A stretch of 59,325 nucleotides of DNA, taken from Candidatus Omnitrophota bacterium. Lineage in GTDB: Bacteria; Omnitrophota; Gorgyraeia; Duberdicusellales; 4484-171. The notes below the pieces were generated by a model, which ran no database searches, was not told where the DNA came from, and was given only the letters and a program-made list of their open reading frames with translations. Within the stretch, counting starts at the first letter, position 1. The number at the start of each line of letters is the position of its first letter. The position numbers and the translations under genes were made by a program. Where the stretch lies: contig JAMXCX010000003.1 of assembly GCA_024542985.1 (NCBI GenBank), forward strand, positions 1 to 59,325, read 5' to 3'. This document shows positions 1 to 59,325 of this stretch, one piece after another.

Positions 1-165
1 TGTCCTTTTCTTGAATTTTTCCCTCGTTCGGATTGGCAGCCGGAAACTGCAACAAGAGACGAAATTCTGGACTTTCCCATCAGGAGCTTTCAATTTGAAC
101 CTCGTTCAGCAGGAAAAAATATTTATTATTTTGATTGCGTAAAGTTAGTTAGGGTTAAAAGATAG

Positions 166-1218
166 ATGGCCGTTACAAAGATTAATCTTTCAAAAATTTC
201 ACCGGCAGAGCTTCTTAAAACTAGAATCTGCGATTTGCCCCTAAACATAGAAGGGACTTGGCTTAAAGGATGTATAAAAACTTTATATCAAGAGCTAGAC
301 TCTAAAGGAATTCGATTTAGGCCTACCTATTATCTAGCTGATGAATGGCTTAGCCCGGATGAGGAACCGCTGGTGGGAATACCTTTTTATTTAGCTCACC
401 CCTCACTTATGAAATTGGAAAAAAAGATGATGCTTGATGTGGAAGGCGGTACCCGCTCCTGGTGTATGAAGCTGCTTAGGCATGAAACCGGTCATGCTAT
501 AAATTATGCCTATAAATTACACAGAAGAAAGAAATGGAAAAAAATTTTCGGCCGCTTTTCTAAAGAATACACTGATACTTATAGATTTCGTCCTTACAGT
601 AAGAATTTTGTAAGGCACTTAGAAGATTATTATGCTCAATATCATCCTGATGAGGATTTTGCCGAGACTTTTGCGGTTTGGCTTACCCCGGCCTTAAATT
701 GGGAAAAACAATATAAAGGTTGGAAGGCAATGATAAAGCTTAATTATGTCGATGCCCTAATGCGCCAAATCGGGCCAAAAGGACCTTTGGTAAAAAAAGG
801 CAAAAAATACTGGGAAGCTGCCCGTACACGCACAACTTTAGAGAAATTCTATAAAAAGAAAAGGTATTTCCATGCTGAGGGTTTTCCCGATTTTCATGAT
901 TCTAATTTAAAGAGAATATTTAGTTTGCAGTCAGAAATTTTTCCTGCAGCGAAGAAGGATGCAGATTTAATCTCGGCCGTTGAGATTATCAAGCGCTATA
1001 AAAATAGCATACTTAAAAACGTGGCTGTTTGGACAGGTGAGAAAAAATATATTATTGCCGATCTTATAGATACATTGATTTTAAGATGTAGACAGCTACG
1101 TTTATCTACAGATAGGGCCGAGGCTTTAGTTTTACTTGAGATTTCTGCCTATGTTACAGCCTTGGTTATGAATTACTTGTATACCGGAGCTTTTAGAAGA
1201 AAAAGATGCGCAAATTAA
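166..1218 (+). CDS. Putative zinc-binding metallopeptidase (Peptidase_Mx-like)
   Basis: HExxH motif (LRHETGH) and a downstream HPDEDFAETF motif; overlaps the following ATP-grasp gene. Confidence 0.8.
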   Translation: MAVTKINLSKISPAELLKTRICDLPLNIEGTWLKGCIKTLYQELDSKGIRFRPTYYLADEWLSPDEEPLVGIPFYLAHPSLMKLEKKMMLDVEGGTRSWCMKLLRHETGHAINYAYKLHRRKKWKKIFGRFSKEYTDTYRFRPYSKNFVRHLEDYYAQYHPDEDFAETFAVWLTPALNWEKQYKGWKAMIKLNYVDALMRQIGPKGPLVKKGKKYWEAARTRTTLEKFYKKKRYFHAEGFPDFHDSNLKRIFSLQSEIFPAAKKDADLISAVEIIKRYKNSILKNVAVWTGEKKYIIADLIDTLILRCRQLRLSTDRAEALVLLEISAYVTALVMNYLYTGAFRRKRCAN

Positions 1219-2222
1219 AGGTACTACTTCTTTTTGACAGCCCTTATTTTAAACCCCGGGACTATGACTTTAAGAAGGAATTTCAGGATTTAGACTGGGT
1301 CACAGAGGACGATGTCTATAAGGCCCTTTGCGATAATGGCCACCAGGTTAAATTGCTGGGATTACATAACGATATAAGTATCCTTCTTGAAGAAGTTAAA
1401 GAAAACAAACCCGATGTAATATTTAATCTTGCCGATGTGTTCAATCAGAAATCGCATTTGGATAAAAATGTTGCCGGAGTTCTGGAAATGTTAGATATAC
1501 CTTATACCGGAGCTTCTCCGGCAACTTTATTTATTTGCAGCAATAAAGCCTTGTGTAAGAAAATCTTAAGATTTCACAGAATAAAGGTCCCGCGGTTTTA
1601 TACTTTTTATCGGAATTTCCGTATCTGGCTGCCGAAACGCCTCAGGCTTCCTTTAATTGTTAAACCTCTTCGCGAGGAAGCATCGCGAGGCATATCTCAA
1701 GCCTCAGTAGTCGATAGTGAAGACGCTTTAGTTGAAAGAGTAAAATTTATCCAGGAAAGTATGAAGATGGATGTAATAGCTGAGGAGTACATAGACGGCA
1801 GAGAGTTTTATGTAAGTGTTCTAGGTAACAAAAGAATTAAAGTCTTGCCTTTACGGGAGATGAAGTTTGGCGAGTTTTCTGAAGATGAGCCGCGCATAGC
1901 AACTTATAAGGCCAAATGGAATTATGATTACCGCCAGAAATGGGGGATTAAAAATGTTTTTGCCGGCAGGATACAGGATGGTTTAGCCGAGCAAATTGAA
2001 GAAGTTTGTAAGCGGGCCTATAGAGAGCTCAATATGGAATGTTATGCCCGTTTTGATATCAGGGTGACTCCTGATTCGAGAATTTATATTATAGAAGCCA
2101 ATGCTAACCCTTGTCTGGCTATGTATGACGAGTTAGGCCAATCAGCAGAGAAAGCTGGAGTTTCTTATAGTAAATTAATTCAAAAAATACTCCTGCTTGC
2201 TTTTAAAAGGACAAAAATCTAG
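1206..2222 (+). CDS. D-Ala-D-Ala ligase-like ATP-grasp amidoligase
   Basis: PYTG, NKALCK, PLIVKP, EEYIDGRE, ARFDIR and IEANANP motifs; lacks the canonical Ddl N-terminal GGxSxE motif. Confidence 0.8.
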   Translation: MRKLKVLLLFDSPYFKPRDYDFKKEFQDLDWVTEDDVYKALCDNGHQVKLLGLHNDISILLEEVKENKPDVIFNLADVFNQKSHLDKNVAGVLEMLDIPYTGASPATLFICSNKALCKKILRFHRIKVPRFYTFYRNFRIWLPKRLRLPLIVKPLREEASRGISQASVVDSEDALVERVKFIQESMKMDVIAEEYIDGREFYVSVLGNKRIKVLPLREMKFGEFSEDEPRIATYKAKWNYDYRQKWGIKNVFAGRIQDGLAEQIEEVCKRAYRELNMECYARFDIRVTPDSRIYIIEANANPCLAMYDELGQSAEKAGVSYSKLIQKILLLAFKRTKI

Positions 2223-2307
2223 ATATTGACACCGGGATTTTATTTCCTTGGTTTTGGAGTATATTTAGATATAATGACACATAGGCAATTTTAAAATAAG
2301 GAGCAAT

Positions 2308-2562
2308 ATGCAAGCTGATTTTTTCGTGAAACAGTGTTATGATGTCGGAGGCGTGAGTCTCATGCTTGCCGGGAATGTAGAGTCTGGTGAAATAGCAGAA
2401 GGCTCAATAGGTGTAACTTCTAAAGGTAAAAGATTTACTGTGGTAAAAATCGAAAAAGATGGCGATAGAATTCCGGTAGCCTTGAGGAAAGACAAGGTAA
2501 ACCTTTCGATTAAGAATGTTACCCGAGTAGATATACGAGTCGGTGAAATTATCCATTTTTAG
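2308..2562 (+). CDS. Small stand-alone EF-Tu domain II-like beta-barrel protein
   Basis: AGNVESGEIAEG ... DIRVGEII pattern resembles translation-factor domain II; AAGGAG RBS upstream. Confidence 0.6.
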   Translation: MQADFFVKQCYDVGGVSLMLAGNVESGEIAEGSIGVTSKGKRFTVVKIEKDGDRIPVALRKDKVNLSIKNVTRVDIRVGEIIHF

Positions 2563-2624
2563 CCTGCCCAACAGGCCGGAGGCCTACTCTGGGTGGTCTG
2601 TTGACCTAGGGAAACTCAGGCTTT

Positions 2625-4085
2625 ATGTCTAAATTTTTTGTTTTAATTTTATTTTCGTCCCTTATTTCTAATCCTGCTATTTGTGAAAATATCAAAGAAG
2701 CCGACCTTTCAGGAACTTGGTACCTAGCTGATTCTCGTAAACTATATAAGAAGATTAATAGCTACTTGCGAAGCGCTAAAGCGCAAAATATCGAAGGAGA
2801 GACAATAGCTATTATTTCTCCTCATGCGGGAATCATTTTTTCCGGCGAAGTGGCTGCTCATAGCTTCGAACCGCTCAGGGATAAAGGTATAAAAACTGTT
2901 GTTTTAGTGGGTTTTAGCCATAGAAAAGATTACGATGGCATAGCTGTTTTTGATAAAGATGGTATTAGAACCCCTTTGGGAGTACTCTATTCAGATAAAG
3001 TCTTGGTAAAAAAAATAACCTCAGCCCATAAGAAGATTTTCACTTATCTGCCGGCCTTTTCTCAGGAAAATTCCCTTGAGCTTATTCTACCCTTTATACA
3101 AGTCGCTTTAGGCAATCCAAAAGTTTTACTTTTGGCTATCGGCAGGCAGAGTTTGGAAAATTGCCGGATTTTGGGAGAAACCCTTTATCAAATATTAAAA
3201 AATAAAGATAATTTTCTTATAATTGCCAGTACGGATATGAGCCATTATCTGTCTGACTTTGAGGCAAGGAAGATAGATTCCAAGACTGCCGAAGCAATAA
3301 CCCAAATGCAACCAAAAGAATTGTTCTTACGGTGTTATGGGAAAAAGCGCATGTGTGGATTAGCAGCGGTTGTATCCACAATGATTGCTGCAAAGAAATT
3401 AGGGGCCAAAAAGGCTCAGATATTAAAAATGGACACTTCTGCTAAGGGCAGCGGAGATAAGGGAAGGGTTGTTGGTTACTTGAGCGCCGCTTTCATCCGC
3501 GAAAAACCAATAAAGGAAAAGGAGCGTGTTAAGATGAGAGAATTTCTTACGCCAAAGCAAAAAAAGGAACTCTTAAAGATAGCTCGGGATACGATTAATA
3601 GTTATGTAAAACAAAAGAAAGTTTTAGATGTAGAAACCAATGACCCTATCCTTAAGGAAATCATGGGTGTTTTTGTTACTTTGCGTAAAGACGGCCAGTT
3701 ACGGGGTTGTATCGGAAATATTATCGGCAGAGAACCGCTTTATCTTGGGGTGCGAAACATGGCTATTGCTGCTGCTGCCCAGGACCCGCGTTTTAGCCCG
3801 GTGAGGTTTCATGAACTTAAGGACATAGAAATTGAAGTTTCTGTACTTACTCCTTTAAGAGAAATTTTCGATCCCGATGAGATAATCTTAGGTACACACG
3901 GAGTTTTAGTGCGGGATGGGTTTAGAAGCGGGGTATACCTGCCTCAAGTGGCCACTGAAACCGGCTGGAGCAAGGAAGAATTTATGAATAGCCTTTGCGG
4001 CCAAAAAGCCCATATGGAAGTTGACGCCTGGAAAACAGGTAAGTGCGAAATACACGTCTTTACCGCCGAAGTATTTGGAGAGTAA
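2625..4085 (+). CDS. amrB: AmmeMemoRadiSam system protein B/A fusion (MEMO1 + AMMECR1 domains) with N-terminal signal-like peptide
   Basis: SGTWY, SPHAG, GFSH, STDMSHY and MCG (MEMO); GVFVTL, LRGCIG, DPRF and YLPQVA (AMMECR1). Confidence 0.9.
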   Translation: MSKFFVLILFSSLISNPAICENIKEADLSGTWYLADSRKLYKKINSYLRSAKAQNIEGETIAIISPHAGIIFSGEVAAHSFEPLRDKGIKTVVLVGFSHRKDYDGIAVFDKDGIRTPLGVLYSDKVLVKKITSAHKKIFTYLPAFSQENSLELILPFIQVALGNPKVLLLAIGRQSLENCRILGETLYQILKNKDNFLIIASTDMSHYLSDFEARKIDSKTAEAITQMQPKELFLRCYGKKRMCGLAAVVSTMIAAKKLGAKKAQILKMDTSAKGSGDKGRVVGYLSAAFIREKPIKEKERVKMREFLTPKQKKELLKIARDTINSYVKQKKVLDVETNDPILKEIMGVFVTLRKDGQLRGCIGNIIGREPLYLGVRNMAIAAAAQDPRFSPVRFHELKDIEIEVSVLTPLREIFDPDEIILGTHGVLVRDGFRSGVYLPQVATETGWSKEEFMNSLCGQKAHMEVDAWKTGKCEIHVFTAEVFGE

Positions 4086-4280
4086 TTTTTATCTCCAAAA
4101 TTAAAAGAACTAACTCGCAGGCTATTCTGAGAATTATCGCAACCGAAGGCGAGCATAATTATTTTATAGAAACCTTAGGATTTTAACTTAAAGGGTGGTT
4201 TCCTTCTGTGATATAATGAAAAGAGTTTCCACCATAAACTGGCAAAAGAGTAGAATTAGACTTAAGATAAGGTTTATATT

Positions 4281-5075
4281 ATGCAGGAAAGATACCAGCG
4301 TTTAAACTTTGGGTCCTCGATGAGCAGTACCGTTAAGGTATTGATTATTATTAATGTTGTTGTATTCATCATCATTAATCTTTCACGTACATTTCCTTGG
4401 GCCGATATCTTTGGGATGGTGCCTGTTTTCATCGTAAAAAAGTTTTGGCTTTGGCAGTTTTTTACTTACATGTTTTTGCATTATGGCTTGTGGCATCTTG
4501 TTTTAAATATGCTTATGCTGTATTTTTTCGGGCCGGCAATAGAGCAAGCCTGGGGCCGAAAGGAGTTTCTAACTTATTATTTCTTTACCGGAATAGGCGC
4601 GAGCCTTTGTAGTTTTCTGATTTCTCCGGGTTCTCTTACCCCAACTATAGGGGCCTCAGGGGCTATATTCGGGATATTGGTTGCTTATGCAGCAATGTTT
4701 CCCGATAGTGTCATCTTATTATTTCTTATTTTTCCCATGAAGATGAAATATGCAATATTTGTTTTGGCCGGGATAAATCTTTTAGGAGCAATTTCAAACC
4801 CGGGCAGCGGCATTGCTTACTTTGCCCATTTGGGAGGGGGGCTGTTCGGTTACTTATACTTAAAGAATGAGTGGCTTAAATTTAAACTCTTGAATTTTAG
4901 CCTGGCTAATTTTAAACAAAAAAGTAAGATTAGGCCCTCACAGCGAAAAAAGCCACAAGATAAAAGCCTGGATAAGAAAGTTGATGCTATTTTAGATAAA
5001 ATCTCCCGACAAGGAGTGGGGAGTTTAACCAGTCAGGAAAGAAAGATTCTAGAGCAAAAAGGCCGCATGAAATGA
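4281..5075 (+). CDS. Rhomboid family intramembrane serine protease with C-terminal DUF6576-like tail
   Basis: TYMFLH, HLVLNM, GASG and AHLGG motifs; C-terminal VDAILDKIS..G..SLT..E. Confidence 0.9.
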   Translation: MQERYQRLNFGSSMSSTVKVLIIINVVVFIIINLSRTFPWADIFGMVPVFIVKKFWLWQFFTYMFLHYGLWHLVLNMLMLYFFGPAIEQAWGRKEFLTYYFFTGIGASLCSFLISPGSLTPTIGASGAIFGILVAYAAMFPDSVILLFLIFPMKMKYAIFVLAGINLLGAISNPGSGIAYFAHLGGGLFGYLYLKNEWLKFKLLNFSLANFKQKSKIRPSQRKKPQDKSLDKKVDAILDKISRQGVGSLTSQERKILEQKGRMK

Positions 5076-5207
5076 AGGGGCTAAAGTTTATAGTTAAAAA
5101 TAAGCCTTAAATTAACTTCGGACTAACTCGCCATTTTTATTGTTCCTTATGCCTTAAGAGAGCTTCGATAGCTTTCGCCACTTTTTTTAGAACTTTCATG
5201 AAGCCAC

Positions 5208-5272
5208 TTGACTTTTAGCTAATTATATTTTATACTTTAGTCGGTTAATAGTTAACATACTTAATAGTTAGG
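5208..5272 (+). promoter_or_regulatory. sigma70-like promoter and probable MarR operator
   Basis: TTGACT(5208)-17bp-TATACT(5231); two copies of TTAATAGTTA with imperfect dyad symmetry just before the AGGAGG RBS. Confidence 0.55.
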
Positions 5273-5282
5273 AGGATTAATT

Positions 5283-5756
5283 ATGGCTAAGCAATCAAAT
5301 CTTTCTTCGTTTGCCGCAGAGCTGGCGCAGGCCATACCTTATTTGGCTCGTTTCTCACGGGCGATGCTGGGGCAGCGTTCAGATCCTCTCAGCGCCGGTA
5401 AAATTACCCTTCCTCAATACATTGCCCTTAATGTACTCGGCGTTAAAGAGTCAATTAAGATGAAGGATATTGCCAGAGCAATGCGGATAAGCCTTCCGGC
5501 AGTTACCGGCTTAGTTAATAGGCTTGTGCGGATGAAGATGGTTAAAAGAAGCTATGATGCAAAAGACCGCCGGGTAATTTATGTAGTGCTTACTTCCTTA
5601 GGAAAAAAGACCGTTGAAAGTGTAACTTTGGGCCGCCGGAGGGTGATTGAGGAGCTATTCAGCGATTTGAGTGACAAAGAGCGTGAAATCTATATAACCA
5701 TTATCCGTAAGGTAAAAAAGATTGTTTATGAAAAAAGCGAAAAGGCTAAACAATAA
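5283..5756 (+). CDS. MarR family transcriptional regulator
   Basis: ITLPQY, wHTH (VTGLVNRLV), DxxDRR..V.LT..G signature. Confidence 0.92.
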   Translation: MAKQSNLSSFAAELAQAIPYLARFSRAMLGQRSDPLSAGKITLPQYIALNVLGVKESIKMKDIARAMRISLPAVTGLVNRLVRMKMVKRSYDAKDRRVIYVVLTSLGKKTVESVTLGRRRVIEELFSDLSDKEREIYITIIRKVKKIVYEKSEKAKQ

Positions 5757-7302
5757 AGGGGTATCCATTTTGCTTTTATCAGCTGCCCTTACCGTAGCTA
5801 TGAATGCAAAAAGTGTTCTGTTTGCATACCAGTTTTCTCATCAAAAGCAAAAAATTCAAACAGGAAATAAGGGGAAAGCTTCCCGGCCTGATAAGGGGGG
5901 AGCCGTTGCTCCTTCTTCCCTAGAGCTATCTCTTAAGGATGTAACCAATATTGCCTTAGATAATTCTTTGGATATTCAAATCGCAAAGCTTGACGTTTAC
6001 ATAGAGAGATTATCTTTAAAAAAAGAGAATTCAATATTTGATACTTTTTTAAGTGCCAGCATAACTTATAACCGGGATAAGAGGATGCAGGCAAGCACTG
6101 TTTTCGGCACAGAGACAAAAGAGCATGAGTTTTCTTTCGGCTTAGAAAAGAAGACATCCACAGGAACAACAGTTTCTCTGGACACAATCGGTACTAAAAA
6201 GAGGACCAATAGTATTTTCAGCACTTTGAATCCTTACAACGAAGCCCGGATAGAGCTTTCCATAACCCAGGAATTAGGAAAGAATTTTTTTGGCTTGGCT
6301 GACCGTTCTAAGATTAAAGTTACAAAAATCGATATTGAAAATTCAGAGTTTACTTCTTTAGATGACATAGAGGATATTTTATCCAGAGTGCAGAAAGCAT
6401 ACTGGCGCCTCGTATTAGAAGAAGAGCAGCTAGGAATAAGGAAAGATATGCTTTTTGAGGCTGAAAAATTATACAAAATATATAAAGATAAATTTTCCCT
6501 GGGGTTGGTTGAGGAAAGTGAGTTACTGGCGGTTGAAGCTGTGGTATATACCAGAAAGGCGAGTGTTTCCATAGCCGGGCTTAAGCGCCAGACTGCTAAA
6601 AATAACCTTCTTTTTTTGATAAATAAAGGAAATTTTAAGCAGGAAATTAAGCCAAAGGAAGAATTGTCTTCAACAAGTCAGAAGGTTGATTTAGCCCAGG
6701 CTCTTATCAAAGCTATAGCCTCCCGGCGCGACTACCGGAGGGCTATTAATGAAATTAAAAAGAATAATATCGATTTAGTTGTGAAGGAAAATGCTTTATG
6801 GCCCCAAATAGATTTAGAAGCTTCTTTAAACCGTAATAATCTTAATTTAAACCGCCTCCAAGCCTGGGAAGATGCTACCCGTCAGAGCAATGATGAGGTT
6901 TTTGTAGGTTTAACTATTAAGATACCTTTTGAGAATACTGAGGCTAAAGCAGAGCTAAAGGAGGCAGAATTTAATAAGAGAAAAGTATTGCTTGAGCTAA
7001 AGCGTGTAGAGAGGCTTATTTTGAAAGAACTTAATAATAAGGTCAGCCGGGTAAATGTAATACAAAATCAAGTCCAGCTCTATGAAGGAACAGTAAAAAT
7101 ACACGAAAAAAAACTTAAACATCAGATAAAACGCCTAAAGTTCGGGCGTTCGGATTCAGATACGCTCCTTCGCTATGAAGAAGATTTATTAAACACTCGC
7201 TTAGAACTGGTGGATTATTTATTTCAATATAAAGTGAGTTTTATTGAGTTGGAGCTAGCGCAAAACACCTTGCTGGATAAATATTGGAAGGATTCACTAT
7301 AG
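5728..7302 (+). CDS. TolC family outer membrane efflux protein
   Basis: Signal-like N-terminus, two OEP-like halves (ALDNSLDIQ, WPQIDL); sits between MarR and RND genes; ATG start chosen at 5728. Confidence 0.85.
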   Translation: MKKAKRLNNKGVSILLLSAALTVAMNAKSVLFAYQFSHQKQKIQTGNKGKASRPDKGGAVAPSSLELSLKDVTNIALDNSLDIQIAKLDVYIERLSLKKENSIFDTFLSASITYNRDKRMQASTVFGTETKEHEFSFGLEKKTSTGTTVSLDTIGTKKRTNSIFSTLNPYNEARIELSITQELGKNFFGLADRSKIKVTKIDIENSEFTSLDDIEDILSRVQKAYWRLVLEEEQLGIRKDMLFEAEKLYKIYKDKFSLGLVEESELLAVEAVVYTRKASVSIAGLKRQTAKNNLLFLINKGNFKQEIKPKEELSSTSQKVDLAQALIKAIASRRDYRRAINEIKKNNIDLVVKENALWPQIDLEASLNRNNLNLNRLQAWEDATRQSNDEVFVGLTIKIPFENTEAKAELKEAEFNKRKVLLELKRVERLILKELNNKVSRVNVIQNQVQLYEGTVKIHEKKLKHQIKRLKFGRSDSDTLLRYEEDLLNTRLELVDYLFQYKVSFIELELAQNTLLDKYWKDSL

Positions 7303-7311
7303 AGATAAGTT

Positions 7312-10300
7312 ATGAAAATTGCTGAATATTCGGTAAAACATTCGCTTTTAGTAAACCTTATTTCGGTTTTTATCCTTATAGCCGGTTTTTATACTCTTTT
7401 TATTTTCAAAATTCCCCGTGAGGCCTTTCCTGAAGTTTCACGGGATATAGTAATCATACAGACTGCATATCCGGGAGCTCCGCCCCAGGATTTGGAGAAG
7501 TTAGTTACTATTCCTATTGAGAAAGAAATTAAAGGAATTGGAGGGGTTGAGGAAACTCAGTCTACTTCCCAAGAAAATATCTCGACTATAAGGGTGGATA
7601 TAAGCCAGGATGTAAAAGATAAACGTAAAGTAGTCGATGATATCCGGCGGGCAGTGGAGAGGGTGCAGGATTTACCCAGAGAAGTTGAAAAGCCGATTGT
7701 AACTGAAATTACTTCGGGCATGATACCGGTAATTCAGGTAGCTTTAAGCGGTGATTTAGATGAAGCTGTGCTGCAGGAATATGCAGAAAATTTGGAAGAC
7801 ATACTCGAAGATATCCCCGGAGTATCTAGTATTTCCCGGGGAGGTTGGAGGAATAAGGAGGTGTGGGTTGAGGTAGACCCCGGTAAAATGCGTGATGTGC
7901 ATGTGAGCCTGGAAGAAATAATGCTGGCTTTAAAGAAAAGAAATACTAGTATTCCCGGAGGAAAAATCCGCGCTCAAAAAGAATTCAGTATTCGTACTAC
8001 CGGTGAATTTTACACGACTGATGAAATCGAAAAAGTAGTTATTAGGGCTAATGAAGCCGGAAATTGGTTGCGGATAAAAGACGTAGCCAGGGTTAAATTT
8101 GGCTTTGAGGATGAAGACGTTATCAATAAAAGTTATGGTACGCGTTCAATTAATCTTACTGTTATTAAACGGGAAACAGCAGATGCAATTAAAATTGTCG
8201 ATCAGGTTAAAAAGGATACTAAAGATTTTCTTGAGTATGCCGATTCTAAGTTAAAAGTTTCCTACATAAGAGATATGTCCTTTTATATTAAACGCCGGCT
8301 GGGAGTGCTGAAGAATAACGGAATTATCGGCTTGTTTTTGGTTTGCTGTGTTTTGATGCTCTTTTTGAATTTCCGTATAGCCTTGTTAACAGCTTTAGGC
8401 CTTCCTATTGCTTTTTCTGCTACCATAACAGTGATGGGTTTTGTAGGATTAAGTATAAACCTTATTACTATGTTCGGGTTAATTATAGTTCTGGGCATGC
8501 TGGTGGATGATGGAATTATTGTAGCTGAGAATTGCGCCCGTTACTTGGAAGAAGGCCTTAATCCACGCCAGGCGGCTATCGTGGGTACACAGGAAGTGGC
8601 TAGGCCGGTTACCGCAACTATTATCACTACCATTGCTGCTTTTTTCCCACTTCTATTCATGGAAGGAATGTTGGGTAAATTCATCTGGGGCATACCCTTG
8701 GTAGTTGGTATTGCTTTGAGCGCATCTTTATTTGAGGCTTTGGTTATTTTACCTTCACATTTCGCTGATTTTGTTAGGGTAAGTAAGAAGTTTAGATCAA
8801 GGAAGGAGTTGCCTTGGTTTAAGAAACTGATTAGTTTTTATACTCGTATTCTTAACAAGGCTCTCAAGCGGCGTTATTGGGTATTATCCGGTTTGCTTAT
8901 CGCATTTTTTTTAACTATTCTTCTGGCAAAAAGCATGCCGTTTATTCTTTTTGGTTCCCAAGAAGGTATCGAGCAGTTTTATATTCGCGCCGAAGTTCCC
9001 TTAGGCACAAATATTTATACCACCAATAAATTGGTACGCCGGATAGAAGAGAAAGTTGAACAATTACCTAAAAACCAAGTAGCGACTTACACTACTCAGG
9101 TTGGCTTAACCAGCGGAAGGAGGATGTATGACCCTTACAGCAAGTCCGGGAGTCATGTCGCTCAAGTTGTGGTGTATCTTAATCCTTATTCTGAACGTAA
9201 GCGAAGGGTAAGTGAAATTATTGAAGATTTGAGGGAGAAAACTAAAGATATCCAAGGTTTTGATAAGATTTACTTTGAAAAACAACGTGCCGGGCCGCCG
9301 GTAGGAAAAGCCGTAGCTGTTAAAGTGCGGGGTGAGGATTTTTCTGTACTCCAGGAGATTGCCGGTAATATAGAGAATTTTTTAAAAGACAAGAAAGGAG
9401 TTTCTGATATTGCCTCTGATTATGAAATAGGCCGGGGAGAAATCCGGGTAGTTATTAATCAGGACGAGACCGCTCGTGCCTTTCTCTCAGTAGGTGAGAT
9501 TGCGGCTTCCATACGTAATGCTTTTCGGGGAGGAATAGCTACTACGATTAAGCCGGTTAAAGCTGAAGAAGAAATTGATGTTATAGTGCGTTTTCCTGAA
9601 AAATACCGCAATAAGAGAGAGACTTTTGATGAAATTCTAATTCCTAATAAGTTCGGACACCTCATTTCTTTAAAAAAGGTAGCCCATCTAGAGGATAAGT
9701 TATCAGTAGCCCGTATCCGGCATCTAAACGGTAAAAGGGTGATTACTATTAGAGCTGGTGTGGATAATAAGAATATGACTTCTTCAAAGGTAAATGAGCT
9801 CTTAAGCCAAGAATTTAAGGGTATATCAAGAAAATATCCCGGATACCGCATAGAGTATGGAGGAGAGCAGGAGGAAAACATAAAATCTAGGCGCAGCTTT
9901 ATAAGGGCTTTCGGTTTCGCTTTCTTTTTGATTTTTCTTATTTTGGCAGCTAATTTTAATTCTTTAGTTCAGCCTCTGGTTGTAATGATGGCAATTCCGT
10001 TTGGATTGATTGGCGTTATCTGGGCTTTTTTCTTCCATGGGGCTGCGATAAGCTTTTTTATGATGATGGGTGTTATTGGGCTTAGCGGTATTGTGGTTAA
10101 TGATTCTATTGTTTTAGTTGATTTTATTAATAATCTACGCCGCAAGGGAGTTGCCAGAAGGGATTCAATTGTTCAGGCCGGTCAACTACGCTTGAGGCCG
10201 GTTATACTTACTACCATTACCACAGCTCTCGGACTTACGCCTACTGCTTACGGCATTTGGGGAGGTGACCCCTTCTTAAAACCCATGGCACTTACTATTG

Positions 10301-10440
10301 TTTGGGGTATTATCTGCGCTACTGTGCTTACTTTGATCGCTCTTCCCTGTATCTATGCCATTATTGATGATATTGCACTTAAAATTTCCGGCCACGCTAT
10401 TGTGATAAGTAATAACAATAAAGAGAATAATAAGACTTAA
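7312..10440 (+). CDS. RND efflux transporter permease (AcrB/AcrD/AcrF family)
   Basis: 1042 aa; YPGA.P..E, GMLVDDGIIVAEN, GIVVNDSIVL and RLRPVILTT motifs. Confidence 0.95.
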   Translation: MKIAEYSVKHSLLVNLISVFILIAGFYTLFIFKIPREAFPEVSRDIVIIQTAYPGAPPQDLEKLVTIPIEKEIKGIGGVEETQSTSQENISTIRVDISQDVKDKRKVVDDIRRAVERVQDLPREVEKPIVTEITSGMIPVIQVALSGDLDEAVLQEYAENLEDILEDIPGVSSISRGGWRNKEVWVEVDPGKMRDVHVSLEEIMLALKKRNTSIPGGKIRAQKEFSIRTTGEFYTTDEIEKVVIRANEAGNWLRIKDVARVKFGFEDEDVINKSYGTRSINLTVIKRETADAIKIVDQVKKDTKDFLEYADSKLKVSYIRDMSFYIKRRLGVLKNNGIIGLFLVCCVLMLFLNFRIALLTALGLPIAFSATITVMGFVGLSINLITMFGLIIVLGMLVDDGIIVAENCARYLEEGLNPRQAAIVGTQEVARPVTATIITTIAAFFPLLFMEGMLGKFIWGIPLVVGIALSASLFEALVILPSHFADFVRVSKKFRSRKELPWFKKLISFYTRILNKALKRRYWVLSGLLIAFFLTILLAKSMPFILFGSQEGIEQFYIRAEVPLGTNIYTTNKLVRRIEEKVEQLPKNQVATYTTQVGLTSGRRMYDPYSKSGSHVAQVVVYLNPYSERKRRVSEIIEDLREKTKDIQGFDKIYFEKQRAGPPVGKAVAVKVRGEDFSVLQEIAGNIENFLKDKKGVSDIASDYEIGRGEIRVVINQDETARAFLSVGEIAASIRNAFRGGIATTIKPVKAEEEIDVIVRFPEKYRNKRETFDEILIPNKFGHLISLKKVAHLEDKLSVARIRHLNGKRVITIRAGVDNKNMTSSKVNELLSQEFKGISRKYPGYRIEYGGEQEENIKSRRSFIRAFGFAFFLIFLILAANFNSLVQPLVVMMAIPFGLIGVIWAFFFHGAAISFFMMMGVIGLSGIVVNDSIVLVDFINNLRRKGVARRDSIVQAGQLRLRPVILTTITTALGLTPTAYGIWGGDPFLKPMALTIVWGIICATVLTLIALPCIYAIIDDIALKISGHAIVISNNNKENNKT

Positions 10441-10521
10441 AACTTACAATATATCATTTCGTATTTGTTTTTATTGGCTGGATAAAGTATAATTTTATAG
10501 GTAGAGCCAGAGTAGATAATT

Positions 10522-11661
10522 ATGATTCAGAAACCATTTTTATTAAAAATTTACGAAGCTGCCAGTATGCAGCGCTGGAATGACCAAATACGCACAGTAG
10601 AACTTACAGAATTAGATAAGCAAGCCCATAAAATGATAATTGCTTATGTGTTGGGTAAGTGCGAAGAAGATTTTGGCACAAAAGGATTTGATTGGATAGA
10701 GGTTATAGAGGCCGGAATATTCGAATTTTTGCAGCGCATAGTAGTTACGGATTTAAAACCGGCATTATTTCACAGGATAAAAGAGGATAAGAAAAAATAT
10801 GCTCAGTTAAATGAGTGGGTTTATGAGAAAATAAACCCAATCATATCTCCCTTGGGAGAAGATTTTTGCAGGAGTTTTAAGAGCTATCTTCACGATACCA
10901 AACGGAACTTAAACCGCAGGATTATCAGCGCTGCCCATTTTTATGCCACAAAATGGGAGTTTGATATAATTGAGCGCGCCAATCCCAAAGGGTACTTAAT
11001 CAAGGAAATCAGAAAAGATATTAGGGAGAAGCAAAAGAGATATCACGATTTAAAAAGCATGCAGTTTTTGCTTAATTCGCCGCGTCTAAAATATTTTATA
11101 AATATATGCGGCCAGCTTCGTTTTCAGATACGCTGGAGCCATTTGCATCGGGCACCAAAAACTTCTGTTTTGGGGCACATGCTGCTAGTTGCAATGTTGT
11201 CATATCTTTTTTCCTTGCAGATAAAAGCTCAAGGCCAGAGATGTGTAAATAATTATTTTACCGGTCTTTTTCATGATTTGCCGGAGGTTCTTACCCGGGA
11301 TATAATTAACCCGGTAAAGCGCTCTGTTGAAGGTTTAAGTGAGTTAATCAAAGAATATGAATCTCAAGAAATGCAGAGAAAGATTTATAAGTTGATTCCT
11401 CGCTCTTGGCACGCTAGCATGCATATGTTTACCGAAAATGAGTTCGCTGATCTTGTTTCAAAAGAGGGCCTTATCCAAAGGGACGGAAGGTTAATTAAAG
11501 CTACAGATGAGTTGACCGCTTTTCTAGAGGCCTACCTGGCTTTATGCAACGGTATACAAAGCGAAGCTTTCAAAAATGCGAAACAGGACATTAAGAATCG
11601 ATATCATTCAAAGGTTATATCCGGGGTTAATTTCGGACAAATTTTTTCAGCTTTTGATTAA
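10522..11661 (+). CDS. Tandem HD-domain protein (YfbR-like phosphohydrolase)
   Basis: Two repeats (MQRW...H and QIRW...SVLGH); intact FHDLPE..TRD and KATD in the second repeat. Confidence 0.8.
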   Translation: MIQKPFLLKIYEAASMQRWNDQIRTVELTELDKQAHKMIIAYVLGKCEEDFGTKGFDWIEVIEAGIFEFLQRIVVTDLKPALFHRIKEDKKKYAQLNEWVYEKINPIISPLGEDFCRSFKSYLHDTKRNLNRRIISAAHFYATKWEFDIIERANPKGYLIKEIRKDIREKQKRYHDLKSMQFLLNSPRLKYFINICGQLRFQIRWSHLHRAPKTSVLGHMLLVAMLSYLFSLQIKAQGQRCVNNYFTGLFHDLPEVLTRDIINPVKRSVEGLSELIKEYESQEMQRKIYKLIPRSWHASMHMFTENEFADLVSKEGLIQRDGRLIKATDELTAFLEAYLALCNGIQSEAFKNAKQDIKNRYHSKVISGVNFGQIFSAFD

Positions 11662-11711
11662 GAAAGGTGTTTCCTTTTATTGGTAGTAGAAAAGACAAGG
11701 TTAAAGATAAA

Positions 11712-11748
11712 GAATAAAAAAAGACAGGGAAAAAATCCCTGCCTTTTT
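11712..11748 (-). terminator. Rho-independent terminator, probably bidirectional, between the HD and RRM genes
   Basis: AAAAAGACAGGGA-loop-TCCCTGCCTTTTT hairpin with A/T tracts on both sides. Confidence 0.75.
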
Positions 11749-11763
11749 AATTTCACAATAAGA

Positions 11764-12141
11764 TTATCTTTTAAATCTGCCGCCGCCGCCAGAATATCCG
11801 CCGCCGCCGCCAGAATATCCGCCGCCGCCGCCAGAATATCCGCCGCCGCCAAATCCACCTCTTGGGCCTCTGTCGGTACGAGGTTTCATTTTCTGAGCTT
11901 TGTTTACTTTTAGTGTTCTTCCATTTAGCTCCACACCGTTTAAGGCATCTATTGCTTTATTGGCATCTTCCTCGGTTTCAAACTCTGCAAACCCGAAACC
12001 TTTGGCTCTGCCAGTATTTCTGTCTGATATGAGTTTTACTTCTTTTACGGTTACTCCCTTTTCTTCGATGGCTTTGCGTACGTCCTCTTCAGTTAAATCA
12101 TACGCTAAATTACCCAGATAAATCTTCTTTTCTTCTTCCAT
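11764..12141 (-). CDS. RRM (RNP-1) RNA-binding protein with Gly-rich tail
   Basis: RNP2 IYLGNL and RNP1 KGFGFAEF; start at MEEEKK after an AAGGAG RBS. Confidence 0.93.
   Translation of the reverse strand: MEEEKKIYLGNLAYDLTEEDVRKAIEEKGVTVKEVKLISDRNTGRAKGFGFAEFETEEDANKAIDALNGVELNGRTLKVNKAQKMKPRTDRGPRGGFGGGGYSGGGGGYSGGGGGYSGGGGRFKR
11779..11850. repeat. 21-bp tandem repeat (about 3.4 copies) encoding GGGGGYS
   Basis: gccgccgccgccagaatatcc x3 plus a partial copy. Confidence 0.95.
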
Positions 12142-12199
12142 TACATTTACTCCTTTTGAAAAAAATTCATACAAAAAATATCCCTTTTAGTAACGTTTA

Positions 12200-12364
12200 T
12201 CAACGTTTTTTGTTTTTCGCTTTTTCCCTCCTTTTTTGAGATGGTTTTGTGTAATATTGGCGTTCACGGCATCTTTTTATAATGCCTTCTCTTTTGCATT
12301 GTAATTTGAAACCCCGTAACGCCTTTTCAAAGTCCCTATTTGTTTCAATCTTTACTTCTGCCAT
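12200..12364 (-). CDS. rpsU: 30S ribosomal protein S21 (54 aa; absent from ORF track)
   Basis: Manual translation MAEVKIETNRDFEKALRGFKLQCKREGIIKRCRERQYYTKPSQKRREKAKNKKR with the bS21 pattern E.ALR.FK...YYTKPS; GGAGAGGA RBS. Confidence 0.93.
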   Translation of the reverse strand: MAEVKIETNRDFEKALRGFKLQCKREGIIKRCRERQYYTKPSQKRREKAKNKKR

Positions 12365-12527
12365 TTATCCTCTCCTTTTTTCATTTTGGTCATTCTATCA
12401 TACTTTTCGATTTTAGCAAGAAGAAAAAATCAAGGGTTGGACTACTTGATTTTTCTGCAGATAATGGTATGATAATCACCAAGAGAAGTGATTAAGCTAA
12501 TGTTTTCAAAGCTTAAATAGGCCTATC

Positions 12528-12932
12528 ATGCTCATATATCTAATTTTGTTGTTTACTATAGTACCGGTTATAGAACTTGCTCTCTTGCTGAAAGTAGGCC
12601 AGTTTATGGGGGTGGTTAATACTATTGCCATTGTCATTATCACCGGTATAACCGGTGCCTTGCTTGCAAAATTACAGGGTCTGCGTATATTACACAGGGT
12701 TGAAGCTGATATTAATCAGGGCAAAATGCCGGCGGATAAACTTTTTGACGGAGTCTTGATTTTGTGTAGCGGTTTATTATTATTGACCCCCGGATTTCTT
12801 ACTGACTTAATCGGCTTTGCAGGATTAATTCCTTTTACAAGAGGTTTATTTAAAACGTTACTTAAGCGAAAAATAAAGAATATTATTGCTGAAGGTAAAA
12901 TCATTACCCTTGCGTCTTTTAGGTCTCGGTAG
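12528..12932 (+). CDS. fxsA: FxsA family membrane protein
   Basis: VPVIEL, GALLAKLQG and LLLTPGFLTDLIG motifs. Confidence 0.9.
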   Translation: MLIYLILLFTIVPVIELALLLKVGQFMGVVNTIAIVIITGITGALLAKLQGLRILHRVEADINQGKMPADKLFDGVLILCSGLLLLTPGFLTDLIGFAGLIPFTRGLFKTLLKRKIKNIIAEGKIITLASFRSR

Positions 12933-13159
12933 GGTCATTTTTAGTATAATTACCGGGTATTTTGTTCTAAAATAAGTCTTTTGTTTATGAAATCTTTCTC
13001 TAATCACTGCAATCAGGGACTGTATTTCGCAGTCCCAAAATAACGGTTTAGAACTCGACATAAGCAGTATTTTTTGGTATAATTTTGCATTGCAAAAATA
13101 TAGATTTTTCCTTATAGTTCTAGGGATAAAAGGTTAAGCAAAGTCAGGAGAAAATACGT

Positions 13160-13489
13160 ATGTCAGTTAAAGAAATTATCAAAAAGTGCAGTAGGCTAAG
13201 TGTTTATGAGCAGCGTGTCGTTAAGGATGATTATGCAGAGTTAGTGTTTTTTAGCAAAGATGTAGTTGCGTGGGGGGAAAATATTGCTGAGGCTTTAGGC
13301 CCCGCGATCAAATCCGCAGAAGCAAAACCAACCAAGAACGCTTTAGATTTAACAAAAGACCATGGGGGAATCTGGGATAATCAAACATTATTTGGGAAAG
13401 AGTTTAATGGTTACAGTATTATAGCTATGTTTTGTCCCTGGCAGGATGAAGTCCACACAACCTTGAAGATAATTTGTTTGAAGAAATAA
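13160..13489 (+). CDS. Hypothetical protein
   Basis: 109-aa ORF with AGGAG RBS; no family recognised. Confidence 0.7.
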   Translation: MSVKEIIKKCSRLSVYEQRVVKDDYAELVFFSKDVVAWGENIAEALGPAIKSAEAKPTKNALDLTKDHGGIWDNQTLFGKEFNGYSIIAMFCPWQDEVHTTLKIICLKK

Positions 13490-13583
13490 AGATAAGCTAT
13501 TTTTAAATTCCTATTCCCTGATTTTGTCGGGAGTACACCATTTTCTAAGCCGCATTTCCAAGATTTAACATAAAAGTAATTAG

Positions 13584-13979
13584 ATGGATTGTCCAGTTTG
13601 CCGGAATGCTATGGTCGTTTTCGAACTCGATGAGGTAGAAATTGACCATTGTTTGGGTTGTAGAGGTATTTGGCTTGATTCAGGAGAACTTGAGCTTTTG
13701 CTGGAAAGCGTCCAAGAAAAAAACCAGGTGTTAACTTCTTTTGAAATTGATAAAACCAGCCATGAGAAAAAACGCAAGTGCCCGATATGCCTAAAAAAAA
13801 TGGACAAAGTATCTTGGGGAAAAGATAAAAAAGTTTTAATTGATAAATGCCGTAATGGTGACGGGATTTGGTTTGACGCCGGTGAGCTCTGTGAAGTTAT
13901 TGATACAGTAAGTATAGATAGGAATAATAAGATTATATCTATGTTAAAGGATGTATTCAGAAACAGTTTAACAAAATAA
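13584..13979 (+). CDS. Double zf-TFIIB-type zinc-ribbon protein
   Basis: Two repeats of CPxC...ID.C....GIW.D.GEL. Confidence 0.88.
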   Translation: MDCPVCRNAMVVFELDEVEIDHCLGCRGIWLDSGELELLLESVQEKNQVLTSFEIDKTSHEKKRKCPICLKKMDKVSWGKDKKVLIDKCRNGDGIWFDAGELCEVIDTVSIDRNNKIISMLKDVFRNSLTK

Positions 13980-14062
13980 ATGAAGCTGTTGCGGGCTAGC
14001 ACCCGTAGTATCTTTATTTTTCCTAGGCTGTTGTGAGCTTCGGAGAAAAAGGGGGTCTAAAG

Positions 14063-14620
14063 ATGATGTTTCTAGGAGTGTTTTTAGCAATTGCTATCTT
14101 GGGGGTGTTGTATCTTGTGGGTATATATAATGTGCTTATTCGGTTGAGAAACAGGGCTAAGAACGCCTGGTCTCAGATTGATGTCCAACTTAAAAGAAGG
14201 CATGATCTTATTCCTAACTTGGTAAAAACAGCAAAAGGTTACATGGCTCATGAGAGAGAGACCCTAGAAAATATTACAAAAGCAAGGAGCCAGGCCATGG
14301 GAGCCGGAAGTGTGAGAGAGAAGTCAAAAGCCGAAGGTGAGTTAAGCGGCGCTATGAGTAAATTTTTCCTAGTTGTTGAGAATTATCCTGACCTCAAGGC
14401 AAACCAGAATTTTCTGGCCCTTCAAGAAGAATTGACATCGACAGAGAATAAAATAGCATTTTCCCGGCAGGCTTATAATGACCAGGTTCTTTTCTTTAAT
14501 AATAAAATACAGATGTTCCCTTCGAATATAGTCGCTCAGAGCTTTAATTTTAAGACAGAAGAGTTTTTCGCGATAGAGGATAAGCAGGAAAGAAAAGTAC
14601 CTAAAGTAAACTTTTCATAA
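14063..14620 (+). CDS. lemA: LemA family protein
   Basis: AWSQIDVQLKRRHDLIPNLV, VENYPDLKANQNF and FPSNIVA motifs. Confidence 0.95.
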   Translation: MMFLGVFLAIAILGVLYLVGIYNVLIRLRNRAKNAWSQIDVQLKRRHDLIPNLVKTAKGYMAHERETLENITKARSQAMGAGSVREKSKAEGELSGAMSKFFLVVENYPDLKANQNFLALQEELTSTENKIAFSRQAYNDQVLFFNNKIQMFPSNIVAQSFNFKTEEFFAIEDKQERKVPKVNFS

Positions 14621-14652
14621 ATATACTCCCAATTTAGTCCTATCGTTTAGTT

Positions 14653-16056
14653 ATGTGGGAATTAATCAAAGAGAACGAAAGGAAGTCATGGATTCTCTTT
14701 ATAAGCATGGGGTTTTGCCTAAGCCTGCTAGGATATGTTATTGGCCGGGTATGGTTTGGGCCTGACGGGGGATTGGCAGGTACATTACTCGCTTTATGCC
14801 TATGGTTTGGGTTAGCTTTACTGAGCTATTTTAAGGGAGATTCCATACTCCTTCTTAGCAGCCACGCCAAAGAAATAACCTATGATATTCATCCTCAGCT
14901 TTTTAATATTGTTGAGGAGATGAAGATAGCGGCAAATCTTTCCTCAATGCCGAGAATATATATGATTGATGACCCTTCTCCTAATGCCTTTGCTACGGGG
15001 AGAAGTTTAGAAAAAAGTTCCATAGCAGTAACAGCAGGATTAATTTCCCGGCTTAACCGCGATGAACTTCAGGGCGTAATCGCTCATGAGATGTCCCACA
15101 TAATCAACAGAGATGTTCTTTATATGACTTTTGCCGGTGTAATGCTGGGGAGCATTGTCATGCTTTCTCAAGTCTTTTTGCGCAGCATGTGGTATTCTTC
15201 AGGGTCTTCACGAAGATACCGGGCTAGCTCTTCAAAAGGCGGGGGCCAGGCTCAACTTATAATACTTATTGTAACTATTGCTTTTGCCATATTGGCCCCG
15301 ATATTGGCCCGCATTTTTTATTTTGCTTTATCGCGCAAGAGAGAATATTTAGCAGATGCCTCAGCCGTACGGTTAACCCGCTACCCTGAAGGGTTGGCTT
15401 GCGCACTCAGTAAAATTTCCGGTTCAAATACTGAGTTGCGTGTGGCTAATAAAATAACCGCCCCGATGTATATTACCAATCCTTTAAAGAGAAAAAAAAT
15501 TAAAGCTGTCGGCCTATTTAGTACGCACCCCCCTATAGAGGAGCGGGTAAGGATTTTAAGAGATATGATGGGAGGGGTTAATTACTCTGATTACCAGAAG
15601 TCATTTTCTAAGGCTAAATCAGGGACGCCTGCCATTATGCCTGCTTCTGCTCTGGATGATCCCGCTTTTATTTCTATTCGTAAACCGATTAAGGATAGTG
15701 TTAAAGCGCAAACTAAAAAGCAAAAAGCAAGAGATATAGGCGATTTGATGAGAGCCTTAAATAAGTATATCTTTTTAGTGTGTCTTTGCGGTCTTAAGAT
15801 AAAAGTTCCTCCTAATTTTAAAAAACCAAAAGTGTCCTGCCCGCGCTGTAAGCGCCAAATCGATGTACCTCTCACAGACTTAAAAACAGCTGCTTCAGTA
15901 GATATAAAACCTCAAGTGTATATTAGAAAGACTAAAAGTTGGGAGACTTTTAAGTGTTCTTGCGGTAAATTACTGCAGGTTTCCCCGCGCTTTGGGGGTT
16001 CACGAATTACTTGTTACGCCTGCAAAAGAAAAATCGAAATTAAAAGCTCAAATTGA
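14653..16056 (+). CDS. htpX: M48 (HtpX-like) zinc metalloprotease with C-terminal zinc-ribbon extension
   Basis: PNAFATG, AHEMSH, SRKREYLAD and STHPP motifs; tail with CLCG..CPRC and CSCG..CYAC. Confidence 0.9.
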   Translation: MWELIKENERKSWILFISMGFCLSLLGYVIGRVWFGPDGGLAGTLLALCLWFGLALLSYFKGDSILLLSSHAKEITYDIHPQLFNIVEEMKIAANLSSMPRIYMIDDPSPNAFATGRSLEKSSIAVTAGLISRLNRDELQGVIAHEMSHIINRDVLYMTFAGVMLGSIVMLSQVFLRSMWYSSGSSRRYRASSSKGGGQAQLIILIVTIAFAILAPILARIFYFALSRKREYLADASAVRLTRYPEGLACALSKISGSNTELRVANKITAPMYITNPLKRKKIKAVGLFSTHPPIEERVRILRDMMGGVNYSDYQKSFSKAKSGTPAIMPASALDDPAFISIRKPIKDSVKAQTKKQKARDIGDLMRALNKYIFLVCLCGLKIKVPPNFKKPKVSCPRCKRQIDVPLTDLKTAASVDIKPQVYIRKTKSWETFKCSCGKLLQVSPRFGGSRITCYACKRKIEIKSSN

Positions 16057-16183
16057 GGATACTTAGTAAGTATCGTTTGAAAAGATGGTTAAAATGTGTT
16101 TTTACCCGATAGGAGAAAACCAGAGAAATAGACAGGGATATTTTGGTATCGGCTTGCCTGCCGAAAGGTCAGGGATTGTACTT

Positions 16184-16621
16184 TTAACTATCCGGAGTTT
16201 TTTCAAGCCTATCTAATAATTCATTAACCCTATTTACCAGGGGTAAGAATTTATCGCCTTCTCTCAAATTAATATGACCTTTTTTCTCACCTCTTAGATG
16301 CTCGTCAAGTTCCCGGATTATCCTGTCGAAAGGGCCAAGTATTGCAAAGGTGATTTTGTGAGCTATGATGAGTATTACGATTATGCTGATAGGCAGGGCA
16401 ATTGCCAGGATTAGAAAAACTTTTTCAGCTGCGGGGAGGATATTGTAGGCAATTACTTCAGGGATGCTGAGTTGGTCTGCCATCACTCCGAAGATTAGAT
16501 AATAGAGGCAGATAGTGGTGATGACTGCCGGTAAAGCCCCGGCTATAAAAACCAAAAATACAGTTTGGCTATGGAGTTTATTTGCGAAAAGTTGTTTTCT
16601 TTTATTCTTTGGTTTGTTCAT
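16184..16621 (-). CDS. Hypothetical two-TM membrane protein with HAMP-like C-terminus
   Basis: Two hydrophobic segments followed by GPFDRI...LREGD...LVNRVN. Confidence 0.65.
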   Translation of the reverse strand: MNKPKNKRKQLFANKLHSQTVFLVFIAGALPAVITTICLYYLIFGVMADQLSIPEVIAYNILPAAEKVFLILAIALPISIIVILIIAHKITFAILGPFDRIIRELDEHLRGEKKGHINLREGDKFLPLVNRVNELLDRLEKTPDS

Positions 16622-17288
16622 TCTTATACCTCACTTTTATATTTGTATATTGGGCCTCGGCAGTAGAAAGGGTGTTGTCGGTATCGGTCATTAAGGCTAT
16701 GGCTCCGACCCAGCCCGGCCGTCTGCCAAAAGCTTTCAGGTAGTCTTGGTAGATATTTCTTTCTTCTTTAACCCATTTGTTTTTGTTTTTTATACCTGAT
16801 TCAGCGACGATTAACTTAATATTTCTAGAGTAAGGGCTGGTTATTATAGTGCCTTCAGGCAGGGTTTCGTCCCAGATATATTCGATGCATTTTATCTTGA
16901 AAAATATCCAACTGGGGAAAATAACATATACCCTGGCTGCGTAATCATCTTTTTCTAGCCACCCCCCTTTGGCAACTTTGTTTGTGCCTTTTTCAGGAAA
17001 TTTAGATACTTTCCATTGCCAGCTTATCATGGGGAACTTTTTAGGGTGAAATTTTATTCTGTACAAAAGGCTGGAACAGGCTTGCTCACTTTTAGCTGAG
17101 AGGTAGCCGCCTTTTTCTTCTGTTTTAACTATATACAAGACTCTGTTTTTGAATATTTTTTCTTGCCATTCATTTAGAGCGTTATCATTATTAAAAGGAA
17201 ACCATTTCGGAAGGCCATAAGTATAAGAGTAACATGTAAAAGAGAAAACTATTACTAAGAAAACAATTGATAGTTTGTTTTTTTTCAT
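16602..17288 (-). CDS. DUF3047 family exported protein
   Basis: Signal peptide; WQWKV, DDYAARVYVIF, YIWD and ALMTDTDNT motifs. Confidence 0.85.
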   Translation of the reverse strand: MKKNKLSIVFLVIVFSFTCYSYTYGLPKWFPFNNDNALNEWQEKIFKNRVLYIVKTEEKGGYLSAKSEQACSSLLYRIKFHPKKFPMISWQWKVSKFPEKGTNKVAKGGWLEKDDYAARVYVIFPSWIFFKIKCIEYIWDETLPEGTIITSPYSRNIKLIVAESGIKNKNKWVKEERNIYQDYLKAFGRRPGWVGAIALMTDTDNTLSTAEAQYTNIKVRYKNEQTKE

Positions 17289-17554
17289 ATCTAATAAAAA
17301 GATATTGACTTAGATTTTTTGTGACTTTTTAATTTTACCTCTCATTTTATAGATAGTCAATATATTATATAACATAATAGTCGATTGAAGCTTAAAAATA
17401 GCAGTAGCCACATTCATCTAGAAAAAGTGTATAAAATGTTTAAAAGAGTCCAATTAATTGGGGAATTTTTAAATTTTTGTGGTTGTAGTAGTTTCTGGTA
17501 TAATGTTTTTCTAAAAGCGCTTATAACTGTTGCTATTTTTGAAGTATAAGATAC

Positions 17555-17768
17555 TGTCAAAATTTATATGAAAATTACAAATTCCAAGCATCAAATAACA
17601 AATAATTACCAAATTCCAAGCATCAAATAACAAATAATTACCAAATTCCAATTTATAAATACCCAAAACATTAGTATCTATTTTAATGTTTTGAATTTTG
17701 GTCATTGAATATTGGAATTTATTTGGGATTTGGAAATTGATATTTGGGATTTACGTAAACTTTTGATA
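17555..17768. mobile_element. Non-autonomous MITE-like element, copy 1 (214 bp, with internal 32-bp tandem duplication)
   Basis: Near-identical to 24422-24603; imperfect terminal inverted repeats; 17578-17609 duplicated at 17610-17641. Confidence 0.75.
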
Positions 17769-17798
17769 ATACGAAGTATAACAAGGGGAGGCAATAAT

Positions 17799-18749
17799 AT
17801 GTACAGAGAAAAGATTAAGGTCTTAGATTGCACTATCCGTGACGGAGGGCTCATAAATAACCATGATTTTGATCATCGTTTTGTCCGCCAAGTATATAAA
17901 GCGATATCAGCAAGCGGTGTTGATTATATGGAAATCGGTTATAAGAATTCCAAGGAGCTTTTTTCACCGTCAGAGTATGGTTCATGGAAATTTTGCGATG
18001 ATGAAGAAATAGCTAAAGTAATAGAAGGAGTAGAATCAAAGACAAAAATTTCAGTAATGGTGGATGTAGACCGGGTTAATCTCCAAGACATAAAGCCCGC
18101 GGATAAAAGCCCGGTCGATATGATACGAGTTGCTTCTTACGTGAAAGATATTGATAAAGCAATATACATGGTCAATCATTTCGCTGATAAAGGCTATGAG
18201 ACAACTATCAATATTATGGCTATTTCTCGAGATCAGGGCTTAGAGTTGGATGAAGCCCTGAAACAGATAGAAAAAGAAAGCCGGGTAAATGTAGTGTATA
18301 TAGTGGATAGTTTCGGATCTTTATACCAGGAAAACATTGAGTATTTGGTAAAAAGGTTTAAAAAGTCATTGAAGACTAAGGAGATAGGTTTTCACGGACA
18401 TAATCATCAACAGCTAGCTTTTGGAAATACTATCGAAGCTATTATTCACGATGCAAATTACCTTGATGGTACGGTATATGGTATTGGCCGGGCAGCGGGA
18501 AATTGTCCTTTGGAGCTCTTAATCGGATTTTTAAAAAATCCCAAATTTGATATACGTCCAATTCTGGATTTGATATCTTATGAATTTATTCCTTTGCGGG
18601 AGAAAATCGAGTGGGGTTATATTATTCCTTATGCAATAGCAGGAATGATGAATGTGCATCCCCGGGCAGCTATGGCTTTGCGTAAAAGCGATAAAAAAGA
18701 AAATTATCGTGAGTTTTACGAAAGTCTGGCTAATGCAGAGATAGATTAA
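17799..18749 (+). CDS. HMGL-like (DRE-TIM) aldolase, 4-hydroxy-2-oxovalerate aldolase-like
   Basis: LDCTIRDGG, VDSFGS, GFHGHN and GIGRAAGN motifs; true start at MYREK after GGGGAGG. Confidence 0.85.
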   Translation: MYREKIKVLDCTIRDGGLINNHDFDHRFVRQVYKAISASGVDYMEIGYKNSKELFSPSEYGSWKFCDDEEIAKVIEGVESKTKISVMVDVDRVNLQDIKPADKSPVDMIRVASYVKDIDKAIYMVNHFADKGYETTINIMAISRDQGLELDEALKQIEKESRVNVVYIVDSFGSLYQENIEYLVKRFKKSLKTKEIGFHGHNHQQLAFGNTIEAIIHDANYLDGTVYGIGRAAGNCPLELLIGFLKNPKFDIRPILDLISYEFIPLREKIEWGYIIPYAIAGMMNVHPRAAMALRKSDKKENYREFYESLANAEID

Positions 18750-18787
18750 CTAACAGCAAAGGAAGCAATGGCGAGACAAGATTAAGT

Positions 18788-19411
18788 ATGGATATAGGAA
18801 AATTTAGACAACTTCCCCTTATAGGTATATTGCGGGGCATAGAAAAAGATGTGGTTAAGCCTCTCATCGGAGCTGTTATATCAGCAGGATTACAGACAAT
18901 TGAAATCACCATGAATACTCCGGCCGCACCAAAGCTTATCCAAGATGCTATAAAATCGGCTCAAGGAAAACTCACAATAGGGGCGGGAACTGTTTTAACC
19001 AGGGATGATTTAGGGAAGGCCTTGGATTCCGGTGCCACTTTTATTGTTTTACCTACTTTAGTTACTGAGGTAGTAGAGTATTGTGTAAAAAAATCCATTC
19101 CGGTATTCGCCGGCGCATTAACGCCTCAGGAGATATATAAGGCCTGGTCTATGGGTGCTACCATGGTAAAGGTGTTTCCGGCCAAATTTTTTGGTCCGGA
19201 ATACTTTAAAGAAATAAAGGGGCCTTTTGGACAGATAGAACTTCTTGCCTGCGGAGGTATAACTGCAGATAATATTCAAGATTTTTTTTCCTGCGGAGCA
19301 TCTGCGGTTGCTTTTGGCGGGAGTATTTTTAGAAAAGAATGGCTGGCTTTGAGAGAATTCTCTCGTATTGAAGAAGACATAAAAGCCCTTATCGCTGGCT
19401 TTAGAGGTTAA
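18788..19411 (+). CDS. eda: KDPG/KHG aldolase
   Basis: GILRG, IEITM, IGAGTVL, GALTPQEI, VKVFPA and GGI motifs. Confidence 0.92.
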   Translation: MDIGKFRQLPLIGILRGIEKDVVKPLIGAVISAGLQTIEITMNTPAAPKLIQDAIKSAQGKLTIGAGTVLTRDDLGKALDSGATFIVLPTLVTEVVEYCVKKSIPVFAGALTPQEIYKAWSMGATMVKVFPAKFFGPEYFKEIKGPFGQIELLACGGITADNIQDFFSCGASAVAFGGSIFRKEWLALREFSRIEEDIKALIAGFRG

Positions 19412-19464
19412 GGTTTAGCCGCTGCCTTAGGCTGCTATCTTATTTTTGATTTTAATTATTTCCC

Positions 19465-21375
19465 ATGATTTACCTATACGACATTTCCAAAAGTTATGGC
19501 CGAAAAGACCTTTTCAAAAACCTTTCTTTAAGTATTAACAGAGGTGAGAAAATTGGATTAGTTGGCCCTAATGGTGCGGGAAAATCTACACTTTTTTTTC
19601 TTATCTTAGGACAAATTGAGGCTTGCGCAGGGAATATACAAATTAACAGAGGAGTCCGGATTGGATACCTTCCTCAAGAGGCTAGATTTGATTCCCAAAG
19701 CACAGTCTTGTCAGAGGTGCTTGGAGGTGATGAGAGCATTAGGAAACTTGAACAAGAGAAAGAATCATTGGAGCTAAACCACAAGGCAGGCTCAAGGCGC
19801 TATGGAGAAGTTTTGCATGATTTAGAGTTTCTAGGGTATTTCGACTTAGAGCATAGAACAAAAAAGATTCTCACCGGTTTAGGTTTTAAGCCTAAAGATT
19901 TCAATCGCCCCGTATGCCAGATGAGCGGCGGTTGGCAAATGCGGACTTTATTGGCGAAATTGCTGGTTTATCATTATGATATTTTGCTTCTTGATGAGCC
20001 CATGAACCATCTTGATTTAGTAGCTACTCTTTGGTTTAAGGATTATTTAGCCAATTTTAAAGAGTCATTTATTATGATTTCTCATGATAAAGACTTTTTA
20101 AACGATGTCACAAATTATACCTTGGTGTTAGAACAGGGTATTTTAACTAAGGTTAGAGGCAACTACGATGATTACCAGAAAATAATGGATGAGAAACGCT
20201 CATTTTTACAAAAGCAGTTTAATGAACAGCAGAAGAAGCGCGAGCAATTAAAGACATTTATTAGCCGTTTTCATGGTCAGCCTAATAAGGCTGCTCAGGT
20301 CCGGGCTAAAAAAAGAATGTTAGATAGGATGGCTGAAATTATAGTTCCTCCTGACAGGCGTGAAAGTATAAGGCGTTTTAGTTTTCCTCAAGCCAAGGCA
20401 AGCGGTTATCAAGTTATTGAGTTGAAAAATATTTCTAAGTTTTACGGAGATATTCAGGTGTATAAGGATTTCGATTTTGAAATAATCCGGGGGGAAAAGG
20501 GAGTATTCGTCGGAGAAAACGGAGCAGGCAAATCAACGTTGCTTAAAATTTTAGCCGGTGTTACTGATATTGATTCCGGCCAAAGATGCCGGGGTTATAA
20601 TACTGATATTGGCTATTTTTCGCAAACGCGCATGGATATTTTAAATCCCTACAATACGGTATTTGAAGAGGCCTATTCAGCTTCCGCGGGAAGAGTTCCC
20701 CCGGGAGATATAAGAACTATATTGGCAGTATTTTTATTTAGCGGTGATGATGTTGATAAAAAAGTTAGTATTCTTTCCGGAGGCGAAAAAAGCCGGCTCA
20801 TTTTAGCTAAGCTTTTAATCAATCCTCCGAATTTGCTCCTTTTAGACGAACCAACAACACATTTAGATGTGGACGCAGTTGATGCTTTGATTAAGGCTTT
20901 GACTGACTACACGGGAACTCTGGTATTTATCAGCCACGATATTCATTTTGTCAGGTCTGTAGCCAATGCTGTTTTTGAGGTTAAAGACGCAAGGGTAAAG
21001 AAGTTTCCCGGCAATTTCGATTATTATTGGCAAAAGACTAAGGAAACTCCGGCCCCAAAAGACGATTTTAAAAATCAGAATAAAAATAAATCTTTTGATA
21101 GTCAGAGGCCTAAGCCGAAAAAGATATCTGCCGGGGCCCGGGAAAGAGAACGCACAAAACACAACAGTGCAATTTCCAAGAAAATACGCGAGTTACGAAA
21201 AGAATTGGGAAAAATAGAACTTGAGCGCAATGTTAAAGCCCGGATTTTATCTAACCCTCGCAGTTATCATAATAAAAAAATGGTTATAGAATATGGCCGT
21301 ATTCTTAAGCAAATAGAACAGCGGATATCCGAGATTAACTTAAAGATAAAAAAGCTGAAAGATTCATTTATCTAA
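19465..21375 (+). CDS. ABC-F family ribosome-associated ATPase
   Basis: Two ABC cassettes (GPNGAGKST/SGGW/LLLDEP and GENGAGKST/LSGGE/LLLDEP), no TM segments, coiled-coil tail. Confidence 0.95.
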   Translation: MIYLYDISKSYGRKDLFKNLSLSINRGEKIGLVGPNGAGKSTLFFLILGQIEACAGNIQINRGVRIGYLPQEARFDSQSTVLSEVLGGDESIRKLEQEKESLELNHKAGSRRYGEVLHDLEFLGYFDLEHRTKKILTGLGFKPKDFNRPVCQMSGGWQMRTLLAKLLVYHYDILLLDEPMNHLDLVATLWFKDYLANFKESFIMISHDKDFLNDVTNYTLVLEQGILTKVRGNYDDYQKIMDEKRSFLQKQFNEQQKKREQLKTFISRFHGQPNKAAQVRAKKRMLDRMAEIIVPPDRRESIRRFSFPQAKASGYQVIELKNISKFYGDIQVYKDFDFEIIRGEKGVFVGENGAGKSTLLKILAGVTDIDSGQRCRGYNTDIGYFSQTRMDILNPYNTVFEEAYSASAGRVPPGDIRTILAVFLFSGDDVDKKVSILSGGEKSRLILAKLLINPPNLLLLDEPTTHLDVDAVDALIKALTDYTGTLVFISHDIHFVRSVANAVFEVKDARVKKFPGNFDYYWQKTKETPAPKDDFKNQNKNKSFDSQRPKPKKISAGARERERTKHNSAISKKIRELRKELGKIELERNVKARILSNPRSYHNKKMVIEYGRILKQIEQRISEINLKIKKLKDSFI

Positions 21376-21500
21376 ACGATTAGCAAAAAGTTAAACTACA
21401 AAGTAAAACAAGGCAAGGGGCAGGCTATTTTTCTTGTTTATTGATTATTAATTAGTATAATTATTTTATATAGTATTATCTGTATTATCTAATTTTGAAG

Positions 21501-21626
21501 AAAATGGAGCCCCACCCGGGCTGAAGTCCGGAGTTCCCTTAGGTGCGGAATCCCTGCCTACCGGCAGGCAGGCGACCCGCCTCCATCCTCGGTCTAAAGA
21601 GCGAGGTTTTGTGGCGTCGGGATAAA
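21501..21626. repeat. GC-rich composite palindromic element (REP/MITE-like) containing CCTGCCTACCGGCAGGCAGG
   Basis: Hairpins at about 21515-21533, 21553-21572 and 21587-21606 in AT-rich flanks; its termini recur at 31706-31756. Confidence 0.7.
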
Positions 21627-21631
21627 ATAAT

Positions 21632-22018
21632 ATGAAAAAAAAGAGAATAATGCTTGTGGATGACGAAAAAGATTTCGTTGATATGCTTAAGAAAAACTTA
21701 GAGCGAAAGAATGAATTTGAGGTGTTAGTTTGCAGCACAACCAAGGGTTTCCTAGAACAGGTTAATATGTATAAACCGGATTTGATATTGCTTGATCTTC
21801 TTATGTCGCCAATCGGGGGTTTAGAGATTTGCGAAATGTTAAATGAAAACCCTGAAGCTAGAAAAATTCCCATTATTATTGTATCGGGCCTAGAAAAAGA
21901 AGTTGATAAGTTAAAGGCTTACAAGCTGGGAGTTTTGGACTACCTGGTAAAGCCAATAGAGTTGGATAATTTAGTTTTTAAGATAAAAAAAGCTTTAGAG
22001 TATAAAAATATTTTTTAA
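21632..22018 (+). CDS. Single-domain response regulator (CheY-like)
   Basis: MLVDDE, LILLDLLM and YLVKP motifs. Confidence 0.92.
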   Translation: MKKKRIMLVDDEKDFVDMLKKNLERKNEFEVLVCSTTKGFLEQVNMYKPDLILLDLLMSPIGGLEICEMLNENPEARKIPIIIVSGLEKEVDKLKAYKLGVLDYLVKPIELDNLVFKIKKALEYKNIF

Positions 22019-22052
22019 GAAGAAGCCATAAATAACCGGTAAGAGATATTGC

Positions 22053-22559
22053 ATGAAAAAGAAATTGGTATTTAAAGGAAAATTACTCAAGCTTTTTACC
22101 CAGAGGAAAAAGCTCCCTAACGGCTATTTAGCGAATCTAGAGATTATTGAGCATCCGGGAGCAGTGCTTATTATACCGTTTCTTTCTAAAGAAAAAGTAA
22201 TTCTGCTTAAACAATTCAGGCCGGTAATAAATTCCTATATCTATGAACTTCCCGCAGGGACGCTTGATGATGGCGAACTGCCTCTTAGCTGTGCCAGGAG
22301 GGAAATAATAGAAGAAATAGGCTACTCGGCTAAAATCATGAAAAGGCTGGGTGTAATTTTTCCGGTTCCCGGCTATTCCACAGAAAAAATTACTGTTTAT
22401 AAAGCTCAAAAGTTAAAAAAAGAAAAAATAGATTCTCAAAAAGATGAAGTAATCAGCTCTTTTGTGGTCACGCGCAGAAATGTAAAGGAGCTTTTTAAGA
22501 AAGGAAGATTAGTTGATTCGAAAACGATATCGGCTTTCTGCATGTGCGGGTGGCTGTAG
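22053..22559 (+). CDS. NUDIX hydrolase, ADP-ribose pyrophosphatase-like
   Basis: HPGAV, QFRP and the Nudix box ELPAG...ARREIIEEIGY. Confidence 0.9.
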   Translation: MKKKLVFKGKLLKLFTQRKKLPNGYLANLEIIEHPGAVLIIPFLSKEKVILLKQFRPVINSYIYELPAGTLDDGELPLSCARREIIEEIGYSAKIMKRLGVIFPVPGYSTEKITVYKAQKLKKEKIDSQKDEVISSFVVTRRNVKELFKKGRLVDSKTISAFCMCGWL

Positions 22560-22580
22560 CTATATTGGACAAAATAAAAT

Positions 22581-22997
22581 ATGTTAAAAAATACAAAAAA
22601 GTTTTTGACTAAGATAAATTCTCACAAAAAACTTTTGATATTTATCTTAAGCATAGGCGGTATATTTTTAGGCCATAATTTATTTTGGTTTTTTCATGAT
22701 AATTATGCAAATGTGGGCCTGGCGTCTTATTACGGCAAAGCATTCCACGGCGGGAAAACTGCAAGTGGTCAAATTTATAATATGAATAAATTGACAGCAG
22801 CTCATCGCCGGTTGCCTTTTGGAACAAAACTAAAAGTAATCAATCTCAAGAATAACCGGGAAGTTATAGTAAGAATAAATGATAGGGGCCCCTACAAAAC
22901 AGGAAGGATTATAGATTTATCAAAAGCAGCAGCCCGCAAGCTAGGTATGTTAAAAAACGGTATAGTCAAGGTGAAGATAAAAAAACTAGACAAATAA
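22581..22997 (+). CDS. rlpA: RlpA-family lytic transglycosylase (DPBB domain)
   Basis: GLASYYG, TASG, TAAHRRLPFGT, INDRGP and IIDLS motifs. Confidence 0.92.
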   Translation: MLKNTKKFLTKINSHKKLLIFILSIGGIFLGHNLFWFFHDNYANVGLASYYGKAFHGGKTASGQIYNMNKLTAAHRRLPFGTKLKVINLKNNREVIVRINDRGPYKTGRIIDLSKAAARKLGMLKNGIVKVKIKKLDK

Positions 22998-23068
22998 AAC
23001 GCTAATTTTAATCTGCTTGATATCTAACCGATGCAAAACAGTTAAGAGTGTAAAAAGCATTTTAGTTT

Positions 23069-23608
23069 ATGCAAAAAAATATTCACGGGATAATAGTTGA
23101 GTGTTTAGGAGGTAATATAGCCGCCCAAAGCGATGCTGATGCAGTAGTAAATGCCGCCAATGCCCAGCTGCGCATTGGGGGAGGTGTCGCCGGAGCAATA
23201 CATAGAGCTGCGGGTCCGGGCCTTGAGATTGAATGCCGTCCGCTTGCGCCGATTAAACCCGGAGAGGCAGTTATAACCAGCGGACAGGGTTTGCCAAACG
23301 CCTATTGCATACATTGCCTGGGGCCGATTTATGGCCGGGATAAGCCCGAAACTACACTATTGTCAAGCTGTTACCGCAAGGCCTTAGCTTTAGCAGAAAA
23401 ACATAAAATTAAAATTATTGCTTTTCCGGCGATTTCAGCCGGTGCCTTTGGCTATCCTCTAGAGGAGGCGGCAAAAGTTGCCTTGAAAACAGTCATTGAG
23501 GAAGCTTCCCAATTGCAACAGGTAAAAAAAATTCGCTTTGTCCTGTATGGTCTGAAAAGTCTAGAAATACATCAAAAGATTTTATCCGATCTGACTTCGA
23601 ATAGCTAA
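23069..23608 (+). CDS. Macro domain protein (O-acetyl-ADP-ribose deacetylase / YmdB-like)
   Basis: AVVNAAN, GGGVAGAIH and AFPAISAGAFGYP motifs. Confidence 0.93.
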   Translation: MQKNIHGIIVECLGGNIAAQSDADAVVNAANAQLRIGGGVAGAIHRAAGPGLEIECRPLAPIKPGEAVITSGQGLPNAYCIHCLGPIYGRDKPETTLLSSCYRKALALAEKHKIKIIAFPAISAGAFGYPLEEAAKVALKTVIEEASQLQQVKKIRFVLYGLKSLEIHQKILSDLTSNS

Positions 23609-23634
23609 AATACCACAATTCCTTTTTTTAGTAA

Positions 23635-23746
23635 ACCCCGTTAGAGAACTTCGTCCTTTTACCCCGTTAGATAGTAAACATCTAACGGGGTCAGCTTCAA
23701 TCGGTAATGACCACCGATTAAAATCGGTGGCTTTCTCTAACGGGGT
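23635..23746. repeat. Nested inverted-repeat element (ACCCCGTTAGA...TCTAACGGGGT)
   Basis: Outer IR 23635-23648/23733-23746, inner IR 23661-23672/23680-23691, plus hairpin CCACCGATT-AA-AATCGGTGG at 23711-23730. Confidence 0.85.
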
Positions 23747-23794
23747 AAAAGCAGGCTTTAACCAGACCGTATTAGAGCCTAAATTCATTTCTAA

Positions 23795-24235
23795 TACATT
23801 TGACTAGTCATTTTGAAATAAAAGTTTCTAATGAAGACGATAAATAAAGGATATTTTCTATATATTTGACTAGTCATTTTGCAAGTATGAATAGCAGCAT
23901 TTAAGGGGGAGGAGCAAAGAAAGAAGATGAGCAAGGCTGTTTTTCTTGGCATTTCAACTCTAAGGAAGAGCAACCAAATTCCAAATATACATTTGACTAG
24001 TCATTTTGAAATATATTTTTGCCCAATGCTTTGTTTAGAGGAGCGAGGACATATATATTTGACTAGGCAAATTGAAATATATATATAGGGAGCATAGACT
24101 TATTTTTGTGTATTTATAAGGAGAGTAGTCTCTTATGAGATAGTGTATTACTAGCATTTGACTAGTCAAATGCTAGTATAATTTCAGAATTAGTATAGTT
24201 ACTGTCTATATATCTGACTAGTCATATAGCAAATA
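23795..24235. repeat. Cluster of six palindromic TGACTAGTCA sites in ~26-bp repeats
   Basis: Cores at 23801, 23867, 23994, 24060 (one mismatch), 24159 and 24215; perfect 30-bp palindrome at 24149-24178. Confidence 0.9.
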
Positions 24236-24421
24236 GATTAGTTTTCTGAGGCTCCTCAAAATAGGGCTTAAGGGTCGCATATCTCTTTTGGGGCTTTAGT
24301 GAAATTATTGGATTGACCTAAAAGGATAAATATCCGCACTCGACTTAAGGCGGACTTTTTGTTATAATAGTTTTAATTTTCTGTTGGGCATGTTTTAAAA
24401 CTTTGTATATTCAAAAGGTAA

Positions 24422-24603
24422 TGTCAAAATTTATATGAAAATTACAAATTCCAAGCATCAAAGAACAAATAATTACCAAATTCCAATTTATAAATACCCA
24501 AAACATTAGTATCTATTTTAATGTTTTGAATTTTGGTCATTGAATATTGGAATTTATTTGGGATTTGGAAATTGATATTTGGGATTTAAGTAAACTTTTG
24601 GCA
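24422..24603. mobile_element. Non-autonomous MITE-like element, copy 2 (182 bp)
   Basis: Matches 17555-17768 apart from the 32-bp duplication and a few substitutions; ends TGTCAAAATTTA / TAAACTTTTGGCA. Confidence 0.75.
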
Positions 24604-24657
24604 ATAGGATTCAAAAAATAAGTAGATTAGTCATGGACAATTAACATAGGAGGATTA

Positions 24658-25206
24658 ATGAGCCGGATAATGTTATTTATGGATGCTGAATATGTGGTTC
24701 AAAAGTTGAGGGAAATTCGCAAGGGGCGTAAGATAGTGCGTCGTAAAGATATCCAGTGGGCTAATATGATAAAGTGGATAGTAGGGAGGGAAAGGCTAAC
24801 CCGTTGTTATTATTATTCTTCAGAGTTGAACAAAGATGAAAATAGCCAGACTTATCAAGAGCAGCAAGAATACCTAAAGAGCCTTAAGCTGAGCATTCCC
24901 TATTTTGAAGTTAAGTTAGGCCGATTAGTGCGTGTCCATGATGGCTGGGTTCAAAAAGGAGTCGATGTGAAAATTTCCTTGGATATGTTTTCCAAAGCTG
25001 TTTTAAACCATTACGATATTGCCGCTCTTGTTTCCGGAGATTCTGATTTTGCCGAGGTTATAACCGAAGTAAAAGAAAGATACGGAAAGCATGTAGAGCT
25101 TTATACCTTTGACAGCACGATTCATGATGCCTTAAGGCTTGCTCCGGATAAGCACATAATAATTGATAGCCAAACTGCACGTAGAAATAATTTTTGGTCT
25201 GATTAA
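24658..25206 (+). CDS. NYN domain (LabA/DUF88, PIN-like) nuclease
   Basis: LFMD, QKGVDVKISLD, LVSGDSDF and GKHVEL motifs; AGGAGG RBS. Confidence 0.9.
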   Translation: MSRIMLFMDAEYVVQKLREIRKGRKIVRRKDIQWANMIKWIVGRERLTRCYYYSSELNKDENSQTYQEQQEYLKSLKLSIPYFEVKLGRLVRVHDGWVQKGVDVKISLDMFSKAVLNHYDIAALVSGDSDFAEVITEVKERYGKHVELYTFDSTIHDALRLAPDKHIIIDSQTARRNNFWSD

Positions 25207-25215
25207 GTTAAGGCC

Positions 25216-25854
25216 ATGCTTAAAGAAAAAGCCTTAAAGGTTGTAAGCCGGCTTAAAAAAGAATATCCAGCTACAAGAACCTTCCTCAATTTTAAAAATC
25301 CTCTCCAGTTATTAGTGGCGACTATTCTTTCTGCCCAGTGCACTGACCGACAGGTCAATTTAGTGACTTCTCAGCTTTTTAGGAAGTATCGAAGCCTTAA
25401 AGATTATGCGAGAGCAGATTTAAATAAATTAAGGCGAGAAGTCCATTCTACGGGCCTCTTCCGCAATAAAGCTAGAAACATTTTAATGGCTGCTAAGAAA
25501 ATATTGGATGATTTTAACGGAAAAGTTCCTGATTCTCTGGATAAATTAGTGCAGCTCCCGGGGGTGGCTAGAAAGACAGCCAACATTGTTCTTTATAATG
25601 CTTTTGGAAAAGTTGAAGGCATAGCAGTGGATACTCATGTCAGCCGCTTAAGCCAGAGACTTGAGCTTAGCGATAATCAGAACCGGGATAAGATAGAAAA
25701 AGATTTGATGTGTCTTTTACCTCAGAAAGAATGGGGCTGTCTAAATCATCTTTTAGTGCAGCATGGTAGAGAGATTTGCCGTTCGAGAAAGCCAAAATGC
25801 TTACAGTGTGTGCTTAAGAGTATTTGCCCCGGGAAGAAAGCATTTTTCTTTTAG
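25216..25854 (+). CDS. nth: Endonuclease III
   Basis: LSAQCTD, HhH LPGVARKTAN, AVDTHV and the Fe-S motif C-x6-C-x2-C-x5-C. Confidence 0.96.
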   Translation: MLKEKALKVVSRLKKEYPATRTFLNFKNPLQLLVATILSAQCTDRQVNLVTSQLFRKYRSLKDYARADLNKLRREVHSTGLFRNKARNILMAAKKILDDFNGKVPDSLDKLVQLPGVARKTANIVLYNAFGKVEGIAVDTHVSRLSQRLELSDNQNRDKIEKDLMCLLPQKEWGCLNHLLVQHGREICRSRKPKCLQCVLKSICPGKKAFFF

Positions 25855-26692
25855 AGTTAATTCTTTGTATATATTTAATTATATTTTTTGTTGTAGAGTC
25901 AGGAGTTGACGCCCCGGCAGTTATTCCTACGGTTTTTGTGCCGTTAAACCACTTAGGCTTTAAGCCTTTTTTTGACTGTATCCAGAAGGTAGAATTGTTT
26001 AATGATTTTGATATCTCATAGAGTCTTTTAGTATTGGCACTTGACTTTGAGCCAATGATAATCATGATATCGTTTTTAAGAGGCATTATTTTTATTTCTT
26101 TCTGTTTTATTTGAGTGGGGCGGCAAATTGTATTAAAAAAGGTTAACTTGAAGGTATATTTTTTTAAGGCCTTAACTATCCGGAGAGTTTTTTGAAGATT
26201 TTGGGTTGATTGAGCCACGACTGCCGCTTTTTTAATTTTTTTAAATTTTTTGAAAGAATTATTTTTGACCGGGTCGATAATTATTGGTTTGTTCTTTAGC
26301 TGTCCGCTTATACCTTGGACCTCGTCGTGTTTCTGGTCACCTATGATAATGATTGCATAGCCTTTGCGTTCGCATTCTCTGACTATTTTATGTATTTCGC
26401 AGACCATAGGGCAGGTGGCGTCGATTATTTCATAGCCGCAATTTTTAGCTTTATTGAATGTTGCAAGAGATGTCCCGTGAGCACGAATAAGGAGTGTCTT
26501 GTCCTTAGTCTTTTTTAAATGCTTAATTTTTTTTATACCTGTTTTTTCTATTTTTTTTACCACTTCTTCGTTATGCACAATATCACCAAGCATGCATATT
26601 TCTTTCTTGGTATTTGCTGCTTTGAGAGCCACATCGAGGGCTCTTTTGACCCCAAAGCAAAATCCTGCAGATTTAGCTAAATTAATTTGCAT
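25814..26692 (-). CDS. ispH: 4-hydroxy-3-methylbut-2-enyl diphosphate reductase
   Basis: GFCFGV, IVHN, RAHG, DATCP, NTIC, SSANT and TAGASTP motifs; 41-bp convergent overlap with nth. Confidence 0.96.
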   Translation of the reverse strand: MQINLAKSAGFCFGVKRALDVALKAANTKKEICMLGDIVHNEEVVKKIEKTGIKKIKHLKKTKDKTLLIRAHGTSLATFNKAKNCGYEIIDATCPMVCEIHKIVRECERKGYAIIIIGDQKHDEVQGISGQLKNKPIIIDPVKNNSFKKFKKIKKAAVVAQSTQNLQKTLRIVKALKKYTFKLTFFNTICRPTQIKQKEIKIMPLKNDIMIIIGSKSSANTKRLYEISKSLNNSTFWIQSKKGLKPKWFNGTKTVGITAGASTPDSTTKNIIKYIQRINSKRKMLSSRGKYS

Positions 26693-26912
26693 AAGTACTA
26701 TCGGCGGTTAATATTTTTAGAAAAACTTTTGCAAAAAACACCAGGGTTATTGTAGCAGATTTTTTATTTTTTCCAATAGGCATGTGTGCCAAGCCGAATT
26801 ATTGCTGTAGGTTAATAAAATAGCAAGGTTTTTAAAGGAATAGCCGAAGATAGAGCCTTATTTTCGATAGCTCAAGTTGACTTTTTCGGGATGTATAGTA
26901 TTATCGAATTAT

Positions 26913-28895
26913 ATGAAATCCAGGAAGAAAACAAGAGTAAAAATAAAATTAAGACCAAAGCAAAAGATAATCAGCTTCAGGGATTTAGAACGTAAACACC
27001 GCTTTATATTTGAGCTCATCGACAGCATTCCCGACCTCATATATTTTAAAGACAAAAAGGGAAAATTCGTTTTAGTAAATAAAGCCTGCGCAAGCTGGCT
27101 GGGCCGAAAGCCGGAAGATCTTATCGGGAAGACTTATTTTGATATTTTTACCCCAAAACAAGCTCGGCTGATGACAAAGGATGATTCGCAGGTGTTAAAG
27201 CTTGGCAAGCAGATAGTTGATAAAATTGAACGAGACATACGTCCTGAGGGTATTAGTACCTATTTATCTACAACAAAAGTACCTCGCCGTGATGACAAAG
27301 GTCGGATAGTGGGTTTAATGGGCATTAGCCGGGATATCAGCTATCGCATACAATTTGAACATCTAAAAAGGGAAAACGAGCAAATGGAGAGAAAAATAAA
27401 GTCTTTAGCTGAATTGAGCCAGCTTAAGTCTGAATTTGTTGCAGTTATCTCTCATGAGCTGGAAACTCCGCTGGCAATTGCCAAGGAGACGCTTGGTTTG
27501 ATTTCTGACCAAATAGCCGGGCCGATTAATAAAAGGCAGAAGGAATTGCTTCAAGAAATAAAGGGGAGTATGGAGCGTCTTAACCTTATGATATATGATT
27601 TACTTGATATGTCAAGAATCGAAGCTAGAAAACTTACGCTTCACTATTCTTTGGTTAACCTGAATGATTTGTTTGCTAATTTCTCTGGCTTTTTTGAAAA
27701 ATGGGCCCGGGAAAAAGGCATAGATTTTGAATGCAATTTGCCTAAGGAGCAAATGAACATTTTCGTTGACACCGAAAGAATAAATCAGGTTATTTCAAAT
27801 CTGGTGAATAATGCGATAAAGTTTACCAATAAAAACGGTAAAATCAGAATAGAGGTTAAAGTCTTTGCTACTAAGGTCAGGGTGGGGATTATTGATACAG
27901 GTATTGGAATACCCAGGAAGGAATTACCCGGGGTATTTGACAAGTTCCGTCAATTAACAAGAAGGCATAGTCAAAAAGAGAAAGGAATAGGCTTAGGCCT
28001 TTTTATTGTAAAAGAGTTAGTAGATAAACACGGCGGGGAAATCTGGGCTGAATCTAAGGTTGGCGAAGGGAGCAGATTTTATTTTACTCTGCCATTATTT
28101 TATACTACAAAAATTCTCGGTACCGGCATTCGTTTCAAGATAAATAATCTATTGCATCAGGGTAAATCAGTATATCTGATTAATTTACTGATTGTTAATC
28201 TTAAAGAGTTTAAAAAGAGAATCAAAGTCAAGCCTGAAAGTTTATTCAGAGCTTTAAAAACGGCTATTGAGACAGCTTTGGGAGAGTTCCGTAAGACAGG
28301 AAAGGGCTGGCCTCAGATAATTCTAGAAGATTATCGTTTTGGAGAGTGGAGCATTCTTTTTCCTGAAGCTTCCCAGCGCGACACTACTAAATTATGCGTG
28401 TTTATTAAGGATAAGATAAAGGCTTATTTCGCTGATAGAAATATTGAGAATATTTTTATAAATTTAGGGATTTTAGCATATTCTCACAAAAGGCAAAATA
28501 TGCTCACAAGGGAATTTTCTACCAATCTTCATATCCAGAATATATCTATCGGCCCCAACACCAGGCGGTATAAAAGAATCAATTATAAGGCTAATTTTGA
28601 AATCTCTTCTTCTGATGATAAGGTTAAGAGTTTTCAGACTATGGACATCTCTGAGGGGGGAATATGTTTTATATCTCCGGAGACTCTAGAAACAGATGCC
28701 AATGTTGACATTGCTTTAAGGTTACCTAAGGAGAAAACTGCGATTGTTTTTAAAGGGCGAGTCGTTTGGATAAAAAATATTGATGAACCTCTAGGAGGTT
28801 TATCTAAGAAATATAAAATAGGGTTAGAGTTTGTCGACTTGGAAAATAAAAAAAGAAGAAAATTGATTAAGTTTATTAAGGCATTTTCTTCATAA
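26913..28895 (+). CDS. PAS-domain histidine kinase with C-terminal PilZ domain
   Basis: PAS, SHELETP, NAIKF, DTGIG and GLGL motifs; C-terminal RRYKR and DISEGG; ATG 26913 preferred because the TTG at 26877 looks like a -35 box. Confidence 0.88.
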   Translation: MKSRKKTRVKIKLRPKQKIISFRDLERKHRFIFELIDSIPDLIYFKDKKGKFVLVNKACASWLGRKPEDLIGKTYFDIFTPKQARLMTKDDSQVLKLGKQIVDKIERDIRPEGISTYLSTTKVPRRDDKGRIVGLMGISRDISYRIQFEHLKRENEQMERKIKSLAELSQLKSEFVAVISHELETPLAIAKETLGLISDQIAGPINKRQKELLQEIKGSMERLNLMIYDLLDMSRIEARKLTLHYSLVNLNDLFANFSGFFEKWAREKGIDFECNLPKEQMNIFVDTERINQVISNLVNNAIKFTNKNGKIRIEVKVFATKVRVGIIDTGIGIPRKELPGVFDKFRQLTRRHSQKEKGIGLGLFIVKELVDKHGGEIWAESKVGEGSRFYFTLPLFYTTKILGTGIRFKINNLLHQGKSVYLINLLIVNLKEFKKRIKVKPESLFRALKTAIETALGEFRKTGKGWPQIILEDYRFGEWSILFPEASQRDTTKLCVFIKDKIKAYFADRNIENIFINLGILAYSHKRQNMLTREFSTNLHIQNISIGPNTRRYKRINYKANFEISSSDDKVKSFQTMDISEGGICFISPETLETDANVDIALRLPKEKTAIVFKGRVVWIKNIDEPLGGLSKKYKIGLEFVDLENKKRRKLIKFIKAFSS

Positions 28896-29021
28896 TTTGT
28901 TCATTAACACCTTTCTACCTGACATTTTTTTGAAAAAAAATATTTGCAACTGCACGATGTTGGCTTATAATTAAACTAGGGCTATATGTATAGATAGGAT
29001 TTATTCCCCAAAGAGTAAAAA

Positions 29022-29408
29022 ATGGCTAAAACAAGAGTTTTGTTGGTTGATGACGAAAAAGATTTCCTGGATGTCGGCATTGAAAGGATAAATAGCTGGG
29101 GCTACGAGGTAAGAGCAGTTCGTAGCGGGCCCGAGGCTATTGATATTGCAAAAAATAAAGGTGCCGATATTATAGTGCTGGATTACATTATGCCTGACAT
29201 GGATGGTGTTTTTGCATTGAAACAAATAAGGGAAATTGACCCAAAAATTCCGGTAATTATGTTTACCGCATTTCCTGATGAAAGATCCATCGAAGGAACA
29301 GAAAAACTAGGAGTTAGTGTATTTATTCCTAAATTGAGCGCTTACGCCGACCCTTGGTCTGCTTTAAGAACAGCTTTGGATATCGTGGAGAAAAATCTTA
29401 AAGTTTAA
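29022..29408 (+). CDS. Single-domain response regulator
   Basis: LLVDDE, LDYIMPDMDG, MFTA and FIPK motifs. Confidence 0.92.
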   Translation: MAKTRVLLVDDEKDFLDVGIERINSWGYEVRAVRSGPEAIDIAKNKGADIIVLDYIMPDMDGVFALKQIREIDPKIPVIMFTAFPDERSIEGTEKLGVSVFIPKLSAYADPWSALRTALDIVEKNLKV

Positions 29409-29623
29409 GACAATCCTAAATAGAGCTAACCCTAAACGGAATTAGTACTCTTTTTAAAAGTCATTCCAAAACACTGCTTTTATCTATCCTAGCTTAAAGG
29501 ACATTAGTTTATAAAAAAAGCTTGATTTATTTGATTTTTTCATTAAAATAGCAGTTTATTTTTATATTTGCACTAGTTGTTTCAAAGACGAGTAAATTTT
29601 TAACCTAAGGAGAGCGAAATACT

Positions 29624-31726
29624 ATGTCTCGTATGGTTGATCTAGACAAAGTAAGAAATATCGGGATTATGGCCCATATCGATGCCGGTAAAACCACCCT
29701 TACCGAGAGGATCCTTTTCTATACCGGCCGTTCCCATAAAATAGGCGAAGTTCATGATGGAGCAGCCCAGATGGATTGGATGAAACAGGAACAGGAGAGA
29801 GGTATCACTATCACCTCAGCCGCAACTACTTGTTTTTGGAAGGATTGCAGGATTAATATAATCGATACCCCGGGCCACGTTGATTTTACAGTAGAGGTTG
29901 AAAGGTCTTTACGGGTTCTAGACGGGGCAATAGCTGTTTTTTGCGCTGTAGGAGGGGTTGAACCCCAGTCAGAAACAGTCTGGCGTCAATCCGATAAATA
30001 TAAAGTTCCTAAGCTCGCTTTTGTTAATAAGATGGACCGTGTCGGGGCTAATTTTTTTGAAGTTATAAAAAACATAGAAACTGACTTGGGCGCTAACGTT
30101 ATTCCTTTACAAATACCAATCGGCTCAGAGGATATTTTTAGAGGAATTATAGACCTCATGGAAATGAAAGCATATATATATGACGATGAGTCATTGGGTA
30201 AGAATTTCCATATCGAAGACATACCCGATGATTGCAAGAAAGAAGCCGAGAAGTATCATCATATTATGCTTGAGAAGGCTGTAGAGCTAGAAGATTCTCT
30301 CATGGAGAAATATTTGGAGTCAGAAGATGCCATCCCAAAAGAAGAATTAATGCTGGCAATTCGCAAAGGAACTATCGGTAATAAAATAGTTCCTGCTTTG
30401 TGCGGTTCGGCTTTTCGCAATAAAGGCGTACAAAAATTGCTCGATGCCATAACATATTATTTACCTTCGCCTGCTGATCAGCCCCCAGTTGAAGGAATTA
30501 ACCCCGAGAATACTGATGAAATACTTAAAAGAGCTCCTAAAGATAGCGAACCTTTTTCTGCGCTTGCTTTTAAAGTTCAGTCCGACCCCCACATGGGTAA
30601 GTTAGTATATTTTAGAGTTTATTCGGGACAATTAAATGCCGGTTCGTATGTGCTTAATGTTACCAAGGATAAAAAAGAGCGGGTTGGTAGAATTTTGCAG
30701 ATGCATGCAAACCAGAGAGAAAATCGTCCGGTTATTTATGCCGGTGATATTGCGGCTGCGATAGGCCTTGACCGTACTGTAACCGGAGATACGATATCCG
30801 ATTTGGATAATCCTATATTGCTTGAAGCAATTGAGTTTCCGGCTCCGGTTATATCGATCAGTGTTAAACCTCAAAGCAGAGGAGACCAGGAGAAGATATC
30901 TAAGGCCCTAATAAAGCTTTCAGAAGAAGACCCTACCTTTACAGTGCATACGGATATAGAAACAGATGAGACTATTATTTCCGGTATGGGGGAACTTCAT
31001 TTAGAAGTTATTGTGGATAGGATGAAACACGAGTTTGGTGTTATCGCAATTGTAGGGCAGCCCAAAGTAGCTTATAAAGAAACAATATTAAGCCCGGTAA
31101 AAGAGGAGTATAAACACGCAAAGCAGACCGGCGGAAGAGGCCAATACGGGCATGTAGTTATGAAAATTACCCCTACGAATGCCGGTCAAGGATTTGAATT
31201 TAAAAATAGCATTGTAGGAGGAAAAATTCCCAAAGAATACATTCCGGCCGTAGAAAAAGGTGTGATTGGAGCCATGCAAAGAGGGATTTACGCAGGCTAT
31301 CCTGTAGTTGATGTTAAAGTCGAGCTTGTTGACGGTTCCTATCATGATGTAGATTCTTCAGAGATGGCATTTAAATTGGCCGGTAGTGGGTGCTTTAAGA
31401 AGGCTTTTATGAAAGGAGCTCCGATATTACTTGAGCCGCATATGTCCTTAGAAATTACGACGCCTGAAGAATATGTAGGCAATGTAGTAGGTAATATTTG
31501 TTCCCGTCGCGGCAAGGTCTTAGGAATTGAAGCTAAGGCTAGCCACCAAATTATTTCTGCCGAGGCTCCTCTTTCAGAGATGTTTGGCTATGCTACATCG
31601 TTACGGTCCTTAAGCAGCGGCCGGGCCACATATACTATGCATTTTGAAAAATACGTTGAAGTTCCTTCGGCTATTTCTGAAAAAATTATTGAAGAAAAAC
31701 AGCAAAAAATGAAGCCCCGCGGCTAA
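29624..31726 (+). CDS. fusA: Elongation factor G (stand-alone copy)
   Basis: [49 protein letters not shown] and YHDVDSS motifs. Confidence 0.97.
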
Positions 31727-31756
31727 AGCCCGCGATTTTATCACCTCGGGATGAAA
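31706..31756. repeat. Shortened copy of the 21501-21626 element overlapping the fusA 3' end
   Basis: AAAATGAAGCCCC...GGCTAAAGCC...TCGGGATGAAA compared with AAAATGGAGCCCC...GGCTGAAGTC...TCGGGATAAA. Confidence 0.6.
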
Positions 31757-31986
31757 ATAATTAGTCTAGCTGCGATGCTGATAAATAGTTTTTTGTAATT
31801 TTTCTTCTCAAGCAATTCTTTTATTTCCCCTGATTTTTCAGGCAAAAGGTCACCTTTGCCCTTATCTCTAGCAAGCATTTCAAATAACCTTGCAATCCGT
31901 TTTAAAAATCATACAATATTATAGTTACTATTTGGAAGTTTTTTTTAGTTATTTTATTACCAAAATAATTATCTAGGGAGTGAGGC

Positions 31987-33684
31987 ATGTTCGAGCAAAT
32001 CAGTTATATTTTAACTAAAATATCTTCTGTCCATTTGAATATATTGTTTCTTTTAGGGTTGGCTTTATTCGGCGGAGTTTTGGGAGGAAGACTGTTCCAG
32101 AAACTACGCATTCCTCAAGTTGTCGGTTATATAGTCATAGGAATAATAATTGGCGAATCTTTCCTGAAAATTATCGGGCACGATACAGTTGTGGCTTTGC
32201 AGCCTTTTAACTACTTTGCTTTAGGGTTAATCGGCTTTATGATAGGCGGGGAGTTAAAAAAGGAAGTCTTTGCTAAATATGGCAGACAGTTTTTTAAAAT
32301 CTTATTTTTTGAGGGTATTACCGCATTCTTAGCAGTTTCTATTTTTATAGGAATGCTAGGTACATTGCTTTTTGGAGATTGGAAATTTGCCTGGGCTTTA
32401 GGTTTATTATTAGGCGCTATTGCTTCAGCCACAGCTCCTGCTGCAACTACTGTTGTCTTACGCGAATACAAAACCCGAGGGCCCCTAACTAGAACAATAT
32501 TAGGTATTGTTGCTTTAGATGACGCCTTGGCACTTTTGCTCTTTGCCGTTGCTTCTAGTATTGCCGGCAGTTTAACCGGCCGCCTTCAGCAAGGAGTTTT
32601 AAAAGCCTTCATTGCCCCTATATACGAGATAGGGATGTCTATAGGCATAGGTCTGGTAGCAGGAATAGTTCTTAATAAGATTTTTAAAAAATATTCTGAG
32701 AAGGAAAGGCTTTTGGCCTTTTCCGTGGGGGCAGTGCTTTTTGTTACCGGTTTATCTTTGCTAATACATGTTGATATGCTTCTGGCAGCAATGACCTTAG
32801 GAGTTGTTGTTGCTAATTTTGCTCCTCGTAAAAGCCAGGATGCTTTTAAGTTGGTAGAGGGATTTACGCCTCCTATCCATGTTATTTTTTTCGTGCTCGT
32901 GGGGGCGAAATTGAATATACATCATATGACATTACCGATAATTCTGCTGGCAACAGTTTATCTTATTGCAAGGAGTGCAGGAAAGGCAATCGGTGCAAAC
33001 GTGGGAGCACGTATATCAGGTGCAGCAAAGTCTGTACAAAAATATCTGCCTTTGTGCCTTTTTAGTCAAGCCGGAGTTGCTATTGGTTTATCTATTTTGG
33101 CTAGTCATTATTTTCCCGGCCGGATAGGTAACATGATAGTTATCATCGTGACTGCTACGGCCTTGATTTTAGAAATTATTGGCCCTGCTCTTGTTAAAAT
33201 AGCGGTGACTAAAGCCGGTGAGGTAGGTTTGAATGTAACCGAAGAAGATTTAATTGACAGTACGAAAGCTACAGACCTCATGGATAAAAAACCACCTTTA
33301 ATATCTAAGAATATGTCCTTGTCGGAAATTTTGGATATTTTTAGCAAGAGCCCTAACCTGTATTATCCGGTAGTAGATACGGATAAGAAGTTATTAGGCG
33401 TTATAACTGTAGACAGCATCAAGAACATTTTTATGGAAACAGGGCTTAGCTCTTTGCTCTTAGCCATAGATGTTATGGAGGAGCCGGTGGCTTCGGTTAA
33501 TCCGGAGTCATCGTTGTTGTCAGTGAAAGAACTCTTAGATAAATATAATCTTGAATATTTGCCGGTAGTAACAAGCGATAATGTAATGAAGGGTTTCATC
33601 GAAAGACGGATACTTGCTAAGTTAATTTCGACTAAAATTTTGGAATTACAAAGACAAGCTGATTCTTTGGAAGGGGTTTCCTAG
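31987..33684 (+). CDS. Cation:proton antiporter (CPA) with C-terminal CBS pair
   Basis: Multi-TM; ATAPA, VALDD and QAGVAIG motifs; tandem CBS domains (YYPVVD, YLPVV). Confidence 0.9.
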   Translation: MFEQISYILTKISSVHLNILFLLGLALFGGVLGGRLFQKLRIPQVVGYIVIGIIIGESFLKIIGHDTVVALQPFNYFALGLIGFMIGGELKKEVFAKYGRQFFKILFFEGITAFLAVSIFIGMLGTLLFGDWKFAWALGLLLGAIASATAPAATTVVLREYKTRGPLTRTILGIVALDDALALLLFAVASSIAGSLTGRLQQGVLKAFIAPIYEIGMSIGIGLVAGIVLNKIFKKYSEKERLLAFSVGAVLFVTGLSLLIHVDMLLAAMTLGVVVANFAPRKSQDAFKLVEGFTPPIHVIFFVLVGAKLNIHHMTLPIILLATVYLIARSAGKAIGANVGARISGAAKSVQKYLPLCLFSQAGVAIGLSILASHYFPGRIGNMIVIIVTATALILEIIGPALVKIAVTKAGEVGLNVTEEDLIDSTKATDLMDKKPPLISKNMSLSEILDIFSKSPNLYYPVVDTDKKLLGVITVDSIKNIFMETGLSSLLLAIDVMEEPVASVNPESSLLSVKELLDKYNLEYLPVVTSDNVMKGFIERRILAKLISTKILELQRQADSLEGVS

Positions 33685-33689
33685 ATTCT

Positions 33690-33797
33690 ATGAAGCACTC
33701 GTTTAAGGTAGGTTTTAGTTTTGGCGTGACTTCCGGAATAATTACGACCTTAGGGCTAATGATAGGTTTATATTCGGGCACTTATTCCAGGGGCTAA
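33690..33797 (+). pseudogene. N-terminal fragment of a VIT1/CCC1-like transporter
   Basis: Manual translation MKHSFKVGFSFGVTSGIITTLGLMIGLYSGTYSRG*; resembles the first TM helix of VIT/CCC1-like proteins and stops after 35 aa. Confidence 0.6.
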
Positions 33798-33821
33798 TAA
33801 TATATTTATAAGTTAGATAGT

Positions 33822-34247
33822 ATGCAAAAGCTAAAAATTTTATTTGTTTGCGTGCATAACTCTGCTAGGAGTCAGATGGCCGAAGCTTTGTTAAGGAATA
33901 TAGCTTCTGATAAGTTTGAGGTAGAAAGTGCCGGGTTAGAGCCGAGGACCTTAAATCCTTTGGCGGTTGCGGCAATGAAGCAAATAGGTATCGACATTTC
34001 GCAAAACAAAACTCAAAGTGTTTCTGATTTAATTAAGCAGGGCAAAACGTATGATTATGTAGTAACAGTGTGCGATGAATCTAGTTCCCAGAGGTGCCCG
34101 TTTTTTCCTGGGGAATCAAAAAAATTGCACTGGGGGTTTGTTGATCCGGCTTCTTTCTCAGGGTCGGGAGAGCAAAAACTAGAAGAGACGGTAAAGGTAA
34201 GAGAACAGATAAAACAAAAAATTCAAGCCTGGCTTAAAACATTGTAG
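33822..34247 (+). CDS. arsC: Arsenate reductase / LMW phosphatase family protein
   Basis: CVHNSARSQMAE, TVCD....CP and HWGFVDP motifs (thioredoxin-coupled ArsC pattern). Confidence 0.9.
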   Translation: MQKLKILFVCVHNSARSQMAEALLRNIASDKFEVESAGLEPRTLNPLAVAAMKQIGIDISQNKTQSVSDLIKQGKTYDYVVTVCDESSSQRCPFFPGESKKLHWGFVDPASFSGSGEQKLEETVKVREQIKQKIQAWLKTL

Positions 34248-34263
34248 CTCCTGGCGCAGGAAT

Positions 34264-34875
34264 TCATTTTTCCGGGACTGCAGTAATGTTCCATTGAATT
34301 AGGATATTGTTTCTGACCAGAAGCCCTCCTTTATCAAATAATTTGCTCCAGACAACTTTGAATTTTTTCCTATTCACAAAACAGCTTCCTTTTGATATTA
34401 GGTGAGAGATTCTTGATTTTTTTTCTGCGAATTCTTTAATTGTAAATGCGAAAGATACCTCTTGTTTTATTCCGTGTAAGTCTAAAATTCCCTTTATATA
34501 ATATTTACCTTTTTTTTGCGTTACAGATTTACCGGCAAAAGTTATTTCGGGGTGTAATTTTGAGTTCAACATCCTTTTGGACCGGATGAGGCGGTTGATA
34601 AAAGGTTTTTTCGTCTCGATACTGGCAGTTTTAATTTTTATAAATACCGAGCTTTTGGTAATATCTTTGGGATTGTAATGAATTACACCGGAGAAGTCTT
34701 TGAATTCACCTTTTAATTTAGTAGCTACAAGGTAGCCTACCGAGCAGGTAATTGCAGAGTTATCAGGTTCAATAGTGTATTTATCTTGGCCATTTGACGG
34801 CAGGATGAACGCAACATTTATAAGTAGCAGGAGGGCAAAAATTGATTTTTCTTTAATCTTCGGGTTTTTTATCAT
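34264..34875 (-). CDS. YceI family lipid/polyisoprenoid-binding protein
   Basis: Signal peptide; GEFKDFSG, SIET, PEITF and GILDLHG motifs. Confidence 0.85.
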   Translation of the reverse strand: MIKNPKIKEKSIFALLLLINVAFILPSNGQDKYTIEPDNSAITCSVGYLVATKLKGEFKDFSGVIHYNPKDITKSSVFIKIKTASIETKKPFINRLIRSKRMLNSKLHPEITFAGKSVTQKKGKYYIKGILDLHGIKQEVSFAFTIKEFAEKKSRISHLISKGSCFVNRKKFKVVWSKLFDKGGLLVRNNILIQWNITAVPEK

Positions 34876-35040
34876 ATAAGCTTAACCGGCGGTTTATATT
34901 TGTGCTGCTTATTCATTCTAAATCATTTTTTAAAAAACATCAATTAATTTTATGATTGAGAAAAATAGTTTTTTTGGTTCTTATATTTTTTTGATATTTT
35001 GTTATAATAAATAGTATAAGGTAAACATTGATTATAGCCT

Positions 35041-35631
35041 ATGTTACGAATATTTTCTTTTAGCATTATCTGTGTCTCGGTTTTCGTGATTACTGCTTTT
35101 TTTATGCCCTGGGTAAGCGGCAGGGGTAGTATTTTAGAACCTTTAGATGATTCCACAAAGTTCATCCAGAAAATCGAAATTACCGGTACGTTTAAAGGAG
35201 CTGTTGAGATAGCAAAAAAAACCGCAGATGCTCTCACTTACGTTTTTACACATAAAAGACTTAATAAGACTATCAAGGGATTTCAGATACCTCTGCTTAT
35301 GGCTAAAAGCATGGGGATTCGGGTGTATATGTTGTATGGGGTTCCGATTGCGGCAACATTATTTTGTTTTTTAACCCTTGCCGGTAATCGCTGGAGACGC
35401 TTTGACATAATTGTGGTTTTGCTGGCACTAGGCATATTCTTTATGCTTTATAGGCAAGAGCGTCTTTTTAATCAGGAAAAGCTATTTATAAATATTCAAG
35501 CTCGATGGGGTTTTATAACTACTGTGTATTCATTTTTAGCTATAAGCTGTCTTTCTTTGCTAAAATTAACAATTAGCCGAAAAGCCTACCGGTTCAAGAA
35601 AAGAAGGCAACCAAAAATGCATAAGAAGTAA
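35041..35631 (+). CDS. Hypothetical membrane protein
   Basis: About four hydrophobic segments and an FMPW motif. Confidence 0.65.
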   Translation: MLRIFSFSIICVSVFVITAFFMPWVSGRGSILEPLDDSTKFIQKIEITGTFKGAVEIAKKTADALTYVFTHKRLNKTIKGFQIPLLMAKSMGIRVYMLYGVPIAATLFCFLTLAGNRWRRFDIIVVLLALGIFFMLYRQERLFNQEKLFINIQARWGFITTVYSFLAISCLSLLKLTISRKAYRFKKRRQPKMHKK

Positions 35632-35717
35632 GAATAATCAATATTCCGCTATTTCGATAGGAATGATATTTAGCTTTTCAGGCGCCCGTCTTGCCTTTCC
35701 AATCTTTTTAGTAATTC

Positions 35718-36122
35718 TTAGTATATTATACGCAATAACCAGAAAATAATCATTAGTATTAGGATTGTAAGGTGCAGAGTTCGATGTTTTTTACCTAAAA
35801 GGATTTTTCCCGGCAAAAGACACAGAACCATGGCTAAGAGTAAAGGCAGAGAAAAAAGATTAAGCGCAAGTGCTTTAAGAATTTTTAACTGTCCTAAATG
35901 CAGCATGGCTCTGGTCATGCCGCATCCGGGACAGGGGATGCCTGTAATGGCCCGAAAAGGACAAATTGAAAAGTGCGGCAGGTAATTAGTAAAATCTATG
36001 CCAAATAAATAAAGATAGACGCCGCAAGATATAATTATGGCTAGGGTAAGAATTACAAAAGCTCGCAAGATGAAATCCGGGCTCTGATAATAGGCTCTTG
36101 CGGACTTTTGCCTAAAGGGCAT
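35718..36122 (-). CDS. DUF2752 family membrane protein
   Basis: CPFRAITGIPCPGCGMTRA signature. Confidence 0.9.
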   Translation of the reverse strand: MPFRQKSARAYYQSPDFILRAFVILTLAIIISCGVYLYLFGIDFTNYLPHFSICPFRAITGIPCPGCGMTRAMLHLGQLKILKALALNLFSLPLLLAMVLCLLPGKILLGKKHRTLHLTILILMIIFWLLRIIY

Positions 36123-36132
36123 TTTATAGTTC

Positions 36133-36528
36133 CTATTGGCTGATGAGTTTATTGATTTCATTCTGGTGAATACAATCGACAACAATAGATAATCCCAGAA
36201 TTGTGACTATTACGCTGATTATTGGCAGGTTATCAAATACAGCTTTGTTTCTATCTCTTTGAATTTCAACAAGAGCTGAGCCCATTTTATATTGGTAAAA
36301 AATATGGTAGATGCCGCAGGTGATGATGCTAAGGAAAAACCAAAGCCAAAAACTGAATTCTTCTCGTTTTAAGAATTCATTGCAAGCTTGCATTTGACGG
36401 CAGTTCCAGTATATATTAAATAAGCCGCAGGTTAGGATTGTTACAATGAGATATAGGGCGATGTTAAGATTGTGCCGGCTTTCCGGGAAATTAGCAGATT
36501 CTTGAGGAACTTTTTCTAATTCGTCCAT
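36133..36528 (-). CDS. DUF4234 family membrane protein
   Basis: Repeated TCGLF..YW / TCGIY motifs and C-terminal QNEINKL; GGAGG RBS. Confidence 0.85.
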   Translation of the reverse strand: MDELEKVPQESANFPESRHNLNIALYLIVTILTCGLFNIYWNCRQMQACNEFLKREEFSFWLWFFLSIITCGIYHIFYQYKMGSALVEIQRDRNKAVFDNLPIISVIVTILGLSIVVDCIHQNEINKLISQ

Positions 36529-36751
36529 ATTAACCTCCTTATCTAACAGTTAATAATTTATTCTAATTTTACCATTTTTTTATTTTAATTGCAAAAATAT
36601 GTATAATTAATTGTATTGATTATTAAGATTCAGCTTATTGCCTGACTTTGCAAGATAGTCTTTTAATATTTAAATGGCGTCTTGCAAAATGCTGATATTG
36701 ATGATAAATTAAATTTGAAACTAAAACAAATTTAGGATTGCATACTTTGAG

Positions 36752-37687
36752 ATGGGCAAGCCGAAAATTACCAAACCTCAACGTCTTAAAAAGGGGGATA
36801 CTATAGGTATTGTAGCCCCGGCTAGTTCATTTGATATTGATAACTTTAAAAATGGAATTAAAATGCTGCGGAAAATCGGCTACAAAGTAAAGTATGAACG
36901 GGCTATATTTAATGAGTGCTGGTCTAGGCCCGGTCACGATAGACAACGGGGAACGCAGATTAACCGTATGTTTGCCGATAAAGAGGTCAGAGCTATATTT
37001 TGCGCTAAAGCCGGCTATGGTTCAATTGAGACTCTACCGTATTTAGATAAAGAAGTCATACGCAATAATCCTAAAATTTTTGTCGGCTACAGCGATATAA
37101 CTATTTTACTTTTAGATTTACAAAGAATCGCAAACATGGTTATTTTTCACGGGCCGGTTGTTTCTGATGAAATATATGACGGCATGAACCAGCAGACCTT
37201 AGAATACCTGTTGGGCCTGATTTGTGAGCCTTCAGCTTTTAAGACGCTTACATTCAGGCAGCTTATTTCATTTGAGCCCGGAAAAGCAACAGGCATATTA
37301 GTAGGTGGGAACATGTCTTTAATAGTCGGTGCAATCAACACACCTTACGATATAAACACAGATAATAAAATTTTATTTCTAGAAGATATAGGCGAGAATT
37401 TAGATGTAATCAAAAGCTACCTTATTAGCTTAAAAGATGCCGGAAAGTTTAAGAAGGTAAGAGGAATAATTTTTGGAAAAATGGTAGATTGCTTTGATGA
37501 GCAGCGTAATATCCGTGCTATTGTTAATGAGGTGTCTGCTAAATCTCGCGTGCCGGTGCTTTTTGGATTTCCTTCAGGCCATACCGGTAAAAGAGGGGCC
37601 TTGCATGTTACCTTGCCCCTGGGAATACCGGTAACTATTGATGCTGATAATCTGACTATAAAAATTAACGAGCCGGCGGTTCAGTGA
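36752..37687 (+). CDS. S66 family LD-carboxypeptidase
   Basis: LKKGDTIGIVAPAS, GYSDIT (Ser), FLEDIGE (Glu) and SGH (His). Confidence 0.92.
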   Translation: MGKPKITKPQRLKKGDTIGIVAPASSFDIDNFKNGIKMLRKIGYKVKYERAIFNECWSRPGHDRQRGTQINRMFADKEVRAIFCAKAGYGSIETLPYLDKEVIRNNPKIFVGYSDITILLLDLQRIANMVIFHGPVVSDEIYDGMNQQTLEYLLGLICEPSAFKTLTFRQLISFEPGKATGILVGGNMSLIVGAINTPYDINTDNKILFLEDIGENLDVIKSYLISLKDAGKFKKVRGIIFGKMVDCFDEQRNIRAIVNEVSAKSRVPVLFGFPSGHTGKRGALHVTLPLGIPVTIDADNLTIKINEPAVQ

Positions 37688-37741
37688 ATATATGAAGTTA
37701 GGCAGATTTTCAAAAAGGTATTAAAATAAGAGGTGATTTTT

Positions 37742-38803
37742 ATGAAGCAATATGATTTTGCCATTAATTGGAGCGGAAACGTAAAGGAAAAATTCGTTGA
37801 TTTTATCAAGACCGCATGTAAGCAAAGTCAGCTTTCTTTTTTTTGGATTTGCGATGATAATGCTAAAGACGTGGCCCGGGAGTTAGAAAATAATCAGATT
37901 GCTATAAAGGTTTTGCTGGATACAGAAGCAACCTATAATAAAAAAAGCGATTTTTATGCGCGTATTTGCTATGCAGTAAAAGATTCAGGCGGTATTGTTA
38001 TCAATGATCCGGATAGGGCAAAGGCGGCGGTAGATAAATCTATTACCCATTATGAATTGATGAATATAGGTATTGTTCTTCCCTATACGGTTGTTGTGCG
38101 TAATTGGGAACCAAATAATTTTAAGTTGACTGAGGAAGAGCGCAATAGTTTAGGTGTCCCTTTTGTGATAAAGCCGGCCTTAGGATACGGCCGAGGAGGA
38201 GTCATACAGGATGCTCGCGGTTCAATACGCGAGATTGCAACTGCCCGTAATTTTGACCGGGGAGATAATTTTTTACTTCAGGAGAAAATCACGCCAATTG
38301 AATTAGGCAACAGGCGGGCTTGGTTTCGGGTTTTTAATGTTTTTGGTACTATAATTCCTTGTTGGTGGGATGATCAGAACCATATATACAAGCATATAGG
38401 GTATGAGGAATTTAATAGTTATCGCTTGTTTCCTCTTGCGAAGATTGTTTCTAAAATTGCCGCAGTTACCCGCATGTCCTGGTTTTCAACCGAAATAACA
38501 ATTGACAATAAAGCTGAAAAGATGCGTTTTGTTGCCATTGATTATGTGAATGATCAGTGTGATATGACTACGCAATCCGAAGCTGAGGATGGAGTCCCTG
38601 ACGCGATAGTAGAGTATACCGCCAGCTATATTGTTAATGCTGCTTCTCAGTTAATTAACAATGAGAAGCTTAGCAAAAAATATACTATTTGGCTTGAAGA
38701 TGCAAGTATTGAAATAAGAGGTCTGGGGATTTCTCCGGATGTGCTTACTCAAGCAACTTCTAAGATTTTATCTCCCCAGGATAAATCAGAAACAGTTTCT
38801 TAG
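37742..38803 (+). CDS. Uncharacterised ATP-grasp-fold protein
   Basis: VINDP...DK, PFVIKPALGYG.GGV, LLQE, WFRVF and IDYVND motifs. Confidence 0.7.
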   Translation: MKQYDFAINWSGNVKEKFVDFIKTACKQSQLSFFWICDDNAKDVARELENNQIAIKVLLDTEATYNKKSDFYARICYAVKDSGGIVINDPDRAKAAVDKSITHYELMNIGIVLPYTVVVRNWEPNNFKLTEEERNSLGVPFVIKPALGYGRGGVIQDARGSIREIATARNFDRGDNFLLQEKITPIELGNRRAWFRVFNVFGTIIPCWWDDQNHIYKHIGYEEFNSYRLFPLAKIVSKIAAVTRMSWFSTEITIDNKAEKMRFVAIDYVNDQCDMTTQSEAEDGVPDAIVEYTASYIVNAASQLINNEKLSKKYTIWLEDASIEIRGLGISPDVLTQATSKILSPQDKSETVS

Positions 38804-38834
38804 AATGATATAACTCCAATGGAAGGAAAACGCT

Positions 38835-40916
38835 ATGAAGGAACGAAAAGATTTAGAAAGTAAGCTTTCAAAGGTATTGGGCCAATGGTGTGCGGCCGAA
38901 AATAAACGCAAGTTTTACGGTTTCTTGCGTCCCCAGGCTAAAGAAGCCCGGCTCGAACTTATCCGGACACTTCAAGAAATTCTGCGCCTAATACCGGAAT
39001 TCTTAATTCTTAAAAAGGGAAAGGAGATAGAACTAAAAGGCTTGAGTTTTAGCCTGCCGGCAGATACTTTACAGGCCAAAGGTGTTATTGGGGTTATTGC
39101 CGATAGTTTTAATAGCTTAAATATAAGCAGTATTACTTTTCGGCGGAATATATCCTCCGGGGAATTGGATGAATTGTTTTTAGGATTGAATACACCGCTT
39201 GAAGAATTAGAAAAGCAAGGTGGTTTGGGAGGGTTTCTGGAGAAGAAAAATGTTGTAAATATTCAAGTTAATCAAATGCGTTTTGCGCTATTAGAGGAAG
39301 GTCAGGTTCTAGAAGGGCAAAACAGAGAAGGCCAGGGTATGAAAGGTCAAAGTAAAGAAGGCGGCGTTTGGATATTAGATGAAGGCGAGGCTGTATCAGG
39401 CGAGGCTGCGTCAGATGAAAAACCAAAAAGACAAATTTCTAAAAAATCTTCGGCAGTAAACAAAAAAGAATTTTCGTCTACCTGGGAAAAATATTTCCAG
39501 GCTGAGCCTGCGGGACAAGATATTATCAGTGACCAGCAAGATTTATTAGAGGCAGCTAAGAAAAACCCAACTGAATTGCTAAAAGTTATAAACCGAGTCG
39601 CAAAAAAGCAAAGGGACATAGAGGCTTTTCTTGCGGATATACAAGATAAACTGGCCGATTTAGGATTGGAACCAAAAGTATTAGATGAGATAAGGAAAAA
39701 ATTTAATCAACAGATAAAGGTCAGCATTGCTAAGGATGAATTGGAGCGCTTGAGAAGACTTGAGAAAGATTTCGAGAATACACTGGAAGATAGAGTGGAG
39801 AAGGCTTCAAAAGAAGCAAAAAAGATAAACAAGAAATTACTTGATGAAAAAGAGAAAATGAATATCCTTCTGCGTCAGAGCAGTCAAGGAGTTATTGTCA
39901 TTAATAAAGAAGGAAAGGTATTAAGCCTGAATAATTTGGCTGAAAAAGCCCTGGGTGTAGCCTTGAAAGAAGCTCAGCAGAAGATGCTAAAGGATTTGGT
40001 GAAGAGCGGCCGGATGTTTTCTATAACTTCTGGCTGGCAGAAGGAAACAGAGGAGTTTACTCCTAAAAAGGTGCAAGTTTTCTCGCCGGATAAACAATCC
40101 CAGGATGTTATTGCCGAATCATCGGCAGTAGTTGAGAATGAAGACGGGAAAACCATAGGAACGGTTTTCTCATTGCCGAGCACAGTTGAGCAAGAGCAAC
40201 TAAAGAAACAAAGAAGCGACATTATGGATATGCTGGCGCATGATGTGAGAACACCTATTTACAATGCGAAGCACAGCCTGGAAGCTTTAACGACGGCTAA
40301 AAAATTCACTAAAACTTTAAGTGAACAGCATAAAAAAATGCTAACAGTTTGTCAGAGAAATATTGAAAGAATGGAAAAGTTAGTGCATACAATAATGGAC
40401 GTAAGGCAGCTTGAGACCGGAAAGATAACCCTGAAAAAAGAAAATGTTAATATAGGTGAGCTGCTGAAGGAATCCTTAGATTCTTTGAAAGCCTGGGCTG
40501 AAAGCAAAAATATAAAGCTTGTTTCTGACATCAAAAAGGTACCTGTTATTGACCTAGACCCGGAGCGGATTTATCAGGTTGTTACTAACCTTATTAGCAA
40601 TGCTTTAAAATTCACACCTTCCGGCGGGCGTGTTGAAATTAAACTTAATAGAGAAAAAACTAGTTCAGGAAATTTTGCGAAAATTGTTGTAATTGATTCC
40701 GGAATAGGCATAAAAAAAGATGACCTAGACAGGATATTCAAAAAATACGAGCAGGTGCGTTTAGAGTCTCCTAAAGGTGAAAGCGGATTAGGACTCGGGC
40801 TTTCCATTTGTAAGGCTATTGTAGAGCTCCACGGCGGAAAAATTTTGGCCGAAAGCGAAGTCGGAAAAGGGAGCGCTTTTATTTTTACCTTACCGTCTGG
40901 GCTCGTGAAAAAATAA
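38835..40916 (+). CDS. Soluble PAS-domain sensor histidine kinase
   Basis: AHDVRTP, NALKF, DSGIG and GLGLGL motifs; PAS before HisKA; long N-terminal region of unknown type. Confidence 0.9.
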   Translation: MKERKDLESKLSKVLGQWCAAENKRKFYGFLRPQAKEARLELIRTLQEILRLIPEFLILKKGKEIELKGLSFSLPADTLQAKGVIGVIADSFNSLNISSITFRRNISSGELDELFLGLNTPLEELEKQGGLGGFLEKKNVVNIQVNQMRFALLEEGQVLEGQNREGQGMKGQSKEGGVWILDEGEAVSGEAASDEKPKRQISKKSSAVNKKEFSSTWEKYFQAEPAGQDIISDQQDLLEAAKKNPTELLKVINRVAKKQRDIEAFLADIQDKLADLGLEPKVLDEIRKKFNQQIKVSIAKDELERLRRLEKDFENTLEDRVEKASKEAKKINKKLLDEKEKMNILLRQSSQGVIVINKEGKVLSLNNLAEKALGVALKEAQQKMLKDLVKSGRMFSITSGWQKETEEFTPKKVQVFSPDKQSQDVIAESSAVVENEDGKTIGTVFSLPSTVEQEQLKKQRSDIMDMLAHDVRTPIYNAKHSLEALTTAKKFTKTLSEQHKKMLTVCQRNIERMEKLVHTIMDVRQLETGKITLKKENVNIGELLKESLDSLKAWAESKNIKLVSDIKKVPVIDLDPERIYQVVTNLISNALKFTPSGGRVEIKLNREKTSSGNFAKIVVIDSGIGIKKDDLDRIFKKYEQVRLESPKGESGLGLGLSICKAIVELHGGKILAESEVGKGSAFIFTLPSGLVKK

Positions 40917-40948
40917 AGCCCAAAAAATTCCGATACCCCAATATATTC

Positions 40949-40977
40949 TTGACAAAAGGAAAAAAATAGTGTATCAT
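40949..40977 (+). promoter_or_regulatory. sigma70-like promoter of the csoR operon
   Basis: TTGACA-17bp-TATCAT. Confidence 0.6.
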
Positions 40978-41021
40978 TATAGTGGTAGAGAGTATAAGTA
41001 TATTGCAAGGAGGTTTTCAAT

Positions 41022-41318
41022 ATGGCTCAGAAAATAGGCTGTATCACCAAGGAGAGGAAAAAAGCCATACTTAGCCGTTTGAATCGTATAAAGGGTCAGG
41101 TTAACGGCATGCAAAGAATGCTGGAAGATGACAGATACTGTCTTGAAATATTACAGCAGCTATCTTCGACTCATGAAGCTCTTCGAGGCGTTAGCAAGGT
41201 ATTGATGAAAAATTACTTGGAGGTTTGTGTTACTAAAGCTATCCAGTCAAAAAGAAAGGAAAGACAGGATAAGATTTACAGTGAGTTAATGGATGTTGTT
41301 TACAAATTTGCTAAATAG
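41022..41318 (+). CDS. CsoR/RcnR family metal-sensing repressor
   Basis: RLNRIKGQVNGMQRM, YCLEILQQ and a second Cys in YLEVC (the usual His position is Tyr). Confidence 0.9.
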   Translation: MAQKIGCITKERKKAILSRLNRIKGQVNGMQRMLEDDRYCLEILQQLSSTHEALRGVSKVLMKNYLEVCVTKAIQSKRKERQDKIYSELMDVVYKFAK

Positions 41319-41339
41319 CCAAGTAAGGGGGTGTTAAGC

Positions 41340-41579
41340 ATGGGGAAAAGAATTGAAGTATTTAGTGCAGATTGTCCTCTCTGTAGAGATACTCTTGGCT
41401 TGATAAAGCAGGAGGCTCCCAAAGAGTGTGAGATAATTGAGCGTAAGTGTTCCGGGGATGAATGTTGTCAGCCGGCTAAGGATTATGATATCAAGGCGGT
41501 TCCCACTGTTGTTGTCGATGGCAAAATTGCCTTTGTGGGAAAGCCCACCTTAGAACAGGTAAAACAGCTATTTGTTTAA
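41340..41579 (+). CDS. Small thioredoxin/glutaredoxin-like protein
   Basis: CPLC, extra CSGDECC, and AVPTVVVDG. Confidence 0.85.
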   Translation: MGKRIEVFSADCPLCRDTLGLIKQEAPKECEIIERKCSGDECCQPAKDYDIKAVPTVVVDGKIAFVGKPTLEQVKQLFV

Positions 41580-41585
41580 TATTAA

Positions 41586-41623
41586 GGGAAGAGGTAAGGC
41601 CTAATTTTTCCTTACCTCTTCTC
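41586..41623 (+). terminator. Intra-operon hairpin (terminator or mRNA stability element)
   Basis: GAAGAGGTAAGG / CCTTACCTCTTC inverted repeat, no U-tract. Confidence 0.5.
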
Positions 41624-41644
41624 GCTAAAAAGGCAGGGACGTAT

Positions 41645-42211
41645 ATGAAATCAATAAAGATGGGGATATTGTCTGCAATTAGCGCTTCTATATGCTGTAT
41701 AGGGCCGATAATTTTAATCGCTTTAGGCTTTGGGAGCTTGAGCCTGGGCGCAGTAATAAATAAATATCATGGGGCATTTTTGACTGTCGGCATATTACTT
41801 ATTCTTTTTTCTTGGATAAGATATATTAAAGAAAAAAAGAATTGTCATATTAAAAAATGCCAGATGGAGAACAAAAAAATAACTTTAATTACATTAATAA
41901 TAACTACAAGTATAGTTTCGTTTTTCCTGATACTGAATTTTTATACTTATGCAGCTAGGCCTCTTGTTGTGGATTCGTTCACTCTCCTTGCTGATACAAA
42001 AACAGTTTTAATTCCTGTTAAAGGTATGACTTGCTTTACTTGTGAGGTTTCAGTTTCGTCAGCCTTAAAGAGAGTAAATGGCGTGATAAGTGTTAGGGCT
42101 TCCGCTAAGGAGGGTATTGCTTTGGTTAATTATGAGCCTGACAAAACCGGCTTGAGCCAACTAATCAAGGCAATAAATAATACCGGTTTTAAAGCGTCTT
42201 TACCGGAATAG
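41645..42211 (+). CDS. MerT-like transporter fused to an HMA (MerP-like) domain
   Basis: ASICCIGP in TM1, cytoplasmic C-x4-C, three TMs, then GMTCFTC. Confidence 0.85.
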   Translation: MKSIKMGILSAISASICCIGPIILIALGFGSLSLGAVINKYHGAFLTVGILLILFSWIRYIKEKKNCHIKKCQMENKKITLITLIITTSIVSFFLILNFYTYAARPLVVDSFTLLADTKTVLIPVKGMTCFTCEVSVSSALKRVNGVISVRASAKEGIALVNYEPDKTGLSQLIKAINNTGFKASLPE

Positions 42212-42242
42212 TTAATATTGAAAAACAAAGAGAGGTGAAAAT

Positions 42243-42425
42243 ATGACCCTAGCTAATATTAAGTGTCCGGAATGCAAGCATGTTCAGAAAATTGAAATTC
42301 CTAAAGGAAGTTGCCTGCCCTTTTATAAATGCGATGGCTGCAAAAAGGTCATCTTTGCCCCTAAAAATATCTGTTGTGTGATTTGCGCCTATTCTGATAA
42401 AAAATGCCCGGTTGCGCATAATTGA
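42243..42425 (+). CDS. Small Cys-rich GDCCVxC-like protein
   Basis: CPEC..C...CDGC...CCVICAYS...CP; GAGGTG RBS; lies in a mer-like operon. Confidence 0.8.
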   Translation: MTLANIKCPECKHVQKIEIPKGSCLPFYKCDGCKKVIFAPKNICCVICAYSDKKCPVAHN

Positions 42426-42514
42426 AACCACAAAAATAATCTAACCTTAATTGGTTCAAATTCTTATAGAAGTTTTTAACTATCTATTGTATAATAAAAT
42501 CTAAGTAGGTTTTT

Positions 42515-42994
42515 ATGGGGAGAAAATCTAAAGCTATATCCGAGTCAATAACAACTCTGTCTCAGGTGATGATGCCGATACATACAAATCATTACGGCAA
42601 TGTTCACGGCGGAACCATACTGCGAATAGTTGATGAAGCAGCTTATGTGACCGCAACTAAACACGCAAGGAAGAATGTGGTGATAGCTTCCATGGACCAT
42701 ATCGTATTTAAACACCCGGTTCATATCGGAGATATACTTAACGTAAAAGCGCGGCTTTGTTATGTGGGTAGAACTTCGATGGAGGTTGAAGTTACAATTG
42801 ATACAGAAAGACTTAAAATTGGCAAGACGCTTCAAATTGGTTCAGCCCAGCTTACTATGATTGCTTTAGACGAATATGGCCGGCCGACAGAAGTTCCTAA
42901 AATCACCCTAAAAACCAAACGCGATAAATTAAAAAGCCGACAGGCTCTTGCTACGAGGAAGGTGAGGTTGACAAAGGGTGAACAAAAAAAATAA
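42515..42994 (+). CDS. Acyl-CoA thioesterase (YciA-like hotdog fold)
   Basis: TNHYGNVHGG...DEAA and VGRTSMEV motifs. Confidence 0.92.
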   Translation: MGRKSKAISESITTLSQVMMPIHTNHYGNVHGGTILRIVDEAAYVTATKHARKNVVIASMDHIVFKHPVHIGDILNVKARLCYVGRTSMEVEVTIDTERLKIGKTLQIGSAQLTMIALDEYGRPTEVPKITLKTKRDKLKSRQALATRKVRLTKGEQKK

Positions 42995-44477
42995 TATTTT
43001 ATTTCGTCCCTGGAAAAAGCTTAAACGCCTGCAAAATGAAAAATTGCGTTTTTTTATTACCCGCCACTTGTATCCCTTTAGCCGGTATTATCGTGAACTT
43101 TTCGATAAAAATAAAATAAAACCAAGCGCTATACGGACTGTTGAAGACCTTCAGAAACTGCCCTTTACCTCTAAGAAAGATTTTATAACTTTAATTAAAA
43201 GAAGTCCTGATCGAAGTAATTTTGCTTTTCTTCTTGAGCCCAATGAGGAGCTGATCAGAAAATTTCTTCCTAAAAGTGAACTTCTGAAATTTTTCCTTTT
43301 AGGCCTGTTCAAAGGAAAAGCTTCCCTAAAGGCTAGCTTAGATAAAGAATACCGGCCGATTTTTCTTACTGCTACCGCCGGTACTACCAATCAGCCTATA
43401 CCATTTCTTTATACCAGTTACGATTTAGATAATTTAAAAATTTGCGGTAAGAGAGTTATAGAAATAATGGGTATTAATAAAGAGCAGAGAGCGATGAATG
43501 TATTTCCTTATGCGCCGCATTTAGCTTTTTGGCAGACTGTTTTTGCCGGTTTTGCAGCTAACATATTTATCATCAGCACCGGCGGAGGAAAAACCGTAGG
43601 AACTAAGGGAAATATACGCACTCTTCTTAAGGTAAAGCCGCGATTTTTAATCGGAACGCCCAGTTATGTTTATCACATATTAAAGACAGCGCGGGAGAGA
43701 AATTTAAATTTAAGCTTTCTTAACCGGATTATATTAGGAGCTGCGCGCGTTCCTAAAGGTTTTAAATTGAAGATTTCTAAGCTCCTTACTCAAATGGGCG
43801 CCCAAGAGATAAGAGTATTTGGCACTTATGGTTTTACTGAATCCCGTTGTGCCTGGGTTGAGTGCCCGGCGGATATTGGAGCAGCCAGCGGTTATCATAC
43901 TTTTCCTGATAAAGAGGTATTTGAAGTTATCGATCCCTTAACCGGCCAAGTTAAAGGTGAGGGCCAAGACGGGGAATTAGTGTATACCAAAATAGACGGC
44001 CGGGGTAGTTGTGTTTTGCGTTATCGTACCGGAGACATAGTAAAGGGAGGTATTGTTTATTCTCCTTGTCCTCATTGCGGCAGAACTGTCCCGAGAATTT
44101 CTAATGATATCGTTCGTGCCGCTAACGTAAAAAATATCCAGCTTTCTAAAATCAAAGGCACAGTAGTTAACCTAAATACTCTGGAATATATTTTGGATAA
44201 TAATGAGGCAATAGATGACTGGCAAATTGAGATTATGAAAAAGGATAATGACCCTTATGAAGTTGACGAACTAATACTTAATGTCAGCCTTTTAGGGGGA
44301 GTCAATAAGGATGAATTCATTAGCTCTCTGAACCAAGAAGTTAGCGCTAGCGCCGAGGTATCCTTTAACAGAGTTAATTTTGTTTCTTCCCTGGAGATTC
44401 AGCAAATGCTGGAGGTAGAGTCAGCAGTCAAGGCAAAGAGGATTGTTGATAAACGGGGAAAAATAAGTAATACTTAG
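42978..44477 (+). CDS. Phenylacetate-CoA ligase-like acyl-CoA ligase (ANL family)
   Basis: LPFTSK, TAGTT..P, YGFTE, LRYRTGD and CPHCGR motifs. Confidence 0.82.
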   Translation: MNKKNNILFRPWKKLKRLQNEKLRFFITRHLYPFSRYYRELFDKNKIKPSAIRTVEDLQKLPFTSKKDFITLIKRSPDRSNFAFLLEPNEELIRKFLPKSELLKFFLLGLFKGKASLKASLDKEYRPIFLTATAGTTNQPIPFLYTSYDLDNLKICGKRVIEIMGINKEQRAMNVFPYAPHLAFWQTVFAGFAANIFIISTGGGKTVGTKGNIRTLLKVKPRFLIGTPSYVYHILKTARERNLNLSFLNRIILGAARVPKGFKLKISKLLTQMGAQEIRVFGTYGFTESRCAWVECPADIGAASGYHTFPDKEVFEVIDPLTGQVKGEGQDGELVYTKIDGRGSCVLRYRTGDIVKGGIVYSPCPHCGRTVPRISNDIVRAANVKNIQLSKIKGTVVNLNTLEYILDNNEAIDDWQIEIMKKDNDPYEVDELILNVSLLGGVNKDEFISSLNQEVSASAEVSFNRVNFVSSLEIQQMLEVESAVKAKRIVDKRGKISNT

Positions 44478-44491
44478 GTTAGAGATGTAGG

Positions 44492-44511
44492 CCTGCCTGC
44501 CGGTAGGTAGG
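44492..44511. repeat. 20-bp palindromic repeat of the CCTGCCTACCGGCAGGCAGG family
   Basis: CCTGCCTGCCGGTAGGTAGG is the reverse complement of 21553-21572 with one mismatch. Confidence 0.75.
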
Positions 44512-44596
44512 CTGTTTTAAGGGGATATTGAAACTGGGACTAAAGTGTCAGCCTTAGCGGTTAAGTTTTTCGGGCTGTTTTTAAGGAGAAGAACCT

Positions 44597-45877
44597 ATGG
44601 GAAGAATAGCTATAGTTGAAGGAGTAAGAACGCCTTTTATTAAAGCCTGGACACTTTTTGAAGATATACCGGCTCAGAAGTTAGGAGCTATTTGTGTTCG
44701 TGAGCTTATGGAACGCCTTAGCCTTAAACCCGGCTCAGTGGATGAAGTTATTCTGGGGGCAGTAGCCCAGCCTCCTGAGGCTTCCAATGTCGCGCGGGTA
44801 GTGAGCCTTTATGCCGGTATACCTAAGGAAAAAAGGGCTTATACTATAAGCCGAAATTGCGCTTCAGGATTTGAATCTGTAACCAGCGCTTGGGAGAAAA
44901 TAAAGTGCGGATTAGACAAAATTGTAATTGCCGGCGGCACAGAGTCTATGTCTAACATACCGTTATTTTTTGGAAAAGATATAACTAAAATATTTACCCG
45001 CCTGAACAAAGCTAAAACTTTAATCGATAAAATTAAACTTATTTGTTGTATAAGGCCCAGGCATTTTAAACCTATACCCGGGCTTCTTTTGGGGCTTTCT
45101 GATCCGGTTTGCGGTTTGAATATGGGCCAAACTGCAGAAGTTTTGGCTAAGGAATTCGGTATAACCCGCGAGGAACAGGATGAGTTTGCCTTAATGAGCC
45201 ATAAAAGAGCAGTTGCAGCCCGGGCAAAGCTCAAAAAAGAAATTGTCCCGGTTATTGTGGCTCCGCCAAAATTTGATACTACAGTTGAAGATGACAATGG
45301 TCCCCGGCAAAATCAAACCCGAGAGGCTTTGGCTAAGTTAAGGCCTTATTTTGATCGGTATACCGGCACAGTTACAGCCGGCAATTCTTCTCAGATTACA
45401 GATGGGGCTTGTGCGCTCCTGGTCATGAAAGAAGAAATGGCTGATTCTTTGGGTTATAAACCCTTAGGATATATACGGGCTTATACCTATATAGGGTTAG
45501 AGCCTAGTAAAATGGGACTTGGGCCGGCTTATGCCGTACCGAGAGTTTTAGATATGGCCGGCCTTAAATTAAAGGATATGGATTTAATTGAAATAAACGA
45601 AGCTTTTGCTGTCCAAGTCCTAGCTTGCATAAAATTGCTGGCCTCTAAGAAATTCGCCCAAGAGAATTTTTCCCGCTCAGAAGCCATAGGAGAGATCAAT
45701 ATGGATAAACTTAATGTTAACGGCGGGGCAGTAGCTTTGGGGCATCCTGTGGGTTCAAGCGGAGCGAGATTGCTCTTAACTTTGCTAAAGGAGATGAAAA
45801 GAACCAATAGCAAATTCGGCCTGGCATCTTTATGCGTAGGCGGCGGACAGGGAGGAGCAATTATTTTGGAGAGATAG
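44597..45877 (+). CDS. fadI: 3-ketoacyl-CoA thiolase (FadI/FadA-like)
   Basis: RTPF, RNCASG, GNSSQITDGA, NEAFA, GHPVG and LCVGGG motifs. Confidence 0.92.
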   Translation: MGRIAIVEGVRTPFIKAWTLFEDIPAQKLGAICVRELMERLSLKPGSVDEVILGAVAQPPEASNVARVVSLYAGIPKEKRAYTISRNCASGFESVTSAWEKIKCGLDKIVIAGGTESMSNIPLFFGKDITKIFTRLNKAKTLIDKIKLICCIRPRHFKPIPGLLLGLSDPVCGLNMGQTAEVLAKEFGITREEQDEFALMSHKRAVAARAKLKKEIVPVIVAPPKFDTTVEDDNGPRQNQTREALAKLRPYFDRYTGTVTAGNSSQITDGACALLVMKEEMADSLGYKPLGYIRAYTYIGLEPSKMGLGPAYAVPRVLDMAGLKLKDMDLIEINEAFAVQVLACIKLLASKKFAQENFSRSEAIGEINMDKLNVNGGAVALGHPVGSSGARLLLTLLKEMKRTNSKFGLASLCVGGGQGGAIILER

Positions 45878-45879
45878 AA

Positions 45880-48009
45880 ATGAGCAATTTTAATTTAAAG
45901 ATAGAAAAGAAAATCGCTATCCTTGAGTTTGATCAGCCGGATTCTAAAGTTAATGTCTTGAATACACAAGTAATGCAGGAATTAGCCTCAATAATAGAGG
46001 AGCTGGCTAAGAAAAGCTGTTCTCAAGAAGTCAAAGCCCTGCTTATTACCAGTAAAAAGGATAATGTTTTTATCGCCGGCGCAGATATAAAAGAAATTGA
46101 AAATATCACTTCATCTCAAGAAGCTAAAGAGAAAGCCGAGAGCGGTAAGCGAATTCTAAATAATCTTGCCGGTTTAAATTTAATCACTGTAGCCGTAATC
46201 GACGGAGCCTGCCTGGGCGGTGGATTTGAATTAGCATTGGCCTGTAAGTACCGGGTAGCTAGTTTTAATGATAAGGTGAGAATTGGGCTTCCGGAGGTGA
46301 ACCTAGGAATAATTCCCGGTTTTGGCGGAACTCAGAGACTCCCGCGGCTGGTTGGACTTACTAAAGCCTTGGTTATGATTCTTTCCGGTCAGATGATTCC
46401 CGGCAAAGTTGCTTTAAGGTATGGAGTAGTAGATAAATTGTTTCCCCAAGTAAGGCTTATTGACGATTCCCTTGATTTTGTTAATAGTTTGCTGGAAGGT
46501 AAGATAAAAATAAACAAAAAAAAGAAAAAGTTTTTTCAAAAGTTTCTCGAAGATACTCACCTGGGCCGGCTCATTGTTTTTAGCCAGACCAAAGAAAAAA
46601 TTCTTAAAAAAACAAAAGGCTTTTATCCTGCCCCGCTTAAGGCAATTGAATTAATAAAGCGTACTTACCGGGGCAATATTCGTAAAGGTTTCTTTTTAGA
46701 AAGCGAAGCTTTCAGTAAACTGGCAGTAACCGAGGTATCAAAGAATCTGATAAAAGTATTTTATCTCTATGAAGAATTTAAAAAATACCCTTGGGTTGAT
46801 TCTAAAATAAAACCCGGCCCAATTAACAAGTGTGGTGTTTTAGGTGCCGGAGTAATGGGCGGAGGTATAGCTCAATTAATAAGCTGCCGGGATATACCGG
46901 TAAGATTAAAGGACATAAATTACCGGGCTTTACAGACTGCCTTTAGAACAGCAGCCGGTCTTTTTGCTTACGCTCAAAGAAAAAGAAAATTTAAACCGCA
47001 TCAGGTTACTTATAAATTTGGATTGATATCTCCGACAACGACCTACCGGGGTTTTGAAAATTCAGATATCGTTATCGAGGCAGTAGTAGAGGATTTAGGC
47101 ATAAAACAGAAGGTATTTAAAGAGTTGAGCCAAGTCGTATCTGCCAAAACCATATTAGCATCAAATACTTCTGCTCTTCCAATAACAAAAATGGCTCAAG
47201 TCACCAATTCGGCGGATAGGGTTGTGGGTTTACATTTTTTTAATCCTGTTCACCGCATGCCCCTGGTTGAAGTAATAAAGTCGCCTGAAACCAGTGAGCA
47301 AACTTTGGCCGGAGCTATAGCCTTTGCCAGAAGTTTAGGTAAGGTTGTGATTGTAGTAAAAGATGTGCCGGGATTTTTGATAAATAGAATTCTTCTTTCC
47401 TATCTCAACGAAGCCGGATTTTTAGTTGAAGAAGGTATTAAAATAGAACATATTGACAGGATAGCCTTAAAGTTCGGTATGCCTATGGGGCCGATGGAGC
47501 TTATTGATGAGGTAGGTATTGATGTGGGGCATAAGGTGGCCAAGATATTGGAAGAGGCTTATGGCTCTCGAATGCAGGTTTCAAGACTGCTGGATAAAGT
47601 TAAAGAGAAAGGCTTGCTTGGCAAAAAGGCAAAGCTGGGGTTTTATATCCATAAAAAAAAGAAAAAAATACCTAATCCCGATATCTATAAACTCATTGAA
47701 TCTTTCCCAAAGAAGTCTATTTCTGACGATATTGCTTTTAAAAGAATGATTTATGTGATGATAAACGAAGCCGCCAGGTGCCTGGAAGAAAGAGTGGTTG
47801 ATAATCCTCAAACAATTGATATCGGCATGATTATGGGAACTGGTTTCCCTCCTCATCGAGCGGGGCTCTTGAGGTACGCTGATACCTTAGGAATTGATAA
47901 TATAGTTAAGGAACTTGAAGTACTGGAGCAGAAATTTAAAACATTAAGATTTAAGCCCTGCAATTATCTGCTGGATATGCAAAAGAGGAAAGACAAGTTT
48001 TATCATTAA
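45880..48009 (+). CDS. fadJ: Fatty acid oxidation complex alpha subunit (enoyl-CoA hydratase / 3-hydroxyacyl-CoA dehydrogenase)
   Basis: FIAGADI, GGGFELALAC, LPEVNLG, GAGVMGGG, SNTS and HFFNP motifs; start at MSNF (45880). Confidence 0.93.
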   Translation: MSNFNLKIEKKIAILEFDQPDSKVNVLNTQVMQELASIIEELAKKSCSQEVKALLITSKKDNVFIAGADIKEIENITSSQEAKEKAESGKRILNNLAGLNLITVAVIDGACLGGGFELALACKYRVASFNDKVRIGLPEVNLGIIPGFGGTQRLPRLVGLTKALVMILSGQMIPGKVALRYGVVDKLFPQVRLIDDSLDFVNSLLEGKIKINKKKKKFFQKFLEDTHLGRLIVFSQTKEKILKKTKGFYPAPLKAIELIKRTYRGNIRKGFFLESEAFSKLAVTEVSKNLIKVFYLYEEFKKYPWVDSKIKPGPINKCGVLGAGVMGGGIAQLISCRDIPVRLKDINYRALQTAFRTAAGLFAYAQRKRKFKPHQVTYKFGLISPTTTYRGFENSDIVIEAVVEDLGIKQKVFKELSQVVSAKTILASNTSALPITKMAQVTNSADRVVGLHFFNPVHRMPLVEVIKSPETSEQTLAGAIAFARSLGKVVIVVKDVPGFLINRILLSYLNEAGFLVEEGIKIEHIDRIALKFGMPMGPMELIDEVGIDVGHKVAKILEEAYGSRMQVSRLLDKVKEKGLLGKKAKLGFYIHKKKKKIPNPDIYKLIESFPKKSISDDIAFKRMIYVMINEAARCLEERVVDNPQTIDIGMIMGTGFPPHRAGLLRYADTLGIDNIVKELEVLEQKFKTLRFKPCNYLLDMQKRKDKFYH

Positions 48010-48039
48010 TTTGAAAGCATAAGAATGGAGGGGTAAATT

Positions 48040-49911
48040 ATGAGTATGTTTGATAAAAGTATAAGTAAGGAAGAAAGAGCGTCTTTAGAGCTGGCCGAAG
48101 ATTCGCGTCAGGATGAATGGATACATCCCAGCTTTGCTTCGCGTTTATTCCAGGGTAAAGTAGAATGGAATTTAATCTGGCCTTTTCAAGGACAATCTAA
48201 GGAGGACAAAGAAGAAGGAGATAAATTTTTAAGCAAACTGGAAAAATTCTTAAAAGAGAATTTAAACCCGGATAAGGTGGATGAAACAAGAGAAATACCG
48301 GATAAAGTTATCAAAGGGTTATTTGGAATGGGGGCTTTTGCGATTAAAATTCCTAAAGAATACGGAGGTTTAGGACTAAACCAGATAAATTACAACCGGG
48401 CAGTGCATCTTTTGGGAAGTTACTGCGGTTCAACAGCAGCGCTTATTTCAGCTCATCAGAGCATAGGCGTGCCTCAGCCGCTTATAAATTTTGGGACCCC
48501 GGAACAAAAAAAGAAATTTCTTCCCCGATTTAGAGAAGGGTCTATTTCCGGATTTGCCCTTACCGAGGCCGAGGTAGGCTCAGATCCCAGAAGAATAAAA
48601 ACTACAGCTACACCCATTGAAGACGGCAAATATTTCCTTATTAACGGCGAGAAACTATGGTGCACAAATGGAAACATTGCCGATATTTTGATAGTTATGG
48701 TTCAGACACCGCCGAAAATTGTCAGGGGGAAAGAGAAAAAACAGATAACCGCTTTTATCGTTGAAAGTAAGACTCCCGGTTTTGAAGTAGTGTATCGTTG
48801 CGACTTTATGGGCTTAAAGGCAATTCAAAACGGCCTTATCAAATTTAATAATGTTAAAGTCCCTAAAGAAAATATTGTTTTAGGAGAAGGCCAAGGTTTA
48901 AGACTAGCGCTCACAACTCTTAATACCGGCCGTCTTAGCTTGCCTGCGGCTGTCACCGGAACCAGCAAATGGTGTCTTTATGTTGCAAGAAGCTGGGCTA
49001 AGGAGCGCAAGCAATGGGGAGCTTCTATTGGTGAACATGAAGCTGTAGCTTCAAAACTTTCTAATATGGCCAGTACAATTTTTGCCATGGATGCAATGAC
49101 TTGGCTGGTATCTTACATGGCTCAAAATAAAAGATTTGACATACGATTAGAGGCGGCAATGGCAAAACTCTTCTGCACAGAAGAGAGCTGGAAGATTATT
49201 TATGAGGCTATTCAGATAAGAGGAGGCCGGGGCTATGAAACCGCACCTTCGCTTTGCGGCCGGGGCAAGCCGGATTTTGCCTTAGAGCGGGCTATGCGCG
49301 ACGCAAGGGTAAATACCATTCTTGAAGGTTCAAGTGAAATCATGCACCTTTTTATTGCCCGAGAAGCCCTGGATTTTCATTTACAACCTACAAAAGCTCT
49401 TTTTGACTCTCGAGCTTCAATAGGTAAAAAGATAAAAACAGTTTTATCAGTGGGAGTTAACTATTTATTTTGGTATCCTAGATTATGGATTCCTTGTTTT
49501 TGGCCGGCTAAAATAAAAGCAGCCAAGGCGCTTAAAAAACATACTCGATTTATAAAACAAGCATCTCGGCATTTGGGAAGAGAGATTTTTCATAAAATGA
49601 TGTTTTATCAGAAGAAACTTGCCAGCAAGCAGAATATATTGAATAGGTTCGTTGATATTGGCGTAGACCTTTTTGCTATGTCTTGTGCCTGTTCTTATGC
49701 CGATAGCCTGGCTGCTAAAGGTGAGGGCGAGGAAAATTCTGTAGAGCTGGCAGATTTATTTTGCCGCCGGGCAAGAATGCGGATAAAAAGAAATTTTAGC
49801 CAAAATCATCACAATCAGGATAAGATGTCTAGCTCTATTGCCGGAAAGTTGCTTAGCGAAGAATACAAATGGCTGGAGAGCGACATTATTAAAAATACCG
49901 ATAAAACATAA
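48040..49911 (+). CDS. Acyl-CoA dehydrogenase (VLCAD/ACAD9-like)
   Basis: AHQSIG, FALTE..GSD, NGEKLW, LNTGR, GGRGY and ILEGSSEI motifs. Confidence 0.93.
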   Translation: MSMFDKSISKEERASLELAEDSRQDEWIHPSFASRLFQGKVEWNLIWPFQGQSKEDKEEGDKFLSKLEKFLKENLNPDKVDETREIPDKVIKGLFGMGAFAIKIPKEYGGLGLNQINYNRAVHLLGSYCGSTAALISAHQSIGVPQPLINFGTPEQKKKFLPRFREGSISGFALTEAEVGSDPRRIKTTATPIEDGKYFLINGEKLWCTNGNIADILIVMVQTPPKIVRGKEKKQITAFIVESKTPGFEVVYRCDFMGLKAIQNGLIKFNNVKVPKENIVLGEGQGLRLALTTLNTGRLSLPAAVTGTSKWCLYVARSWAKERKQWGASIGEHEAVASKLSNMASTIFAMDAMTWLVSYMAQNKRFDIRLEAAMAKLFCTEESWKIIYEAIQIRGGRGYETAPSLCGRGKPDFALERAMRDARVNTILEGSSEIMHLFIAREALDFHLQPTKALFDSRASIGKKIKTVLSVGVNYLFWYPRLWIPCFWPAKIKAAKALKKHTRFIKQASRHLGREIFHKMMFYQKKLASKQNILNRFVDIGVDLFAMSCACSYADSLAAKGEGEENSVELADLFCRRARMRIKRNFSQNHHNQDKMSSSIAGKLLSEEYKWLESDIIKNTDKT

Positions 49912-49925
49912 TCGGTTTATTAAAG

Positions 49926-51983
49926 ATGCAGGAAGTCACAGATTTTGTAAATAAGAGTGAAATAATAAAACAAATACCCCTATTTTCAGACTTAAACTGG
50001 ATTGAATCTTGGGTTATTCTGCCTAAATTAGCATTTTTTGAATACAAAAAAAATGAAATTATTTACACCGCAGGTGACCCGGGAGATGCATTCTATCTTT
50101 TGCTTTCAGGCCGCTTGCAAGTATCTAAGAAGCTTTCCGGCGGACAGGAAAAAACTCTGGATTATTTAACCCGCAATAAATATTTTGGAATAATTTCTCT
50201 TTTGTCCGGTGAATCTCATTCCGGAACGGTAAAGGTTATAAACGATTCTTTTATCTTAAGAATAAAAAAGGAAGATTTTAATAATATCTTGCAGAAAATT
50301 CCTAAGTTAGCAGTACATATGAGCAAGTCTCTTTCTAGGCGCTTAAGAAGAAGACGTCTTCATCCCGAAGATATTTTTGAAACTAAAATTATATCAGCAT
50401 TAAGTGTTGCAGCCCGAGTGGGAGTAAGCAGGTATCTGGCGAATTTATCAATATCTTTGAAAAAAGAGACAACCAAACAAGTAATACTTATAGAGATTAA
50501 TTCTGCGCCAAACAGCATTTTTAAAAATTTAGGCCTTAGTTCAGAGGTTTATTCTTTAAACCTCAACCATACTAATCTTAATAAAGCGCAACTAAAGGAA
50601 AATATAACTACTCATACTTGCGGTATTGATTTGTTATCTGTTAGTTATAATCTCAAGATGGAAAATGGACAAAACAGTATAGCTTATCTTTTAGGGATGT
50701 TGATGGAAGATTATAGTTATATAGTTATTGATCTTCCTAAAAGCCCGGAGCCAATAGTAAATGAAGTTCTTGGGCAATCTGATTTGATCCATATTGTAAC
50801 CGATGACCAAGAAGATAATTTGAAGGCAACGAGGATATTTATCGAGAAATTAAGAAATTCTGTTGAAGAAATAGAGGATAATATATTTATAGTCGTAAAT
50901 GAAGTGGAATCCAAAAGAGTGAGGCTTTCTAGCAAGCAAATAAGGAATATTCTGAATGACAGAGTCTATGTTAGCCTGCAGCATTTTACAGACCCGTTAA
51001 TTAAAAGGAGCGGCTTTATACAGGTATTAGAATGCCCTGACGCAAAGTATGCCCTGGCAGTAAGAAATGTGGCCCGAGAAATAGGAGAGGTATTAATAGG
51101 GCTGGCATTAAGCGGCGGAGCTTCTTTCGGTCTTGCCCACATAGGAGTGCTCAAGGTTTTAGAGAAGGAAAACATCAACATTGATGTTGTTGCCGGTACA
51201 AGTATGGGGGCATTTGTCGGAGGGCTTTGGGCTTCCGGAGTTTCAGTCGCAGGATTAGAAAAAATTGCTTTAGGTTTTAGGAATAAACTTAGAGTTCTCA
51301 GGCTTTTTGATTTTGTTTTTCCTAGGAGAGGTTTAATTTTAGGAAGGTATATATTAAAGCTGCTCAGGAAGCATTTGAAAGTTAAAACTTTTCAGGAGGT
51401 AAAAATTCCTTTTCTAACTGTTGCTTGCGATTTGGAAAGCCGGCAGGAGGTTATATTGGATGAAGGAGATTTAGCTAGAGCCATAAGGGCAAGTATATCT
51501 ATACCGGGAGTATTTATTCCTTTAGTTGATGAGGGAAGATTCTTAATGGACGGAGGGATCTTACAGCCATTACCTATCCAGCTTCTTATCCGCAAGGGGG
51601 TAAGCAAAATAATTGCCGTAGACGTCTTGCCTAGCCAGTTAGACATAAAAAAGGCCTATCAAAGATACAGAAAAACAGAAGATGAGAAATTAGAGATAAT
51701 AAAGAAATCAAATATTTTTAAGAAATTATTTTATTGGCTCGGGAAAAAAATCCACCGAATGTTTTTTCCTAATATTTTTGATGCCATTGTTATTGCCATG
51801 CAGGCTTCTGAAGCTATATTAGCCGAAGCAAGCCGTAAACAAGCAGACGTTTACCTGCATCCTGACCTCTCGGAAATCAGCTGGTTTGAATTTTATCGGG
51901 CAGAAGAGCTAATAAAATCCGGAGAAAAGGAAGCGCGTAGGCTCCTGCCCCAGATAAAACAAATATTGGCTAATAAAAATTAA
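49926..51983 (+). CDS. cNMP-binding / degenerate MinD-ParA-like / patatin phospholipase
   Basis: N-terminal CAP-type domain; central P-loop-like region; LSGG..G.AHIG, GTSMG and DGG motifs. Confidence 0.88.
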   Translation: MQEVTDFVNKSEIIKQIPLFSDLNWIESWVILPKLAFFEYKKNEIIYTAGDPGDAFYLLLSGRLQVSKKLSGGQEKTLDYLTRNKYFGIISLLSGESHSGTVKVINDSFILRIKKEDFNNILQKIPKLAVHMSKSLSRRLRRRRLHPEDIFETKIISALSVAARVGVSRYLANLSISLKKETTKQVILIEINSAPNSIFKNLGLSSEVYSLNLNHTNLNKAQLKENITTHTCGIDLLSVSYNLKMENGQNSIAYLLGMLMEDYSYIVIDLPKSPEPIVNEVLGQSDLIHIVTDDQEDNLKATRIFIEKLRNSVEEIEDNIFIVVNEVESKRVRLSSKQIRNILNDRVYVSLQHFTDPLIKRSGFIQVLECPDAKYALAVRNVAREIGEVLIGLALSGGASFGLAHIGVLKVLEKENINIDVVAGTSMGAFVGGLWASGVSVAGLEKIALGFRNKLRVLRLFDFVFPRRGLILGRYILKLLRKHLKVKTFQEVKIPFLTVACDLESRQEVILDEGDLARAIRASISIPGVFIPLVDEGRFLMDGGILQPLPIQLLIRKGVSKIIAVDVLPSQLDIKKAYQRYRKTEDEKLEIIKKSNIFKKLFYWLGKKIHRMFFPNIFDAIVIAMQASEAILAEASRKQADVYLHPDLSEISWFEFYRAEELIKSGEKEARRLLPQIKQILANKN

Positions 51984-52063
51984 GATAAGCTAATCTTTTC
52001 CAGGCCAGGTGTGTTTAGATGATTTGTAATTTAGAGGCTTTGAACTATATCGGAGCTGATTGA

Positions 52064-53428
52064 ATGAGAGTAGTTTTATCATTCTCTTTCCTTTGTTTAC
52101 TTTTACTAACGGGAAAATTCTTAAGAATCAGGATAAAGCTGTTTCAAAAGCTCTATCTTCCTTCTTCAGTTATTGCTGGTTTTTTAGGATTAGTAATCTT
52201 GCAGATTTTTGGTTCTCATATTCCCGCAGATTGTACTGCCGGATGGTCTAAGCTGCCGGGTTTTCTTATCAATATCGTTTTTGCCGCCTTGTTTCTCGGC
52301 GTTTCTATTCCGCCGCTTTCGACTATATGGCAAAAATCAGGCCCTCAGTTTGTATACGGCCAGATTGTTGCCTGGGGGCAGTATGTCGTTGGTATCGGAG
52401 TTGCCGTTCTTATTCTCAAGCCTCTTTTTTCTGTGCCGGGTTTTTTTGGAACACTTATCCCGGTCGGGTTTGAAGGAGGCCATGGCACTGCTGCCGGATT
52501 AGGAAAAACTTTTGAAACGCTTAATTGGAGCCAAGGCCTGGATTTTGCCCTCGCTTGCGCTACAGCCGGCATTGTTTCGGCAGTTATAGTAGGAATGATA
52601 CTTATCAACTGGGCAGTGCGTAAGAAGATTACTAAAGCAGCGCAAAATTTTGAATCTATTCCTGAAAGTAATGTGGTTGGTGTCTATAATATTGAGGAAA
52701 GACCCATAGCAGGATATCAAACAGTTTCTGCAGATTCTATAGATAGCTTAGGGCTGCATCTGGCTATTATCGGGGTAAGTATTTTAATAGGGTATGGATT
52801 ACGAGAATTACTATTGACTTTAGAATACCTTTTTCCGGTATTAGCTAAAACTAAGTTACTTGCGGCCTTTCCGCTTTTTCCTCTTTGCATGATAGGGGGG
52901 TTGATTGTTCAGCTTGTTCTTTCACGTATTGTAAAAATTAACCTCATTGACCACCAGCTTACCCAGCGCCTTTCCGGAACAGCCCTGGATTTTCTAGTGG
53001 TTGCAGCTATATCAACAATACGTTTATCGGTCATTATGAAAGGCTTTTTGCCTTTCGCTATCTTAATTGCTGTGGGTATTGGCTGGAATGTCTTTTGTGT
53101 ATTATTTTTAGCTAAAAAGCTTCTGCCGGATGCCTGGTTTGAAAGATCGATTGCTGAGATGGGCCAATCCATGGGAACAACAGCTACCGGTCTTATGCTT
53201 TTGCGAGTTGTTGACCCCGAAGCCAAGACCCCGGCTTATTCAGCTTTCGGGTATAAACAGCTTTTACATGAACCATTCATGGGAGGAGGGTTGTGGACCT
53301 CCATAGCAATACCGCTGGCAATTATCCGGGGGCCGGGAATCGTCTTTTTTATAAGCCTAGCAGCAATTTTGCTATGGGGCTGTTTCTGGTGGTGTGCTTT
53401 TCGTAAAACAACAGCATCCGCAAAATAA
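52064..53428 (+). CDS. gltS: Sodium/glutamate symporter (GltS family)
   Basis: PSSVIAG, GFEGGHGTAAG and ATGLMLLRVVDP motifs; multi-TM. Confidence 0.9.
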   Translation: MRVVLSFSFLCLLLLTGKFLRIRIKLFQKLYLPSSVIAGFLGLVILQIFGSHIPADCTAGWSKLPGFLINIVFAALFLGVSIPPLSTIWQKSGPQFVYGQIVAWGQYVVGIGVAVLILKPLFSVPGFFGTLIPVGFEGGHGTAAGLGKTFETLNWSQGLDFALACATAGIVSAVIVGMILINWAVRKKITKAAQNFESIPESNVVGVYNIEERPIAGYQTVSADSIDSLGLHLAIIGVSILIGYGLRELLLTLEYLFPVLAKTKLLAAFPLFPLCMIGGLIVQLVLSRIVKINLIDHQLTQRLSGTALDFLVVAAISTIRLSVIMKGFLPFAILIAVGIGWNVFCVLFLAKKLLPDAWFERSIAEMGQSMGTTATGLMLLRVVDPEAKTPAYSAFGYKQLLHEPFMGGGLWTSIAIPLAIIRGPGIVFFISLAAILLWGCFWWCAFRKTTASAK

Positions 53429-53465
53429 CTTCAAGGTAAGTAATATTTAAAAGGGGAGGTATAAA

Positions 53466-53969
53466 ATGCAGGATGAATTTCGCTATAACCTCGTGTTGGC
53501 TCTATTGGTTATGTCCCTGGGAGGATTACTCTTGCATTTTAGAATACACCCTGTGTTTACCGGCGGGGATTTTAGATGGGTAAATCTAATACCGGTCGTT
53601 ATCGGGCTGGTAAATGTAATTATTATTCCTTTGCTTTTTTTAAATAAAAATACTGTCACTTGTGCCTATCTTTTAACCGGTTTATCTGTAATCTTGGGAA
53701 TTATAACCATGAGCCATTTATCCATTTTTAAACTGGGGAGAGAAATTACTTTTTTTAGTATTTTACTTAAAGCCACACTGGCTGATTCCTTGATACTTTT
53801 TGGTAAGTTCTTTATCGCAAAAGTTATATTTGATTCTTACTTTCCCCAAAAAGCTCAGTTTAATTATAAATTTCCCCAAACATTTAGATTTTTATTTCCC
53901 GGATGGTGGCTGGTTCATTTTATAGGGATTGCAATCGTATATTCGTTAGGTGTAAGTATTTTTTCATAG
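53466..53969 (+). CDS. Hypothetical multi-pass membrane protein with His residues in TM segments
   Basis: About five TMs; LLHFRIHP, MSH and WLVH; GGGGAGG RBS. Confidence 0.7.
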   Translation: MQDEFRYNLVLALLVMSLGGLLLHFRIHPVFTGGDFRWVNLIPVVIGLVNVIIIPLLFLNKNTVTCAYLLTGLSVILGIITMSHLSIFKLGREITFFSILLKATLADSLILFGKFFIAKVIFDSYFPQKAQFNYKFPQTFRFLFPGWWLVHFIGIAIVYSLGVSIFS

Positions 53970-54010
53970 AGCGCTCTACGTCAAATGAAAAATTATATTA
54001 ACTTGGATGT

Positions 54011-54130
54011 ATCCCGGCTCGCTGGAGATGTTGGGTAATTTTATTCTAAAATTACCCAACGCTCGCTCGGGATCAATTCGACTAATCCCGATTTAATGAT
54101 AATTAAATCGGGAAAGTCTCATTGAGCTAG
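54011..54130. repeat. Composite double-hairpin element
   Basis: IRs at 54030-54042/54048-54060 and 54086-54097/54102-54113; ATCCCG/CGGGAT closes the first hairpin. Confidence 0.7.
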
Positions 54131-54134
54131 GTAT

Positions 54135-54239
54135 ATGAAAATTATTAATTATTTTAAGATCGGAAAACTTTGGTTTTGGATATTACATATTATCGTTATA
54201 TTGTTAATTTTTATCTTAGCTTCCAAGATTAAATTTTGA
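54135..54239 (+). CDS. 34-aa single-TM small protein (absent from ORF track)
   Basis: MKIINYFKIGKLWFWILHIIVILLIFILASKIKF; resembles the C-terminal helix of 53466-53969. Confidence 0.5.
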   Translation: MKIINYFKIGKLWFWILHIIVILLIFILASKIKF

Positions 54240-54316
54240 AAAAGTAGTCAGAGTAATTTTTTATCCAGGCCAAAACCACTCCTCAAACCTTTTATTTCCT
54301 GCTATAATGTCTGTCT

Positions 54317-55450
54317 ATGAAAATATATATTAAAATATTAAGTTGCTTCGCTGCATTCTTTATATTTTTTAACGCCGGAGTTTTATTCGCTAAAAGGGGG
54401 CCAAAAATTAGTATCGATACGAAATATTGGGATTTTGGCACAGTGAAGGAAGGGGAAATAAAAGAAAAGGGTTTTGTAGTGGTAAACATCGGTGATGAAG
54501 ATTTAATTATTCGTAAAGTATTTACCGATTGCGGCTGCACCAGGGCAAATATTTCCTCTAAGCGGATAGCTCCCAAGGGGAAAGCTGAGCTAAAAGTAGT
54601 TTACAGCACAAAAGGAAAATCTCTCGGTAAAGACACCAAAGATATTTATATCGTTTCCAATGACCTTTTGAATTCTAAGATAAAAATTACCATTACGGCA
54701 ATAATTACATCCCCTGATGAGCCAATTTCAAAGCGCAGGTCATCGAGCATTCCCACACTTACTTCCCAAGAGCTATTTGACAGGCTAGAGGCAGGAGAAG
54801 ATATTACTATTTTAGATGTGCGGGAAGAGAATGAATATATAGAGCGTCATATTCCTGAAGCAATTTGGTTTCCTAAAAGTAAGTTTGACCGCAACGATAA
54901 GGAAGTCCTAGCGAAATTAGAGAATTTGGATAAAGACAAGCTTATAGTTTCTTATTGCGGGGCCGGCCATAGAAGCAGTTTTGTAACCAAGAAGTTGCGG
55001 GAAAAAGGTTATAATGTTTATAATCTTGATGGAATTTCTTTTTGGGAGAAAAGGGGCTATCCTCTTATCCGTGGCCCAAAGCTTCCTTCCAGCCAAGAGC
55101 CGGCTATAGTTTATCTCCAAGAGGCTTATGAGCACTATTTTTTGTTATTTAGGGATATTGTTTGGATTGATGTTAGGAATAGAGACGATTATAATAAAGG
55201 GCATGTTAAAGGTGCCTTGGGAATTCCCCTTTCTGACTTAGAATACAATCTTAATAAAATTCCCAAAGATAAAGAAATTGTCTTTTACTGTGAAGGGACT
55301 TGGGATGGAGGCAAATGCGATGCTAGCATGAGTGCCGGGCGGATATTAATAAAAAACGGCTTTAAACCGGGAAAAATCAAGGTTTTTGAGGACGGCTATG
55401 GAGCCTGGGAAGATGCCGGTTATCCCGTAGAAAAAAGGAGAAGAAGATGA
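54317..55450 (+). CDS. Exported DUF1573 + double rhodanese domain protein
   Basis: Signal peptide; DFG..TDCGCT (DUF1573); two rhodanese domains (DVRE..HIP..YCGAGHRS and DVR..GHVKGA..YCEG). Confidence 0.85.
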   Translation: MKIYIKILSCFAAFFIFFNAGVLFAKRGPKISIDTKYWDFGTVKEGEIKEKGFVVVNIGDEDLIIRKVFTDCGCTRANISSKRIAPKGKAELKVVYSTKGKSLGKDTKDIYIVSNDLLNSKIKITITAIITSPDEPISKRRSSSIPTLTSQELFDRLEAGEDITILDVREENEYIERHIPEAIWFPKSKFDRNDKEVLAKLENLDKDKLIVSYCGAGHRSSFVTKKLREKGYNVYNLDGISFWEKRGYPLIRGPKLPSSQEPAIVYLQEAYEHYFLLFRDIVWIDVRNRDDYNKGHVKGALGIPLSDLEYNLNKIPKDKEIVFYCEGTWDGGKCDASMSAGRILIKNGFKPGKIKVFEDGYGAWEDAGYPVEKRRRR

Positions 55451-56136
55451 TTAGAAAAATAAAAATTACTATTTTTATGTTACTTATTGCATTTTTCAAT
55501 ATTACCGCTTTCGCCGGTACCAAGGAAGATATTTATTCTAAATTAAAATGCTGCAATTGCGGCAAGCCATTCACTCCTTGCGTTTGTGTGCACGCTAAAG
55601 AGATAAAAGGATATATAGATGCTCTTTTGGAAGTAGGATTAGGCAAGGAAGAGGTTTTTGTAAAGATAGCAAAAAAATACACCCTAGATACTATTATAGA
55701 TACTGCATTGAGAGAAACGGTTGAGAAAAAAATAATAACCGAAGCCGGTGAGAATCGGCCCCAGATTTTCATTAAGCCCTTATCGTATAATTTAGGAAAA
55801 ATTAGCAAAAGGCGAGGTAAATTAAAATTAAAAGTAAAGTTGCAAAATAAAGGTAAGGAAGTATTAAAAATAACAGATTTAAAAACAACCTGTGCCTGTA
55901 CTACAATTAAATTAAAAATAAAGAGATATGCGAGCCCTGCTTTTAGCACTGAAGGCGCAACGCCGGGATGGGAGGCAAGTATTAAGCCTGGAGGCAAAGG
56001 CACACTTATCATAGTTACTGATTTAAGCCACGCCCATGTTCATTTAGGGCAAATGCTAAGAACAGTTGAGATCAAAAGCAATGATCCTCTAAGGTCTTTA
56101 ATCAAGGTAGAATTTGAGGCCGAAATAGTTAAATAG
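55447..56136 (+). CDS. Exported CcmH-like Cys-motif + DUF1573 protein
   Basis: Signal peptide ending AFA; KLKCCNC...CVCVHA; TTCACT...SNDP. Confidence 0.7.
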   Translation: MIRKIKITIFMLLIAFFNITAFAGTKEDIYSKLKCCNCGKPFTPCVCVHAKEIKGYIDALLEVGLGKEEVFVKIAKKYTLDTIIDTALRETVEKKIITEAGENRPQIFIKPLSYNLGKISKRRGKLKLKVKLQNKGKEVLKITDLKTTCACTTIKLKIKRYASPAFSTEGATPGWEASIKPGGKGTLIIVTDLSHAHVHLGQMLRTVEIKSNDPLRSLIKVEFEAEIVK

Positions 56137-56257
56137 TCGTTTAATTTGATTTAATATTGATGAATTAAGTACGGAGTAAATACAGATAAAATGAAACACC
56201 CGCATAGGCCAAAACAAATCTCATCAGCGGATGATTTATTTGAATATCGTTCCTAAG

Positions 56258-57484
56258 ATGCGAAGAGCCAGGTTTAAGAAAATTTCCCGGAGAAAGTTTT
56301 GCAAAATATGCTTTTTAAGCGGAGCAAGTTTAGTCTTTTCCCCTTTGCTTATCGATTTGCTTAGAGAGTCTGCGCAGGCTGCCCGGCCAAAAGGCGGTAT
56401 GGGTTTCATCAATCCCCGAGAGGCCATGTTTTATAAAAAGTTGGATAAAAATACAATTCAATGCCAGCTTTGTCCCAGATACTGCACGCTTAAAAATGGG
56501 ATGAGAGGACTTTGCCGGGCCAGAGAGCCCCGGGACGGTAAACATTATAGCCTGGTATATGCAAATCCCACGGCAATTCATGTTGATCCCATTGAAAAAA
56601 AACCCCTTTTTCATTTCTTGCCTGCCACCGCTGCCTTTTCTATCGCTACGGCCGGCTGCAACTTTCGCTGCAAATATTGCCAGAATTGGGAGATTTCCCA
56701 ATTCAAGCCTGAGGAGACAGTAAATCATTATTTGCCGCCTGAAGAAGTAGTCAAGAAAGCAGTTCAATATAATTGCTTAACAATCGCGTATACTTATACT
56801 GAACCGTCTATATTTTATGAGTATATGCTGGATACAGCTAAGATTGCTAAAGCTAAAGGCGTAAAAAACATCTACCATTCAAACGGTTCACTTAATCCTG
56901 ATCCGGCTGCGAAACTTGCGGTTTATCTTGACGGGGCTAATATTGATTTAAAAGGATTCAGTCAGGATTTCTACAGTGAAGTTAGCCAAGGCCATTTAGA
57001 AACGGTTTTAAATACTCTCAAGACTCTCAAAAAAAATAAAGTTCATGTAGAAATTACTAATTTAATAGTCCCCCCTTTAAATGATGATATGGCTATGATT
57101 AAAAAGATGTGTATTTGGATTAGGGATGAGTTAGGAAAGGACGTTCCCCTGCACTTTTCCCGATTTCATCCCACCTATAAGTTGAAAAATCTCACTCCCA
57201 CTCCGGTAAAGACTTTAGAAGAGGCAAGAAATACTGCCCTAAGCCAAGGCCTGGAATACGTTTACATCGGAAATGTTCCCGGACACCAGGCCGAGAATAC
57301 TTATTGCCCTAAAGATAATAAAGTTGTGATTAAAAGAATAGGTTACAGAGTGCTCGAGAATAATATTGTAGACGGGAAATGCAAATTCTGTGGCACCCGG
57401 ATTCCCGGAGTCTGGAAAAAGGATCCCCTCCTCGACAAACAATCAAAATCATCCTCTAAAAAATTAAGCAAATATTTAGGATAA
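56258..57484 (+). CDS. amrS: AmmeMemoRadiSam system radical SAM enzyme with twin-arginine signal
   Basis: CQLCPRYC, VDPIEKKPLFHF, CNFRCKYCQNWEISQ, YTYTEP and YVYIGN motifs; N-terminal SRRKFCK...AQA. Confidence 0.93.
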   Translation: MRRARFKKISRRKFCKICFLSGASLVFSPLLIDLLRESAQAARPKGGMGFINPREAMFYKKLDKNTIQCQLCPRYCTLKNGMRGLCRAREPRDGKHYSLVYANPTAIHVDPIEKKPLFHFLPATAAFSIATAGCNFRCKYCQNWEISQFKPEETVNHYLPPEEVVKKAVQYNCLTIAYTYTEPSIFYEYMLDTAKIAKAKGVKNIYHSNGSLNPDPAAKLAVYLDGANIDLKGFSQDFYSEVSQGHLETVLNTLKTLKKNKVHVEITNLIVPPLNDDMAMIKKMCIWIRDELGKDVPLHFSRFHPTYKLKNLTPTPVKTLEEARNTALSQGLEYVYIGNVPGHQAENTYCPKDNKVVIKRIGYRVLENNIVDGKCKFCGTRIPGVWKKDPLLDKQSKSSSKKLSKYLG

Positions 57485-59325
57485 TGAAAAAGCGTATTAT
57501 TTTTGCTCTTGGGCTGGTTGGCTTTACTTCTATGGCTTCCCAGATAGTTTTAATGCGGGAGCTTTTAGTAATTTTTTACGGCAATGAGCTTTCTCTGGGA
57601 ATTACCTTATTTTGTTGGTTATTCGGCATAGCTTTGGGAAGTTGGGTTTTAGGTAAATGGCTTATAAGTAGATTTAAGTCCCAAATAGCTGTTTTTTGTT
57701 TGGGGCAGATAGTTCTGGTTTTTATTTTGTTTCTAAGTGTTCTGGGGGTAAGATTCATACCCAGTCTGTTTAAGTTTTCACCGGGTGAGATTATCGGAAT
57801 CCTACCTATAAGTATAGCTACCTTTGTATTGCTTTTTCCGGTTTGTATTTTGGTCGGATGTCTTTTTGTCGTAGGTTGCGAAATCCATAAAGGCAGCTTA
57901 AAGGGCGCGGTAAAAATAGGCCAAGTATATATCCTGGAGGCCATAGGGGCAGCTATCGGAGGCCTGATAACCAGCCTATTTTTAATTCGGATATTGAGCC
58001 CTCTCTATATAATAAGTTTATTAGGATTATTAAATTTATTCTCAGCATTTTTACTTTTATGGAAAAAAAGAATATGGGCTTTATGCGTAGGCCTGCTGAG
58101 CTTGGGATTTATTTTCATCATATTTTCAGGCAAGATAAATATTCTCCGTGATATCTCTTTGCGTGAACAGTGGAGGGGTTATGAGCTTCTTACGTCTTTT
58201 AATTCAATCTATGGAAATATCGCAGTAACGAAAAGAGAAAATCTCTATAGTGTATTTGTTAACGGCCTTTATGATTTCAGTGTTCCCGATGAGCGAACTT
58301 CCGAAATGAGCGTTCATTTTCCTCTCCTGGAACATCCCAACCCTAAGGATATTTTGTTTATAGGCGGAGGTTTAAGCGGCCGCCTTAAAGAAGCCCTAAA
58401 ACATCCGGTAAATAGAGTTGATTATGTAGAGCTTGATCCGGAATTAGTTAAGGTAACAAAAAAGTATTTACCGCTAAATGAAGCTTTGAACGATAAAAGA
58501 GTCAGGGTGATAACTAATATGGACGGAAGGCTGTTTATTAAAAGAACTAAGCAAGCCTACGATGTAGTAATTATAAATTTGCCCGAGCCTTATACTGCCC
58601 AGCTCAATAGATTTTATACTGAGGAGTTTTACAAAGAAGTAGAGCGAGTGCTGAAAGATAAGGGAATTTTGTCCTTTTCTCTAACATCTAACCCGAATTA
58701 TATTAGCCAGGAGCAGGCTCAATTATATATGACCTTAAAAAATACGCTGAGCAGCGTTTTTGCTGACGTAATAATTACCCCGGGTGAAACGAATTACTTT
58801 CTAGCTTCAAAGCAAAAAAATCTCCTTAGCTTAGACTGGCGTATTCTAATTGATAGATTGAATAAAAGAAGTATAAAAGCCAAATATATGAGGGAGTATT
58901 ATCTTTATAGTGAGTTATCTCAAGAACGAATAGATTTCTTTGAGGATAGATTAAAGCAATCACGATTTGCAGCCATAAATAGAGATTTTCAACCTATTGC
59001 CTATTACTACGATATGGTTCTCTGGAGCAGTTTTTTTAAGTATAGCTTAAAGAAGGTATTCAAAACTGTAAGCCCCGGAAAAATCTATATTGTTTCGGTA
59101 TTACTTTTTATATTCCTGTTTATTCCCGTAGGGTTTAGAAAAATAAGAAGAAAATTTCCTAATTGGCCGGTTTTGCTGTGCGTAACTACTACCGGATTTG
59201 CTGAGATAGCTTTTCAGATAATTACCTTGCTGGCATTCCAGGTGCTTTATGGATATGTATATTATAAATTAGGAATTATTTTAACTTCCTTTATGATCGG
59301 GCTGATTTTTGGAGGGTTTTGGATT
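57484..59325 (+). CDS. Membrane-bound spermidine synthase-like / SAM-binding protein (fused MFS/SpeE type), partial; absent from ORF track
   Basis: TAATG overlap with the amrS stop; MKKRIIFALGLVGFTSMASQIVLMRELLVIFYGNELS, multi-TM, then SIYGNI, ILFIGGGLSG, YVELDP, DGR and YDVVIINLPEP; frame open to the window end at the points checked. Confidence 0.9.
   Translation, partial: MKKRIIFALGLVGFTSMASQIVLMRELLVIFYGNELSLGITLFCWLFGIALGSWVLGKWLISRFKSQIAVFCLGQIVLVFILFLSVLGVRFIPSLFKFSPGEIIGILPISIATFVLLFPVCILVGCLFVVGCEIHKGSLKGAVKIGQVYILEAIGAAIGGLITSLFLIRILSPLYIISLLGLLNLFSAFLLLWKKRIWALCVGLLSLGFIFIIFSGKINILRDISLREQWRGYELLTSFNSIYGNIAVTKRENLYSVFVNGLYDFSVPDERTSEMSVHFPLLEHPNPKDILFIGGGLSGRLKEALKHPVNRVDYVELDPELVKVTKKYLPLNEALNDKRVRVITNMDGRLFIKRTKQAYDVVIINLPEPYTAQLNRFYTEEFYKEVERVLKDKGILSFSLTSNPNYISQEQAQLYMTLKNTLSSVFADVIITPGETNYFLASKQKNLLSLDWRILIDRLNKRSIKAKYMREYYLYSELSQERIDFFEDRLKQSRFAAINRDFQPIAYYYDMVLWSSFFKYSLKKVFKTVSPGKIYIVSVLLFIFLFIPVGFRKIRRKFPNWPVLLCVTTTGFAEIAFQIITLLAFQVLYGYVYYKLGIILTSFMIGLIFGGFWI

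Follow-up and report, generated by a model that had tools for sequence, protein, structure and literature searches.

Six palindromic sites in a gene-free island

The stretch of DNA analysed here, referred to as the window, comprises 59,325 nucleotides and is contig C49 of an assembly of 1,574,856 bases in 106 contigs, estimated to be 88% complete. Within the window, a Macro-domain gene and an NYN-domain gene enclose a gene-free island (Table 1), with NUDIX and RlpA-like genes farther out upstream and endonuclease III (nth) and IspH genes farther out downstream. A first-pass annotation made from the sequence alone had described this island as about 1 kb of non-coding DNA holding six palindromic sites, and both the extent of the island and the spacings that it gave for the sites agree with the coordinates obtained here. 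The three small ORFs in the island match no Pfam family, no Rfam covariance model gives a match at E ≤ 1 between positions 23000 and 25000, and no tRNA is found between positions 21000 and 27000.

Table 1. Coordinates of the features discussed (positions in the window, unless contig C70 is named)
Feature	Position	Strand	Description
Macro-domain gene	23069-23608	+	left border of the island
Gene-free island	23609-24657		1049 bp, between the Macro-domain and NYN-domain genes
Site 1	23793-23820	+	core TGACTAGTCA at 23801-23810, in the 28-nt conserved block
Site 2	23859-23886	+	core at 23867-23876
127-bp unit	23864-23990		present here, skipped in the contig from run X2
Site 3	23986-24013	+	core at 23994-24003
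Site 4	24052-24079	+	core TGACTAGGCA at 24060-24069
Site 5	24149-24178		perfect 30-bp palindrome, core at 24159-24168
Site 6	24207-24234	+	core at 24215-24224; left flank ATC (ATT at the other sites)
Sigma-70-like promoter match	24340-24368	+	TCGACT-17-TATAAT with TG (extended -10), 116 nt past site 6
NYN-domain gene	24658-25206	+	right border of the island
parA	C70:32069-32863	-	borders the parS gap
dnaA	C70:35469-36800

Five of the sites carry an exact TGACTAGTCA core and site 4 carries TGACTAGGCA. The cores extend over 424 bp, from 23801 to 24224, with start-to-start distances of 66, 127, 66, 99, and 56 bp and uneven inter-core gaps of 46 to 117 bp. Alignment of the six sites gives a conserved block of about 28 nt, composed of TATAYATT, TGACTAGTCA, and a TTTTGAAATA-like stretch. 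Sites 1 and 3, previously noted as identical over 26 bp, match over 27 nt (23794-23820 and 23987-24013), and the perfect 30-bp palindrome noted at the same time corresponds to site 5. Sites 1 to 4 and 6 have asymmetric flanks, all in one orientation, and a -10-like TAYATT hexamer abuts the core in four sites. In their middle parts, the two 66-bp intervals agree at 9 of 37 positions, which is no better than shuffled (permutation P = 0.69) and bears out the earlier remark that the DNA between the sites is unrelated; the repeated unit is therefore the sites themselves and not a longer tandem repeat.

These features also bear on the suggestion, made in the first-pass annotation, of a degenerate CRISPR-like or small-RNA array. 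Set against a block of about 28 nt, the start-to-start spacings do not follow the regular repeat-spacer period of a CRISPR, and the dyad, TGAC-TA-GTCA (5+5), is loopless and cannot fold into a hairpin; with the uneven gaps and the lack of Rfam matches in the region, these features count against such an array. The companion suggestion, that a cluster of loopless dyads marks sites of a dimeric DNA-binding protein, stands as a prediction, given six copies in non-coding DNA in the format of a centromere array.

With respect to the distribution of the motif, we observe seven matches with at most one mismatch to the core in the window, compared with a shuffle mean of 0.66, and none of 100 shuffles reached seven. 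The seventh match, TGGCTAGTCA at 33098, falls within a Na+/H+ exchanger ORF. Across the whole assembly, the array accounts for all five exact TGACTAGTCA copies and for 6 of the 18 copies with at most one mismatch, so that the genome-wide mapping proposed earlier finds the exact copies gathered in the array and not scattered.

Besides the sites, the island holds several repeats. A two-hairpin CCCCGTTAGA element at 23629-23749 is dispersed in this genome and its relatives, is up to 100% identical over 60 nt to a genome of another family, and occurs in public runs in many variants with differing inserts. At 24414-24606 there is a MITE-like element, an AT-rich inverted repeat roughly 190 bp long with many copies in the genome and its relatives, further copies lying at positions 17604-17774 of the window and at C19:7643-7793. 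The 34-nt leader at 24621-24654, which includes the RBS of the NYN gene, has copies of 97% identity in one relative (G008), where they lie some 95 nt in from the ends at which several contigs start, and occurs in other relatives as well; judged by these copies, it looks like part of another repeat. The distance between the Macro and NYN genes is only 17 nt in two relatives, and in relatives L045 and L049 the gap contains a 23S_rRNA_IVP (four-helix-bundle) gene between AT-rich inverted repeats, the MITE-like element described here looking as if it were an empty version of that cassette. The repeats in the island and the varied contents of the gap among relatives thus indicate a lineage-specific insertion hot spot.

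Comparison with the parS array and retention of the sites in a relative

The chromosomal partition locus of this genome provides a direct comparison. The dnaA gene and the sole ParB_N gene of the assembly both lie on contig C70, where six GTTTTCACGTGAAAAC copies form the parS centromere (C70:32886-33410, 525 bp) beside parA, parB, and dnaA; they occupy a 556-bp non-coding gap between parA and a yidC-like gene, at spacings of 68, 212, 70, 49, and 112. Both arrays consist of six copies of one palindrome in roughly 0.5 kb of non-coding DNA with uneven spacing (49-212 bp for parS and 56-127 bp for the array in the island), and a scan of the assembly for palindromic 10-mers occurring at least three times within 700 bp returned these two clusters alone. 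They differ in sequence (GTTTTCACGTGAAAAC versus TTGACTAGTCAA) and in setting, the TGACTAGTCA array being adjacent to neither parAB nor dnaA. The parS consensus is a 16-bp palindrome of the TGTTNCACGTGNAACA type; the core TGACTAGTCA is not such a palindrome, and the ParABS sites of this genome are the six copies on C70.

Since the parS sites of ParB are found elsewhere, the earlier proposal of a non-canonical parS is wrong as to ParB. The proposal of iteron-like repeats fares no better, as the sites are unevenly spaced dyads and no Rep family is present among the 21 neighbouring ORFs scanned. With dnaA on C70 and the array on C49, the two lie on different contigs. GC skew is positive throughout the 59-kb window with no switch, so the array probably does not lie at an origin or terminus switch. 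Synteny with closed relatives is not conserved.

Among the relatives, the array was found in a single close one. A BLAST search of the island against 40 relatives returned, among the matches listed, the repeat families and the 34-nt leader and no array. Elsewhere in the order, 9 of 84 genomes contain the 11-mer TTGACTAGTCA, at a single place in each, in coding or unrelated contexts and at a rate close to that of a reversed-pattern control, and none of the 84 has a multi-site cluster. The nearest NYN orthologue in the genome collection is 74% identical, so the collection contains no close relative, and a metagenome scan yielded no NYN orthologue more than 82% identical; no sites are found upstream of NYN orthologues in the loci of 29 relatives and in 11 metagenome loci. 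The best public runs share less than 0.2 of the words, mostly via repeats, and among the runs listed as containing island sequence there is no RNA run.

A relative with about 93% identity, represented by contigs obtained from four public runs of one study, nevertheless retains the array. The first-pass annotation had counted absence from relatives as evidence against a functional cluster; such absence is what we find at the genus level and above, whereas this relative keeps the sites. A 536-nt contig from run X2 reads from 23630 to 23863 and then continues straight at 23991, with 127 bp missing and a junction that falls within the repeat (15 ambiguous letters), giving the layout S1-66-S2/3-66-S4-99-S5-56-S6. 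The array thus varies in copy number. The missing unit includes the RBS and start of a 53-aa ORF (23927-24088); since no other ORF of the island is preceded by a plausible RBS, none of them, this one included, has the marks of a conserved gene, and the 53-aa ORF is not one.

We observe at least 37 differences between this relative and the window over the 513 nt covered by contigs of that organism alone. Among the differences listed, one falls within 50 core nucleotides (24067), where the X2 relative reads T and thereby has the consensus core, and each of the five covered cores of the relative is of the consensus type. At 24214 the relative reads T, giving the usual TTTGAC flank at site 6, and in X2 the differences at 24154 and 24173 mirror each other across the palindrome of site 5, with the first of the two alone seen in X1. 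The deficit of differences in the sites, calculated for one relative and for the differences listed, gives one-sided Fisher P values of 0.10 for the cores and 0.05 for the 16-mers; the deficit is suggestive but not significant.

These comparisons also weigh on the idea that the sites are an operator or enhancer cluster, controlling either the NYN-nth genes through the promoter match past site 6 or small unannotated transcripts of the island. That match is a strong sigma-70-like one pointing toward the NYN-nth genes, none of the differences listed for X2 falls inside it, and the TAYATT hexamers at the core edge of four sites resemble -10 elements. The predicted promoter, however, overlaps no site, the TAYATT hexamers have no -35 partner (at best 3 of 6 letters at spacers of 15 to 19), and promoter-like matches in the region number 5, compared with a shuffle expectation of 5.6. 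The NYN orthologues surveyed above do without the sites, and the relative lacks the start of the single RBS-bearing ORF inside the island. On balance, we regard control of a promoter as unlikely.

The palindrome and an associated protein family in other lineages

For the palindrome more widely, we surveyed one genome per species across 185,579 species for two cores 40 to 70 bp apart. The survey yielded 46 loci, 29 of which have at least four sites; a rough chance estimate, made with uniform base composition, lies in the teens, so many of the bare pairs may be noise. Small Hymenobacter contigs account for 19 of the loci. On the complete 13.2-kb Hymenobacter plasmid NZ_CP094540.1, all 10 sites (at most one mismatch, 4 of the 10 exact) lie at 9473-10735, upstream of, within, and downstream of an annotated 'DNA-binding protein' and the next gene. 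A Gracilibacteria genome has all four of its exact copies at a homologous gene, and in a Peregrinibacteria genome the array is arranged likewise around the homologous gene. Arrays of TGACTAGTCA around such a gene were located at L066:1278-2070, L092:2000-2646, and L117:9473-10735 and at 18 further Hymenobacter loci; a family profile detects the gene in 21 of the 50 loci L055 to L104.

The array-linked proteins are 160 to 180 aa long and have an HTH_17/excisionase-type N terminus, joined by a variable linker to a long helix, after which comes a short hydrophobic helix at the C terminus. For the two proteins from candidate phyla, the N terminus matches Pfam with E values of 1e-7 to 1e-8; the Hymenobacter match is weaker. 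A structure model of the family places a winged helix-turn-helix (wHTH) domain at residues 5-55, a disordered segment at 56-124, a helix at 125-158, and a short helix at 163-174, and is confident at residues 5-55 and 125-174. A representative library contains 155 members of the family at E ≤ 1e-3, of which 50 reach E ≤ 1e-10. The linker of these proteins contains conserved LTSQ/LTNQ motifs; read in frame, TTGACTAGTCAA encodes Leu-Thr-Ser-Gln, and in L066 and L092 the sites within the gene land exactly on the linker motif. In the class around the Gracilibacteria genome, the family is present in 16 of 151 genomes (E ≤ 1e-10), and arrays of the exact word are limited to the three closest members, so the word seems to co-vary with the protein.

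The top Foldseek matches of the family are the DNA-binding domains of Xis (Pukovnik), P2 Cox, RdfS, BldC, and RacA, with no match in the fold search at E ≤ 0.001; the family profile found coiled-coil noise alone among PDB sequences, and the family does not match Pfam families of the DUF536 type. The RacA DNA-binding domain (5i44) ranks ninth, with a Foldseek E value of 0.019. RacA of Bacillus subtilis, as described in PMC4914108, joins a MerR-type winged helix to a coiled coil through a disordered linker, which is also the plan of the family linked to TGACTAGTCA arrays. As given there, its ram sites are clustered 14-bp TGACGCCGGCGTCA sequences whose terminal TpG steps are read by Arg19; ram starts with TGAC and ends with GTCA, as do the array sites, and is clustered like them, but it has a GC-rich 6-bp center where the array site has a 2-bp TA center. 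RocS of Streptococcus pneumoniae, as outlined in PMC11500499, begins with a wHTH, continues with a coiled coil, and ends in an amphipathic helix, and the order of these parts is the same in the modelled family; RocS and pSK1 Par are presented there as single-protein segregation factors, and the passages on RocS consulted name no specific DNA motif for it. Against this background, an array together with a wHTH-coiled-coil gene looks like an undescribed module for single-protein partition or autoregulation.

The motif occurs in other settings as well. Two Bacteriovorax genomes have sites in the dnaA-dnaN gap (L091:2001-2230 and L095:2001-2079), one of these sites being bordered by inverted TTATCCACA boxes; in Bacteriovorax, all three copies of a 3.7-Mb genome lie in this gap. 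Nitrosopumilaceae have 19 of 20 copies within 3.2 kb, and Bathyarchaeia have 14 scattered copies. The wHTH-coiled-coil family is absent from all three of these lineages, and therefore the motif alone does not name its binder.

Candidate binders in this genome and the proposed role of the array

Returning to the genome under study, we find no DNA-binding protein among the 21 neighbouring ORFs scanned, in keeping with the first-pass statement that no cognate protein is encoded alongside. The N-terminal-domain profile of the wHTH-coiled-coil family reaches a best E value of only 0.017 in a six-frame search of the assembly, and with the full family profile none of 401 genomes of the phylum gives a match at E ≤ 1e-6, whereas both control genomes are positive. 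Seven HTH_17 genes are present in the assembly (two small, two receiver-fused, one bactofilin-fused, one ending in a membrane helix, and one truncated at a contig end), together with two small MerR_1 genes; the architectures of all nine differ from the wHTH-coiled-coil plan, none has sites nearby, and the small HTH_17 and MerR genes stand in pilus, transporter, or hsp20 contexts. Two of the HTH_17 genes lie next to each other on contig C106, one encoding a bactofilin domain with a C-terminal HTH_17 fusion (34831-35319) and the other an HTH_17 protein with a C-terminal membrane helix (35441-35752), possibly a pair that tethers DNA to the cytoskeleton or the membrane. We considered the latter protein as a membrane tether of the array and rejected it; among 74 genomes of the family, all of them devoid of the array, 65 have it as a core gene, so there is no specific link.

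The best reading of the locus is an orphan, lineage-specific, centromere-like docking array that is either served in trans or was left behind by a mobile single-protein partition module. We tentatively put first a centromere-like or anchoring nucleoprotein platform served in trans, at a probability that we judge to fall somewhat short of even. The six blocks of about 28 to 30 bp centered on TGAC-TA-GTCA would be docking sites for a dimeric, sequence-specific protein, most likely a winged-helix protein of the MerR/excisionase type, and several dimers within about 430 bp would assemble into one higher-order nucleoprotein complex, modelled on ParB at a six-site parS array and on RacA at clustered ram sites. 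Such a complex would serve as a centromere-like or anchoring mark and not as the operator of a particular promoter. The binder is neither beside the array nor in the 88%-complete assembly and would therefore act in trans, from an unassembled part of the genome or an extrachromosomal element; what favors a platform of this kind is that the sites are the only perfect targets of the protein in the assembly and are packed in the manner of parS.

The array shares with the RacA, RocS, and pSK1 Par systems the clustered palindromes with TG...CA ends, seen in all six sites; it differs from them in that the cognate gene for a wHTH and coiled coil, be it RacA-like or RocS-type, is not found in this 88%-complete assembly. 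In the wHTH-coiled-coil systems of other lineages the gene lies inside the array, whereas here the largest gap between sites, 127 bp, is geneless. Several points count against the platform, namely, the failure to find the binder, the lack of the array in other genera, the one-sided P values of 0.10 and 0.05, and the one-directional flanks, since a symmetric dimer leaves the asymmetric, uniformly oriented flanks of sites 1 to 4 and 6 unexplained. A non-coding cluster of sites can act through occupancy, and datA of Escherichia coli, a DnaA-box cluster, is a titration locus. By analogy, the array may likewise consist of non-coding sites for a protein encoded elsewhere and act by occupancy rather than by control of an adjacent promoter; the protein and the sites are different ones.

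Several of the same observations are what would be expected of an orphaned relic, in which a mobile single-protein partition or replication module integrated in the hot spot, its gene was lost, and the sites are now functionless. The gap collects mobile DNA (the two-hairpin element, the MITE-like repeat, and the 23S_rRNA_IVP cassette in relatives), the array is missing from other genera, the binder is not found in the genome or the phylum, and the comparison of cores with spacers gives P = 0.10. The condition of the sites points the other way, however, with five of six cores perfect, all five covered cores of the relative of the consensus type among the differences listed, and an array that is cleaner than those that still bear the gene, such as L170 (one exact site and five with one mismatch) or the Hymenobacter plasmid with its 4 exact sites out of 10. 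A six-frame profile search of the island also found no fragment of a wHTH gene. In our assessment, a functionless relic is a fairly improbable account.

The perfect sites without a gene, the lineage-specific array in a mobile-DNA hot spot, and the strain-variable copy number would also be explained by a chromosomal decoy, i.e., a copy of a plasmid or phage centromere or operator array that the host keeps, that titrates a RacA/RocS-like factor, and that thereby destabilizes the invader. We consider this quite improbable; if true, it would amount to incompatibility used as immunity.

A role in site-specific recombination, with the dyads as accessory or crossover sites (res-like, or arm-type/excisionase sites of an integrated element), draws on the fold search, in which Pukovnik Xis, P2 Cox, and RdfS, all of them excisionases, are among the top matches of the family, on a Saprospiraceae locus where two sites lie ahead of a small HTH_17 ORF adjoining an integrase-like gene, and on the 14-2-14 layout of site 5. 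A 14-2-14 layout is typical of recombinase sites. The assembly, however, has no match to the serine recombinase domain (Resolvase, PF00239), no integrase is present among the neighbouring ORFs scanned, and six similar dyads with uneven spacing correspond to no known res or att architecture. The sole rearrangement joint that we observed is the deletion of the unit between repeats in X2. We therefore hold such a role to be very improbable.

If the platform is real, a small-genome, uncultivated bacterium would have, in addition to parS, another chromosomal locus marked by a nucleoprotein complex of its own. The arrays of TGACTAGTCA around RacA/RocS-like genes on Hymenobacter plasmids and on Gracilibacteria and Peregrinibacteria chromosomes appear to be an undescribed pairing, and they provide a testable candidate for single-protein DNA segregation outside the Firmicutes. 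Clusters of palindromic protein sites are already known, and it is this word, its orphan state, and its pairing with RacA/RocS-like genes that appear not to be in print. In a search of full-text literature, the 10-mer did not turn up as a bacterial binding site, its occurrences belonging to primer, construct, or eukaryotic contexts as judged by title and abstract; a literature search on Hymenobacter plasmids gave nothing relevant.

The last of the earlier suggestions, that the sites are boxes for a TetR-type protein such as FadR, rests on the fit of the core to TGAnTAnTCA, and the TetR_N domain (PF00440) has no match in the 88%-complete assembly. Taken jointly, a non-canonical parS for the chromosomal ParB, a CRISPR-like or small-RNA array, and TetR/FadR boxes are extremely improbable, even with a parS-array format and a fitting core in their favor; six GTTTTCACGTGAAAAC copies near parA with a single ParB_N gene, no Rfam match, uneven gaps, a loopless dyad, and the lack of TetR_N all weigh against them. 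A position weight matrix (PWM) of the array, for which about 0.17 matches scoring at least 16 are expected per random genome, finds a single outlier outside the array (C46:3431, score 20.9; the next match scores 14.1). This sole match lies before an acyl-CoA-ligase-type gene, and we rejected it as a seventh site; it belongs to a different operator, TAGTAAAATTTTACTA-N3-AAATTTTACTA, that is conserved in the family at 30 of 30 orthologous loci and whose variable N3 happens to read GTC here. The whole promoter-operator, TTGACT-N16-TAGTAAAATTTTACTA-N3-AAATTTTACTA, is found family-wide, at C46:3385-3454 (L137) in this genome and at 29 orthologous loci (L139 to L167), and on C46 it precedes an operon of AMP-ligase (acyl-CoA-ligase-type) and beta-ketoacyl-synthase genes.

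Follow-up and report, generated by a model that had tools for sequence, protein, structure and literature searches.

A Tat-type signal on an AmmeMemoRadiSam radical SAM paralog of an Omnitrophota bacterium and its predicted docking on a SpeE-like membrane protein

The canonical AmmeMemoRadiSam system consists of the radical SAM enzyme AmrS (TIGR04337), the Memo-like AmrB (TIGR04336) and the AMMECR1-like AmrA (TIGR04335). Memo and AMMECR1 are conserved up to humans, and to our knowledge no function has been assigned to the system. The nearest characterized radical SAM relatives of AmrS are the PflA-type glycyl-radical activating enzymes (TIGR02493/02494/02495), which dock by their cluster face on a protein partner. 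Radical SAM enzymes are regarded as cytoplasmic proteins, and they depend on SAM, oxygen-sensitive clusters and a low-potential electron. Enzymes with Fe-S or molybdenum centers that leave the cytoplasm through Tat carry S/T-R-R-x-F-x-K, an h-region of moderate hydrophobicity and AxA, and their metal clusters must be inserted before export. A literature search found no radical SAM enzyme among the known Tat substrates and no paper describing an exported AmmeMemoRadiSam system.

The analyzed window is a stretch of 59,325 nucleotides from a Candidatus Omnitrophota bacterium, in which all three AmmeMemoRadiSam families are found above their cut-offs. At its end probably lie the genes for two components of an exported AmmeMemoRadiSam paralog, a computational reading to which we give a probability of roughly 0.55. 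Unlike the canonical system, this AmrS belongs to a separate clade and carries a Tat-type extension of about 55 residues, AmrB and AmrA are fused and signal-bearing, and a translationally coupled SpeE-like protein with 14 transmembrane (TM) helices is added.

The AmrS paralog is encoded at 56231..57484 on the + strand, with a longest open reading frame of 417 aa. The likelier start is M10 at 56258 (408 aa), the position at which close homologs begin. AmrS matches TIGR04337 from residue 66 onward with 376.9 bits (cut-off 220), covering model positions 2-337 of 349, whereas canonical AmrS proteins of Omnitrophota reach about 600 bits; the Radical_SAM match amounts to 75 bits. As in canonical AmrS, the CX3CX2C cluster motif (56657..56680, + strand; CNFRCKYC, residues 143-150) and the other Cys motifs are retained: C143, C147 and C150 as well as C78, C81, C85, C95, C359 and C387 are invariant in an alignment of 40 homologs. 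The PflA-type models give weak matches (E 1e-10 to 1e-15), with scores far under their cut-offs, and unlike in those systems no glycyl-radical enzyme partner is present. In the AmrS tree, the protein is sister to that of the closest related locus, L038 (support 97), and signal-bearing forms fall into one group of 100 rows (support 92) apart from canonical AmrS. The same genome encodes a second AmrS (337 aa) and a second AmrB (267 aa, contig C95), both without signals. Because these signal-less proteins are also kept, the exported set would be an extra copy of the system with a different location.

The putative Tat signal peptide occupies 56258..56380 on the + strand. It is composed of SRRKFCK (residues 19-25, 56285-56305), which does not stand at the opening of the 417-aa frame, an h-region of 16 uncharged residues (26-41, 56306-56353) and AQA (48-50, 56372-56380). 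The motif agrees with the consensus S/T-R-R-x-F-L-K, with Cys in place of Leu. The initial annotation had proposed this signal on a CxxxCxxC enzyme, and conservation bears it out: all 40 homologs (58-91% identity) have R20 and R21, and at least 90% of them have F23 and K25. Among the 120 best AmrS homologs, 94 have RR followed by x and a hydrophobic residue, and 16 others are gene calls that start within or past the signal. Canonical AmrS controls have no N-terminal extension in 29 of 30 cases. A rule-based scan of the genome yielded 10 Tat candidates; by reading, only AmrS and a molybdoenzyme on contig C53 look canonical. Sequence conservation thus supports a Tat-type signal on AmrS that is maintained beyond chance.

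The same annotation had considered a start downstream of the RR motif, for example at MGFINP (M57). Translation from there would leave the upstream frame untranslated and AmrS without a signal; 3 of 120 database homologs are called from the equivalent MGF start, and by eye neither upstream ATG is preceded by a clear Shine-Dalgarno sequence. The upstream frame, however, is open, and its protein sequence is conserved even in relatives of only about 50% identity; over 48 codons of the signal pN is 0.38 against a pS of 0.99 in comparison with L038, which renders the short form very improbable.

The tatAC genes, on which the annotated signal had been made to depend, are found in the genome. Both tatA (70.5 bits) and tatC (31.1 bits, truncated at a contig end) lie on C53, where they adjoin the operon of the Tat-signal molybdoenzyme (Psr/Phs-type). 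At L038, tatC is located directly upstream of the AmrS and SpeE-like genes. The Tat models TIGR01409 and PF10518 do not match the AmrS N-terminus at E<=10, and PF10518 matches 1 of 40 AmrS family members (E 0.044). This test is weak, because the genome's own Tat molybdoenzyme also falls below the Tat-model cut-off (15.2 bits).

The stop codon of AmrS overlaps the start of the SpeE-like gene (57484..59325, + strand) in TAATG, a coupling that had been annotated and is read directly in the sequence. The contig ends within this gene, after about TM10, and the product shows seven hydrophobic helices followed by a Spermine_synth domain (PF01564, 106 bits). Full-length relatives have 700-870 aa and 14 TM helices (consensus of 32 full-length homologs) in the order six TM helices, TM7, soluble domain, TM8 and six TM helices. 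TM1-6 and TM9-14 are homologous to each other (hhalign probability 99.1%, E 1e-18, 184 columns), as are the two halves of an MFS transporter. Pfam has no family for either half at E<=1 and hence no MFS match, and NF037959 (“fused MFS/spermidine synthase”, 44.8 bits, cut-off 40) matches over the SpeE part only. The family is large: at E<=1e-30, the SpeE-like protein alone accounts for 3,234 cluster representatives (50% identity). Among the members of clusters near the SpeE-like protein in the Atlas, 16-24% carry an MFS_1 annotation, which is only a lead.

The soluble SpeE-fold domain (58147..59079, + strand, residues 222-532) lies between TM7 and TM8. It is predicted to face outward, because the even loops are rich in Lys and Arg (8-23 residues) and the odd loops poor (0-2) in 33 of 33 sequences; the orientation that the initial annotation had left to be checked is predicted from this consistent charge bias. 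The 6+6 internal repeat implies that TM7 and TM8 either both cross the membrane or that neither does. In an AF2 model of the L038 ortholog (pLDDT 88, pTM 0.89), these two helices have the lowest pLDDT (blocks of 59-75), and they are the most hydrophobic segments of the protein (2.46 and 2.62).

The soluble domain resembles spermidine synthase (PF01564, TIGR00417; 1INL, 1UIR, 3O4F, 7XIF) in its fold and Rossmann motif. Matches to SpeE structures in the PDB reach E 1e-23 to 1e-15, and Foldseek gives TM-scores (target) of 0.73-0.78. It also retains the Glu that binds ribose (VELDP) and the adenine site DG(R), with E316 invariant and D347 kept in at least 90%. The domain departs from spermidine synthase in its position between two 6-TM repeats, its predicted outward orientation and the loss of key acidic residues. 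Spermidine synthases contain GGGDGG, and the acidic residue of GGG(D/E)GG is, as we take it from structural work on SpeE, the gatekeeper that selects decarboxylated SAM (dcSAM). The window protein has GGGLSG instead; all 33 sequences have GGG[LVIAM..]xG, with a hydrophobic residue at the gatekeeper position and an acidic one in 0 of 33. In place of D-S-T-D-P, the window protein reads NLPEP and the family consensus NLPDP; 2 of 33 sequences retain the first catalytic Asp, and most have Asn there. The equivalog models are also missed (TIGR00417, 106 versus 249.55 bits; PRK00811, 127.5 versus 260; PRK03612, 147 versus 472). Since the dcSAM-specific Asp and the first catalytic Asp are lost while the acidic residues for ribose and adenine are kept, a role as a SAM/adenosyl-binding module is more likely for the domain than aminopropyltransferase activity. 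That the membrane protein as a whole handles SAM we only infer.

A complex of AmrS and the SpeE-like protein is predicted with an ipSAE of 0.80 (runs 0.80, 0.83 and 0.79), as compared to 0.01 for the best of three controls. Of 80 solved complexes, 58 attain the ipSAE mark, as do 2 of 110 mismatched pairs; these rates are only rough here, where own alignments were used. The runs have at least 79% of their contacts in common, and the pLDDT of the SpeE-like partner is at least 84. The modelled interface involves the invariant HVDPIEK loop, AmrS residues 151-155 and E368 of NLPEP. The model thus supports docking of AmrS on the soluble domain, predicted to occur by the cluster face as in PflA-type enzymes.

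The N-termini of related AmrS proteins are mixed. Of 101 AmrS frames from 100 related loci, 26 begin with a hydrophobic stretch without RR and 14 have no extension. Sec cannot carry a folded Fe-S enzyme, and hydrophobic N-termini without RR would suit Sec. At L090, and also at L060, L077 and L095, a signal-less AmrS gene is flanked by the same SpeE-like gene on one side and by a lipoprotein AmrB-A fusion on the other, and the SpeE-like proteins beside these AmrS show the same Lys/Arg bias. One AmrS subclade has an h-region that is conserved in sequence (..ACFY..) and resembles an anchor. Together with the missing Tat-model match and the lower pLDDT of TM7 and TM8, these features would fit a membrane-tethered AmrS that faces the cytoplasm. 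Its N-terminus would serve as an anchor that is not cleaved, or would be the remnant of a Tat motif, as in NarG, TM7 and TM8 would not both cross the membrane, and the enzyme would work on the inner side of the membrane protein with SAM and reductant at hand. We consider this arrangement unlikely, although not negligible. RR is invariant in the AmrS subfamily of the window, tatC adjoins the AmrS locus in L038, and nearly all AmrB-A partners described below have signal-like N-termini themselves; TM7 and TM8 have the highest hydrophobicity of all segments, and the charge bias points the same way before and after the soluble domain.

The third component of the exported system is probably the AmrB-AmrA fusion (2625..4085, + strand; TIGR04336 231 bits, TIGR04335 171 bits), which is encoded on the same contig 52 kb upstream of AmrS. 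Its hydrophobic, signal-like N-terminus (about 2625-2684) agrees with the initial annotation and recurs in 34 of 35 fusions beside related AmrS genes, 9 of these 34 being lipobox-like. In an unbiased clustering of the neighbors of 100 related AmrS loci from many anaerobic phyla, the 14-TM SpeE-like protein is present at 52 and the Memo-AMMECR1 fusion within 6 kb at 37, so the suggested co-occurrence of signal-bearing AmrS, SpeE-like gene and signal-bearing fusion is found across phyla.

Redox genes are further neighbors, namely DsbD_2 (23 loci), FMN_bind+Fer4_5 (11 loci) and DUF362 (5 loci). DsbD_2 occurs only with the AmrS clade that has short or hydrophobic signals, and 4 of the FMN_bind+Fer4_5 loci have a signal-less AmrS. 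The genome analyzed here (G000) has DsbD-type genes on other contigs, away from the AmrS locus, and DUF362 was not found in it; both points weigh against an exported AmrS. Electron-conduit neighbors that differ with the AmrS class would fit a substrate that sits within the membrane, be it a lipid, a carrier or the 14-TM protein, and is accessible from either face. AmrS would then act outside in lineages with Tat forms, as here, or inside where it lacks a signal, and AmrB-A would always be outside. The mixed N-terminal classes, with 27 state changes inside one clade of the AmrS tree, and the signal-less AmrS beside lipoprotein fusions are compatible with such a membrane-spanning system. The predicted AmrS-binding surface, however, lies on the soluble domain and thus on one side only, and no substrate is known; this arrangement appears rather improbable.

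In the preferred reading, in which AmrS is exported, the enzyme would be made with its Tat signal, receive its Fe-S clusters in the cytoplasm and be exported folded by TatAC, as its sequence suggests. Subsequently, AmrS would dock on the outward SpeE-fold domain through the surface adjoining its CX3CX2C cluster, as in the structure model, its partner being the product of the overlapping next gene. This domain would act as a SAM/adenosyl-binding module, and the Memo-AMMECR1 fusion, with its Sec signal, would act on the substrate of AmrS. Unlike other Tat enzymes, a radical SAM enzyme such as AmrS must find SAM and a low-potential electron where it is delivered, and we know of no SAM pool or low-potential reductant outside the cytoplasm, which counts against an exported AmrS. 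The weakest step of the preferred mechanism concerns this supply: the duplicated 6-TM part may translocate SAM or the substrate, which the SpeE-fold outer domain may then hold for AmrS. We propose only tentatively, and with more doubt than confidence, that radical SAM chemistry takes place outside the membrane in this way, with a transporter-like 6-TM duplicate exporting SAM or substrate, a SpeE-derived domain holding it, and Tat-AmrS and the exported Memo-AMMECR1 modifying an envelope molecule.

If this is true, it would represent the first radical SAM system outside the cytoplasm and offer a handle on the function of Memo and AMMECR1, with concrete, testable partners for both. Across many anaerobic phyla, one clade keeps export signals on AmrS and on its Memo-AMMECR1 partner, along with a dedicated membrane protein whose outward SAM-type domain is predicted to bind AmrS. 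If these predictions hold, either SAM and reductant reach the cell envelope, or the rules of location prediction fail for this AmrS family.

Upstream of AmrS, two further genes encode proteins with hydrophobic N-termini, as the initial annotation had described. The first (54317-55450, + strand, 377 aa) combines DUF1573 (70 bits) with two rhodanese stretches (PF00581, 114.7 bits), both with Cys in the active-site loop (CGAGHR and CEGTWD). The second (55447-56136, + strand, 229 aa) contains CCNCG...CVCVH and a DUF1573 (40 bits) in its C-terminal half, and the two genes overlap in ATGA. The label “CcmH-like” for the 229-aa protein is not borne out by family searches: residues 1-118 match no Pfam family at E<=10, and only DUF1573 was matched.

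The initial annotation had also placed both proteins in a periplasm-facing pathway as sources of sulfur or redox support for AmrS. The exported AmrS, the outward SpeE-like domain and the signal-bearing AmrB-A fusion of that pathway stand as predictions, but the two Cys-containing partners do not. A five-protein pathway would draw on the same strand, the gap of 95 nt to AmrS, in which no + strand terminator-like site is found, the signal-like N-termini of all members, and the envelope redox genes often seen at related loci, which make a redox helper plausible in principle. It is nevertheless quite improbable. Among 120 other genomes of the class, 7 contain full-length relatives of the rhodanese protein, and AmrS and the SpeE-like gene are each present at 0 of these 7 loci; conversely, a rhodanese/DUF1573 or Cys-rich/DUF1573 protein is found at 0 of the 100 AmrS loci, which give one weak rhodanese-only match. 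Judged by gene content, the pair is a separate two-gene envelope thiol module that is merely adjacent to, and outside, the conserved AmrS module. The two genes (54317..56136) stay together in three related genomes (G145, G234 and G212).

The AmrS encoded at the end of the window, a member of the known but uncharacterised AmmeMemoRadiSam system, is supported on computational evidence as an exported enzyme with a membrane SAM-type partner, which bears out part of the pathway first proposed. Memo-AMMECR1-radical SAM systems were reportedly treated by Burroughs et al. in JBC in 2019. The parts of the literature consulted on radical SAM enzymes with twin-arginine or periplasmic export, or on Tat in Omnitrophota, mention no exported radical SAM enzyme.

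The window is the entire contig C49 of a metagenome-assembled genome (G000; 1.57 Mb, 88% complete), whose best protein matches are labelled Omnitrophota, and the contig terminates in four genes on one strand. The first (54317-55450, + strand) encodes a protein with a hydrophobic N-terminus, a DUF1573 domain, and two rhodanese domains, as assigned by domain search. The second (55447-56136, +) overlaps it through ATGA and combines a Cys-rich N-terminal part (CCNCG...CVCVH) with DUF1573. AmrS follows (56231-57484, +) and matches TIGR04337 with 377 bits (cut-off 220), the model starting at residue 66. The AmrS stop overlaps (TAATG) with the fourth gene (57484-59325, +), whose polytopic product contains a spermidine-synthase domain (SpeE-like protein); the contig end truncates this gene. 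A Memo-AMMECR1 (AmrB-AmrA, hereafter AmrB-A) fusion with a hydrophobic N-terminus was located by domain search at 2625-4085 (+). ORF reading and domain matches bear out the gene content and layout of the initial annotation, except for the label “CcmH-like” given to the 229-aa product of the second gene, a label that no Pfam match supports.

Residues 19-50 of AmrS run from SRRKFCK through 16 uncharged residues to AQA. Across 40 aligned homologs (58-91% identity), R20 and R21 occur without exception, and at least 90% retain F23 and K25. Among the best 120 database homologs, an RRx-hydrophobic motif is present in 94, an RK/KR-type variant in nine, and another arrangement in one; the remaining 16 are gene calls that start within or after the signal, three of them at the MGF position. 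The 48 codons preceding the AmrS core show a pN of 0.38 and a pS of 0.99 between the window and L038, the closest locus with DNA, which indicates that this frame is under protein-level constraint. A translation start downstream of the RR motif, at MGFINP, had been raised as the alternative that would undo the export reading and is rejected on the conservation of the upstream frame across the 40 homologs, the pN/pS values, and the start positions of the homologs. An N-terminal extension is absent from 29 of 30 canonical Omnitrophota AmrS controls (about 600 bits). The curated Tat HMMs (PF10518, TIGR01409) do not match the window N-terminus and match one of 40 relatives; the test has little power here, because the genome’s own Tat molybdoenzyme likewise fails to reach the cut-off.

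The Tat machinery itself, whose absence would likewise have counted against export, is encoded in G000 by tatA and a tatC that is truncated by a contig end. Both genes lie directly 3′ of an operon for an NrfD-like membrane subunit, a 4Fe-4S subunit, an 861-aa molybdopterin oxidoreductase, and a NarJ/TorD-like chaperone, in which both redox subunits bear Tat-type signals. This Tat-dependent operon is complete on contig C53 (L157:1-7900, minus strand), with tatA and then tatC at its end. At L038, tatC immediately precedes the AmrS and SpeE-like genes. Linkage to tatC was rejected as a recurrent feature, as it is found within 10 kb of AmrS in only 4 of 100 loci. G000 additionally encodes a second AmrS (337 aa, contig C19) and a second AmrB (267 aa, contig C95), both without an N-terminal extension, and the start of the C19 AmrS coincides exactly with the core start of the window AmrS. 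The window would therefore hold an additional copy of the system with a different cellular address. In one Omnitrophota locus, a signal-less AmrS (L044:8678-9740) lies directly upstream of a Tat-type AmrS and clusters with the C19 paralog (support 100).

The genomic neighborhood of AmrS was compared across 80 related loci from species-representative genomes of many phyla (including Omnitrophota, Thermodesulfobacteriota, Zixiibacteriota, Ignavibacteriota, Aminicenantes, Thermodesulfovibrionales, Planctomycetota, Poribacteria, and two archaeal MAGs) and 20 added Omnitrophota loci. BLAST with the window proteins finds the SpeE-like gene in 41 of the 80 loci and the AmrB-A fusion in 30, with either in 53 and both in 18; for the 34 loci with at least 5 kb on both sides the counts are 20, 16, and 25 (either). 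The 20 Omnitrophota loci contain the SpeE-like gene in 10 cases, AmrB-A in seven, either in 16, and both in one. Unbiased clustering of every ORF within 6 kb of AmrS ranks the SpeE-like protein (52/100 loci) and the AmrB-A fusion (37/100) ahead of a DsbD_2-family membrane protein (23), a response regulator (18), an FMN_bind + Fer4_5 (NosR/NapH-like) protein (11), DUF362 (5), and TatC (4), so that the co-occurrence with AmrS elsewhere, on which the initial annotation depended, is found for both the SpeE-like gene and the signal-bearing AmrB-A. A signal-like hydrophobic N-terminus is present in 34 of the 35 AmrB-A fusions whose N-terminus falls inside the locus, and nine of these 34 have a lipobox-like Cys.

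The DsbD_2 protein (PF13386; L121:8266-8934 and 22 further loci) carries a CxxC in its first helix. Its gene shares the strand of AmrS in every case, comes either directly behind AmrS or behind AmrB-A, and is confined to a clade with short or non-RR hydrophobic AmrS N-termini. The L121 protein as query found no counterpart in G000; DsbD families are matched elsewhere in this genome, none of them beside the window AmrS locus. The FMN_bind + Fer4_5 membrane protein is encoded just upstream of AmrS in its 11 loci (L117:8440-9768, L116, L111, L110, L061, L074, and others), four of which belong to the signal-less AmrS clade. In its five loci, DUF362 is encoded shortly before AmrS; none was found in the 88% complete G000.

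The SpeE-like protein has 14 consensus TM segments in 32 full-length homologs, which were taken from BLAST matches (query coverage 15-600, length at least 690 aa) after partial matches were dropped. Mean K+R counts are 1.6, 3.0, 1.8, 0.8, 3.0, 3.4, and 2.7 in loops 0, 2, 4, 6, 8, 10, and 12, and 0.06, 1.0, 0.06, 0, 0.25, and 0 in loops 1, 3, 5, 9, 11, and 13. All 33 SpeE-like sequences have 8-23 such residues in even loops versus 0-2 in odd loops. The SpeE-fold domain forms loop 7, and by the positive-inside rule it is thus predicted to face outward. TM1-6 and TM9-14 align to each other (hhalign probability 99.1%, E 1e-18, 184 collinear columns), which leads to an architecture of six TM segments, TM7, domain, TM8, and six TM segments. 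For the L038 ortholog, AF2 gives a confident model (pLDDT 88, pTM 0.89), with the weakest blocks at TM7 and TM8. With the whole chain as query, Foldseek matched SpeE structures only and gave no structural match for the TM part. Membership of the TM part in the MFS was rejected, as Pfam gives no match; an Atlas search offers an MFS connection as a lead only, and the literature yielded nothing relevant on a fused MFS/spermidine synthase.

Motifs of the SpeE-fold domain were compared between solved spermidine synthases and 33 family members. The GGGDGG position reads GGG-hydrophobic-x-G in 33 of 33, and the D-S-T-D-P position mostly N-L-P-D/E-P, with the first Asp retained in two of 33. The ribose-binding Glu (E316) is invariant and D347 of the DG(R) site is retained in at least 90%. 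The protein misses the spermidine synthase equivalog cut-offs. The Asp lost from GGGDGG is the residue that selects decarboxylated SAM in SpeE structures; with its loss, the domain is read from these motifs as a putative adenosyl/SAM-binding module rather than an aminopropyltransferase.

A complex of mature AmrS (56-417) and the soluble domain (222-532) was predicted with a separate alignment for each chain. The ipSAE values are 0.80, 0.83, and 0.79, and the best of three controls gives 0.01; the ipSAE mark is reached by 58 of 80 solved complexes and two of 110 mismatched pairs, a rough guide here since own alignments were used. The runs have at least 79% of contacts in common and a partner pLDDT of at least 84. 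The model supports binding of AmrS to the SpeE-fold domain. On the AmrS side, the predicted interface comprises residues 151-155, which closely follow the cluster motif, residues 313-328 and 370-373, and the TAIHVDPIEK loop, which is invariant; the partner contributes residues 249-272, E368 of NLPEP, 400-411, and 467-492. The would-be active sites would thereby face each other.

The N-termini of related AmrS proteins are mixed. Rule-based classes assign the 81 AmrS ORFs of the 80 loci to RR (42), RR variant (11), hydrophobic without RR (15), none (13), and fragment (0), and those of the 20 Omnitrophota loci to 4, 3, 11, 1, and 1, respectively. The 13 ORFs classed as none include two with an RR motif and a weak h-region and one second paralog within the same locus. 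In a FastTree tree of 132 AmrS rows (one fragment left out), the canonical AmrS group together (support 100) and the C19 paralog falls in a different clade. Every signal-bearing AmrS lies inside a group of 100 rows (support 92), within which the N-terminal class changes 27 times, and signal-less AmrS make up two nested clades of seven and four. In the clade of four (L060, L077, L090, L095), the signal-less AmrS is encoded between the SpeE-like gene and the AmrB-A fusion, and the SpeE-like proteins have the same K/R bias as the rest of the family. On a Thermodesulfovibrionales chromosome, for example, the order is SpeE-like gene, 324-aa signal-less AmrS, and AmrB-A with a lipoprotein-type signal (L090:7786-12759). 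This arrangement conflicts with a purely outside system. An AmrS system that faces the cytoplasm, or one that spans the membrane, is kept alive mainly because of such signal-less AmrS adjoining exported-type partners and the Sec-type (hydrophobic, non-RR) signals on an Fe-S enzyme in some relatives. Signal, neighbors, topology, and complex model favor export of AmrS and a SAM-type partner for it in the membrane, and this part of the periplasm-facing pathway first proposed stands; its rhodanese and Cys-rich partners do not, on synteny.

Neither gene of the rhodanese/DUF1573 pair upstream of the window AmrS occurs in any of the 100 AmrS loci. Among 120 further genomes from the class, seven were found to have full-length relatives of the rhodanese protein; the 229-aa gene adjoins in three of these seven loci, and none of the seven contains AmrS or the SpeE-like gene. 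The pair is therefore rejected as AmrS partners on synteny. No + strand terminator-like site separates it from AmrS, so co-transcription is possible, with a linkage that is not conserved. The pair looks like a separate envelope thiol/sulfur module. It (54317-56136) is conserved in three other Omnitrophota genomes (L150, L151, L152), both of its DUF1573 domains bear a CxC motif, and it has sub-threshold matches to NCBIfam “(seleno)protein” families (OS_HP2, rhodanese-related, TsoB). A 167-aa polytopic protein without a Pfam or NCBIfam family is encoded at 53466-53969, flanked by the genes for a GltS-like transporter and the rhodanese protein. A 685-aa ORF at 49926-51983 resembles, on a by-eye reading, a fusion of a cyclic-nucleotide-binding domain and a patatin-like phospholipase.
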